Shown in pieces: positions 1 to 64,000 of a stretch of 64,000 nt of DNA (position 1 is its first letter; each line of letters starts with the position of its first letter). A program made the position numbers and the translations under genes. This DNA is from Eledone cirrhosa (taxonomy: Eukaryota). The stretch spans positions 22,630,001 through 22,694,000 of the forward strand of contig OZ024756.1 of NCBI GenBank assembly GCA_964016885.1, read 5' to 3'. Under the pieces are notes generated by a model. The model made no database searches. It saw only the letters and a program-made list of their open reading frames with translations, and was not told the origin of the DNA.

Positions 1-1120
1 CTCCTGCTGTTACTGGATTATTTCAAACCCACTTCAAATCAACTATTTAGCTAGGTAACTAATTGTACAACTATAAGTATTAAGCCAGTTTAGGTTACGA
101 AAACGGCCCCTTCCCTTAACCCCAATGTCAAAATTCCGTTGAGGATATTTTAATTACTCTTAGGACATTTTAAAAACTGAAGAATAGTTAAATATCTATT
201 TAACCCTTTTCTCAAAAAGTTAAATCTTCACATTGCTGTGATTTTAAAATTAACATTTAAAGCTCTAACACAGGCATGGACAACATTTTTCGAGAAGTGG
301 GCCACATAAGATATGGTTCATCATCAGACGGGCCGCAATCGCTAATTTACATTCGTGCCCACATTAAAAAAAAGGGCGGTAACTCAGGTTGTTTTGATTG
401 GTTTCTTCAGAATTCGTACACGTTATTTTCCTTGATCGTAAAATGATAGAAAGATAAATTACGACTGAACAGTTGGGTAAAACAATCAGAAAGATTTCAC
501 TTAGGTGACTTAGGCGAGTCATTCAGAAAGCTTCGCTGTGAGTGTCTTAAAACTGATGACTACAAGAAAAATCCGAGAAAGGAATGTTCATAACGTGGAC
601 TGATCACTATATTCACAACCATTCTGTAGACCCAGCAAGCAAGAAATATTTGAGCGATTATCATAGCGCAACTTTCTAAGGCTGTTAATAAATGGATTGA
701 ATTCCTTTATAAGCATAGGCTCCTTCGTCACCAAATTTTCAATATTTCGTTCTATGGTTTTTATGATAAATATCATATCCTCTTTATAAGATAATCTCTT
801 CTCAAGTTTTCCAATTACTGGAGCATTTGTATGAGTGTGATATCAACGTTGATTGACTACGTGCAAACTGTGCTTTGTAATAAAGTGGTGCTAAATAAAA
901 GTTGCGCATGCGAAGAGAATTTAGGCGTCTCCAGGATTATAGACTACAGACATCTGAGAAATCTGAAGCAAGCAGAGAAATTCCAAAGTGAAAAAAGACT
1001 GCACCTTTATACATACAATATTGAACTCTAATATGGAGTTGAGTACTCGTTACAACGTTCACCAATATTAAACGGATATATGTACTGTGTAGGGGGAAAA
1101 TAGGCAGAGATAGAGAGAAA

Positions 1121-1196
<76 letters not shown>

Positions 1197-2465
1197 GGAG
1201 AGAGACAGAATGTGTGCCAATGCTGAAACCTCCAAATTTCTAGCTATTATAAGAAAGAAGAATCAACGAGATCAACGGATAAAAGATATATTTGAATGCA
1301 ATCTATACATTTATGACGCCTAAAAGAAAGAAAAAGTGAAAGAAAGATAGAAAGAAAGAAAAGAAAAACAAGAGAATGAATCAAATTCAGGGAGGGAGAA
1401 ACAGAAGAGAGATATATCCTTGAGTTAAAACACTTTTAGAATAATGTTCATTCATAAGAATGTTAACAGGTTTTAATGCAACGACGAAACAAAGAGAAAG
1501 GAAAGAGAAAGACCTAAATAACACAATGAGCCACAATATATTAATTAAAGGAAAGGGGGGTTAATGTGGGTGAAAAAAAAAACAACAACTAAAAACAACG
1601 GAAAATGAAGTAATGTAAAAGAGGGGAGAAAGAATATTTATAAAAGTGGGAACGATCTTACTGAAATTCAAAATTCGATAACGTTTTATAAAAGACGTAG
1701 CAAATGTTTCCCTTTGTGTAAGCAAGTACAAATAACTTCCGATCTTCAGTTCAAGCATTCGTTATTTTGGGGGATGATATTAATTCTTTCTATGTTTAAG
1801 CAAATATAACTAGGTGAGAATTCTATTGTACTGCCAGTACAAATAGTAGGTAACATAGCAAGATAGCAAGAACGGACCAAGGTATTTTAAAGGGGGTTGT
1901 GACAAGTGTCTCTCTCTATATAATAGTTTAATACCTACAGGTTCATCGTAACAATAATGAAACAATAGTACTTTTATAGCAATCAACTTCATGTATTGTT
2001 TAAAATAACTACCCTTCTAAAAGACGTGGATTTTTTTGTTAAATTTGTTAAACTCCGAATATTTATTGTCAAATTAATATAGCTAATTAGTATATCATAA
2101 ACGCCTTCTCCATCCTGTCCGCCGGGGCCGTGTGTGTGTGTGTGAGGTTGTGGCATCGAGTAACAGTCCATATTTAAGTAAATATGTATGGACTTTACTC
2201 TAATGAAATAGATTAAAAGTTAAGTTCACTACATGAAGTTTAATTAACACACACACACACACATATATATTGAATATTTTTCATTTGATAATATTTTGAA
2301 TAATATTAAAAACTCCAGGAAAACTCCTGTATTCATTGAGGAATCAACGAACCATACTAATCTTTGGTCATATATATGTGTGTGTATGTATTTATATACA
2401 TATATGTGTGTATACATACTACATACATACATACATACATACATACATACATACATACATACATA

Positions 2466-2502
<37 letters not shown>

Positions 2503-2504
<2 letters not shown>

Positions 2505-2701
2505 CGAAGGAAATGTGGTAAGGAACCAGGTGGACCATAACGCACCAAAGTACTCAATACTTAGGGTAGTAGAGTGGGTAATAGGAACGAGTAGGACGCC
2601 GACGGCTGAGCTCAAGCCGTTTCGACGGCTAATTCTGGACAGAATGGTCCAGAATTAGCCGTCGAAACGGCTTGAGCTCAGCCGTCGGGGACCTACTCGT
2701 T

Positions 2702-2704
<3 letters not shown>
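2503..2704. mobile_element. Asymmetric palindromic element, family A, in (TA)n
   Basis: GGAACGAGTAGG...GCTGAGCTCAAGCCGTTTCGACGGCTAATT folds back on itself. Other copies lie at 13822-13972, 16785-16932, 29497-29670, 29710-29878, 33644-33822, 43345-43460 and 53305-53378. Confidence 0.85.
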
Positions 2705-2752
<48 letters not shown>

Positions 2753-2816
2753 ATGTATGTATTCATTATTATAGAGAGAGAGACAAGGACATAGATAGAT
2801 CTCACACTCTCTGTCA

Positions 2817-2848
<32 letters not shown>

Positions 2849-2865
2849 ATATATATATATATATA

Positions 2866-3411
2866 GTGGTGGAACACTGGAAGGTAATATCCGTAGTGGT
2901 AGAGTACTCAGTCCATGGGACGAGTTAGGTAGAAGTGGTTACACAAGAGTTAGTTCACCATACCAAGAAAAATTGTTTCACCTTAGCGGATCTTCAGCTC
3001 GGGATGGGCATGGTTATAGGAACTGGAAGGACAACCGTAAGAACGCGCATGCGTATAAACCGGGTCACTTCACACAGACAATACTAGACTGCGTGCGAGA
3101 GGTGTAAGGGAGATAACTGTGAAAGTCCGAAAAGTTTTTAGGTTGAAAATAAAATAAAACTACAAAGAATCAGTCCGCAGCCTTGTAGTTAAGTAGTAGG
3201 TGTTTGGCGACGTGTGGACAACGTGTGAAAAATTCACTCCTCGTGTTTAGGCAATCTAGTATTGCCTGTGTGAAGTGACCAGATTTCTGCGCATGCGCGT
3301 TCGTACTGTTGTCCTTCCTGTTCCTATAACCATGCCCATCCCGAGCTGAAGATCCGCTAAGGTGAAACAATTGTTCTCGGTATGGTGAACTAACTGTTGT
3401 GTAACCACTTC
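2866..3411. mobile_element. Palindromic Penelope-like remnant in (TA)n with a hammerhead in each arm
   Basis: Inverted arms at ~2930-3091 and ~3250-3411 with a spacer. Hammerhead motifs lie at 2963-3002 (-) and 3341-3380 (+). Confidence 0.8.
3341..3380 (+). ncRNA. Minimal type I hammerhead motif
   Basis: CCGAG-CTGAAGA-tcc gctaa ggt-GAAAC AATT GTT^-CTCGG. Stem I is CCGAG/CTCGG and stem III is palindromic. The base of stem II is mismatched in this copy. Confidence 0.72.
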
Positions 3412-3531
3412 TATATATATATATTAGCTCTGTTTCTCGACCGTTATATCGCGTGACTATCTCCCCCTCCGCCTTTTGGGATTCTTTCTCACGTCGTGTA
3501 GACGCGTTCTTGAGACTAGTAAAATGAGGTA

Positions 3532-3621
3532 TCCTCTTGATAGGTCGGCAGACCTCGCAAGGACTCTATATCTTTATGATATATTGTTTTTGTTTATGCC
3601 ACGAAACTACGTAGTCGAGGA
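3532..3621 (+). ncRNA. Decayed hammerhead motif
   Basis: Stem I TCCTC/GAGGA, stem II GTCGGCA/TGCCAC and GAAAC TACGTA GTC^ are present. The 5' core reads TTGATAG instead of CTGATGA. Confidence 0.5.
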
Positions 3622-3879
3622 ATTTAGGAGCAGTTTAGGTATGATACATTTTATTACTAATTATATCTAAATGTTTCTTCTCTCTTCATAATGTATTTTT
3701 AACTCTGATACTGGTTCAGTCTAGTTCAACTGAATTGGTCTGTCCCAGTCATTCATTGAGCAACATCGGTGAAGTTGGCACCCTTAACTCACAGTTGGGT
3801 GCGGATGCATTCATGTATATATGTGTGTGTCCGCATGTATCTGTGTGTTTCTAATTATATTATATATATATATATATAT

Positions 3880-4343
3880 ATACAATATATTAACAAATGG
3901 AAACTATATTTATAAAACCAAATTTATTACATTATACATATTTCAAGGGCCACCAAGGCAAATGATGGTGCGCTTTCATCAGATAAAATATAATATAGGT
4001 TAGTTTTATAAATAAATATTGACATACCCTGAAAAAAGTCAACCATTCTGGTTGGAATCTCCTGGTTGGCATCTCCTGGATGCAACCAGAATGGTTGCAT
4101 ATTTTCAGGGTATGTCAATATTTATTTATAAAACTAACCTATATTATATTTTATCTGATGAAAGCGCACCATCATTTGCCTTGGTGGCCCTTGAAATATG
4201 TATAGTGAAATAAATATGGTTTTATAATTATAGTTTCCATTTGTTAATATATTGTATATTTACTCCACATCTCTGTTGAGTGCTTTATATCAGTTATAAA
4301 AATATTTTGCTTGTTGTATCCCAATAAATTAAATATAACCTCT

Positions 4344-4345
<2 letters not shown>
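3880..4345. mobile_element. Palindromic insertion in (TA)n with hammerhead-like cores
   Basis: Arms at ~3880-4055 and ~4080-4257 are reverse complements. CTGATGA-aagcgcacca...tggtggccctt-GAAATATGTA lies at 4155-4202 (+) and ~3935-3982 (-). Confidence 0.75.
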
Positions 4346-4437
<92 letters not shown>

Positions 4438-4635
4438 TGAGGGAGGAATATATATATGCAACCGTCAACACAAATATACATATTCCTGATGATTCCATAC
4501 GAATGAAACAGTTGTAGTCCTGCAGGAGTCATTTCTATATATATACTCTACGAATGAGTAGCTTAATTTATTGTGGTTAGCCACCAAAATAAATCGAGAA
4601 TCTTCATATTGTTTTAAGATATATATACATATATA

Positions 4636-4710
<75 letters not shown>

Positions 4711-5048
4711 TAGGAGGTGAGTTTTATTGTAGTACAATGTTCTTATATATTATATATATATATATATGTGTGCGTGTATATGTATGTATATATATGTGTA
4801 TGTATGTATATCCATATACATCTATTACATCTATACATGCACACATATATGTATATGTATATATATATATATACATATATATATATACACACACTCATGC
4901 TTCTACTGTTGTTTTTCTTGCAGTTCTGTTTATTTGAAACCTTACTAAGCCGAGCAAACAAATCGATGTCTATATATTATTAAACCATATATATACATAC
5001 ATATACAGACACATATATATAGATATACATAAATATATACACATATAT

Positions 5049-5145
<97 letters not shown>

Positions 5146-5521
5146 TATATATATGTACATACATATATATACATATATATATGTATATATAAATATATAT
5201 ATTTATATATTTATGTACTATGGAATACTGTTGGTTTTTTGCTACAATATTTTCTATACCATTCATTTATATATAAATATATATATATACATACATCTAT
5301 AAATTAATAATACTTTGCTACATACATACATCTATATATATAGAGAGAAAGATTTATATATATTTATACATAGATATATATAAATTTATCTATATTTATA
5401 CATAGATATATATAAATTTATATATATTTATACATAGATATATATAAATTTATATATATACATACATAGATATATATAAATTTATATATATTTATACATA
5501 GATATATATAAATTTATATAT

Positions 5522-5612
<91 letters not shown>

Positions 5613-5690
5613 TGTGTACATACACATATATATATATATGCAAATATACATACGTATATACAGAAATCTATCTCTATATGTATGTATGGG

Positions 5691-5721
<31 letters not shown>

Positions 5722-6069
5722 GTGTGTGTGTGTTTGTATGTATGCATGTATGTATGTGTACGCCTGTGTGTATGAATATAGCTACGCTGATATCATCATT
5801 ATATTCGAACTAGTGAACTTGAAATGATATATGGGATGTATTATTAAAGTGATATCTAGACATACAGATATATATCTTTAGCGACCTCAACAAATGTAAT
5901 ATAGACATAGAAAGTATATATAAAAAAAAGGTTGGATATTTTCCGAGGCTTCTTCCTAACTCTATCTTTATATTCTCTCATTTATCACAGCAACTTATTA
6001 TTTTTCTTTAATGCATATTGTTCGCTTCTGAGATACGATCTCTTTCTATATGTCAGACTTGCTGGTAAT

Positions 6070-6764
6070 ATAGGAGAGAAAGGAAAGCGAGATAGCGGAG
6101 TGAAGGAGAGGGGAGAGGAGAGAGAGGTAAAGAGAGAGAGAGAGAAAGTGAGAGATAGTGAGGGAGATTGTGGAGACTGAGAGAAAGAGAGAGAGAGAGA
6201 GAGAGACGAGAGAGGAAAGTGTGAGAGAGAGAGAGAGGAGAGAGGAAAGTGAGAAGAAAGTGAGAGAGAGATTGTGAGAGAAATAGAGTAGAGAGAGAGA
6301 GAGATAGAGTGGAGAGAAAGGGAAAGAGAAGGAAAGTGAGAGAGGGGAGGGAAAGAGAGGGGAGAGGAGAGAAAGGGAAAGAGAGAGAAAGTGAGAGATA
6401 GAGAGGGAGATTGTGGAGGAAGTGTGAATAAGAAAAGAATGACGTGGTGATGGTGGAAAGAGAGAGAGAGAGAGATGGGAGGGGGGGGGGGCAATGTGAG
6501 TGAGAGAGATAAAGGGAATAGGTGAGGGGGGGGGGGGAGATATGGAAAGAGCGGGAGATGGGGAGAGCGAGAGACATGGAGATGAAGACAGATGAGAGGG
6601 CGCGAGAGAGAAATGAGAGATAGCACTGAGTGTGATGGAGATGGTGGAGGGACAGAGAGTGAGAGAGAGAGAGAGGGGCGAAATTCGAGAGAATGTGAGA
6701 GAGATAAAGAGAGTGGGATGGAGAAAATTAGTGGGGCAGAGATGGACATGAATAGAGACAGGGT

Positions 6765-6797
<33 letters not shown>

Positions 6798-6800
6798 TTA
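6070..6800. repeat. GA-rich low-complexity tract
   Basis: Direct reading. Confidence 0.9.
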
Positions 6801-6904
6801 AAGAGATATTTTTTGTCTAAATATATTCGTTCATGTTTGATTTTTAAGTATGCTTGTTTGTATACATTTATATCTTTATATATTTATCAATCACCTTAAA
6901 CATG

Positions 6905-7469
6905 TAGATGTATGTATATATGTATATATATATAAACATTATATATATAAACATTATATATACGTATGTATACATATACATGTATGTATACATTATATGT
7001 TTATATATATTTATATATATACATACATATAGATGTATGTATATATATGTATATATATATATATATATAAACATTATATATACGTATGTATACATATATA
7101 TGTATGTATACATTATATGTTTTTATATATATTTATATATATACATACATATAGATGTATGTATATATATGTATATATATATAAACATTATATATATAAA
7201 CATTATATATACGTATGTATACATATACATGTATGTATACATTATATGTTTATATATATTTATATATATACATACATATAGATGTATGTATATATATGTA
7301 TATATATATATATATATATATAAACATTATATGTACGTATGTATACATATATATGTATGTATACATTATATGTTTTTATATATATTTATATATATACATA
7401 TATATGTATGTATACATTATATGTTTTTATATATATTTATATATATACATACATATAGATGTATGTATA

Positions 7470-7501
<32 letters not shown>

Positions 7502-7572
7502 AACATTATATATACGTATGTATACATATATATGTATGTATACATTATATGTTTTTATATATATTTATATAT

Positions 7573-7656
<84 letters not shown>

Positions 7657-7670
7657 ATATATGTATATAC

Positions 7671-7761
<91 letters not shown>

Positions 7762-7769
7762 ATATACAT

Positions 7770-7801
<32 letters not shown>

Positions 7802-7810
7802 CATACATAT
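6905..7810. repeat. TA-derived compound minisatellite
   Basis: Recurrent AAACATTATATATACGTATGTATACAT blocks. Confidence 0.85.
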
Positions 7811-8337
7811 GGCGTGGGTGCGTGGGTGTGCATTCGTGTGTTGTATTAAGATACGATTGTATTCTGTTTCTATTAAAGATTTATCGTATTTCCTCATTAT
7901 TTGTTTATATATCAGCCATAACAATAACTGTTGGAACAACATTATTCAATTCAACGCCTGCCAGTTTCTGTGGACCTAGTGTGTCGTGTTTACTGTTGCA
8001 TATAACGTGTAGAGGCTCGATACATTTAGTCATTTTAGAATGGTGTCTCTGTGTTTGGCTGCTTTACAGGTTTCCCACAATGCCTCTCTTTATCTCAGCT
8101 CCAGTGTGGAAACACGTTTGGGCATCTAACGTTTGAAATATACAAGAGGCATTCTGTTTTCTACAATGTAGTGAGTAGTATAGCAATCCTTATATTCTAC
8201 TAGACTACCCGCGACCCGTTGAGTCACGTTCCTTCAAAATTTGTTTTTAAATCATGTTTACTTAAAAATAATTTTTAAATAATTAAAATATACACAGACA
8301 AGTATATAATATGAAATGAAACTGGAAGGCCCATATA

Positions 8338-8420
<83 letters not shown>

Positions 8421-8451
8421 ATATATAAATGTGTGTGTATACATATATATA

Positions 8452-8786
8452 TTCTAGGACGGGTAAAATTCTCGAGATCCATGGACGAGTTCTCTCCAGC
8501 GGTCTCTCTCCCTCGTTATCGCTGCCATATCCTGCGTCTCCAACAGACCAGTGTCTGTCCTTAGGGTATCAACATACGTTAACCTTGGTCTTCCTCTTCC
8601 AGTGTGTCCATGTAGGGGCTCCCACAGGAGCACTGAGTGCAATGTCAACTCTGGATATCGGTGAGCATGTCCAGCTAACCTCAGTCTCCTCTGTGTCACT
8701 TTTGAGCTGACTTTTGGGAGGCTCCCATACATCTCTGAGTTTTTCATCCTCAGTGTATACTGATTAATGTTCAGAGCCATCCTCTG

Positions 8787-8789
<3 letters not shown>
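8452..8789 (-). mobile_element. RTE-clade LINE 3' fragment in (TA)n
   Basis: Translates as [24 protein letters not shown]...[21 protein letters not shown], a typical RTE ORF C-terminus. Confidence 0.85.
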
Positions 8790-8824
<35 letters not shown>

Positions 8825-8876
8825 GTGGGGGAGGGGTCTGTGATCTATATACACTGGTCATAGACACACACACACT

Positions 8877-8986
<110 letters not shown>

Positions 8987-9334
8987 TATACACACACAAC
9001 ACCACCAACTCTCTCTCTCTTCCATTCTCTTTCGCTGTCTCCTCTCCTCCTCACTATGTCACTGTTTCAATCTACTCTCTCACTACCACCATCTCTTTCT
9101 CTCTACCTTCCTCTCTCTCTCTCTCTCTCTCTCTGTTTATGAAGGTATCCGGAAAAACCCCATATCTCGAGAACCCGTGCTTCGATTTTCGCGAAACTTG
9201 TTTTATTCCATTTGTATTCCAATCTCAGGGTCAACTTTGTTTCAAATTATTTTCCCATGATGCGCCCTTTTGGCTGTAATACACTACAAACAAGCAAGCA
9301 AGCAATCACAGATTTTTAGTATTATATAGATAGA

Positions 9335-9662
9335 AGGTTCTCTAGTTTAACTGGTACTCCGTCGGTTACCTTGAAGACGAGTGTTACAGGTGATATGATC
9401 TACAGGACAACTTGTTCGTGAAATTAACACGTAAGTGGCCGAGAATTCTACAAATACGCGTACCCATAATGTAGTTCTCAGGGAGATTCAACGTGACACA
9501 GAATCTGACCTTTCGAATTACAGTTGCAAATTCATTTTTGACAGCTGAGTGGACTGGAGCAACGTGAAATAAAGTTTCTTACGCAAGGACAAAACGCGTC
9601 GCCGGGAATCGAACTCACGGCCTTACGATTGTGAGCCGAATACCCTAACCACAAAGCCACGC
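9335..9662 (-). mobile_element. tRNA-derived SINE, family 2
   Basis: The minus strand reads GTGGCTTTGTGGTTAGGG...GAGTTCGATTCCCGG...CTTTATTTCACGTTGCTCCAGTCCACTCAGCTG. A related copy lies at 25475-25760. Confidence 0.75.
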
Positions 9663-10015
9663 TCCAGAAGGTTACTAATAAGCAATCATAGCAAAGTTCT
9701 CTTTGAAAGATTAGTCGGTGATGAATAAATAAAACCGGAACCACTTTTTCAAAGGACATTCACTCCGGTTAATATGGAAGGTTTCCAGAAATATTCTAGA
9801 CTGGCAGTGCTATCGATGGTTGTACAGCCAGCAAGGAAACTAAATTGTTGTGCTTTCCTGTTTCTTGTTTGAGCATTGTTACCGCATGTAGTTATGCCAA
9901 AGAACTTTTATTGTGTGGAGTTCGGATCCGTTTGTCATGCGGATACGTCATTCATATCATAGTACTATTCCCCTGTGTTTGACAAGCGCATGGTTTTGTC
10001 ACACACACACACACG

Positions 10016-10110
<95 letters not shown>

Positions 10111-10208
10111 TAACTCACTATCACTCTCTCTATATATATATATATATCACTAACTCACTATCACTCTCTCTATATATATATATATCACTAACTCACTCAC
10201 TCTCTCTC

Positions 10209-10260
<52 letters not shown>

Positions 10261-10671
10261 GAACTAACAATTTACAAATGTCCACGATAAGTAAGTGACA
10301 CTTTCAGTATTAATTCCACCCAGACCTGTACGTCACACTTTTACAAAGAGCATATATCTCTTTAGTCTCCGCCTTAGAGAGCAAAGCTTGGTCCTTGGAT
10401 GTGATCAGCAACGCTTCAGTACCCTATTTTAGTGCACTAGATGAGAGCCAATCTCAAATCATTACTGTCTATAATTCAGACGTCCGTATTTCATATTGTC
10501 CATGCAATTTATTTGCAACAACTGCAACACTTTTCACAACGGAGATTATTTACTCAGTTAAACAAATATTTAACTCTCTATCGTTCCCTTTTCTAAACCA
10601 ATCACTGATGAGGTTTACTGTAGAAGCCTTTCGTCACTATTTATTTATCAGTTAGTAAATATTGTCTCGGA

Positions 10672-10990
10672 GGTGGCAAATAGGCAAAGTCGTTAGAACG
10701 GCGGATAGAGTCGTTTGCGCTATTGGTTTCAGCTCTCTGTTCTCTCAGATAAAATTCCGCCGAGGTCAACTTTGCTTTACATCCATTAGAGGTAGATAAA
10801 ATACCAGTCTAGTACTGGGGTCAATTCTTCTTCTATATCTCTTTCTCACTTCCATTCTCTCACTCACTTTATCCTTCTATGGAAGAAATCTACTTTATTT
10901 AAACCTGGAGATGAAATGGGCGCTGCCAGGTATGAAAATATCCTAGAAACGCCGTATGACAATACGGCACCACTATAAATCCCTCAGAAG
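10672..10990 (+). mobile_element. SINE family 1 variant with different 3' tail
   Basis: Diverged head and central domain. The tail is shared with 47415-47710 and 58850-59090. Confidence 0.65.
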
Positions 10991-11144
10991 TTACTGGAAA
11001 AAGAAAAATGATTGGCTTTTCTCTTATTTTCGGTGCAATCTATAACACATATCAGTTCTCTTAGCTTCAAATGTGCTTTTCATCTACAGCCAATTCACAT
11101 TTTTCTATTGGATGTAATGAATTATTATTGTTATTATTATTATT

Positions 11145-11470
11145 GTTCTTTGAGTCTCAGTCATTGATGTTATTTAACTGGAAAGTTTATTGAAATGAAT
11201 ATCAAGCCGTTACCTGCACCCTCAGATATTCAGGACGTATCGGAGGGTTCTTGCTGCTCCCAGCAAGCATGCCTTTTGAAGTGTTCCAAAAAGCGGGGCC
11301 GGACTATTCTTCTTTAACCATCCTTGGAAACTCATTGAGATAGTACATAGTGCGCCTATGACCATCGGGACAACCTTGATTTCCTGGCAGTTCCAAATCC
11401 TTTTTAACTCCCGCTTTAAATCCTGATATCGGTTAATTTTCTCCCTCTCTTTTTTTTGCGCTCTCGTGTC

Positions 11471-11471
<1 letters not shown>
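11145..11471 (-). mobile_element. R4/Dong-like (restriction-like endonuclease) LINE 3' fragment in (TAA)n
   Basis: Translates as KEREKINRYQDLKRELKRIW...VVPMVIGALCT...LQKACLLGAARTLRYVL, flanked by (TTA)n on both sides. Confidence 0.8.
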
Positions 11472-11530
<59 letters not shown>

Positions 11531-11547
11531 CATTATTATTATCATAA

Positions 11548-11736
11548 GGGCGATGAATTGGCAGTATCCGTAGAGTGTCGGACGCCATGCTTTCCAGCAT
11601 AGTTACGGCCCTTTACGGTCTGAGTTCAAATCCCGTCGAGGTTAACTTTGCCTTTCATCCTTACGGGGTCGATAAAATAAAGTACCAGTAATGCTCTGGG
11701 TAATTGCTGGCCTTGTGCCAAAAGTAGAAACAATTA
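11548..11736 (+). mobile_element. tRNA-derived SINE, family 1 (Nin/Deu-like central domain)
   Basis: A-box TGGCAGTATCCG, B-box GAGTTCAAATCC, central CTTTGCCTTTCATCCTTACGGGGTCGATAAAATAAAGTACCAG and a (TTA) tail. Confidence 0.85.
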
Positions 11737-12439
11737 TTATTATTGTTGTTGTTGTTGTTAATATTATTATTATTTAATTAAATAACTGATTTAAATACAA
11801 AATCCCCTCATGTCAAAATTTCCGAGAGAACGCTGCTGGAAACAAGAGAGCTCTAGGATATTAAACTGAATTATTTAAATACATTAACTAATGATTATAA
11901 AATTTTTTGTTGTTGTTGCTTCAAAGATTGTAATTAAAATGACGTATGATATTTTATTGGACATTCCGCTTTTCAAACAACGTATTTGTAAGTGTAGTAG
12001 TGTAATCCAAGGGTATATACACCTGTCGTATGATTGTGTTCATATTCAGACCTAACGCATCTATAATACATACATACATATATAATAAATACAGCCTTTT
12101 GATACTTTAATTGATTTATTAGATATATATGTAGAATGAAAGTGTGTACATAGCTGACGGTGACATAAACCAGTATGTATTTATCCTGAATATATAATTA
12201 AACTCTGTAATGATATTGTGTACCATCTCGAAGCAAAATGGTTTAGATGAATTTAGAAATAAACGGTGTGTATATAGCTACAGTTCTTATACAAGCGCCA
12301 GTCATTAAAATGCGTATATAAACTAGAACCTTCAAATAACAACCAAGCATTTATATAGAGAGTTAGGTACGATTTTATTTACAGTTCTGTGTAAATAGTT
12401 AAAACTGATATACAACATCCATTAATTAATTTTGCTATA

Positions 12440-12961
12440 CAGTAATCCCCCGTTTATTGCAGGGGATACGTTCCAGAACCAACCACGATATAGAGAGACC
12501 ATAAAGACAGCCGTTGTTTTCATAGTTTAAGCCTTAAAATACCTGTCCTACACGCTTTAAGTACATATAAACTCATTTACTTTTGTAATTAAACACCAAA
12601 AACAACCAGTAACCATCGTACAGAAAGTATCACCAACGATCGTGCCACTAGTTACCAATGAGGATCAGCCACGGAGGCGCTTGGAAAGAAAAAGAAAATC
12701 ATATTTTCATAGTTAAAGCCTTAAGATGTCCCTTCCTTACGCTATACACTTCAATCACATCGAAACTTATATAATAAATTTAAAACTTAAACACTTTTTA
12801 TTCAGACGTTCGTACCGCGATGAGAAAATAGATATGTTCTAACGAAAACTCCGCGATGTAGCGAGGTTTACCGCGATAGAAAATTAGATACGTTCCAAAG
12901 AAAAATCCGTGATGTAGCGGGATCGCGAAAAGTGAACCGCGATATAACGGCAGGATTACTG
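12440..12961. mobile_element. Tigger/pogo-like MITE
   Basis: TA-CAGTAATCCCCCGTTTATTGC ... CGCGATATAACGGCAGGATTACTG-TA terminal inverted repeats. Confidence 0.75.
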
Positions 12962-13109
12962 TATAACCTAAATAGTGAGAGTGAATTGTGGATTAGAGGT
13001 GTGTATATAGTAAGACTTCATATATAATTCCTAGTTATTAAGACTTGTGATATTAGATACAGCTGTAGGGTGTCGGTATGTATAATGGTTTATGATCTAG
13101 ATACAATAC

Positions 13110-13605
13110 AAGACCAACAATGTTTGCGAGGAGGGAAAGAAGATTCAATCAAACCCAGTGCATTAGCGGTACTTATTTAACGGATCCCATAAGGATTAAG
13201 GGCAACGCTAACCCCAATTTCATTAATAAAGATAATAATTGTTTCTACTTTTAGCACAAGGCCAGCAATTATTCCAGTGCATTACTGGTACTTTATTTTA
13301 TCGACCCGGTAAGGATGAAAGGCAAAGTTAACCTCGGTGGGATTTGAACTCAGACCCCAAAGAGACCTAACTATGCTGCAAAGCATGGCGTCCGACCCTC
13401 TACCGATATTGGTTTCTGATTTAGGCACAAGGCCAACAATTTTGTGAGGAGAGATCAAAGTCGATTAAACCATCACCAGTGCGATACAGGTGTTTATGTT
13501 ATCACTACCGTAAGGATGAAGGACAAAGCTACCCTCGGGGGATTTGAAATCAGAACATGAAGAGCCAGAACAAATACACTAATGAGAAATGTAGCTGACG
13601 TCTCT
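13110..13605 (-). mobile_element. Cluster of three SINE family 1 copies
   Basis: Reverse-complement central domain at ~13170, ~13290 and ~13495. Confidence 0.75.
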
Positions 13606-13821
13606 GGTACGCCCAAACTCCATACCTAAATAGACTACAGCGTCTAATTGTGGTATATGTGAAAAAAAAATAAACATATGTATATGTATATATGTGTGTG
13701 TGTGTGTGTGTGTGTATGTGTGTATGTTTTCACGAACACCACTGTTCTCTCTCTCTTTCTGTATCTATGTATCTCTCTCTCGTCCCTCTCTCTCTCTCTC
13801 TCCATATATATATATATATAT

Positions 13822-13972
13822 AGGAACAAATTCAGTACAGAATTAGCCGTCGAAACGGCTTGAGCTCAGCCGTCGGGGTCTTACTTGTTCCTATTACCCA
13901 CTCTACTACCCTAAGTATTGAGTACTTTGGTGCGTTATGGTCCACCTGGTTCCTTACCACATTTCCTTCGTT
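13822..13972 (+). mobile_element. Family A element, almost single-armed
   Basis: GAATTAGCCGTCGAAACGGCTTGAGCTCAGCCG...CCTTCGT(TA)n. Confidence 0.8.
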
Positions 13973-13984
13973 ATATATATATAT

Positions 13985-14395
13985 ATCGATCTGGCCAGAC
14001 TCTGGAATCAAAAGCTTGTGGGACCCATGCTGTTGAAACTACGCATCGAGTGCTCACTCGGGTGAACCTACACTGACTGCACGTTACACTCCCTATATAT
14101 ATATATATAAGTTTAATATATATATATTTAATATAGAAATGACTTCTACAGGACTAGAACTGTTTCATCCGGTTGAACACGGGTTAAACTTATATATATA
14201 TATATAGGGAGTGTAACGTGCAGTCAGTGTAGGTTCACCCGAGTGAGCACTCGATGCGTAGTTTCAACAGCATGGGTCCCACAAGCTTTTGATTCCAGAG
14301 TCTGGCCAGATCGATACATATCGAAACTTGAGCTGATCAATAGCGAAACGCGCGTCATTATACAGTAAACATAATAAAGGCATAATAAATTGTCA

Positions 14396-14400
<5 letters not shown>
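13985..14400. mobile_element. Inverted duplication around a TA tract; right arm continues into a hammerhead 3' half
   Basis: 13985-14093 is the reverse complement of 14208-14316. GCT gatcaat AGC-GAAAC GCGC GTC lies at 14331-14356, followed by AATAAA. Confidence 0.7.
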
Positions 14401-14433
<33 letters not shown>

Positions 14434-14435
<2 letters not shown>

Positions 14436-14614
14436 GGCAGTATTGGTAGAGGGTCAGACGCCATGATTGCAGCATCGAGTTACGCCCCTTTATGATTGGA
14501 GTTCAAATCCCAGTGAAGTTAAGTTTGCCTTTCATCCTTATAGGGTCGATAAAATAAAGTAGCAGTAATATACTGGGATAATTGGTGGCCTTGTACCAAA
14601 TGTAGAAACAATTA
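14434..14614 (+). mobile_element. SINE family 1
   Basis: Matches 11548-11736. Confidence 0.85.
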
Positions 14615-14615
14615 T

Positions 14616-14736
<121 letters not shown>

Positions 14737-14748
14737 GCTCGTCTGTGA

Positions 14749-14803
<55 letters not shown>

Positions 14804-15397
14804 ATTTCCAGTAAATGAATAGAAGACTTGAAACAAAAAAGACTACACAAAACTCTGACGATGGATGCATCACCAACACTAAATAACTTCCTTCTCACAA
14901 CTATTCGACTATTCACCAAGCGTGATCAAGTGCAATAGAGAAATCAATACACGTTGCACAGATCGATAATGCAGTCGCTGCAGTAGCTGGAGTCGCTTCA
15001 GTTGCTGCAGCAACCTGTTGTAGTTCTTGTATATAGTAATAGCGATAGTAACAAGGTTGCAGAATGGTGCAGCATTAATGAAAAACTTATCAGCTGCCAT
15101 ACAAGAATTTCGTGAAGCTGAAGCCGTTCAACATTGATTGATATATATAATGTGTCATTTGGTGCACAATTTGACCGTAAAAACTGAGGTTATTAAACTT
15201 ATGTCAGCTAGATTACATTCCTGCACATGCATACATTGTGGCTGCTGTTGCAGTTAGGAGAATTAAATGTGCAGCGATTTGTAGTCTCTGGGTAAATAGT
15301 CCGTAACTCAATCTGTTAATACATTCTCATATAGCTATTGGTTATTCAAATACCTACACACACATGATGATATATATACATAGAGGGAGAGAGAAAG

Positions 15398-15440
<43 letters not shown>

Positions 15441-15449
15441 CTGTCTCTG

Positions 15450-15488
<39 letters not shown>

Positions 15489-15603
15489 TAATATCTTTTT
15501 AATTTTTTAAATTATTTTTTAATTATTTTTTTATTTTTTTATTTTTATTTTTTTTTTTTTTTAACTATTGTTTAATTAATTATTATTATTATTTTTTATT
15601 TAT

Positions 15604-15702
15604 GAGGTTGACTTTGCCTTTCATCCTTACGGGGTCGATAAAATAAAGTACCAGTAATGCACTGGGTAATTACTGGCCTTGTGCCTAAAGTAGAAACAAT
15701 TA
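15604..15702 (+). mobile_element. SINE family 1, 5'-truncated
   Basis: Central domain and tail only. Confidence 0.8.
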
Positions 15703-15999
15703 TTATTATTTTTTATTTTTTACTTTATATTTTTTTTTTTATTATTTTTTTTATTATTTTTTTTTTCTATTTTTTTTATTTAATATTTTTTAAAAATTAT
15801 TTTTGAGTATTCTTTCTTTTTGCTTTTTTCTTTATTTTATTTTTCCTTACTTTTCCTTATTTTTCCTTACTCTGACTAACAACCTTATTATGTATCTTCT
15901 CCATTCTCACTATTATCCTATGATCCTGTACCATATATCTATTGTTCTTATGATGTAGGCCGGTAGAGCTTATCTTCATTATTGTATTTTTGTTTTCAA

Positions 16000-16046
16000 C
16001 GCTCTGGTGAGTCCTGCCCCATGGTATGGATGAAACACTGTCAGCG
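16000..16046 (+). ncRNA. Type I hammerhead motif with one core substitution
   Basis: CGCT-CTGGTGA-GTCC...GGAT-GAAAC ACT GTC^-AGCG, followed by AATAAA and then (TA)n at 16080. Confidence 0.7.
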
Positions 16047-16236
16047 AATAAAAGTTGATTGATGTTATAAGGCTCTTATTATATATATATATATATATAT
16101 ATATAATTGGATATATGAGAGGGGTGAACACAGATATAAGTATACATGTGTTATAACTCAATCTATATGTGTATATATACATATATATATATATGTATAT
16201 ATACATAAATATATATATATATGTATATATACATAC

Positions 16237-16267
<31 letters not shown>

Positions 16268-16297
16268 CATATATATATACATATATATATACATATA

Positions 16298-16387
<90 letters not shown>

Positions 16388-16429
16388 CATATATATATAT
16401 ACATATATATATATATAGAGAGAGAGAGA

Positions 16430-16660
16430 GATGCGGAAGGTAAACGGAAACCGCAAAGCAAACAATACGGTGAGTTGATGAAATATATTAGTCTAACGTT
16501 TGATAGTGTAGAAAAAGTGTGTTTACGTTTCAGACAGTAGTTCTTCATCAGAAGATAAACAGATGAAATAGAAATATAGAGTGTGAACAGAGGAAGAAAC
16601 GGAAAAAAATGTATCAGTCAATCAAGGCACGTCTGTATCCAATTACCCATATTAGTATAA
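16430..16660 (-). mobile_element. Penelope-like terminal fragment with hammerhead-like core
   Basis: The minus strand reads CTGATGA-aga actactg tct-GAAACGTA (16524-16551). The downstream tail resembles 27430-27545 in organisation. Stem I is not evident. Confidence 0.5.
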
Positions 16661-16974
16661 TACATGTATGATATATATATATATAAATATATATAAATAT
16701 ATATATATATGTGTGTGTGTATGTGTGTTTGTGTGTGCGTGTGTGCGTATGTGTGCGTGTGTGGGTATGTGTCTGTGTATAAATTCAGGGCCCCGACGGC
16801 TGAGCTGCGGCCGTTCCAACAGCTAGATCCGTGTTTTGATCCTGAATTTTTTTATATTACCCACTCTACTATCCCAAGTATCGTGTATTCTGGTGATTAA
16901 TGGTCTAACTGGTTTTTACCGCCTCCAATCTGATATATAAGTATATATACATACATGCATACATATATATATAT

Positions 16975-17405
16975 ATACAATATATAGAGGGGAAAGACAC
17001 AGAAGAGTGTGTTTTTCATTACAGGAATTTCGAACCACCAGCGTGAGAAGAATATAAGCTACTAGAGGTATTGGTAAAACATTAAAATTAAAAGTATAAA
17101 TTGAAATGAAAAACCATCCTCACCTAAATCACACATGTACACACTCACCAGGAGCATGTTTCGCCATTTTAGTGGGTTCCAATACGGCCCGGTGGGTAAT
17201 CTGCATGTGGAGGCTAATATTGTTCGCACTACTACAGAGAGAACTAAAATAAAGGTGAGGATGGTTTTTCATTTCAATTTATACTTTTAATTTTAATGTT
17301 TTACCAATACCTCTTGTAGCTTATATTCTTCTCACGCTGGTCATTCGAAATTCCTGTAATGAAAAACACACTCTCCTGTGCCTTTCCCCTCTATATATTG
17401 TATTT
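16975..17405. repeat. Long inverted repeat insertion
   Basis: 16976-17125 and 17252-17403 are near-perfect reverse complements around a ~125-bp spacer. Confidence 0.85.
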
Positions 17406-17702
17406 TAAAGTGCCCAGGATAACTATATCACTCTCAACTTCTAACATCCTAACAGTAAGAGAACCATTTAATATCCCTTAATCAACACGTTGCAGTATGG
17501 TGCAGTTAAATCGAAGATTCTTTAATTATAAGATAATAGATCAGTGATTGTGCTATCAATGATCTTTTTCAGAAACCTGTTGCTTCACGCTGGAAACTAT
17601 TGTAATCTATGCGAGTTATTCTTTCGATTTACTAAATACACACGCATTCTCACACAAGCTTATATATATTTATATATATATATAAATATATATTTATATA
17701 TT

Positions 17703-17733
<31 letters not shown>

Positions 17734-17747
17734 ATATTTATATATAT

Positions 17748-18105
17748 GTAGGAGGTGAGTTTTATTGTAGTACAATAAAGCAATGCAGATATCGGATAAG
17801 AAGCACTCTACAGTTTGTAGGACTGGAGTATACATAATATATAAGATCAAAAGATTGTTAAAGGAGTTCCATGCACCCCACCATGCGCATTTCAAAAACA
17901 AACATCATCATGCAATAACATTTGTGTTTTCATCATTTGTGTTTGGAACTGCACTATCCGCAAGTGTTTTTTGGCCTTCATATCATGTCCTCCTGTTTTA
18001 TCTGATGAAAACACAAATGTTATTGCATGATGATGTTTGTTTTTGAAATGCGCATGGTGGGGCGCATGGAACTCCTTTAACCATCTTTTGATCTTATATA
18101 TTATA
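17748..18105. mobile_element. Palindromic insertion in (TA)n with hammerhead-like core
   Basis: Arms at ~17835-17935 and ~18003-18105. CTGATGA-aaacacaaatg...tgtttgttttt-GAAATGCGCAT lies at 18002-18055. The left terminus GTAGGAGGTGAGTTTTATTGTAGTACAAT also occurs at 4710-4738. Confidence 0.72.
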
Positions 18106-18118
18106 TTTATATATATAT

Positions 18119-18178
<60 letters not shown>

Positions 18179-18221
18179 TTTCATTTATATATATATATAT
18201 ATATATATTTCTATATTTCTA

Positions 18222-18250
<29 letters not shown>

Positions 18251-18253
<3 letters not shown>

Positions 18254-20451
18254 TCTTTTATTTGCCACTAGGGCATCAAAAGTGGGACAAGTACAAAGGG
18301 GGGAGTTTACACAAAAAGGCGTCCTCAATAAGGAGAAGGCAATAACAAAATATAAAAATAAAATAAGATATAACAAAAAATAAAATTTTTAACAAAATCC
18401 TCAATAGAGAGGAGGCGCCTTGGGGGGTCGCACACACCCCCGAAAAAAGTGTGCAACCCTTCTCCTCAGGTGCACAGAGAAGGGGTGCTCCCTTGGTCTT
18501 TTATCTTCCTCACCTATAGTCTGATGTAGAGTGAAGGCCCATTCACACGGGCCATTCTCGCCACTTTCACCCATCTTTCATAGAAACGGCTGGGGTGCAG
18601 CACCTCTCTCTCCATCCTGATCCTTCTTCCGAAATGATATCGGAAGAAACGGACCAGTTGTTGGCCAGAGAGAAAGGTGCCCGACCTCAGTCCTTTCAGA
18701 CGCGTCCACCATACAACCTCTTTCGCCATGGCTATTACGCACAGAAACACCGCCTCTGCTTCATCTTTGAAGGGGGGAGGCGGCTTGATCATTACAATCG
18801 ACTCGGTGGTCAACCGGATCGGTCCCACCCTTGACAGCAGTTGTTCGACATAGCCCCACAGATCGGCTACGCCCGAGCAGTGTACTAATGCGTGTGCAAC
18901 GGTTTCCTCGTCGCACACGCATCTGGGACAGATCTTTTTGGCGGGGTCCCTACCCGGGCGCCCGTGTCTGTAGAGCCTTTCTCGAACGGGTAAAGCCCCT
19001 CGGTAGCACTGCCAGGCCAGGGACTTCTGGAAGTTGTCCATAGGTCCCGGGCTGAATGTCCTACCGAACAGGCTGGCCAGTTCGTCCTCCTCCATGTCTA
19101 GGGCTTCTCCGAGGGCGTCGTCGCACCTGCTGCGTACCAGCCCTCTATAGAATGTTGCGGTGGAGTCTCCACTGATAACCGGATCCGCCTGCCAGAGGGC
19201 GGTGAGCGCCTGGGCACACTCAGTGTGCCAGGCGCCCAGTTTTCTCGGTCTTTGCTTGACCCAGGATTGCAGCTCGGTGAGTGAGACGAGTTTGGGAAAG
19301 GTTCGTCTCACAAACGAGGCCCACACCGGTTGTCCGGTGAGGAATACGTAGAGGTGCCGTAGCCTTAATGCGTGTTTACGCATCATTAGCCACGGCATCC
19401 CCAGCCCTCCTTTCGAAGGGTGTTGACAGCAGATGGATCTCCTCACCATAGGAGCCCGCCTCTTCCAAAGGAATTGGAAGAGCGCGCGCTCCATCTTGGT
19501 GAGGGTTTCCCTTGGGCAGGGCACTACGGTCAGGCGGTAGTAGATGACGGACGCTATGTAGGTGTTCGCCACCTCCGCCCGACCTTTCAGGGATAGTTTG
19601 CAACTGGCCCACTTCTGGGTCAGTGCAAACACCCTGTTCGTAACCTCCGCCCAGTTTTTCTCCACCTGGAGGTCCGGTCCGAACCAGACCCCGAGCAACT
19701 TCACCGGGCCCTCCGTCCAGCGTCCGACGACGCTATCGGAGGGCATCGGTCTGCCCCTCCACGTGCCGAGTTGCAAACCGATCGACTTGTCCCGGTTCAG
19801 CTTAGCCCCTGTGAACTTTTCGTACTCCTCCAGTAAGGTGCCGACCGCCTCGATTTCGGAGGCCGTCGACACCATTACTGTCACGTCATCGGCGTAGGCC
19901 GACACCGCTTTCCGCAATCCCGGTTCCAAAGGGATGCCCTGCAACAACTCCAACTTCCGCAGTAGTGGCTCGAGAGTCAACACATACAGAAGGGAGGAGA
20001 GAGGGCACCCTTGTCGGATGGACCGCGCGATTTTGAACGGCTCCGAGAGGTAGCCGTTCACCTTGACCCTAGAGCAGATGCGGCTGCTGTGCATAGCAGT
20101 GATCCAGCCCCTGAAAACGGGTCCGAAGCCTGCCGCCGCTAGCACCGCATCCAGGTAACCATGGTCGACCCTATCGAACGCCTTAGATTGATCCAAGTTG
20201 ATCAGAGCCCCACCAAAGCCGGGTTCGTTCCCAACCCTCTCTATGATGTATCGCATGAGGTGGAGGTTGTCATGGATGGACCTGGACGGGATAGCGCATG
20301 TCTGCGCATCTCCCACCAGGTTGCCCACGACAAGCGCCAACCTCTTTGCTAGCACCTTGGCCAAAATCTGTAACTCTGTATTTAGCAGTGTTATGGGCCT
20401 GAAGTTACTTATTTCGTCCCCCTTGTTCTCGTCCTTCCTCACTAGCGTGAC
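18251..20451 (-). mobile_element. 5'-truncated Tx1/L1-clade LINE inserted in (TA)n
   Basis: RT ORF plus 3' UTR ending GCAAATAAAAGAAAT then (AT)n. TA repeats lie on both sides and the element is visibly more GC-rich than its flanks. Confidence 0.92.
18514..20451 (-). CDS. LINE ORF2 fragment: reverse transcriptase plus C-terminal CCHC zinc knuckle
   Basis: Motifs NFRPITLLNTE, LDQSKAFDRV, RQGCPLS, AYADDV and CPRCVCDEETVAHALVHC lie in one open frame. The first residues of the track ORF come from the TA flank. Confidence 0.92.
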   Translation of the reverse strand, partial: VTLVRKDENKGDEISNFRPITLLNTELQILAKVLAKRLALVVGNLVGDAQTCAIPSRSIHDNLHLMRYIIERVGNEPGFGGALINLDQSKAFDRVDHGYLDAVLAAAGFGPVFRGWITAMHSSRICSRVKVNGYLSEPFKIARSIRQGCPLSSLLYVLTLEPLLRKLELLQGIPLEPGLRKAVSAYADDVTVMVSTASEIEAVGTLLEEYEKFTGAKLNRDKSIGLQLGTWRGRPMPSDSVVGRWTEGPVKLLGVWFGPDLQVEKNWAEVTNRVFALTQKWASCKLSLKGRAEVANTYIASVIYYRLTVVPCPRETLTKMERALFQFLWKRRAPMVRRSICCQHPSKGGLGMPWLMMRKHALRLRHLYVFLTGQPVWASFVRRTFPKLVSLTELQSWVKQRPRKLGAWHTECAQALTALWQADPVISGDSTATFYRGLVRSRCDDALGEALDMEEDELASLFGRTFSPGPMDNFQKSLAWQCYRGALPVRERLYRHGRPGRDPAKKICPRCVCDEETVAHALVHCSGVADLWGYVEQLLSRVGPIRLTTESIVMIKPPPPFKDEAEAVFLCVIAMAKEVVWWTRLKGLRSGTFLSGQQLVRFFRYHFGRRIRMEREVLHPSRFYERWVKVARMARVNGPSLYIRL

Positions 20452-20464
20452 TATATATATATAG

Positions 20465-20880
<416 letters not shown>

Positions 20881-20892
20881 TTATATATTTTC

Positions 20893-20936
<44 letters not shown>

Positions 20937-20946
20937 ATGTCCATTA

Positions 20947-20984
20947 CGAGCTGAGGATCCGCTAAGGGGAAACAATTGTTCTCG
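20947..20984 (+). ncRNA. Minimal type I hammerhead motif (same family as 3341-3380)
   Basis: CGAG-CTGAGGA-TCC gctaa GGG-GAAAC AATT GTT^-CTCG, within an ~80-bp insert between (TA)n tracts. Confidence 0.75.
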
Positions 20985-21013
20985 GTATGGTGAAATAACT
21001 GTTGTGTAACTAC

Positions 21014-21049
<36 letters not shown>

Positions 21050-21167
21050 CAGAATGGAATCAGTTTGAAACTGGTTAGACCATTACTCAATAGAGTACTC
21101 AATACTTGGGATATTAGAGTGTGATTAGATAAATAGATAGACAAATAAATACATAGAATAGTAGTTA

Positions 21168-22386
21168 GATAGGTAGGTAGGTAGGTAGGTAGGTAGGTAG
21201 GTAGGTAGGTAGGTAGGTAGGTAGGTAGGTAGGTAAGTAGGAATGTAGGTGGATAGATAGATAGATATGTAGATGGGTATGTAGTGGGTAGGTAGGGAGG
21301 TAAGTAGGTAGGGAGGGAGGGAGGGAGGGAGGGAGGGAGGGAGGGAGGGAGGGAGGGGAGGAGGTAGGTAGATAGGTAGGTAAGTAGGTAGGTAGGTAGG
21401 TAGGTAGGTAGGTAGGTAGGTATATAGGTAGGTAGGTAGGTAGGTAGGTAGGTAGGTAGGTAGGTACGTAGGTAGGGAGGTAGGTAGGGAGGTAGGTAGG
21501 GAGGTAGGTAGGGAGGTAAGTGGGTAGGTAGGTAGGTAGGTAGGTAGGTAGGTAGGTAGGTAGGTAGGTAGGTAAGTAGGTAGGTAGGTAGGTAGGTAAG
21601 TAGGTAGGTAGGTAGGTAGGTAGGTAGGTAGGTAGTTGGTAAGTAGGTAGGTAGGTAGGTAGATAGGTAGGTATGTAGGTATGTATGTAGGTAGGTAGGT
21701 AGGTAGGTAGGTAGGTAGGGAGGTAAGTAGGTAGGGAGGGAGGTAAGTAGGTAGGTAGGTAGGTAGGTAGGTAGGTAGGTAGGTAGGTAAGTAGGTAGGT
21801 AGGTAGGTAAGTAGGTAGGTAGGTAGGTAGGTAGGTAGGTAGGTAGGTAAGTAGGTAGGTAGGTAGGTAGGTAAGTAGGTAGGTAGGTAGGTAGGTAGGT
21901 AGGTAGGTAGGTAGGTAGGTAGGTAGGTAGGTAAGTAGGTAGGTAGGTAGGTAGGTAGGTAGGTAGGTAGGTAGGTAGGGAGGTAAGTAGGTAGGTAGGT
22001 AGGTAGGTAGGTAGGTAGGTAGGTATATAGGTAGGTAGGTAGGTAGGTAGGTATGTAGGTAGGTAGGTAGGTAGGTAGGTAGGTAGGTAGGTATGTAGGT
22101 AGGTAGGTAGGTAGGTAGGTATGTAGGTAGGTAGGTAGGTAGGTAGGTAGGTAGGTAGGTAGGTAGGTAGGTAGGTAGGTTTGTAAGTAGGTAGGTAGGT
22201 AGGTAGGTAGGTAGGTAGGTAGGTAGGTAGGTAGGTATGTAGGTAGGTAGGTAGGTAGGTAGGTAGGTAGGTAGGTAGGTATGTAGGTAGGTAGGTAGGT
22301 AGGTAGGTAGGTAGGTAGGTAGGTAGGTAGGTAGGTTTGTAAGTCGGTAGGTAGGTAGGTAGGTAGGTAGGTAGGTAGGTAGGTAG
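21168..22386. repeat. (TAGG)n microsatellite, ~1.2 kb
   Basis: Direct reading. Confidence 0.98.
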
Positions 22387-22449
22387 ATAGCTAACTAGAT
22401 AGATAGAATAAATCCCCAATGAATTGAGGACTTATGTTAGAATACATGG

Positions 22450-22800
22450 TGCCTCTCTCTTTCACTATCTCTCTCTTTCTATCGCTCTCACTGAAGGCCT
22501 CTCTCTGTCTCTATCTCTCTTACTTAGTTCCTCTCTCTCTCTTTCTATCGCTCTCACTTAAGGCCTCTCTCTTTCTCTATTTCTCTCACTTAGTAGGCCT
22601 CTCTCTTTCTCTCACTATCTCTCTCACTTAAGGCTTCTCTCCTCCTCTATCTCTCTCGCTTAGTAGCTCACTCTCTCTCTCTATCGCTCTTACTTAGGGC
22701 CTCTCTCTTTCTCTCTCACTTTGTAGCTCTCTCTTTCTCTCTCTATCGCTCTCACTTAAGGCCTCTCTTTATCTCTCTCAATTAGTACGTCTCCCTCTTT
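22450..22800. repeat. CT-rich degenerate minisatellite
   Basis: Recurrent CTATCGCTCTCACTTAAGGCCTCTCTC. Confidence 0.8.
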
Positions 22801-23159
22801 ATCTCTCTCTCTCTCCATCTCTCTCTCTCTTTATCACTGTCACGTAAGAGATCATTTAGTGTATTCATTATCAATTAGAATCAGAAACGCCTGCTTACAC
22901 ACACACACACACACAGGCATACACATAGGCACACATATATACACACACACATTCACACTCACAGAAATACATACATATACACTCACTTACACACTGTTGA
23001 ATTCAACGCAATTCACGGTATATTTTATGATTTTATTGTTTAATTAGATTTCAATCGTTATAGCATCTGAGTAGCCATTATGGCGGCCATTTTATCAGGA
23101 TTCTAGTGATATTGATACTGAATAACACTTGATGTTTCTATTGCTGAATGTTTTAGTGA

Positions 23160-24662
23160 TGGTGGACATAGTGGTGGTGGTGGTAGTGGTTGGTGTAGTA
23201 GTGGTGGTGGTGGTGGTAGTGGTTGGTGTAGTAGTGGTTGTCTTGATGGTGGGGTGTAGTTGTTATTGGTGGTGGTGGTAGTGGTTGGTGTAGTAGTGGT
23301 GGTCGTGATGGTGGGGTGTAGTTGTTATTGGTGGTGGTGGTAGTGGTTGGTGTAGTAGTGGTGGTCGTGATGGTGGGGTGTAGTTGTTGTTGGTGGTGGT
23401 GGTGGTGGTTGGTGGTCGTGGTGTTGGGGTGTTGTTGTTGTTGGTGGTGGTGGTGGTGGTAGTGGTGGTAGTGGTTGGTGTAGTAGTGGTGGTCGTGATG
23501 GTGGGGTGTAGTTGTTATTGGTGGTGGTGGTAGTGGTTGGTGTAGTAGTGGTGGTGGCGTGTTGTTGTTGTTGGTGGTGGTGGTAGTGGTTGGTGTAGTA
23601 GTGGTGGTCGTCTTGGTGGTGGTGGTGGTGGTGGTGGTAGTGGTTGGTGTAGTAGTGGTGGTCGTGGTGGTGGCGTGTTGTTGTTGGTGGTGGTGGTGGT
23701 AGTGGTTGGTGTAGTAGTGGTGGTCGTGGTGGTGGCGTGTTGTTGTTGTTGGTGGTGGTGGTAGTGGTTGGTGTAGTAGTGGTGGTCGTGGTGGTGGGGT
23801 GTAGTTGTTATTGGTGGTGGTGGTAGTGGTTGGTGTAGTAGTGGTGGTCGTCTTGGTGGTGGTGGTGGTGGTAGTGGTTGGTGTAGTAGTGGTGGTCGTG
23901 GTGGTGGGGTGTTGTTGTTGTTGGTGGTGGTGGTGGTGGTAGTGGTTGGTGTAGTAGTGGTGGTCGTGGTGGTGGGGTTTTGGTGGTGGTGGTAGTTGTT
24001 GGTGTAGTAGTGGTGGTCGTGGTGGTGGGGTGGTGGTTATGGGGTGTTGGTGGTGGTGGTAGTGGTTGGTGTAGTAGTGGTGGTCCTGGTAGTGGGGTGT
24101 TAGTGGTGGTGGTAGTTGTTGGTGTAGTAGTTGTGGTCCTGGTGGTGGGGTGTTGGTGGTGGTGGTAGTGGTTGGTGTAGTAGTGGTGGCGTGTTGTTGG
24201 TGGTGGGGTGTTGATGGTGGTGGTAGTGGTTGGTGTAGTAGTGGTGGTGTCGGTGGCTATGGTGGTGTAGGTGGTTATGGTGGCGCTGGATGTGGTGGTG
24301 TAGGTGGTGTAGGTAATGGAGATGGAGCTGGTTATGGTGGTGCTGGATGTGGTGGTGTAGTAGGTGTCGGTGGTTGTGGTGGTGTAGGTGGTGTGGTGGC
24401 TATGGTGGTGTAGGTGGCTATGGTGGTGCTGGGTGTGGTGGTGTAGGTGGTGTAGGTGGCTATGGTGGTGTAGGTGGTTATGGTGGTGTAGGTGGTTATG
24501 GTGGTGCTGGGTGTGCTGGTGTAGGTGGTGTAGGTGGCTATGGTGGTGTCGGTGGCTATGGTAGTGTAGGTGGTTATGGTGGTGCTGGGTGTGGTGGTGT
24601 AGGTGGTGTAGGTGGCTATGGTGGTGTGGGTGGTTATGGTGGTGTAGGTGGTTATGGTGGAG
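23160..24662. repeat. (GGT)-rich higher-order minisatellite
   Basis: Recurrent GGTAGTGGTTGGTGTAGTAGTGGTGG, then GGTGGTTATGGTGGTGTA units. Confidence 0.9.
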
Positions 24663-25039
24663 CTAGTATTCCTGTTACGGATGTTATCAGGTAATGAGTT
24701 GATATGAAGGAACGCTGCATCTGTGAAGTTGGTGATGATAACAGTGTTAGTTTTGAAGGTGCTATTGGTTAAAGTAACGTTGTTGTTAGAGATGGTGATG
24801 ATGATGCTGTTGTTGCTGATGCTGTGAAAGAGGATTGCTGTACGGCGATGATGATGATGGTGGTGGTGGTGCTGCTGCTGCTGCAGCAGCTATAGGAGGT
24901 GATTGTTCTATTAGCGATGGCTTGGATTTAGAAACGATGGATGCGATGATGGTGATGGTGATGGTGATGGTGATGCTGATATTATTGGTGTAGAGATGGC
25001 TTTAGAAACGAGACTGATGGTGACGACAATGCATTTTAT

Positions 25040-25460
25040 GTAGGGATGGCTTTAGAAACGATGATGGTTGTGGGGATGATGGTGGGGATGGTGAGGATAT
25101 TGTTGGTGTAGGGATGGCTTTAGAAACGATGATGGTTGTGGGGATGATGGTGGGGATGGTGAGGATATTGTTGGTGTAGGGATGGCTTTAGAAACGATGA
25201 TGGTTGTGGGGATGATGGTGGGGATGGTGAGGATATTGTTGGTGTAGGGATGGCTTTAGAAACGATGATGGTTGTGGGGATGATGGTGGGGATGGTGAGG
25301 ATATTGTTGGTGTAGGGATGGCTTTAGAAACGATGATGGTTGTGGGGATGATGGTGGGGATGGTGAGGATATTGTTGGTGTAGGGATGGCTTTAGAAACG
25401 ATGATGGTTGTGGGGATTTGTGAAGATGATGATGGTACTGTTGGTGTAGGGATCGCTTTC
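25040..25460. repeat. 68-bp minisatellite, ~5.5 copies
   Basis: GGGATGGCTTTAGAAACG at 25043, 25111, 25179, 25247, 25315 and 25383. Confidence 0.92.
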
Positions 25461-25474
25461 GCAACGATGATGAT

Positions 25475-25762
25475 ACGATCAAAAGAACAGCCTGTTCGTG
25501 AAATTAACTTGCATGTGGTTGAGCATTCCACAGACACACGCGAACCCTTGCCTTAGTTCTCAGGGGGAGATTCAGCGTGACAGAGAATGGAACAGAAGGA
25601 GTGGCCCTTCAAATTATAAGTAAGACCCCTAATTTTAGCTGAATGGACTAGAGCAACGTGAAATAAAGTATCTTACGCAATGATACAACGCGCTGCCAGG
25701 AATCGAACTCACGGTCGTAAGATCGTCAACCGAATACCCCAACCAAGATGGCACGTACCTTC
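25475..25762 (-). mobile_element. SINE family 2
   Basis: Similar to 9400-9660. Confidence 0.72.
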
Positions 25763-26419
25763 ACTTCCTGATGCTAATACCAGTTGAATTACGTATATGT
25801 GAGAGTTAAAATAGTTCGCTAAGGACATTCAGTTATCTACATTTCAGAAATACTTCTCTTACAAATAGCGATTTATAAAATCTTAAATAGGATTTATGTC
25901 TAAAGCTGAGGATTTCACTTTAATGTAGAGTTACATAGGATTTACGTCAGGCTGAAGGATTTCTTTATCCTTGTCCAATTCATATACATACGAACTGACA
26001 AGAACGTTCATGCGTATGTATATTATTATTATTGTCGCATACTACACTGTCATTTATATCACTTTGCCTATGCATTACTTGTTTACAAATAAATGATTTA
26101 AAAACAACCAATAATATTTCTATATAAGTTTAAATCATAGTTAGATATACGCGGGTGAAGGGTTAGAACTAAATGCCTTCTGCAAAATACCCATATATGT
26201 AGTGAGAACACAGAATACAGAAAGGTTTGGATCGTAAGTTCCCGTTAAACTTCTTTAATTTCAGAGCATCTCATCCTTCCTTGCTCTTTCTCTTCTCCCT
26301 CACTCTTTCTCTCACCATAAGCACACAAACACACGCATGCAATACAAAAAAAAAAAAAAACACACACACGCGAACGCAAACATATACTCAGAGACACATA
26401 TATATAGGCAACGTATTTT

Positions 26420-27550
26420 GAATCGCTTCAATTTCCAGAAGCACTCTCGTCGCATCAACCTTACTCAGGCTGAACTCTCCTGTCCAACCTACAGTACCGC
26501 GATGACACTGTCATCAAACCCACTGATAGACGTGGTGCCGCGGAAGTGTAGCGCGCCCATCTCTACACGACGGAGTCCTTTCACCAGCTTCACAATACCC
26601 ATTTTTACTGACCTTTATCCTCTGATACCACCCCAGGCTACCAATAGCTCATGTCCTCCACCATTCATCAACTTTTCTCCTCCTTTTTTCATACCCCCAA
26701 CTGTTACTAAGCTTATAGTACTCACCCTAAGTACTCCCGTCATCTACTTCCTCCCCAGCACTACCTTCATTTATACCCTCACCCTTCTCACAGGCACCAA
26801 TGATTCATTCCGTATCCGTCACTCCTACACCTGCTTGTTAATCCACTTAGTCTATGCCTACTAGTGTTCCCTTTTAGGGTCATTATACATTGGACAAACA
26901 GGAAGCCGTCTGGCTGACAAGTTTGCTGAACATTTGAGGAATACACTACGGGGTATTTCTGTTTACCAGGCCACTTTTCCCTACATATCTCAGTTCTTGG
27001 TGTCCTTATACATAACGGATCACAGGCCTCACGCACCAGGACTGAACACAATCTGATTCCCCGCCTTGGATCCAGTTTCCCCAGTGGATCTTACACACAT
27101 ACCCTCGTGCTTAATTCTCTACCCCTTGGCGCTGTCACCTTTACTCCACCCGTTGTCACACACACGCGCGTAGATTCACCCCCTAGGTTCCTATGTCTCT
27201 GTTATGTTCAGAAACATACACTCTTACATCTTATACAGACGAACACAAAAACTGATACATACTTCTATATTTAAGGTCACAGCTGTGTACACACACGCAC
27301 ACACAACCTTATATACGTACACATTTGCTCAGAGCTTCGTACTTACAAACACACACACACACACATTCTATGACTTACATATACACACACACATATTTCT
27401 ATTTCTTCTTTAATTTTTCATTCTATTTAGTGATGAAGGACTAGCGTCTGAAACTTTAGGACACTTTTCCCACTATATCAAGTGTAAAACTAATTATATT
27501 TCTTTATTGTACTGTGTCGTTTGTTTTGTCATTTCTGTTTGCCTTTTGTA
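26420..27550 (+). pseudogene. Decayed Penelope-like element 3' part: GIY-YIG endonuclease and terminal region
   Basis: Reading through the stop at 26862-26864 gives FRIRHSYTCLLIHLVYAY*CSLLGSLYIGQTGSRLADKFAEHLRN, a Penelope-type GIY-YIG motif. A hammerhead-like GTGATGA...GAAAC lies at 27430-27454. Confidence 0.78.
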
Positions 27551-27814
27551 TGCACACACACAGACACACACATAATATATATATATATATATATGTGTGA
27601 AGTAATTCCATCGGAAAAGTCCAGGAAAAAAGAGTGCTCTATGTAGGCAACAGAGCTTAATTATTATTATTATGTAATAAACAACATATTCAATAAACAA
27701 CATATTCAATAAACAAACCAGGATTTTTCATTCTGAGGATTGAAAGCAAAACCTTTTGCTTTTAAGAAACCACTGGTAAATGGAATAATTGCCTTATGTT
27801 GTTTATTACATAAT

Positions 27815-27861
<47 letters not shown>

Positions 27862-28232
27862 TATATATATTATGCATCTGTAGACATGCATGTATGTATG
27901 AATATATATTATTTATTAAATTTAAATGATTCTTGACATATGAGAATATAATTTTCTCAATGCGAGATTTTAAGGTTTGTATCTGCCACGAATCATTATA
28001 ATTTAACTTTATCTAGCAATAATTATGAAAGCTGGCTATTATCTTGGAAAATAAATTATCAGAAGAGTATCTTATAGGAACTTGCATTTTATGCAGTAAG
28101 ACTGTTCAACATTCTGAAGCATCTCTACAGCCGATCTGATTCTTTACTCAGTGGTTTCATACTTTATATTCTGTATTCTGCCGAGTGTCTACGATACGCC
28201 TAACAATTACGTTCGGTATGATTATACAAAGT

Positions 28233-29107
28233 GAATTGGCTGTATCGGTAGAGGGTCGGACGCCATGCTTTGACGCATAGAGTTACGGCCCTTGCCATTC
28301 TGAGTTCAAATCCCACCGAGGTTAACTTTGCCTTTCATGCTTACAGGGTCGATAAAATAAAGTACCAGTAATGCACTGGGTTAATTGCTGGCCTTGTGCC
28401 AAAAGAAGAAACAATTATTATACAAAGCTAGGGCGGTGGATTGGCGGAATCGTTAGAGCATCGGACAACATGCTTTATGGGATTTAGTTAAGATTAAATT
28501 CCGCCAAGGTCAACTTTACCTTTCATGCTTACGAGATCGATAAAATAAAGTACCAGTAATTTACTGAGTTCGATATAGTCGACGTTCCACTTCCGCCAAA
28601 TCGCTGGCCTCCTGCCGATGCGAGATAAAATTATAATTTAAAGGGCGATGGATTGGCAGTATCGGTAGAGCATCGCGAAAGATGCTTTGTGGAAAATAGC
28701 TACGTCCTCTTACGTTCAGAGTTCACAGCGCGCCGAGGTCAGGTTTGCTTTTCAGCCTTACTGGGTCGATAAAATAATAACCAGTAAACATCCGGGGACA
28801 ATATAATCGACTTTCACCTCCCTCAGTGATGTAAGCCTTGTTCTGAAATCACAAACTATTATTAGACAAACATCAGAGGGCGGTGGATTGGCAGAATCGG
28901 TAGAGTGTCCGACAACATGCTTAGTAGCATAGAGTTATGGACCCTTTATGATCTGAGCTCAAGTCCCGTCGAGATTAACTTAACCTTTCATCCTTACGGG
29001 GTCGATAAAATAAAATACCAGTCACGCACTGGAGTCGATTTAATAGACACCCCCCACCCCCCAAAAAAAATATTGCTGGCCTTGTGCTTATATAAGAAAC
29101 CATTATT
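28233..29107 (+). mobile_element. Four head-to-tail SINE family 1 copies
   Basis: Heads at ~28233, 28430, 28642 and 28878, each with A/B boxes and the central domain. Confidence 0.85.
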
Positions 29108-29452
29108 ATATAAGGCGATATATATGTAGCTTGTCAACATGGCAGTGTGTTGATCTGACAAGGCAGGGGAAAACAACTGAGGTTTTGCCATTTACGAGAT
29201 GACAAAGAACCGAGTCTATTGGAGAGATGTGCTGGAAAGAACACGTTCAATCCATGCAAGCATGGAAAATCGAACGTCAATCGACGAGCTTGACGAAGAG
29301 GATGATGATGATGATATTCTCTTCTAAACGGTCGTAGTTTTTTTTCTGTGGAAGAGTCCATCACCCTACTCACACTCATGCATACAATTTCAGCACATAT
29401 TTATCTTTCCATGTAGATTCTGGTGCCTTATGTTTACGATTAGAATATGTAT

Positions 29453-30009
<557 letters not shown>

Positions 30010-30737
30010 ATGTGTGTGTATGAATGTACGCATGTATGTATTTATATATGTATGTATATATATATGTATGTATGTATGTATGTATATATGTATTTATGTA
30101 CGTGGATAGACCAAAGCTATCAGCAAAAGGTTACAGGAAAATAAAACACCGGTTGCACATGTCTTACACATTGTCAGTTTCCGCTTTAACGGTATTTCCT
30201 CAACAGAAAGTCTATATACGTTTCAAACCTAAACATATACTCAAATATACTGAATTTAATGAAAATGATTGAACTGCATGTCTTCTGAAGATAGCACCCC
30301 GTCTTTCTTTATTTCTTCAGAATTCCTAAAACATTGTTAGCTGAAAGGAAGAGCAACTTGTACAAACTCCGTATGTATCCATATCTCAGCTGCCTCTGCT
30401 GAACTTCAATGTAAAAATGCATTGCATTGAATAACCGTCTGCTATATCCGATTGGTAACCCATGCCATTTCATAAGTTTCCTTTCCTAACAGTGGCACCT
30501 TCGTTCCTGTTTGACAAAGAATTTCAGCAGTCCAGAAATAGACTTCACCCGTGGTCGCAATGTCAACCGGTACAGAACGATACCGGTTTATTGATGGCCG
30601 CTCACCACACTCTTGTGACATTTACAGCCGTAATGTTTCAGATATATCTAAAAACTACATTGCATAATGTGATATTTGCAAGACAATGTTTGAAATATTG
30701 CCGAGATGTTCATGGCTGGAACGGCTTTTTTCCTTAA

Positions 30738-30928
30738 GATAATGGTTTCTACTTTAGGCACAAGGCCAGCAATTACCCAGTACATTACTGGTACTTTATT
30801 TTATCGACCCCATAAGGATGAAAGGCAAAGTTAACCTCGACGGGATTTGAACTCAGACCGTAAAGAGACGTAACTATGCTAGAAAGCATAGCTTCCAACC
30901 CTCCACCCGTACTGCCAATTCACCGCCC
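30738..30928 (-). mobile_element. SINE family 1
   Basis: Reverse complement of the family sequence. Confidence 0.85.
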
Positions 30929-31449
30929 TGAAACAACAACAATAATAACATCAAACTCTTTGCCCTGGATCCCTTTCCCATTTTTCTGTGTCACTAGAGC
31001 CCCTGCCTTTTCCATCCCTTTCCGTTTTTTTTAAAATATATATTTTATTATATTACATTCCATTCTTTTTTCTAAATCTAAAATTTCTTTTCTGTTTCTA
31101 TTAAATTGTTTTTTTCCTATTATAAACATTAATTTACGAATGTTTTCTAAATAAATAGATAGAATGGTTTGATAGATATACCAACAAAAATCACAGTAAC
31201 AACATCAACACCATCCTCCTAGATTACAAGCCCTCTTTAGTCACGATTGGACATGGGCTTGCATCTGAACTGGGCCTCAACATGGCGCTATACAGGACAA
31301 AACGTTTTGTTGAAGATCATCAGTCACCCATGTATATTAATCTCCCCTGTCCACGTCATTGATGTTGTTTCAAGAGAAAGACAAGGGCTGATACACATTA
31401 ACACGATTGTCATCAGGCAACCGGGGAATCTAAAGGGCATATTCAACAC

Positions 31450-31642
31450 TAATAATTGTTTCTAGTTTTGGTACAAGGCCAGCAGTTAATCCAGTGCATT
31501 ACTGGTACTTTATTTTATCGACCTCATAAGGATGAAAGGCAAAGTTAACCTCGGTGGGATTTGAACTCAGACCGTAATGGGCCGTAACACTATACTTCAA
31601 AGCATGGCATCCGACCCTCTACTGATACTGCTAATCCACCGC
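31450..31642 (-). mobile_element. SINE family 1 (a further head fragment lies at 31832-31915)
   Basis: Reverse complement of the family sequence. Confidence 0.85.
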
Positions 31643-32887
31643 CATTCGACACTCTAACAATAAAACCAACCCACAGCTGTGTATTAGTAATCTCCCTTAT
31701 CCCCCTCCTGGGAAACGCCTTCTCCATTCTGTCCGCCGGAGCAGTGGGGCGACCAGCGCGTGGGACCCCATTTGCTCACAATACAGAGAGATGGGGAGGG
31801 CGAGAGAGATGGAGGCGATGACAGTGGGGGTTCGGCAGGATTTGAACTCATATCGTAAAGGGACGTAACTCTATGCTGCAAAGTATGGCGTCGGATCCTC
31901 TACCGATACTGCCAACCACAAAATAATGAAAGATAAACTAGAACTCAGCGGAATTCGAAAGGAAATCGCATAGGACGAGAATTTAAAAAAATGTTTAATG
32001 GCGGATCATTTTAAAGGAATCCACTAACGATTTTGCCAATCTTCCGCTTTATCATCCATCATCCCAATAACAACAATAACAAATACAAAACTACAATTAG
32101 CAGTAGCAACACTAACTATATCAAAGGCAACAATATTAAGAAAGTGATATAGAAACAACAACAGGAGGAGATGAGACTTTGGAAATACTATCAGTTTATC
32201 GATAAGTAAAATCAATTGAAATTTTGCCGATCAACAGGTTTTTTTTTTTTTTTCTTGCTTTTTTTAGATTTCCATAAGGAAATCAATCTTCATACTTCTA
32301 AACAAAGAAGGGAGAAAAACATACTATAAATAAATGATCGCAAAGAGCAAAGCGCGCCCATCATTCTGGTCACCCGATCATAACATGGCGTTTGGGAAAG
32401 TGATCGTATGATTGCAAGTTATTATTCTAAAGCAATATATCTGCAAGGAAGACATATAAATGGAACTAGATGTGTGTATGTGTGGGTGGATGTGTGAGTG
32501 AGGATGTTTGTGTGTGTGCGTGGATAAGTGTGGGTGTCTGTGCACGTAGGTGTGCATGTATGTGTACAATTGAGATATACAGTGCACTGACGTGTTTTTT
32601 GTATTATTATTATATATATATATATAGTAGGAGTATCCGTATGTATCTGTCTATTTTATATATATATATATATATATATAGGAGAGAAAGAGAAAGAGAA
32701 AGAGAGTGTGTGTGGGGATGGGATTGGGGACACCACTAATCATGTGAGTACTCAATGCATGGGGGATGCCAAGTAATACAGAAATAGGTAAAATCCCCGA
32801 CCGTGTCCCCCTCTCTCTACCTATATATATATATATATATATACATATATATAACATAGACACATAGATAAAAATATTCCTATACAC

Positions 32888-32918
<31 letters not shown>

Positions 32919-33608
32919 ATTATATATATATACTTATTGGCATATTGCCGAGAGGCAGACATAAATATTCTAAAGGAATTGTACGAGTGGAAAGTATTCC
33001 ATTGATCAAACTAACATGTTTTTGCTTGTAGCTATGCAACCGGCTACAACAATTATGGCTGTTGTTTCTGCTGTCGTTGTTATTATTATTACTATTCTAA
33101 ACAACCATTGGCCAATCTTTGACCTCTTAAATGTCGGTAGTATAGCAACAATGTGGTTCGATGTTTAAATTTGATCTATGTTTATCCCTCGTTCATAGCT
33201 ATACGATTGTCATTGACCATTCATGGATTTATGTTATGTTGTTTACTACGTCAGAAATACTCATCCATATTGATGCATTCATATTGGGAATCATTACCAT
33301 GTCTTTATTCTATTCTTATTTTTTTTTTGTAACCACAACATGTGTTGGCGGGGGCCGCAGATGCGTCGGTGTCAGTGGATAGTAGGCGGAGATCATACTG
33401 CGACACAAATGCCCATAGTTTATGTATGTTTTTGCAGCGTTTTTCAATGATTATTTCTCGAGATTCTCAAGAGCAGCACCAGCAATTGAACGAGTTTATG
33501 AGGAGATCATTGAAATTGTAATTACAGCAGATGTGATAATATCAGAAATACATTTCCTCGCTTGCTTGTTTGTTTTTTTCCATATCTATCTATCTATCTC
33601 TCTCTCTA

Positions 33609-34615
<1,007 letters not shown>

Positions 34616-35749
34616 AAATCGTTTGGACGCTGATACATGGTTTATTCTTTGGGGAAAGAGAAGCGTCAAATATATCAATACTTTCGCTTCTCCGCAGGTC
34701 TTATCGACAGGAAGGAAAATAGATCAGGAAATTAAAGCATTGGAGTAGTGATATTGAATTTTAGATATGGGGAGTAGGAAGGAAAAAAAATAGCCACTGA
34801 ATAAACGTTTGAATTCCTATGAGTAGAATGTGTAATTCCACTAGACCTACAGTCGAGATACTGTTTATACGGAGACCCAGAGCAATTAAGTGGCAAATCT
34901 TACCAAACCAATTCATATCCTAAGTACGTGGCATATCTCTGCTAGAGTAGAATTTAACTGAATGCTAAAGGACACGCTTAAGCAGCCACTGCCAACGATG
35001 ACGACTTTAAATGATCACTTGACTATAAGGTTAAACAAATATTCAGGCAGTATGTACGCGTGTACAAGTTTAATTTTATAGTAAGGAAAGATCTAAATCA
35101 TAGTAACACTGCTTAAGCTTATGGTATAGAGGTTTAGTCTCTTGCATAGAACGTCTTAGTTTATATCTGACGTTACATGGCTTTATCGTTTATCTATGTT
35201 ATTTGCTATTTACTTTATCTACGTATTATCTATTTTATTTGCTGTATTAAAGAACCGTTTGAGCTGTATGATGCTTAATTCCATTTTACATACTAGAATA
35301 TAATGTACGACAAAAGTGAATGATCTAATTCTTTTATATACTATTCTGGAAAACTAATGAATAAAAAAAAAGAGAGTAAAGAAAAATGTTCTAAAACAAC
35401 TATAGAGGAAATACTGAATGAATTGAATTATAGAACGTAAGACTCACGTCATATGGCATTATAGATATAATGGAAATTGACTGAGAACGAGGGACAGAAT
35501 GAGGGATGGATTGATTGAAGAATGGATGGTTGGATGGATTAAAAGATGAGAAAGAATTGAAGAAGAAATAAGATAAATGAAATATGGTTAAGATTAATGA
35601 AGGGACAGGAAACGGTAAGAAAAAATATTCACAATACCGGAAGAGTATTCACAGTACAAAACGGCGTGTAGCTTTCTTCAAAAGACTTACCTAAAAGAAA
35701 ACACAAAGAAAGGAAAATTGAATGAAGGTAATATCAATATAAAAATAGA

Positions 35750-35805
<56 letters not shown>

Positions 35806-35808
<3 letters not shown>

Positions 35809-36014
35809 CAGAGTATAATGATGGTTATAAGGGGCACAGAGAGTGCTAAAATGTACGTTATTCCGGGTTGAATCGGAGGTAACCACAGTAAGTAAGGTAC
35901 TCAATACATAGCAGAGTATAACAGTTTTAATATAGATGAGATTCTACAGGACTAGAACTGATGATTTCTAATGAATGAAACAGTTCTAGTCCTGTAGAAT
36001 CTCATCTATATTAA

Positions 36015-36018
<4 letters not shown>
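35806..36018. mobile_element. Palindromic element, family B, in (TA)n
   Basis: TTCTACAGGACTAGAACTGATGA...GAATGAAACAGTTCTAGTCCTGTAGAA. Related copies lie at 45068-45208, 4485-4540 and 14128-14190. Confidence 0.75.
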
Positions 36019-36090
<72 letters not shown>

Positions 36091-36214
36091 ATATATATAT
36101 ATTTGTATATATATATATATTTGTATATACAGTGAGAGACAGATTAAGGTGTGTATGATGTGTGTGTGAGCGAGAGAGTTAGAATAAATGCGTTTGTTAG
36201 CAAAAGTTATCAAA

Positions 36215-36271
<57 letters not shown>

Positions 36272-36740
36272 ACTGTCCATTTCCCGTCTTTTTTACATTG
36301 TTTTCGTCCTTCTTTAATATAGGTGCATTTGGGTTTTTTAAGAAAACAGTTATATCAATATCAACACTAACCGGTTTCACAAATTGATATCTCTCAAAGA
36401 TAGTATGAAAGAAAAGGACAAGGATCAAAGTCATAACTGTCTCTGAGGTTCCAGGTGAATACCCTCTTTCAGTTAATAATATTCTTCGCCAGAAGTAAAA
36501 CTTTCTGTTGTAATATTTCTGTTGAAATATTTCGCAATTCCTAACAGTTGACAGCCCTCAGGTTTCATCCCAATGAACAGACATTTCTTTACATATATCT
36601 CTCATTAGTTCTTTGATTTGTATAGAAATATAATACATTTTCGTTCATTTCCATTATCAGGTGTGAGAAAGAGAAAGAAGAAAGGAGAGATACAGAAAGG
36701 GGAAGAGAAAGAGGAAAGTAGATATACAGAAAAGGAGAGG

Positions 36741-36818
<78 letters not shown>

Positions 36819-37474
36819 GAGAGAGAGGATACAAAACATTTCCTATGAACTAGTGTGCTGAACTACTTTTATGAATAGCAAAGTACACACATACACTTGT
36901 ATAAACATCCACATAAATACATACATGCTTTCACACAGACAGACACCTATATATATATACACCCACAGGTGTTTGCTCGCTTATTTACCTATATATATTG
37001 GAGCATAGTTCTATAGAAAACATACACAGGTAGGTACACAAATGCGTAGGTAAATCGATAATTGACTGAATTCCATATACTCTACATATGCTGGAACCAA
37101 GCTCAGTGTTTGCCAAACGTATAAACATTATGTTTATGTTATATATAGAACTTCAAGTGCTGTTATGCAAAAGTTTATGCAACAATTGTAGGAACATTTT
37201 TGCGTAATTGAAAATACGTAGAAAAGAATAATTTACCATCTAGAAATCATATATTTAACGGGACGAGAATGTTAAGTCGGAAATCGATAACTTAACATTA
37301 AGCCATAAAACAACCTTTAAAATATATAAATATCAGTATTAAATGAATATTGAAATACAATCGACAAATCAATATCTTTTCCGAATCAACTGATCTAACT
37401 TTTCGTGCATGATGAGATATTTCACTGTATGTGAATACACATCTCTATCTATATATGTGTGTGTGTGTGTATGT

Positions 37475-37533
<59 letters not shown>

Positions 37534-37635
37534 AATGCATACCTGTGTGTGTGTGTGTGTGTGAATGTATATGGGGATGAATTTCGGTGTTTGCGAATAC
37601 ATGTCTCTCTATGGATATATGCATGAGTGTGTGTG

Positions 37636-37668
<33 letters not shown>

Positions 37669-37926
37669 CTGTGTGTGTGAGAATGAATTTTTGAGTGTAT
37701 GTATGTATGTATTCATATATTGATCTACATATCTAGATATGTATGTATATATGCCTGTATATATCTGTGTGCACGTATCCATATGCATATATGTATATCT
37801 ATATGTATATGTTTGTATTTTTATTTTTTTATGTTTTTAATGTTTCCCCATTAAAAAAATCTATTTCGTTCGTTCCTTTCTCTTTGTTAATTATCCAAAC
37901 TCTATTATATATACATATATATATAT

Positions 37927-38113
37927 CAGTGAAATTCCGTTCTAACGAAATTCACGGGCGTATAAAAAAGAATTCGTTGTAACGATAAATTATTCATAGC
38001 GATATCGACTGAAACAAATCGAGTGTTTGTTTGTGATTACCTCGGGGATTGAAAGAAATTTCGTTATAGCGAAAACAAGTTATAATGGTATTCGTTATAA
38101 CGGAATTTTACCT
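37927..38113. mobile_element. Tigger-like MITE
   Basis: CAGTGAAATTCCGTTCTAACGAA ... TTCGTTATAACGGAATTTTAC, with internal TTCGTTATA repeats and TA flanks. Confidence 0.65.
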
Positions 38114-38534
38114 ATATATATATATATGTATATTATTTTTCTGTGAATAAACACGACTACCAACACTACTTCTACAACTACTACTATGACTAAATCTCTC
38201 ACTCTATCTATAAGGCTTCATTTTACAAGAAAGATGAAGAGACCTTTTAATTTTTAATTTTTAATTTTTAATTTTTCATTCTTTTTAATTCTTTTTAATT
38301 GTAATATTCAACATTTGATGCATCGAAACCGGTTATATTTTATATATTGTATATACATTATAAAACTCCCTTTTTTAAAAGAATTGTTCCTCTCTGTTTT
38401 TCACTAATGTCACTTTGACGAATCAAAGAAGAAAAAAAAGAAGAACAGATCCTGCACTATATTTTCCGTGCTATTTCCGTTTCCACCTTTTATCTATAAC
38501 GCCTGTTTTGTATAGAAACTTACTCCATTTTCAA

Positions 38535-38571
<37 letters not shown>

Positions 38572-38951
38572 AGTGTGTGTGAGTGAGTGTGAGTGTTTGT
38601 GTGTGTGTGTGTGCATTTATGATTAAAATCAATTATGATTTTGGTCTTCTGTAGAAATTAGACAAAATCGTTATACAACATTTATGTCTCACGGGAGTAA
38701 AGAATATACTATATATCTGCTTGTTTGAAGAATTATTACACACTAATCGGCGGTTAGCTTATCTATGTTCTGCCCAAGGAGAAGATGGTAGCGCGAAGAT
38801 ATTTATAGATCAGACAAACTTAAACAGAATTTAATTTGTCTGGCAAATTTCCATGACAGTACAAGCGCTGGTGGCGTAAATGTTAAAATAGAAACCTGCA
38901 AAATGGTTTGGGGGAAAGGATTTCAAATGTATGATAAGATTTACCACTAGT

Positions 38952-38999
<48 letters not shown>

Positions 39000-39001
39000 C
39001 T

Positions 39002-39038
<37 letters not shown>

Positions 39039-39330
39039 CTAAGGCGGGTAAAATTCCCGAGATCCATGGACGAGTTCTCTCCAGCGGTCTCTGTCCCTCA
39101 TTATCGCTGCCATATCCTGCATCTCCAACAGACCAGTGTCTGTCCTTAGGGCATCAACATATGTTAACCTTGGTCTTCCCCTTCTAGTGTGTCCATGTAG
39201 GGGCTCCCAAAGGAGCACTGAGTGCAATGTCAACTCTGGATGTCGGTGAGCATGTCCAACCAACCTCAGTCTCCTCTGTGTCACTTTTGAGCTGACTTTT
39301 GGGATGCTCCCATACAGCTCTGAGTTTTTC

Positions 39331-39335
<5 letters not shown>
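39039..39335 (-). mobile_element. RTE-clade LINE 3' fragment in (TA)n (same family as 8452-8789)
   Basis: Near-identical sequence and translation to 8452-8750. Confidence 0.85.
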
Positions 39336-39389
<54 letters not shown>

Positions 39390-39417
39390 CTATACTTGGG
39401 GAGGGTCATATTTGTGT

Positions 39418-39516
39418 AATAATTGTTTCTACGTTAGGCACAAGGCCAGCAATTACCCAGTGTATTACTGGTACTTTATTTTATCGACCCCGTAAGGATG
39501 AAAGGCAAAGTTAACC
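39418..39516 (-). mobile_element. SINE family 1, 5'-truncated
   Basis: Tail and central domain. Confidence 0.8.
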
Positions 39517-39830
39517 ATATTTGTGTAATAATATTGCCAGAATTAATAACAGAACACACTGACTGTTTGGTCGGTTTTCGCTTCTGTGTCCTTTATATCG
39601 GTTAATTTTATTTTTTTATCGGTTAATATATATATATATATATACAGAGAGGATATTTATGGAATTTATTATATATGTGGTCAGGCTAACCAGTTGTCGC
39701 AGTGTACAATTTTAACCGTATATATATCTCTCTCAATATGCATGTATGTGTAGGTGGAATATAGAAAGAGGGGCGAGAGATTTAACATGTATATGAACGT
39801 GGTTGTGCTTCTGTGTGATTGTTTGAGTGC

Positions 39831-39898
<68 letters not shown>

Positions 39899-39900
<2 letters not shown>

Positions 39901-40165
39901 TTCTTTATTTGCCACAGGGGCGTACAAAAATGGGACATTACAAGACGTGCCAGCGGGGGTTTTACATAAAAATCATGTAACTTTTACATTAATAAATAAC
40001 AATGAACTCTATATAATAAAATATCACAATTGAAATCCCCCATAGGCGGGGAACGTTACTGCAGGGTTGTTTTATACCCCATGGATAGAACAACCCTCAA
40101 CACCAAGAACACGTTTTGTAGGTGTTCCCGTCTTCCCTCTGTTTATCTTCTTCAACCTACAGGTA
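39899..40165 (-). mobile_element. Tx1-like LINE 3' UTR fragment next to (GATA)n
   Basis: TTTCTTTATTTGCCACAGGGGCGTACAAAAATGGGAC resembles the 3' end at 18251-18290. Confidence 0.7.
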
Positions 40166-40177
40166 TTGGTATAGATA

Positions 40178-40437
40178 GATTTCTTTATTTACCATAAAGG
40201 CATAAAAAGAAGGGACAAATACAAAGGGGGAGTTTACATATAATCGAGTAAAAAGGGTGTAACATGAAAATAATCGAAAATAACCTCAAAAGGGAGGGGA
40301 CGTGATGGGGGTTGCACACACCCCCGAAAAAGTGTGCAATCCTTTGCCCGGGGAGCACATGGAGAAGGTGCTCCCTTCTCCTTTACTTCTTTACCTACAG
40401 GATGGTATACAGAGAAGGCCCATTTACACGAGCCATT
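40178..40437 (-). mobile_element. Tx1-like LINE 3' end fragment
   Basis: Similar to 18251-18556, including GAAGGCCCATTTACACGAGCCATT (end of ORF2) and the 3' UTR hairpin. Confidence 0.8.
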
Positions 40438-40894
40438 AGTATTGGTATAGATAGCTAGCTAGATAGATAAATTGTTAGAAGGATAGATATGTATATATAT
40501 ACTTAAGCATACGTTCTTGCATATAACGGCATTCAAAGAATTTTAAACATCAATCATGTCCTCGTTCAGTTGACAACTGAGAAAAAAAATTTACTCCAAC
40601 GGCATGGGTGTAAATGTGTAATAAACTTAGGTAGGTTCGTTTCTCAGACTAATTATAGAGTCTACCTCATAATGAATAATAATTCTCTGTGCGTTAATTG
40701 GTTATTACTGACAAAATTTGGTATTTAGAAAGGTGAATGAAAGAGAGGGAGAGGGGGAGAGAGTGAGTTTGTGTATGTATATGTGTGTGAAAGAGAGAGA
40801 GAGTGAGAGAGAGTGAGAGGGGCGAGGGAGTCAATATGAATTAACGAAGTAAGAAAATAATATATAACGACTTATATATATATATATGTGTATG

Positions 40895-40928
<34 letters not shown>

Positions 40929-40929
40929 T

Positions 40930-40974
<45 letters not shown>

Positions 40975-41226
40975 TATATATATATATATAAATATATATA
41001 TAAATGCCTATGTGTATATGTATAAGTAAATATGTATACCTATATATGCGTATGTGTATATATATACATGTATATGTAAGTATATATATATACTTATATA
41101 TATATATATACATACCTATATATATACATATACATATATAAGTATATATATGTAAATATATATATACATACCTATATGCATGCATTTATATATATAAGTA
41201 TATATATACATGTATATATATACATG

Positions 41227-41260
<34 letters not shown>

Positions 41261-41283
41261 TAAATGTATATATATATATATAC

Positions 41284-41372
<89 letters not shown>

Positions 41373-41457
41373 TATATATACACATAAATGTAAGTATATA
41401 TAAATATATGTGTGTGTATGTATATATGTACATGAGAGAGGGAAAATAGAGATAGAT

Positions 41458-41522
<65 letters not shown>

Positions 41523-43092
41523 AGAGAGAGTGAGAGAGACTGTTTGTGTATGTAAGATATAGAATGAAAAAGATTGAATGAGGTCTTATTTGTAAATAAA
41601 TACGGTTGCTATTTCTGTGAACCGTATTAATCATCAAGGAAATCAGTTGTGTAGCTTTTTTAGACAGTAATAACCCCAGCCAGCTTAACTAACATAGCTT
41701 CCTAGTTTCCTTGTTATCTACTTGTATTCTAACCAAATAAAAATTAATTGTATTCCTTGAACGTCAGGAACGGAGAAGCTCTGCATGATTTGGTGTAAAA
41801 TTTATATGCAAAGATTGAGTTTTTTTCCCAATTAAATTGTTTGTGTTGATGGTGGTGTTGCTGGTAGTAGTGGTTTTGTTTGTTGTTGTTGCTGGTGTTG
41901 TTGGTAGTGGTCGTTTTGTTTGTTGTTCCTAGTAGTGGTGTTGCTGGTAGTCGTCTCAGTTTTTGTTTTTCAATGATATGCTTCGTGTTTTTGTTATATA
42001 TATATATATATATTTGCTTTGTTTTCACTTGTTGTTTGTGTTACTTTGTGTGTGTGTGTACGTCTGTGTGTGTATGTGTGCGTGTGTGTGTGTTGTGTGT
42101 ATGCATGTTTGTTTAAATGCGAATATTATATGTGTCTGCTTGTATGTTTCTCTTTGCGTGTTTCTGTTCGCGTGTGTTCGTGTATACATATTCAATAATC
42201 TCTGTTAATGTATATGTCTCAATGTCATACGTTGGTGTATGTATGTGTGCTTTTGTGTGTGAATCTTGCTGTGTGCCAGTCTATATGTGTGTTTTTGTGT
42301 GTTTGTTTATGTGTGCATATTGGCTGGTGTATGTGTGTGTTAAAGTGTGTTTATTTGTGGGAATTTGTTTTTATTTGCGTATGTTTGTATCAGTTATATT
42401 TGTGTGTTTGTGAGAGAGAGTACGTGCGAGTGTGTATGCGTGTGAATATGTGTGCATCCTTGTAGATATTTATAATTTTATTGTATTCTTTATTGCAATT
42501 AACCAGAGTAAGTGGCCGATGCGTAACAACAGTAACAACAGTAACAACAACACTGCCATCAACATAAATGAAGAAAATCAAATGAACATCTCTAAATCAC
42601 AAAGAATCTGTTCATAATGAAAACTGAAGTCCTTAAACCAAACAGTACACTTCTGACGCAAAACGAGATTTAGAAAAACTAAGTAACAATACACAAACCA
42701 ATGTAGCATCAACAACAGCAAGAAATACAGTGAAAGAAACTAAGAGTATTAGGTTGTCCAACAACACCACAACAGCATCAATATGGCCTCTGAAAAATAA
42801 AGCTAGCGCTTCCTGCTCAAGAAGTAGACTACGTTAGAATATCACAAGTGTTATTATTTTCTGTTTGTTTTTTGTTTTTGTTATACTGGTTTCAATCATT
42901 AGACCACGGCCCCTTTTTCAGCACTGTCATCATGGGATTTAGTCAATCATATCGAATGATTTATTCCGGACATCCACAGTTGTCTCCCTCACATCGATCT
43001 ATTGTGGGTTTACCTCCCCCAGGGGAAGTGAGTGCTGTCTGCACATGCGTATTCATACGGTTGTTTTTCCTTTTCCGTACAACTTCATTTAG

Positions 43093-43135
43093 ACCGAGCT
43101 GAAGATCCGAAAAAGGTGAAACATTTGTTCTCGGT
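43093..43135 (+). ncRNA. Minimal type I hammerhead motif (same family as 3341-3380)
   Basis: ACCGAG-CTGAAGA-tcc gaaaaa ggt-GAAAC ATTT GTT^-CTCGGT. Confidence 0.68.
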
Positions 43136-43163
43136 GTGGTGAACTAACTGTTGTGGAACTACT

Positions 43164-43317
<154 letters not shown>

Positions 43318-43826
43318 TATATATAGATATAGATATATATATATCAGAATGGATACAGTAAAAACTAGTTAGACCATTTCTCACCAGATTACTCGATACT
43401 TGGTACGAATCTAGCCGTTGAAACGGCAGGAGCTCAGCCGCCGGGGTCCCGAATTTTTCACATATATATATATATATATAATTGCCTGGAGGTTATCGAT
43501 CTGTCCAGTTCGTTTGTCTACCAGCATATCAGGAAATTATTACACATGTTCTATGTATTTTGTCTGAGGAGAATATGTTTTGCTTTATGTTATACATAAG
43601 ACATTGCATCTTCAAAATATATATAATGACATACATAGAAGAGGTAAAATAGTAAAAGAGAATATATATATATATATATTAAAAATAATAATAAATGTAA
43701 AGACTAAAATCCAAAGACAGCTCGATAAGGATAAATATATATCAAATATATAATAACCCTAGAGCAGAAGATCCTGTTAAGGGTGAAAGCAGCGATTCTT
43801 TGCTTAAACTTTAATCTGTTAATTTA

Positions 43827-43935
<109 letters not shown>

Positions 43936-45067
43936 GACACACGACGGGCTTCCGCCCACCAAAGCTGGTCGTCATGAGGCAATAATAGAAGAACCTTGCA
44001 CGAAACACGACACAACAGGACTGAACGGTACTACCACAAATATGTATAAACATTAAGTCCGCCGTTAATATCTAGCATGCAATTTCACGGACAAACATAA
44101 ACGGGGAATTAAACATTAACATGATCTCCATTAAGGAGGAATATTCCAAAGGGGCACCCACACTATATTATTTAGTCTGCAACAAATTCCTTTAACCACC
44201 ATGGTAAATTACACGCGGACATAATTGCTATTGGAGCACAAGCAACTATATCTTTAGATGGACTATCACAAATTCTACGATGTAGATGTTAAATAAGTAG
44301 AAACACATCTTTTGATAGTGCATGGATTAACTAGAGAGCATAAGAAAATTTATTCCGGTTTTAGTGATACAGGAATAGATTCCTTTCTCTATCTCCTGCT
44401 CTTAGACAATCTAATCTTTGCAAAGACGTGCCAAGCAAAATTCTTCTGAATTCGATAGTTTGTTTACGTGTAATCCTTGCTTGCCACAGATGGTGTTGGT
44501 GAAACAAAACTACTGGTAATTTTAGGATGTTTTGTCCACTTGAAAACAAACCGTACGCACGTGGGCATTATTGTCCACATAGCTTACAATTCAAGCTGAT
44601 GCCACTTATTTGTCAAAATGCCATCTTTCTCACAGTTATGTTTGTTTACGAATTCCCGCTAATATGTGTTACTCTTTAGTTGTATTGTTTCGTTTTGTTT
44701 TGATTTAGCGTTCTCTATTGTCTTCAACTCACGATTTTAGCGACCATTGTTTTTCTGGCAGTTAGCCATATAAGGTTAAATGCAAACAAGATTACATTAA
44801 AATAAATGACAAATTGAGATGCTCCATCGCCATAACAGCAATGTCTAACGTATTATCGAAGGTTTGACTGAAGAAAACACTAAGCAAAAAATGTTTTTTT
44901 CTTCGGTTACACTTGGAAAAAATCCAAATTCTATGGCCTGTCTGCGCATGTCAAATAAATGATTATAATAAGAACAATAATGATATTAATTGGCATTGCC
45001 TGACGCATATACCCACACATTATATATATATGTGTGTGTATATGTGTGTGTGTGTATGTGTGTGTAT

Positions 45068-45204
45068 ACCGGGTTCAATCGGAGGTAACCACAGTAAGGT
45101 ACTCAATAGATAGCAGAGTATAAATATTTAATATAGAAATGACTTCTACAGGTCTAGAACTGAGAATTTCCTTCGAATGAAACAGTTCTAATCCTGTAGA
45201 AGCC

Positions 45205-45208
<4 letters not shown>
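45068..45208. mobile_element. Palindromic element, family B
   Basis: Matches 35863-36010. Confidence 0.75.
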
Positions 45209-45271
<63 letters not shown>

Positions 45272-45275
<4 letters not shown>

Positions 45276-45471
45276 GGACAGCTGAAATGTTCATAGGCTA
45301 AATGTGAAGGATTGATGGTAGAGCTGTGGAATGTTGAATGCATTGATTTCGAATTTTCAGATTAATAACCGAATTGTTTCTTTCCAGGGACTATGTTGAA
45401 AAATATAACTTATACAAATATTCCGTTAAAAAAACCTTGGTCAGCCTTTGATCTTTTCCGCCGACCCTCGA
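45272..45471. mobile_element. Diverged mariner-like MITE
   Basis: TGAGGGACAGCTGAAATGTTCATAGGCT ... AGCCTTTGATCTTTTCCGCCGACCCTCG imperfect terminal inverted repeats. Confidence 0.55.
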
Positions 45472-45489
45472 TTATACAGACATACACAT

Positions 45490-45550
<61 letters not shown>

Positions 45551-45859
45551 ACCTTAAGTTGCTCGGACATTGCTCGGTTTGTTGTTTTTTTTCGCTGTTT
45601 TCTCTTTTCTTCCCTTTTCCCTTCTATTTTCCTTCCCTCCCTCCTCCGTTTTCTCAATAACTTACCTAGTTATTGAACGCTCTGGGGGGGGGGGGGTAGA
45701 TATATTGTCTTTAAAGCGTTGAAATATCCGAGACCCCCAGGAGACAACTGATGAGGAAAACTACTCCCACCCCCCACCCCCCGTTCTTGCTTTCTTCCTA
45801 TTCTCATTCTAATGTTAAGCCTACCTTAACTAACATCTACACAGCCAACCCTATTCTCC

Positions 45860-45890
<31 letters not shown>

Positions 45891-45978
45891 TACATCACCA
45901 CTATCAAAAGTGAAAATAAATATACACACAACTGTTTGGGTTATTTTTCGTCTGTTTTTTTTGTTTGTTTTTTTTTTG

Positions 45979-46009
<31 letters not shown>

Positions 46010-46621
46010 TGTTTTGTTTTCTAGTTTCCATTGAAAATACGTATGTTTTTATGTTGTTGTTTTATCACATTCACACACATGGCGCTACACTGAGGAGATG
46101 AAATAAAGGAAGAAAGGAAAAAGAAGGAAAGAAAGAAAAAAGAAAAAAGAAAGAAAGATATATAATGTAAAAACAAAAAACGACATCAAACAGAAACGAG
46201 GAATTATTACAGAAGAAAAAGATCCAGATAAATAATGAGCAGGTGAAAGAAAGGGAAATGAAGGGGAGATAAGTGAAAATATAAAAAATGTCGGCTTTAC
46301 TGCTGTCATTTACATAGAATAGATGGTGAGTATCTATAGACTATTATTAGTTCTCATATTTGAAATCATTTCCGCTTTGAAAATGAGTTTTTAAATGACG
46401 AGATTGATAGAGAAATATTTCTAGCAATTGTATATCCATAAATAGACTTAGTCTATTGCAGGCATACTTTAAATTAACAGCCAATTACCAGCACTTGAGA
46501 GGAAATTTTTTTTTATTTTGTGTTCATTAAAACATTTTCCTCCCTATCGCATTTGGCCCTTGTGGCCAATATAAGAAATATTTATATTCGTTAATTCTTT
46601 TTCTCACTATCATCATCCTTA

Positions 46622-46683
<62 letters not shown>

Positions 46684-46689
46684 GTTGTT

Positions 46690-46851
46690 ATTCCTTGAAT
46701 CTCAGTCATTGATGTTGGTTAACTGGAAAGTCCGTTGGAATGAATATCAAGCCACTACCTGCAGCCTCAGATATTCAGGACGTATCGGAGGGTTCTTGCT
46801 GTTCCAAGCAAGCATGCCTTTTGAAGCGTTCCAAAAAGCGTGAAGGGGCCG

Positions 46852-46852
<1 letters not shown>
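46690..46852 (-). mobile_element. R4/Dong-like LINE 3' fragment in (TAA)n, second copy
   Basis: Matches 11150-11300 and is flanked by (TTA)n. Confidence 0.8.
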
Positions 46853-46911
<59 letters not shown>

Positions 46912-46924
46912 GGGCGGTAGTGAA

Positions 46925-47130
46925 GGTACGTGGCTGAGTAGTTAGAGAATTGGATTCGCAATCATGAGATTGTGAGTTCGATTCCTGGACCGGAAGATGC
47001 GTTATGTCCTTGAGCAAGATTCTTTATTTCACGTTGCTCCTTCTACCTGGAGTTGTGACTGATAGATAGTATTCGCAAGTGGAAAGACCAACGGAACATT
47101 GTTTCCTTGATCTGATTTGACGAAAGTCGA
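46925..47130 (+). mobile_element. SINE family 2 variant (another copy on the minus strand at 56460-56665)
   Basis: GTGGCTGAGTAGTTAGAG...GAGTTCGATTCCTGG...TTTATTTCACGTTGCTCCTTCTAC. Confidence 0.75.
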
Positions 47131-47144
47131 TGGTGTGTGTGTGT

Positions 47145-47201
<57 letters not shown>

Positions 47202-47207
47202 ACAACA

Positions 47208-47710
47208 GATTGGCAGTATCGCTAGAGCATCAGACGCCATGCTTTGATCTGAGTTCAAATCCCACCGAGGTTAGCTTTGCATTTCATCCTTATGGAGTCT
47301 ATAAAATAAAGCACCAGTAACACACTGGGGTCGATTTAATCGACTTTCCCCTTTCCCCAAATTGCTGACCTTGTGACTATAGTAGTTGTTAAATGATAGT
47401 AAATAAAATCTTGAGACGGCGAATTGGCAGAGTCGTTAGAACGTCGGATAGAATGATTTGCGGTAATTGTTTCGGCTCACTGCATTTAAATCTCGACATG
47501 GTCAAATTTGCCTTTCAACCATTCCCGGTACTAGTCAAGTTCTGGGGTCAATTCTTCCTCTATATCTCTTTGTCATTTCCTCTCTATCACTCTCTATCCT
47601 TCTCTGGAAAAATCTGCTGTATTCAGATAAGGAGAGGATTCGGCCTCGCCAGATATCAAATTGCTCTAGATACGCCGTATGTCAATACGTCGCCACTATG
47701 ACTCCCTCAA
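47208..47710 (+). mobile_element. Two SINE family 1 variants
   Basis: Heads at ~47208 and ~47417. Confidence 0.7.
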
Positions 47711-47897
47711 GAGCTATGGGTTCATGCATGCAAATAAAAGCTTTTGAAACTGTAAGCTTCTGTGTCTTATTCTACTTAAACAGCCACATATTGTGACAGC
47801 AGTCTAAGCTGAGATGTCTTGTGATAGTAAACTGTACATCTGTTCATATTTGCAATGTTCTTCAAATATGTGACGGCTGGTTAAGCCCACCTAAGGA

Positions 47898-48152
47898 AAA
47901 CAAATATGTATGTAAGTATGTAACAAATATGTATGAAAGTATGTAACACATATGTATGTAAGTATGTAACAAATATGTATGAAAGTATGTAGCAAATATG
48001 TATGAAAGTATGTAACAAATATGTATGAAAGTATGTAACAAATATGTATGTAAGTATGTAACAAATATGTATGTAAGTATGTAACAAATATGTATGTAAG
48101 TATGTAACAAATATGTATGTAAGTATGTAACAAATATGTATGAAAGTATGTA
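47898..48152. repeat. 23-bp minisatellite
   Basis: Unit AACAAATATGTATG(T/A)AAGTATGT. Confidence 0.92.
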
Positions 48153-48387
48153 TGTTCTTCTGGTTTTATAATTTTATAAATGTTTACCAATACAGAGAGA
48201 GTCGGTTTCTAACATAGACACAAGACTCTTTCATTGGAATTTAGACAACATCAACTAGGTAGATATGTATAAATGTCTGCGTGCATGTGTGTGCAGATAT
48301 GGATGTTAATGTATGTGTGGATGTGTATGTTTTGAATTATATGTGTGCATGTGCATATACTTTGTATCTGTAGATGTGTACATGCAG

Positions 48388-48645
48388 TTATTACGTGCAG
48401 AACTTTTGGAATGTTTTACATACTTTTACTGTTCCATTAATTGGTGGTACTTGTAATTTCCTATCTAGTTGTAGTCTTTCTTTTTCTGTGAAAAGATTTG
48501 TACTGAAGCAGTTTCTAACATATCCCAGGGTCCCAATAATCACAGGCATAAATCTGAAGGTATAGTCAGGGTGACGTACCTGCAGAATTCTCATTAGTTC
48601 TGCTTGCATTTTATTGGGGTTTGGACTGGAACATTCCACCAGTAC
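48388..48645 (-). pseudogene. Decayed REL-endonuclease LINE C-terminal fragment
   Basis: ELMRILQVRHPDYTFRFMPVIIGTLGYV...LQVPPINGTVKVCKTF resembles the P-x-I-I-G-x-L-G end of R4/NeSL-type ORFs. Confidence 0.55.
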
Positions 48646-49498
48646 TCTTTTATATTACGTATATGTACGTCTTCCACATTGCCGTAACTTTTAATGTGTG
48701 TATATATGCATGTATGTATGCAGGGTGATATTTGGGAACCCTGCGGCATGAAATACAAGACACGGCAAAGGGCTGAAGAACAGAGCAGAGTTAACGGGTA
48801 GTATTTCTTTTTTTCTTTTTTTTCACCTGGGAGTCAAAGGCCCCCAGTTGTTGTCACAACATCTTTCTAGAAGAGGGAAACTCTGAAAATAAACCTGCGA
48901 CTTCGGAAGTATCCTATGATGTTGACCAGTTATCCTTTTCGGGTAGTGTTTTCGATGTTCAGAGAGTGGGATTGGTTGAGTGCAAGGCCATTCCCCACTT
49001 AAAAAACCTTCAAAGCACAGGCATTGCTTGTTCAAGATATGTGACAGGTTCGTGTGGCTGGCCATAGCCTAAAAGTGCACCAAACTCTAAAATCTGACAA
49101 GCGATTGCAATACTCTGAGCAGAGTTTGCAGCCATCATGTATGAATAAATAAATGAAGTCAAGGTCACATCATTCTCCTAAACATTGAATGAAATTAATT
49201 TTTTGCAACGCAAATCATATGCCGGGAAACGTAAATTCATATCTTTTCACACACACACATATATATATATATATATAACCTGATTGTATTTTCGTCGTTG
49301 TGGTGGCTTCTGTGGCTTTGTCCCCTTAACCAGTTTTCAATTTTTCACGCTATTTAACGTATGTATATTACTCTAAGATGTAACTTATCGATTTATCGAT
49401 ATCTTCTTATTGAGTGTTTCGTGCAAAGCTCCAAATATTGTTTTTTTTCGTGGATGCTGGCCGAGCGCCGCAACGTCAATTTTACTATCTTCCACTCT

Positions 49499-49554
<56 letters not shown>

Positions 49555-49621
49555 GGACACAATAAATATATATATAGCCAGAACATAATATATATATATA
49601 TATATAAAATACGTAGTTTAG

Positions 49622-49864
49622 TAGTTTAGAAAGCCACAACAATGCAGATGGGAAATCTCGAGGTAGGAAGTGAATGATAGATAGGAGGAATAGGAGAAAG
49701 TGAAAATTGAGAGAGACAAAATTTAGTCTCTCTCAATTTCCACTTTCTCCTATTCCTCCTATCTATCATTCACTTCCTACCTCGAGATTTCCCATCTGCA
49801 TTGTTGTGCTTTCTAAACTACGTATTTTACACATTTCACAATGCTTCAAGCAAACTTTAACACC

Positions 49865-49868
<4 letters not shown>
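49622..49868. repeat. Near-perfect hairpin insertion in (TA)n
   Basis: Arms of ~95 bp (49621-49717 and 49726-49821) around an 8-bp loop. Confidence 0.85.
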
Positions 49869-49939
<71 letters not shown>

Positions 49940-49983
49940 CGGCGAAACATAAGTCAATTGCATGAACTCATAATCCTTTATTT

Positions 49984-50039
49984 ACTGCTATATATATTTC
50001 GATGATAGCCATTGAATGGCTATGACCTCATCAGGCAGT
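49984..50039 (-). ncRNA. Type I hammerhead motif
   Basis: The minus strand reads ACTGC-CTGATGA-ggtcATAGCCA ttcaa TGGCTATcatc-GAAA TATATA TA^-GCAGT, then AAATAAA. Confidence 0.72.
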
Positions 50040-50340
50040 TAGTCAGTTCTTAGATATGCTAGCTCTGTGTTTATAGTGTTGATGGTATCAGAGCCTTGGG
50101 GCATATGAGCTTGTTAGGAATAAATTAATGTTGTCAGCAGGAATAGTCTTGATTCTCATTGGTCAGTTTGTAGATATATATTGTGTCCTGGGTATGACAT
50201 TAAACTGTATCCAGTGGCAAGGCTCCAGTTCGGGAGTTGAGGAGCTCTGGGGAATGTGGAGTTACCCCTTAGTTGTTATCACTCCCAGGTCTGCTCTGGC
50301 TCGGAATAGTAGTAACTGTTAGGATGCCATTTATGGATTA

Positions 50341-50504
50341 AATAATTGTTTCTACTTTAGGCACAAGGCCAGTAATTACCCAGTGCATTACTGGTACTTT
50401 ATTTTATCGACCCCGTAAGGATGAAAGGCAAAGTCAACCTCGGCGGGATTTGAACTCAGATCGTAAAGGGACGTAACTATGCTGGAAAGCATGGCGTCCG
50501 ACCC
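50341..50504 (-). mobile_element. SINE family 1
   Basis: Near-identical to 55478-55640. Confidence 0.85.
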
Positions 50505-50847
50505 TTAATAACTTTATTCGAGTGGCGCCGGTAAGGTATTATCAGCCATTGAAAAGAACCATGAAGATCTCGGGAATTGTACCCCGCCCCCCCCCCCCCC
50601 CTAGAGAAAGATATATTGTGGCAGAGGTATTTACGGGTTTAATCATGGTTAATGATTACTTTTTGCACCTAGTTTAATCCACTTTTGTTAATGGAGTATG
50701 TAAGCTTTGATCAACAAAGACGATGAATGATATTACAAGTTCTAAGAGAGGTAAGTACAACTACATTACTGAATACATATAAATTACTTTTATGTGTACA
50801 CATCGAGAGTTCATTGTTTTACGAAATCACACTTAAGTGCGTATGTG

Positions 50848-50899
<52 letters not shown>

Positions 50900-50922
50900 C
50901 ACATACACACACACTCACTCAC

Positions 50923-50969
<47 letters not shown>

Positions 50970-51075
50970 TATATATATATATTAAGAGGAACAAACGGTA
51001 AGACGATTTACATATATATATGTATATATATATATGTATGTAAGTATATATATATATATATATATATGTATGTAA

Positions 51076-51149
<74 letters not shown>

Positions 51150-51162
51150 GTATATGTATATA

Positions 51163-51239
<77 letters not shown>

Positions 51240-51266
51240 GTAAGTATATACATATATGTATGTAAG

Positions 51267-51460
<194 letters not shown>

Positions 51461-51623
51461 GTTCAAAAGTAAACCAATCTTAAATAGAGAGATAGAAGTA
51501 GAATTAGAGAGATTGGAGACGGTGTTAGAAGCCCAAGCTTAAAAGCGGGTGCTGGATGTGCAATATGTAGTGGAAAGCGTTGGAAAACTGGATTCATGCG
51601 GAGGTTAGGTGTACAAAGCTGGA

Positions 51624-51808
51624 AATATTTAGTATTTAAGCAAATCAAGACCACAAATTCACATAGAAAACATTAGTCACAGAGTATCAATATTAAGTGC
51701 AGTTTAATAAATCCCCTTTCTATATTAAACTGCACTTAATGTTGATACTCTGTGACTAATGTCTTCTATGTGAATTTGTAGTCTTGATTTGCTTAACTAC
51801 TGAATATA
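51624..51808. repeat. Near-perfect hairpin ending in (TA)n
   Basis: Arms of ~85 bp around AATCCCCTTTCTA. Confidence 0.85.
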
Positions 51809-51835
51809 TATATATATATACGTGTGTGTGTGTGT

Positions 51836-51879
<44 letters not shown>

Positions 51880-52423
51880 TAAGGATACTATTTATGCTTA
51901 TGTATATATTTTTGATATTTTTGATATTTGTATTGTAATATTTTTGATATTTTTGGTGTTTCTCTACACAGGGGCTTCTATATTGTACAGGTGTGTGTGT
52001 GAAAAATGCTTTACCAGTACAGCCCCCATGATGCTCTTGATTGCCTGCTTTGACTGCTTGTTTTACATGTAACATTCTGCCGCACTATAATCTTGTATAA
52101 ATAGGACACGCGTGCATGCCTCACGTGTGACTGTTGCATACACTGGCTACTCCAAACTTTCCACTTGCTTTATCTTCGTAAACTGCCAATGTTTTATTTT
52201 AATTTTAATTTTAATTTTAATTTTAATTTTAATTTTAATTTTAATTTTAATTTTAATTTTAACTTTAATTTCGTCCTTTAATATGACTGTAATCTTTGTA
52301 TGTAAATTGCCATGCTGTATTATTATAATGGATGTCAACCCACTGTGGGTCAATATATACATATGTTTCTATATGTCTCTTGTGTTGAAAAGGAGGTCAA
52401 GTATGTAAAAAATCACTGAATAG

Positions 52424-52472
52424 TTGCTCCGAATCATCCAAACCTCGGTTTGGAAGAAACAATTGTAAGCAA
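52424..52472 (+). ncRNA. Decayed hammerhead motif
   Basis: Stem I TTGCT/AGCAA, stem II TCCAAAC/GTTTGGA and GAAAC AATT GTA^ are present, followed by AATAAA and (TA)n. The 5' core is degenerate (CCGAATCA). Confidence 0.55.
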
Positions 52473-52508
52473 ATAAATGATTTATACAGAACTTTAATTC
52501 ATGTAATA

Positions 52509-52612
<104 letters not shown>

Positions 52613-52628
52613 TATATATATATATGTG

Positions 52629-52699
<71 letters not shown>

Positions 52700-52738
52700 C
52701 TATCTATCTATATATATGTGTGTGTGTGTGTATTTATC

Positions 52739-52806
<68 letters not shown>

Positions 52807-52838
52807 GATGTATATATATATGTATGTACATATATGTG

Positions 52839-52869
<31 letters not shown>

Positions 52870-52912
52870 GTATGTATATATATATATACGTATGTATATA
52901 TATATATGTATG

Positions 52913-52943
<31 letters not shown>

Positions 52944-52972
52944 ATATATGTTTTTATTTATATATGTATATG

Positions 52973-53172
52973 NNNNNNNNNNNNNNNNNNNNNNNNNNNN
53001 NNNNNNNNNNNNNNNNNNNNNNNNNNNNNNNNNNNNNNNNNNNNNNNNNNNNNNNNNNNNNNNNNNNNNNNNNNNNNNNNNNNNNNNNNNNNNNNNNNNN
53101 NNNNNNNNNNNNNNNNNNNNNNNNNNNNNNNNNNNNNNNNNNNNNNNNNNNNNNNNNNNNNNNNNNNNNNNN
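52973..53172. other. Assembly gap (200 N) within TA-rich repeat
   Basis: Run of N. Confidence 1.
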
Positions 53173-53220
53173 GAGATACACACACACATATATATATATG
53201 TTTGTATATATATATGTATA

Positions 53221-53275
<55 letters not shown>

Positions 53276-53376
53276 GTTTGTATATATATATACACACATA
53301 TATACACTCTACTTCCTTAAGTATTGAGTACGTTAGTGCGTTATGATCCATCTGGTTCCTTACCACATTTCCTTCG

Positions 53377-53421
<45 letters not shown>

Positions 53422-53427
53422 AGTGTT

Positions 53428-53508
<81 letters not shown>

Positions 53509-54098
53509 CAGGGAGAGAGTGAGAGAGCGTGTCAGAGACAGAGAGAGAGGGTGGACTCATAGGAAAACAGAGAATAATGTCATAAACACATACTTAAATG
53601 ACATTTTCACCTTTATTTTAACAATAATATCTCCGAAATAGACAACAACTGTCTTCCTGTCTATAAAGGAATGTCGTTGGTAATTATTTTGTGGCATTTC
53701 CATGATTAGTGGATGACTTGGCATGATAGATGGAACTATTTTATTGTGGTGTACAGAGTCAATGTCCTCATTTAACATATACATTAGATAAAATGTTATG
53801 AGAAAAAGGAAATCCTTCGTTATAAGATTTTAAGTAATGAGAGAAAGGAAAGCTTATGCCATAAGTTTTTACTGGGCAAACCTAGCTCAGCCTGCAAGAT
53901 GCATAACATATATCATCCAGAGTAACCAGATTCACTATTTAGCCTTAATAAAATCAATATTAAAGCTTTCTTCCTAATTAAATGAAAGAAAATAATCAGT
54001 CTTAACTATCTTCAACATTAAGACCTCCAAGTAAGGCGAGAAAAGGAACAATGGGGTAAAAGAAATAAGCAGGAATGAAATGAATGGCGAATTAAGCG

Positions 54099-54099
<1 letters not shown>

Positions 54100-54129
<30 letters not shown>

Positions 54130-54830
54130 CTTCTTCTTCTTCTTCTTCTTCTTCTTCTTCTTCTTCTTCTTCTTCTTCTTCTTCTCCCACTTATTCCTGA
54201 GAGAGTCGAGGGAAGAGTCCTCAAACATTCCCTCAAGAGGGTCCTGTCAGAAGCCATTGTCTCCAACTGATCCGGCAAAATCCCCAAGCGTGACCAGCCA
54301 AGTTCATGGATGTTATCCAATAATCTTGTTCGAGGTCCGCCCCTGGGTCCTTTACCTCTTGGTTTCGCCCGTAAAATCTGTCCAGCAATTCTCCATGTAG
54401 AGCCGCTACTTCAACAAATTGAGAGATCACAGCTCCGATACTATGGGTATGTGGTTAGAATGTCTCAGGAAAGCATCACTGCACAGATTTGTAGCTCGAA
54501 GATCAGAGAGTCACTCCATGTAGAGCCGTTACTTCTCTGAATTGAGAGATCACAGCTCCTATACTATGGATATGTGGTTAGAATGTCTCAGGAAAGCATC
54601 ACTGCACAGATTTGTAGCTCGGAGATCAGAGAGTCACTCCATGTAGAGCCGTTACTTCTCTGAATTGAGAGATAACAGCTCCGATACTATGGGTATGTGG
54701 TTAGAATGTCTCAGGAAAGCATCACTGCACAGATTTGTAGCTCGGAGATCAGAGAGTCACTCCATGTAGAGCCGTTACTTCTCTGAATTGAGAGATAACA
54801 GCTCCGATACTACGGGCATGTGGTTATAAT
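54100..54830. mobile_element. RTE-like LINE 3' fragment with (GAA)n tail, 5' inversion and 123-bp tandem amplification
   Basis: The minus strand at 54185-54390 reads AGQILRAKPRGKGPRGGPRTRLLDNIHELGW. The plus strand at 54391-54830 carries about 3.6 copies of a 123-bp unit reading LHVEPLLQQIERSQLRYYGYVVRMSQESITAQI. Confidence 0.75.
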
Positions 54831-55443
54831 GAGGCAGCAGAAAACAATTTTTTTTTTTGGCATCATGTCTAGAAGAAAGTCTTTCAACATAGATTTAGCA
54901 TCAATTTTCTAATTTATACATCACGAAAATGAAATGTAATTCACCGAACGGAGATTAACTAAAACAAGGGAGCCAATTTGTTAGCGGGAAAAGGAAATAG
55001 GAAAAAAAAGAAAAGATACTAGGAAGAATATATGTGTGTGTGTGTGTGTCTGTGTATGTATGAGCGTAGCGTATGTGTCTGTGGGTGTGTGTGTGTGTCT
55101 GAATGTGTTTCTCTGTGTGTTTATCTATGTGCGTGTGTTTATCTATGTCTGTGTGTGTATGTGTGTATGTGTGCGTGTAAGCGTATGTGCGTGTGAATGC
55201 ATGTGTGAGTGCCTCTGTGTGTGTGTGTGTGAATGAAAAGGCTCTATGCGTTCAATCGAAGTGCTGGAAACATGAGCTAAATCGCCAGCAATTCACATAT
55301 TAACCTCATAAAAAATGAAATATTGGACAACGTATTCATTGCTGAAAAAATCTGAATTAAAAAATGGAAAGTTTCACATTTGATTATATAACTGGTACAG
55401 AAGATATGATATTCTATGTAACTTAGGTATATTACTTTTGGAT

Positions 55444-55474
<31 letters not shown>

Positions 55475-55476
55475 AG

Positions 55477-55666
55477 ATAATTGTTTCTACTTTAGGCACA
55501 AGGCCAGCAATTATCCAGTGCATTACTGGTACTTTATTTTATCGACCCCGTAAGGATGAAAGGCAAAGTCAACCTCGGCGGGATTTGAACTCAGATCGTA
55601 AAGGGACGTAACTATGCTGGAAAGCATGGCGTCCGACCCTCTACCGATACTGCCAATCCACCGCCC
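55477..55666 (-). mobile_element. SINE family 1, full length
   Basis: Ends in ...TGCCAATCCACCGCCC (the head on the minus strand). Confidence 0.88.
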
Positions 55667-55677
55667 TACCTATATAT

Positions 55678-55962
55678 AATAAGATAATGCGAAGTAGTTT
55701 CAGATGTTAAAATCCTTTATTGATAAGGCTGTAATATATATTTCAATGACAACAGTGGCCTCGCGATTCCGTGTATCCAGTGCCATGCTTTCATCAGACA
55801 GCTACTGTCGTTAAAATTTGGATTTCCCCGGGAACGTAACCTTATTATGCAAGAAGCTGTCTGATGAGATCATGGCACTGGGTACGCGGAATCGCGAAAT
55901 ATGTATCTCAGCTTTATCAATAAAGGAATTTAACGCCTGAAACTACTTAGCATCTTCTTATT
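55678..55962. mobile_element. Palindromic insertion with a hammerhead core in each arm
   Basis: Minus 55728-55802 reads GCTGT-CTGATGA...GAAATATATATT-ACAGC. Plus 55855-55913 reads AGCTGT-CTGATGA...GAAATATGTATC-TCAGCT. Both are followed by CAATAAAGGA. Confidence 0.72.
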
Positions 55963-56039
55963 CTAAATATACTCCGTCATTCCTATGTGGAAGAAGTACG
56001 TTGAGTGCTTGAATTGAAATGCATCAGTATTTACCGTAC

Positions 56040-56109
<70 letters not shown>

Positions 56110-56183
56110 CTGATGGTAGCTAAGATGCTTCCACAGGCGGTATGCCGGTTGAGCACTCTATGGTCTTACAGAGCAGAGTATGA

Positions 56184-56435
56184 TATAATATAAAACGAAA
56201 AATCAGTGATGCATCTGAACTCAATTTATTGTGTGTTACAATTGTTTCGCCGGCGGACTGCTCGAGACACGATCATTGTGTGGTTCTGTCTGTGGATCTG
56301 TCTGATTTCTGGAGCAAATTCTTTCAAACCTGCGGGTCCAGAATGATCGAGTCTCGAGCTGTCCGCCGGGAAAACAATTGTAACACACAATAAATTGAGA
56401 TCAGATGCATCACTGATTTTTCGTTTTATATTATA
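56184..56435. mobile_element. Palindromic insertion with hammerhead 3' half
   Basis: Arms at ~56184-56277 and ~56342-56435. The outward-reading strands contain GAAACAATTGTA-ACACACAATAAA. Confidence 0.7.
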
Positions 56436-56834
56436 TATATATATATATCGACAGTCGATCGACTTTCGTCAAATCGGACCGAGGAAACAATGTTTCCGTT
56501 AGTCTTTCCAATTGCTAATACTATCTATCGGTCGCAACTCCTAGTAGAAGGAGCAACGTGAAATAAAATGTCTTGCTCAAGGACATAACGCATCATCCGG
56601 TCCAGGAAACGAACCCACAACTTGATGATTGCGAATCAAAGTCTCTAACCGCTCAGCCAACTGCCTATACACACACACACACACACATACAGACACACAC
56701 ACACACATACACAAACCATGAGAGTATCTTGGCCAGCCTATGATCTCTCAGCCGACTCTTGTATAACATGTAGTCTTGCTATATTACTGGTACATAATAA
56801 AAGGCAATGCAATGTAGCCTAGTTATATTATATT

Positions 56835-57378
56835 GGATTGGCAGTATCGGCAGAGGGTCGGACGCTAAGCTTTGTAGCACAGTTACGTCCCTTTACGGAC
56901 TGAGTTCAAATCCTGCCGAGGTTAACTTAGCCTTTCATCCTTACGGGGTCGATAAAATAAAGTACCAGTAATGCACTGGTTATTTCCTAGCCTTGTGCCA
57001 AAAGTAGAAACAGTTATTTTTACCAACTCAAGAAAGAGTTTAAATATATGTTTGGAAGTAGAGACAACGAAGAGGAACTGCAGCTAGATCCTGTCAACAA
57101 AATCTCCATATGGTTTAAGTCGGTCATGGGAAACCCGCGAAGCTTTCTGAATGGCTCGCCTAAGTCACCTAAGCGAAATCTTTATGATTTTTTTTTTTTT
57201 TTTTACCCCAAATTTTCAGTCGTAATTTATCTTTCTATCATTTTTACTTTGATGAAAATCCTGATGAAAATCCTGCCGAGGTTAACTTAGCCTTTCATCC
57301 TTACGGGGTCGATAAAATAAAGTACCAGTAATGCACTGGGTAATTGCTGGCCTTGTGCCAAAAAGTAGAAACAATTAT
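56835..57378 (+). mobile_element. SINE family 1 (56835-57016) plus a truncated copy (57266-57378)
   Basis: Family sequence. Both copies share the AAATCCTGCCGAGGTTAACTTAGCC variant. Confidence 0.82.
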
Positions 57379-57779
57379 ATTACTGACACATTGTATACAA
57401 CATGTTCTGCAAATATTCAGAATCAACTTCTGTGATTGCTTTATCGTAATCGTAATGATGGGAATGCCAGGTTGCTTAGGGGAAGTTGCTAAACCACGTA
57501 ACAGCCATGACCTAATGATACACAAGAGTGGGAATATCTACATAACATGAGAGAAATGTTGATAGCGCTATTTAAGTTATACAGATATATACTGATAAAC
57601 TCTCACTTAAGAGAAGACAGTGTTAACAATGTGCTTCACAAATATCACCAAATATCCGGTTTCATTAGATAAACATGTGTATGTATGTATGTATGTATGT
57701 ATGTATGTATGTATGCATGTGTGTGTATGTATGTATGTATGTATGTGTGTATGTATGTATGTATGTATGTATGTATGTA

Positions 57780-57812
<33 letters not shown>

Positions 57813-57962
57813 GTATGTATGTATGTATGTTTGTATGTATGTATGTACGTATGTACGTATGTACGTGTGTACGTGTGTATGTGTGTATGTGTGTATGTAT
57901 GTATGTATGTATGTTTATATACATATGTGCATATCTGTATACACACCCACACACATAATATT

Positions 57963-57996
<34 letters not shown>

Positions 57997-58022
57997 TCTT
58001 TTTTATATATATTTATTATATA

Positions 58023-58120
58023 CAGGGTGTCCCTAAAAATGTATACACGCTTTGATTAGCTGTACAGGCAATATCTACTAGAATGCTCTTGAAATGTGTA
58101 TACATTTTTGGGACACCCTG
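58023..58120. mobile_element. Tc1/mariner-like MITE
   Basis: TA-CAGGGTGTCCCTAAAAATGTATACAC ... GTGTATACATTTTTGGGACACCCTG-TA. Confidence 0.8.
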
Positions 58121-58566
58121 TATACATATGTACATATATATATATATATATAAATATAAGAGAATACGTATATATATGTGTGTGTACCTCTGTAAATGTG
58201 TGTGTGTGTGTGCCTCTGTGTATGTGCCTCTGTGTGTGCGTGCTTCTGTGACTTTGTCTGTCTGTGTGTGAACTTCTCTTTCTCTCACTCTGTGCCAGTG
58301 CGCCTGTGTGTATGTGTGGGTGTGTGTGTGCCTCTGTGCCTTTCTGTCTGTGTGTGTGTGTGTGTGTACCCCCCGCTCCTCTCACTCTCTTTGTGAGTGT
58401 ACATCAGCAGAGATAGATATCTCCACACATTACAATCTCAGAAGATTTCAAACATCACACAACGAAAAATATAGAGATTAAGATATAGGTAAAAAGATAT
58501 GGTGATGAAACTATAATGACACATCAGTGATGGCAGCATGCAACACTTTCGTCATATGAGATCTCA

Positions 58567-58742
58567 TAATTGTTTCTACTGTTGGCACAAGGCCAGCAAT
58601 TATCCCAGTGCATTACTGGTACTTTATTTTATCGACCCCGAAAGCATGAAAGGCAAAGTTAAAGTCGGCGGAATTTGAACTCAGATTGGAAAGGGCCGTA
58701 ATTGTATACATCAAAGCACGGCGTCCGACTCGCTACCGATAC
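58567..58742 (-). mobile_element. SINE family 1 (a diverged + strand variant follows at 58850-59090)
   Basis: Reverse complement of the family sequence. Confidence 0.82.
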
Positions 58743-59783
58743 TTGTAGTTCTCCTTTAAGCTGTCTCTTCCTACTGCGAATATAGGCCATCACATCGATA
58801 AAACAATGAAAATACGGAATAGTTATTTATCTATTTTATGAAGTAGTAAGGCGTTAGAACGTTGGATAGAATTCTTTGCTATATTCTTTTCGGCTCTCCT
58901 CTCTTTGAGTTCAAATCCCACCGAGTACAACTTTGTCTTTCACCCATCAAAGTTATTAAAAAAAGTACTAGTCTAGTAATGGAGTCGATTCGTTCTCTAT
59001 ATCTCCCTCTCACACCTTATCCTTCTCTCGAAGAAATCTGCTGTATTCAGACCCGGAGAAGTAATGGGCATTGCCAGGTTTTAAAATGCCCAATGTAGGC
59101 TCAATAAAATAGCACTCTCTTAACAAATTCTGCTACCTGATACGTGTATATGAGGACCTATGTGTGATCAGGGTGAAATCTGAGACAAAGCAGAGTGAAT
59201 CATAAAGCTGGAATGCTCAAGGGTCGACTGTGAAGTTTGGACGAGTCAACCATGATGAGGTATGGGAGCGATTGTAAGAAAGGAAATACAAATAAAATAT
59301 ACAATAGTGAAGAGGAACAACAAATCGTTGCCAATCACTGTGGTTGCTAATCATTGTGTGTTAGTTTCCCAGGGAGGGCCTTCCGATTTTCAAGACTTCC
59401 TTTTCCAGAAGGATGTCAATTTGTAAATATTTTCTCCTTGGTCTCATGGTAATTTTTAAAGATTTTTATAATATTTAGCGGATTAGATTTTTCATAGTGG
59501 TCCAAAGACTGGAAGGAGTATTTGAGCACTCTTCTCCCACGACCCTCTTCGGAATAAGTGATGAAGAAGAAGATATACATGGTATGTATGTATATATATA
59601 GCATGTATGCCATATATATATATATGAGCTATCGATTTAGGCACGATCGATACTGATTGTACGTTTAACTGATCGATCGCGAAACGCGTTTCACACGGGA
59701 ATAAATATAATGGTGGTAATTTGATACATCGATCCTAGTTTTTATCATTATTATTATTTTTATATATACATACATACACGCAC

Positions 59784-59820
<37 letters not shown>

Positions 59821-60024
59821 GCATATACATACAGACATATACACACAACACATACACTTATATATATATGTATAGATATAAATATGTGCGTATGTATATA
59901 CATACATATATATATATATATATGAATATAGACATAGAATATTCGAAAATATTCTGTATGTTTATAATAAACATTTTGAAGACCTAATCGCTATAGAATA
60001 GAATACGTCACGTATTACAATTAG

Positions 60025-60113
60025 ATTCTCGATAAAAGCAAGGGAAGTAATCTACGCGTTTCATTCTTGTTAGAATTCATCAGGACTACATATCCAGTGC
60101 TTCTATCGAGAAT
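60025..60113 (-). ncRNA. Type I hammerhead ribozyme (8 minus-strand cores at 310-bp spacing, the last at ~62195-62276)
   Basis: Reverse complement of the 62401-62489 motif: GTAATCTACGCGTTTCATTCTTGTTAGAATTCATCAGGACTAC. Confidence 0.88.
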
Positions 60114-62400
60114 GACACAGCTAGAGACTTATAGAATACTTAGCTGTGTACAGGAACTGGTTTGAAAGAGCGGTTGCCGGTCCGGCAGAAATTAGAAATT
60201 GGAATAAATGCTCTGAAATAGCGATATATATGTGAATATAGACATAGAATATTCGAAAATATTCTGTATGTTTATAATAAACATTTTGAAGACCTAATCG
60301 CTATAGAATAGAATACGTCACGTATTACAATTAGATTCTCGATAAAAGCAAGGGAAGTAATCTACGCGTTTCATTCTTGTTAGAATTCATCAGGACTACA
60401 TATCCAGTGCTTCTATCGAGAATGACACAGCTAGAGACTTATAGAATACTTAGCTGTGTACAGGAACTGGTTTGAAAGAGCGGTTGCCGGTCCGGCAGAA
60501 ATTAGAAATTGGAATAAATGCTCTGAAATAGCGATATATATGTGAATATAGACATAGAATATTCGAAAATATTCTGTATGTTTATAATAAACATTTTGAA
60601 GACCTAATCGCTATAGAATAGAATACGTCACGTATTACAATTAGATTCTCGATAAAAGCAAGGGAAGTAATCTACGCGTTTCATTCTTGTTAGAATTCAT
60701 CAGGACTACATATCCAGTGCTTCTATCGAGAATGACACAGCTAGAGACTTATAGAATACTTAGCTGTGTACAGGAACTGGTTTGAAAGAGCGGTTGCCGG
60801 TCCGGCAGAAATTAGAAATTGGAATAAATGCTCTGAAATAGCGATATATATGTGAATATAGACATAGAATATTCGAAAATATTCTGTATGTTTATAATAA
60901 ACATTTTGAAGACCTAATCGCTATAGAATAGAATACGTCACGTATTACAATTAGATTCTCGATAAAAGCAAGGGAAGTAATCTACGCGTTTCATTCTTGT
61001 TAGAATTCATCAGGACTACATATCCAGTGCTTCTATCGAGAATGACACAGCTAGAGACTTATAGAATACTTAGCTGTGTACAGGAACTGGTTTGAAAGAG
61101 CGGTTGCCGGTCCGGCAGAAATTAGAAATTGGAATAAATGCTCTGAAATAGCGATATATATGTGAATATAGACATAGAATATTCGAAAATATTCTGTATG
61201 TTTATAATAAACATTTTGAAGACCTAATCGCTATAGAATAGAATACGTCACGTATTACAATTAGATTCTCGATAAAAGCAAGGGAAGTAATCTACGCGTT
61301 TCATTCTTGTTAGAATTCATCAGGACTACATATCCAGTGCTTCTATCGAGAATGACACAGCTAGAGACTTATAGAATACTTAGCTGTGTACAGGAACTGG
61401 TTTGAAAGAGCGGTTGCCGGTCCGGCAGAAATTAGAAATTGGAATAAATGCTCTGAAATAGCGATATATATGTGAATATAGACATAGAATATTCGAAAAT
61501 ATTCTGTATGTTTATAATAAACATTTTGAAGACCTAATCGCTATAGAATAGAATACGTCACGTATTACAATTAGATTCTCGATAAAAGCAAGGGAAGTAA
61601 TCTACGCGTTTCATTCTTGTTAGAATTCATCAGGACTACATATCCAGTGCTTCTATCGAGAATGACACAGCTAGAGACTTATAGAATACTTAGCTGTGTA
61701 CAGGAACTGGTTTGAAAGAGCGGTTGCCGGTCCGGCAGAAATTAGAAATTGGAATAAATGCTCTGAAATAGCGATATATATGTGAATATAGACATAGAAT
61801 ATTCGAAAATATTCTGTATGTTTATAATAAACATTTTGAAGACCTAATCGCTATAGAATAGAATACGTCACGTATTACAATTAGATTCTCGATAAAAGCA
61901 AGGGAAGTAATCTACGCGTTTCATTCTTGTTAGAATTCATCAGGACTACATATCCAGTGCTTCTATCGAGAATGACACAGCTAGAGACTTATAGAATACT
62001 TAGCTGTGTACAGGAACTGGTTTGAAAGAGCGGTTGCCGGTCCGGCAGAAATTAGAAATTGGAATAAATGCTCTGAAATAGCGATATATATGTGAATATA
62101 GACATAGAATATTCGAAAATATTCTGTATGTTTATAATAAACATTTTGAAGACCTAATCGCTATAGAATAGAATACGTCACGTATTACAATTAGATTCTC
62201 GATAAAAGCAAGGGAAGTAATCTACGCGTTTCATTCTTGTTAGAATTCATCAGGACTACATATCCAGTGCTTCTATATTCACATATATATCGCTATTTCA
62301 GAGCATTTATTCCAATTTCTAATTTCTGCCGGACCGGCAACCGCTCTTTCAAACCAGTTCCTGTACACAGCTAAGTATTCTATAAGTCTCTAGCTGTGTC

Positions 62401-62489
62401 ATTCTCGATAGAAGCACTGGATATGTAGTCCTGATGAATTCTAACAAGAATGAAACGCGTAGATTACTTCCCTTGCTTTTATCGAGAAT
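62401..62489 (+). ncRNA. Type I hammerhead ribozyme (repeated every 310 bp; 5 complete + strand copies)
   Basis: GTAGTC-CTGATGA-ATTCT aaca AGAAT-GAAA-CGCGTA^GATTAC. Stem I is GTAGTC/GATTAC, extended by GGA/TCC and ATTCTCGATAGAAGCA/TGCTTTTATCGAGAAT. Predicted cleavage is after A62461. Confidence 0.88.
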
Positions 62490-64000
62490 CTAATTGTAAT
62501 ACGTGACGTATTCTATTCTATAGCGATTAGGTCTTCAAAATGTTTATTATAAACATACAGAATATTTTCGAATATTCTATGTCTATATTCACATATATAT
62601 CGCTATTTCAGAGCATTTATTCCAATTTCTAATTTCTGCCGGACCGGCAACCGCTCTTTCAAACCAGTTCCTGTACACAGCTAAGTATTCTATAAGTCTC
62701 TAGCTGTGTCATTCTCGATAGAAGCACTGGATATGTAGTCCTGATGAATTCTAACAAGAATGAAACGCGTAGATTACTTCCCTTGCTTTTATCGAGAATC
62801 TAATTGTAATACGTGACGTATTCTATTCTATAGCGATTAGGTCTTCAAAATGTTTATTATAAACATACAGAATATTTTCGAATATTCTATGTCTATATTC
62901 ACATATATATCGCTATTTCAGAGCATTTATTCCAATTTCTAATTTCTGCCGGACCGGCAACCGCTCTTTCAAACCAGTTCCTGTACACAGCTAAGTATTC
63001 TATAAGTCTCTAGCTGTGTCATTCTCGATAGAAGCACTGGATATGTAGTCCTGATGAATTCTAACAAGAATGAAACGCGTAGATTACTTCCCTTGCTTTT
63101 ATCGAGAATCTAATTGTAATACGTGACGTATTCTATTCTATAGCGATTAGGTCTTCAAAATGTTTATTATAAACATACAGAATATTTTCGAATATTCTAT
63201 GTCTATATTCACATATATATCGCTATTTCAGAGCATTTATTCCAATTTCTAATTTCTGCCGGACCGGCAACCGCTCTTTCAAACCAGTTCCTGTACACAG
63301 CTAAGTATTCTATAAGTCTCTAGCTGTGTCATTCTCGATAGAAGCACTGGATATGTAGTCCTGATGAATTCTAACAAGAATGAAACGCGTAGATTACTTC
63401 CCTTGCTTTTATCGAGAATCTAATTGTAATACGTGACGTATTCTATTCTATAGCGATTAGGTCTTCAAAATGTTTATTATAAACATACAGAATATTTTCG
63501 AATATTCTATGTCTATATTCACATATATATCGCTATTTCAGAGCATTTATTCCAATTTCTAATTTCTGCCGGACCGGCAACCGCTCTTTCAAACCAGTTC
63601 CTGTACACAGCTAAGTATTCTATAAGTCTCTAGCTGTGTCATTCTCGATAGAAGCACTGGATATGTAGTCCTGATGAATTCTAACAAGAATGAAACGCGT
63701 AGATTACTTCCCTTGCTTTTATCGAGAATCTAATTGTAATACGTGACGTATTCTATTCTATAGCGATTAGGTCTTCAAAATGTTTATTATAAACATACAG
63801 AATATTTTCGAATATTCTATGTCTATATTCACATATATATCGCTATTTCAGAGCATTTATTCCAATTTCTAATTTCTGCCGGACCGGCAACCGCTCTTTC
63901 AAACCAGTTCCTGTACACAGCTAAGTATTCTATAAGTCTCTAGCTGTGTCATTCTCGATAGAAGCACTGGATATGTAGTCCTGATGAATTCTAACAAGAA

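What the first reader, a model, noticed from the sequence alone, without database searches (positions are those of the whole stretch)
62260..62290. Array inverts at a 5-bp microhomology, giving divergent ribozyme arrays with 3' ends facing outward
Seen: the left array stops at ...GTGCTTCTAT (62276) and the inverted array starts at TCTATATTCAC (62272), sharing TCTAT. The breakpoints fall at different unit positions, so this is not a symmetric fold-back. Ribozyme-sense strands point away from the junction. Inference: two cDNAs were primed from opposite ends of a break and joined by microhomology, as in twin priming and the inverted structures known for Penelope-like elements. The result is a multi-kb palindrome that could make dsRNA.
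Basis: partly seen in the sequence, partly recalled or inferred. Interest (0 to 1): 0.72.

Follow-up and report, generated by a model that had tools for sequence, protein, structure and literature searches.

The report
Ribozyme repeat written from both ends
This back-to-back junction is the normal shape of a young family of 310-base repeats carrying a predicted self-cutting RNA motif: nearly every copy examined has two opposite arms that end at two different fixed points, which suggests that a Penelope-type jumping-gene enzyme likely copies one RNA from both cut DNA ends.

Summary
The junction is real: a 310-bp hammerhead-motif tandem array (7.6 units) inverts at TCTAT (62272-62276) into a 15.2-unit array, and both outer ends abut (TA)n. 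It is the family's rule. Of 121 segments or insertions scored in this genome, 103 are divergent junctions. In all 100 junctions with both outer ends scorable, one arm ends at a short site and the other at a long site 26-45 nt further on, never two alike. This matches the one-sided 'tail' of Penelope-like elements (PLEs). Arms share their locus's own sequence variant (68 of 72), junctions are microhomology-rich, and 12-16-nt target duplications show where flanks are informative. Rare variants shared by both arms mostly sit equally far from the outer ends, not from the junction. A protein-coding Neptune-type PLE family here shows the same anatomy. Best reading: both nicked target strands prime cDNA on the same RNA stretch, and the cDNAs are joined by microhomology. 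This differs from L1 twin priming and from the published self-priming model. Enzyme, cleavage, expression and dsRNA are untested. The scan noted the same pattern three times before, on other DNA.

The parts
59906..59922 (.). (TA)n target run at the left outer end
   Evidence: 17-nt pure TA run
59923..62276 (-). left arm: 7.59 identical 310-bp units; its outer 3' end is at unit position 130 (short, S-type end)
62272..62276 (.). inversion junction, 5-nt overlap TCTAT joining unit positions 257 and 121; unique in the genome
62272..64000 (+). right arm (first 5.6 of 15.16 units); continues to G000:C17:22696970 and ends at unit position 169 (long, L-type end) followed by 64 nt of (TA)n
62425..62467 (+). 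one copy of the minimal type I hammerhead motif: stem I GUAGUC/GAUUAC, core CUGAUGA..GAAA, 5-bp stem II, one-pair stem III with palindromic CGCG loop; predicted cut after 62461; repeated every 310 bp in both arms
   Evidence: (Rfam HH9, E 0.003, 23 bits, below the gathering score of 52)
62591..62630 (+). example of the stretch between the S end (position 130) and the L end (position 169): the counterpart of the PLE 'tail', present at only one outer end of each insertion
   Evidence: Craig 2021 Fig. 2 legend

Best explanation
This locus is one insertion of a young 310-bp hammerhead-motif tandem repeat (a non-LTR retrozyme) with two back-to-back arms in a (TA)n tract, and it was likely written by a Penelope-like reverse transcriptase/endonuclease that primed cDNA from both nicked target strands on the same RNA. 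Steps: (1) Units are transcribed and partly cut or circularised by the hammerhead (inferred from the known class). (2) A PLE protein nicks both strands of (TA)n about 12-16 nt apart (inferred from target duplications at other loci). (3) One 3' end primes at the long site (positions 154-172) and the other at the short site (mostly 127-139) of the same RNA unit. The fixed, always complementary ends are shown; that they are RT starts is inferred from PAc biochemistry. (4) Each RT runs for many units, by rolling on a circle or along a multimer (inferred). (5) The two cDNA 3' ends are joined at arbitrary unit positions, often by 2-5-nt microhomology or with a short insert (junction anatomy shown), and each strand templates the other's second strand (inferred). 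A protein dimer holding one RNA would explain the strict short/long pairing (hypothesis).
For: Recurrence: 2528 exact hammerhead cores in the genome; 8 of the 9 loci in the first 100 rows are minus-then-plus. 103 divergent junctions, 14 single-arm segments and 4 cut-off segments were scored; no insertion was of simple convergent type. End pairing: SL 50, LS 50, SS 0, LL 0. Same template: both arms carry the same majority variant set in 68 of 72 loci with arms of 1.5 units or more, while two random loci share one 6% of the time (46 types in 97 loci). The window's own unit type occurs only at this locus among the stretches fetched. Microhomology of 4 nt or more in 20 of 75 insert-free junctions vs 2.2% expected. 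Interrupted direct repeats of 12-16 nt abut both ends in 9 of 99 loci vs 2.7% in shuffled pairs. Minority variants shared by both arms lie at equal distance from the outer ends in 5 of 7 loci; in three of them (L020, L082, L098) the arms are unequal and a mirror about the junction fails. Arms differ by more than one unit in 70 of 100, and either type can be longer. A PLE family with RT, CX4CxxC linker and C-terminal GIY-YIG, open frame of 938 aa in L161, has the same two-arm form: 19 of 20 adjacent divergent end pairs are short+long, 1 short+short, 0 long+long. In vitro, anole PAc nicks and extends both strands, starts RT internally at two sites that bound the tail, and is predicted to be a dimer (PMC11167929).
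Against: No PLE with sequence similarity to the 310-bp unit was found next to an ORF among 50 GIY-YIG loci, so the mobilising enzyme is not identified. At this locus both flanks are pure (TA)n, so no target duplication can be read. Only 16 of 95 minority-variant instances in the mirrored span are shared between arms; most are unshared and may be later mutations or errors. 2 of 7 loci with shared minority variants (L045, L059) do not fit the outer-end register. Long-arm inner ends are mildly enriched at positions 115-141 (16 of 101, p 0.014), a hint of collision or of L1-like partition in some events. PAc showed no strand difference in start site, so strict pairing is not shown biochemically. 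Most loci on contig C1 were picked by one exact end motif, which may inflate the two-arm share; it does not fix the other, free end.
Confidence: 0.72

Rival explanations
1. Dual priming: the two target ends prime on two separate RNA molecules from the same source locus, held in one complex or dominant in that cell.
For: Explains shared variant sets and outer-end-registered variants equally well if both RNAs are transcripts of one source arm. Dual priming has been proposed for L1 (PMC2837659 passages).
Against: With two independent RNAs, nothing obvious forces one short and one long start in 100 of 100 junctions. 46 variant types exist in 97 loci, yet arms match in 68 of 72.
Confidence: 0.13
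2. Self-priming or fold-back: one strand folds on itself at the microhomology and copies back. The published form is self-priming on an antisense template (Arkhipova 2013), with the tail left by endonuclease resolution.
For: The single junction fits a fold-back with a 131- or 169-nt loop. Arms share variants. A long-loop fold-back would also give outer-end-registered variants. Published for head-to-head PLEs (PMC3846280 passages).
Against: A hairpin predicts near-equal arms, but 70 of 100 differ by more than one unit. A long-loop fold-back that stops short of its start predicts the short-ended arm is never the longer one, yet it is longer in 43 of 100 and by more than one unit in 28. Junction offsets are uniform, with 3 near-symmetric vs 2.3 expected. 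Variants in L020, L082 and L098 are not mirrored about the junction.
Confidence: 0.1
3. Classic L1-type twin priming: the second primer anneals upstream and the RNA is split into two non-overlapping parts.
For: L059 fits a partition. Long-arm inner ends are mildly enriched near the short site (16 of 101, p 0.014).
Against: 85 of 101 long-arm inner ends lie elsewhere. The second start is fixed, not random. Outer-end-registered variants need overlapping copying.
Confidence: 0.04
4. Assembly or long-read fold-back artefact.
For: The window's own junction was not seen bridged in the listed contigs of 8 public runs (tables cut, so untested).
Against: 103 different junctions on at least 8 contigs, unequal arms, distinct flanks, strict end pairing and target duplications. 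Contigs of run X2 show three other divergent joints with 1-4 shared letters (sides only 22-27 nt, so weak).
Confidence: 0.01

Closest known systems
Metazoan non-LTR retrozymes (Cervera and de la Pena 2020, PMC7229834; Li, Clavereau, Pollet 2026, 10.64898/2026.07.22.740005)
   Same: Dispersed non-coding tandem arrays of 150-450-bp units with one type I hammerhead each, low GC, and PLEs in the same genome. The one-pair stem III with a palindromic tetraloop resembles the description of axolotl HHR_Amex1.
   Different: In the parts read, neither paper describes inverted two-arm insertions, fixed paired end sites or (TA)n targeting of retrozymes. The 2026 preprint leans to local amplification and unequal crossover for the arrays, whereas here arms are uniform, locus-specific and bounded by insertion marks. 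No parent pLTR was found here.
Inverted insertions of EN+ Penelope-like elements with a one-sided 30-40-bp tail (Arkhipova 2013, PMC3846280; Craig 2021, PMC8557442; Frangieh 2024, PMC11167929)
   Same: Head-to-head 5'-truncated inverted copy, tail at one end only, target duplication of about 8-16 bp, (TA)n preference of the Neptune/Naiad type, two internal starts bounding the tail.
   Different: Here the cargo is a non-coding multi-unit array. The short/long pairing is counted (100 of 100), and the variant pattern favours two-ended priming over the published self-priming hypothesis.
L1 twin priming and dual priming (PMC2837659 passages)
   Same: Both target ends prime cDNA; head-to-head product; microhomology or end-joining at the inner junction; flanking duplication.
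   Different: L1 starts in a poly(A) tail, its second site is variable and upstream, and the two parts do not overlap. Here both starts are internal, fixed, 26-45 nt apart, both arms copy the same sequence, and inversion is the majority outcome.

Membership tests
non-LTR retrozyme | tandem units of about 150-450 bp, each with a type I hammerhead | tested here: met
   310-bp units, core and stems present; Rfam HH9 E 0.003 but below the gathering score
non-LTR retrozyme | dispersed, non-coding, no LTR/PBS/PPT | tested here: met
   2528 exact cores genome-wide; no ORF of 150 aa or more over the array; ends abut (TA)n directly. PBS/PPT were not searched by motif.
non-LTR retrozyme | target duplications longer than 4 bp when present | tested here: met
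   12-16 nt in 9 of 99 loci vs 2.7% shuffled; unreadable at this locus
non-LTR retrozyme | self-cleavage of the RNA | not testable with these tools
   motif only; one-pair stem III suggests dimeric, weak cleavage (analogy)
non-LTR retrozyme | expression as linear and circular RNA | tested here: inconclusive
   no RNA holder listed; the unit folds as a circle at -67.8 kcal/mol, z -4.5
PLE-mobilised insertion | inverted 5'-truncated copy with tail at one end only | tested here: met
   100 of 100 scorable junctions
PLE-mobilised insertion | young RT + GIY-YIG PLE in the genome with the same target and anatomy | tested here: met
   L161, L162, L166, L168, L169, L173 family, about 97% amino-acid identity, CX4CxxC linker in 5 of these 6. 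Neptune/Nematis type by motif; no tree was built.
PLE-mobilised insertion | sequence kinship of the unit to a PLE pLTR | tested here: inconclusive
   no pLTR match in 50 loci out of 10596 first-look candidates; only related hammerhead repeats nearby
L1-type twin priming | two non-overlapping parts of one RNA, first primed in a 3' poly(A) | tested here: not met
   both starts are internal and fixed; overlapping copying

The most novel reading that the evidence does not exclude
Penelope-like enzymes integrate by an obligate two-ended reaction: a dimer nicks both strands and its two RT sites start on one RNA at two mutually exclusive positions. This single rule would explain the head-to-head inversions and one-sided tails of PLEs, and would mean that retrozyme 'satellite' arrays are written ready-made as multi-kb palindromes in one step, from circles or multimers.
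Probability: 0.5. Interest if true: 0.78.

Novelty: new variant of a known kind. Interest (0 to 1): 0.57.

Why it matters
How PLEs make their tandem and inverted insertions is stated as unresolved in the papers read (Craig 2021; Frangieh 2024), and how retrozymes integrate is only hypothesised (Cervera 2020; Li 2026). This family offers hundreds of near-identical, variant-tagged insertions that record the reaction. It gives a 310-nt template with two named start zones and a (TA)n target for a direct in vitro test of two-ended priming against self-priming. It also implies that one repeat family scatters many perfect kilobase palindromes through a 3-Gb animal genome, with possible effects on stability and small-RNA production (untested).

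Tried and rejected
Rfam at gathering threshold: no match in the window. Sequencing runs: no RNA holder listed, which is no evidence on expression. Six of eight runs laid hold the unit as one closed 340-nt contig and one as a 280-nt piece. A tandem array collapses to such a contig as well as a circle does, and the run kinds are unknown or guessed DNA, so I did not use this as evidence for circRNA. The 'opposite strand' joints in those tables are the normal unit continuing across my inverted reference, not junctions. The window's own junction could not be tested with reads. Search for the parent PLE: 30 + 20 GIY-YIG loci gave no pLTR like the unit. Inner junction positions are not enriched at the hammerhead cut site (L 5, S 10, 7.8 expected), so arms do not simply end at cleaved 5' ends. 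Repeated minority variants (L024, L045, L047) hint at 6-, 7- or 2-unit periods but do not establish multimeric circles. The 272-nt junction insert of L047 has no Rfam match. A first, loose target-duplication test was uninformative (20% vs 12-17% in controls) and was replaced by the abutting-repeat test. My first period estimate (313) was wrong. My notebook count for (9-10 of 11 loci) was wrong; it is 8 of 9. Whether the array lies in a gene was not examined. Look-ups of earlier findings by sequence and by place gave nothing.

Full report
Observation. The window's last 4 kb hold a tandem array of period 310. The left arm spans 59923-62276 (7.59 units, ribozyme sense on the minus strand). The right arm starts at 62272, sharing TCTAT, and continues beyond the window to G000:C17:22696970 (15.16 units), where it meets 64 nt of (TA)n; the left end meets 17 nt of (TA)n. 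All units are identical and the arms form a perfect inverted repeat of 2180 bp. The junction sequence occurs once in the 3.0-Gb assembly. Each unit has a minimal type I hammerhead motif with a one-pair stem III capped by a palindromic loop. Rfam HH9 matches at E 0.003, below its gathering score. By anatomy this is a non-LTR retrozyme (PMC7229834: passages and Discussion read; 10.64898/2026.07.22.740005: parts 1-3 of 5 read).

The inversion is the family's rule. The exact hammerhead core occurs 2528 times, and 8 of the 9 loci among the first 100 rows are minus-then-plus. I fetched the 16 loci listed and 98 merged stretches on contig C1: 97 anchored on one end motif, from the first 98 of the 128 stretches planned, and one. 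Scoring gave 103 divergent junctions (two of them in one complex locus, L031), 14 single-arm segments and 4 segments cut by the fetch or an N gap. Three of the single-arm segments are short pieces, two of them of a related family, and two carry tiny inverted remnants. In the ordered C1 sample: 92 junctions, 8 single, 4 cut. The only convergent neighbours were inside L031 and a 23-nt stray hit at L081. Selection by one clean end may inflate the two-arm share.

Two fixed, complementary ends. Outer 3' ends fall in a short zone (mainly positions 127, 130, 139) or a long zone (mainly 165-172). Calls at 118-126 are mostly 130-type ends in units with a nearby variant. Of 103 junctions, 100 had both outer ends scorable: 50 short-long, 50 long-short, none alike. 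The three left out were one inner piece of L031 and two cut stretches; one of the 100 is L031's other junction, whose true outer end is also long. The window's locus is 130/169. The stretch between the zones corresponds to the 30-40-bp tail that PLE insertions carry at one end only (PMC8557442 passages; PMC3846280 passages). In anole PAc that tail lies between two internal RT start sites; the protein nicks and extends both strands and is predicted to be a dimer (PMC11167929, main text read).

One event, one template. Both arms have the same majority variant set in 68 of 72 loci with arms of at least 1.5 units, although 46 types exist among 97 loci and two random loci agree 6% of the time. Of 102 junctions, 75 have no inserted bases, and 20 of these overlap by 4 nt or more (2.2% expected). 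The other 27 carry inserts of 1-272 nt. Junction positions are spread evenly over the unit. Interrupted direct repeats of 12-16 nt abut both ends in 9 of 99 loci, against 2.7% of shuffled pairs. Most loci, including this one, lie in pure (TA)n, where a duplication cannot be read.

Which mechanism. Family data decide more. Arms differ by more than one unit in 70 of 100 loci; the short-ended arm is the longer in 43, by more than a unit in 28. That is hard to get from a hairpin or from a strand copying back toward its own start. Seven loci have minority variants in both arms. In five they lie equally far from the outer ends once the 26-42-nt end offset is allowed for. In L020, L082 and L098 the arms are unequal and a mirror about the junction fails; L098 has the same order of two unit types from both ends. 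L045 and L059 do not fit, and most minority variants (79 of 95 instances) are unshared. These five loci imply that both cDNAs read the same RNA stretch from nearly the same place, and that at least some templates had more than one kind of unit. Whole-locus private variants point to frequent single-unit templates, such as circles (inference). Conversion between arms after insertion is not excluded as the source of shared variants. Two RNAs from one source (dual priming; PMC2837659 passages) remain possible.

Candidate enzyme. GIY-YIG matches are abundant (10596 first-look candidates, 150 scored). [quoted passage not shown] That linker marks Neptune/Nematis PLEs and was proposed to direct microsatellite targeting. 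L166 and L173 are two-armed in (TA)n, with a tail of about 60 nt at one end. On C1 0-91 Mb, 19 of 20 adjacent divergent end pairs are short+long. The family shows no sequence similarity to the 310-bp unit, so it is a model for the mechanism, not a proven partner.

Artefact. The number and variety of junctions, paired ends and duplications exclude a general artefact. Contigs of one public run show three other divergent joints (weak: sides of 22-27 nt). This locus's junction was not seen bridged in the listed pieces of 8 runs.

Novelty. Retrozymes, their link to PLEs, and inverted PLE copies with one-sided tails are in print. Five searches and the texts named above showed no report of two-armed retrozyme insertions with obligate short/long pairing, nor of two-ended priming as the cause of PLE inversions. 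The explanation found in print is self-priming on an antisense template. PMC13282606 (passages) added nothing on this. Subscription papers and supplements were not seen. This scan noted the same pattern on three other stretches (unchecked AI notes, not independent support). My reading was recorded before I saw them; one prompted the target-duplication test. Verdict: real, a new variant of a known kind, valuable as a testable footprint of an unresolved reaction. Cleavage, expression, dsRNA and the enzyme's identity are untested.

Noticed in passing
window 2930-3413 and 3875-4350: Two other hammerhead-bearing elements with divergent arms in (TA)n, each with one longer and one shorter end; L132:2477-2871 is a third, 78% like the 310-bp unit over part of it.
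   Followed up: partly
window 553, 4486, 20951, 35958, 43099, 50034, 55861: Further hammerhead-like cores of other families by a loose pattern.
   Followed up: no
window 18514-20553 (-): 679-aa open frame that looks like a non-LTR reverse transcriptase of L1/Tx1 type (label from my recall, not scanned).
   Followed up: no
L110:5477-5530; L047:1548-1819: Junction inserts of 54 and 272 nt. The 54-nt one resembles another palindromic repeat seen in L169 and beside L079, suggesting a template switch to a different element's RNA.
   Followed up: partly
L120, L127, L088 flanks: The array sits in the (TA)n centre of another inverted-repeat element.
   Followed up: no
L031:2125-2302: Complex junction: the same 65/29 join occurs twice with a short back-and-forth piece between.
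   Followed up: no
L161:3309-6122 (-), L162, L163: PLE open frames of 938, 844 and 1096 aa; the L161 family has about 2900 exact long-end copies genome-wide and no canonical hammerhead found in its 3' region.
   Followed up: partly
window 62000-62700 vs public runs: 60-82% of sampled words are held by 20 runs under 18 coded organism labels in 17 studies: wide near-identical spread or contamination, unresolved.
   Followed up: partly
window about 52970-53170: Run of N (assembly gap) inside a (TA)n region.
   Followed up: no
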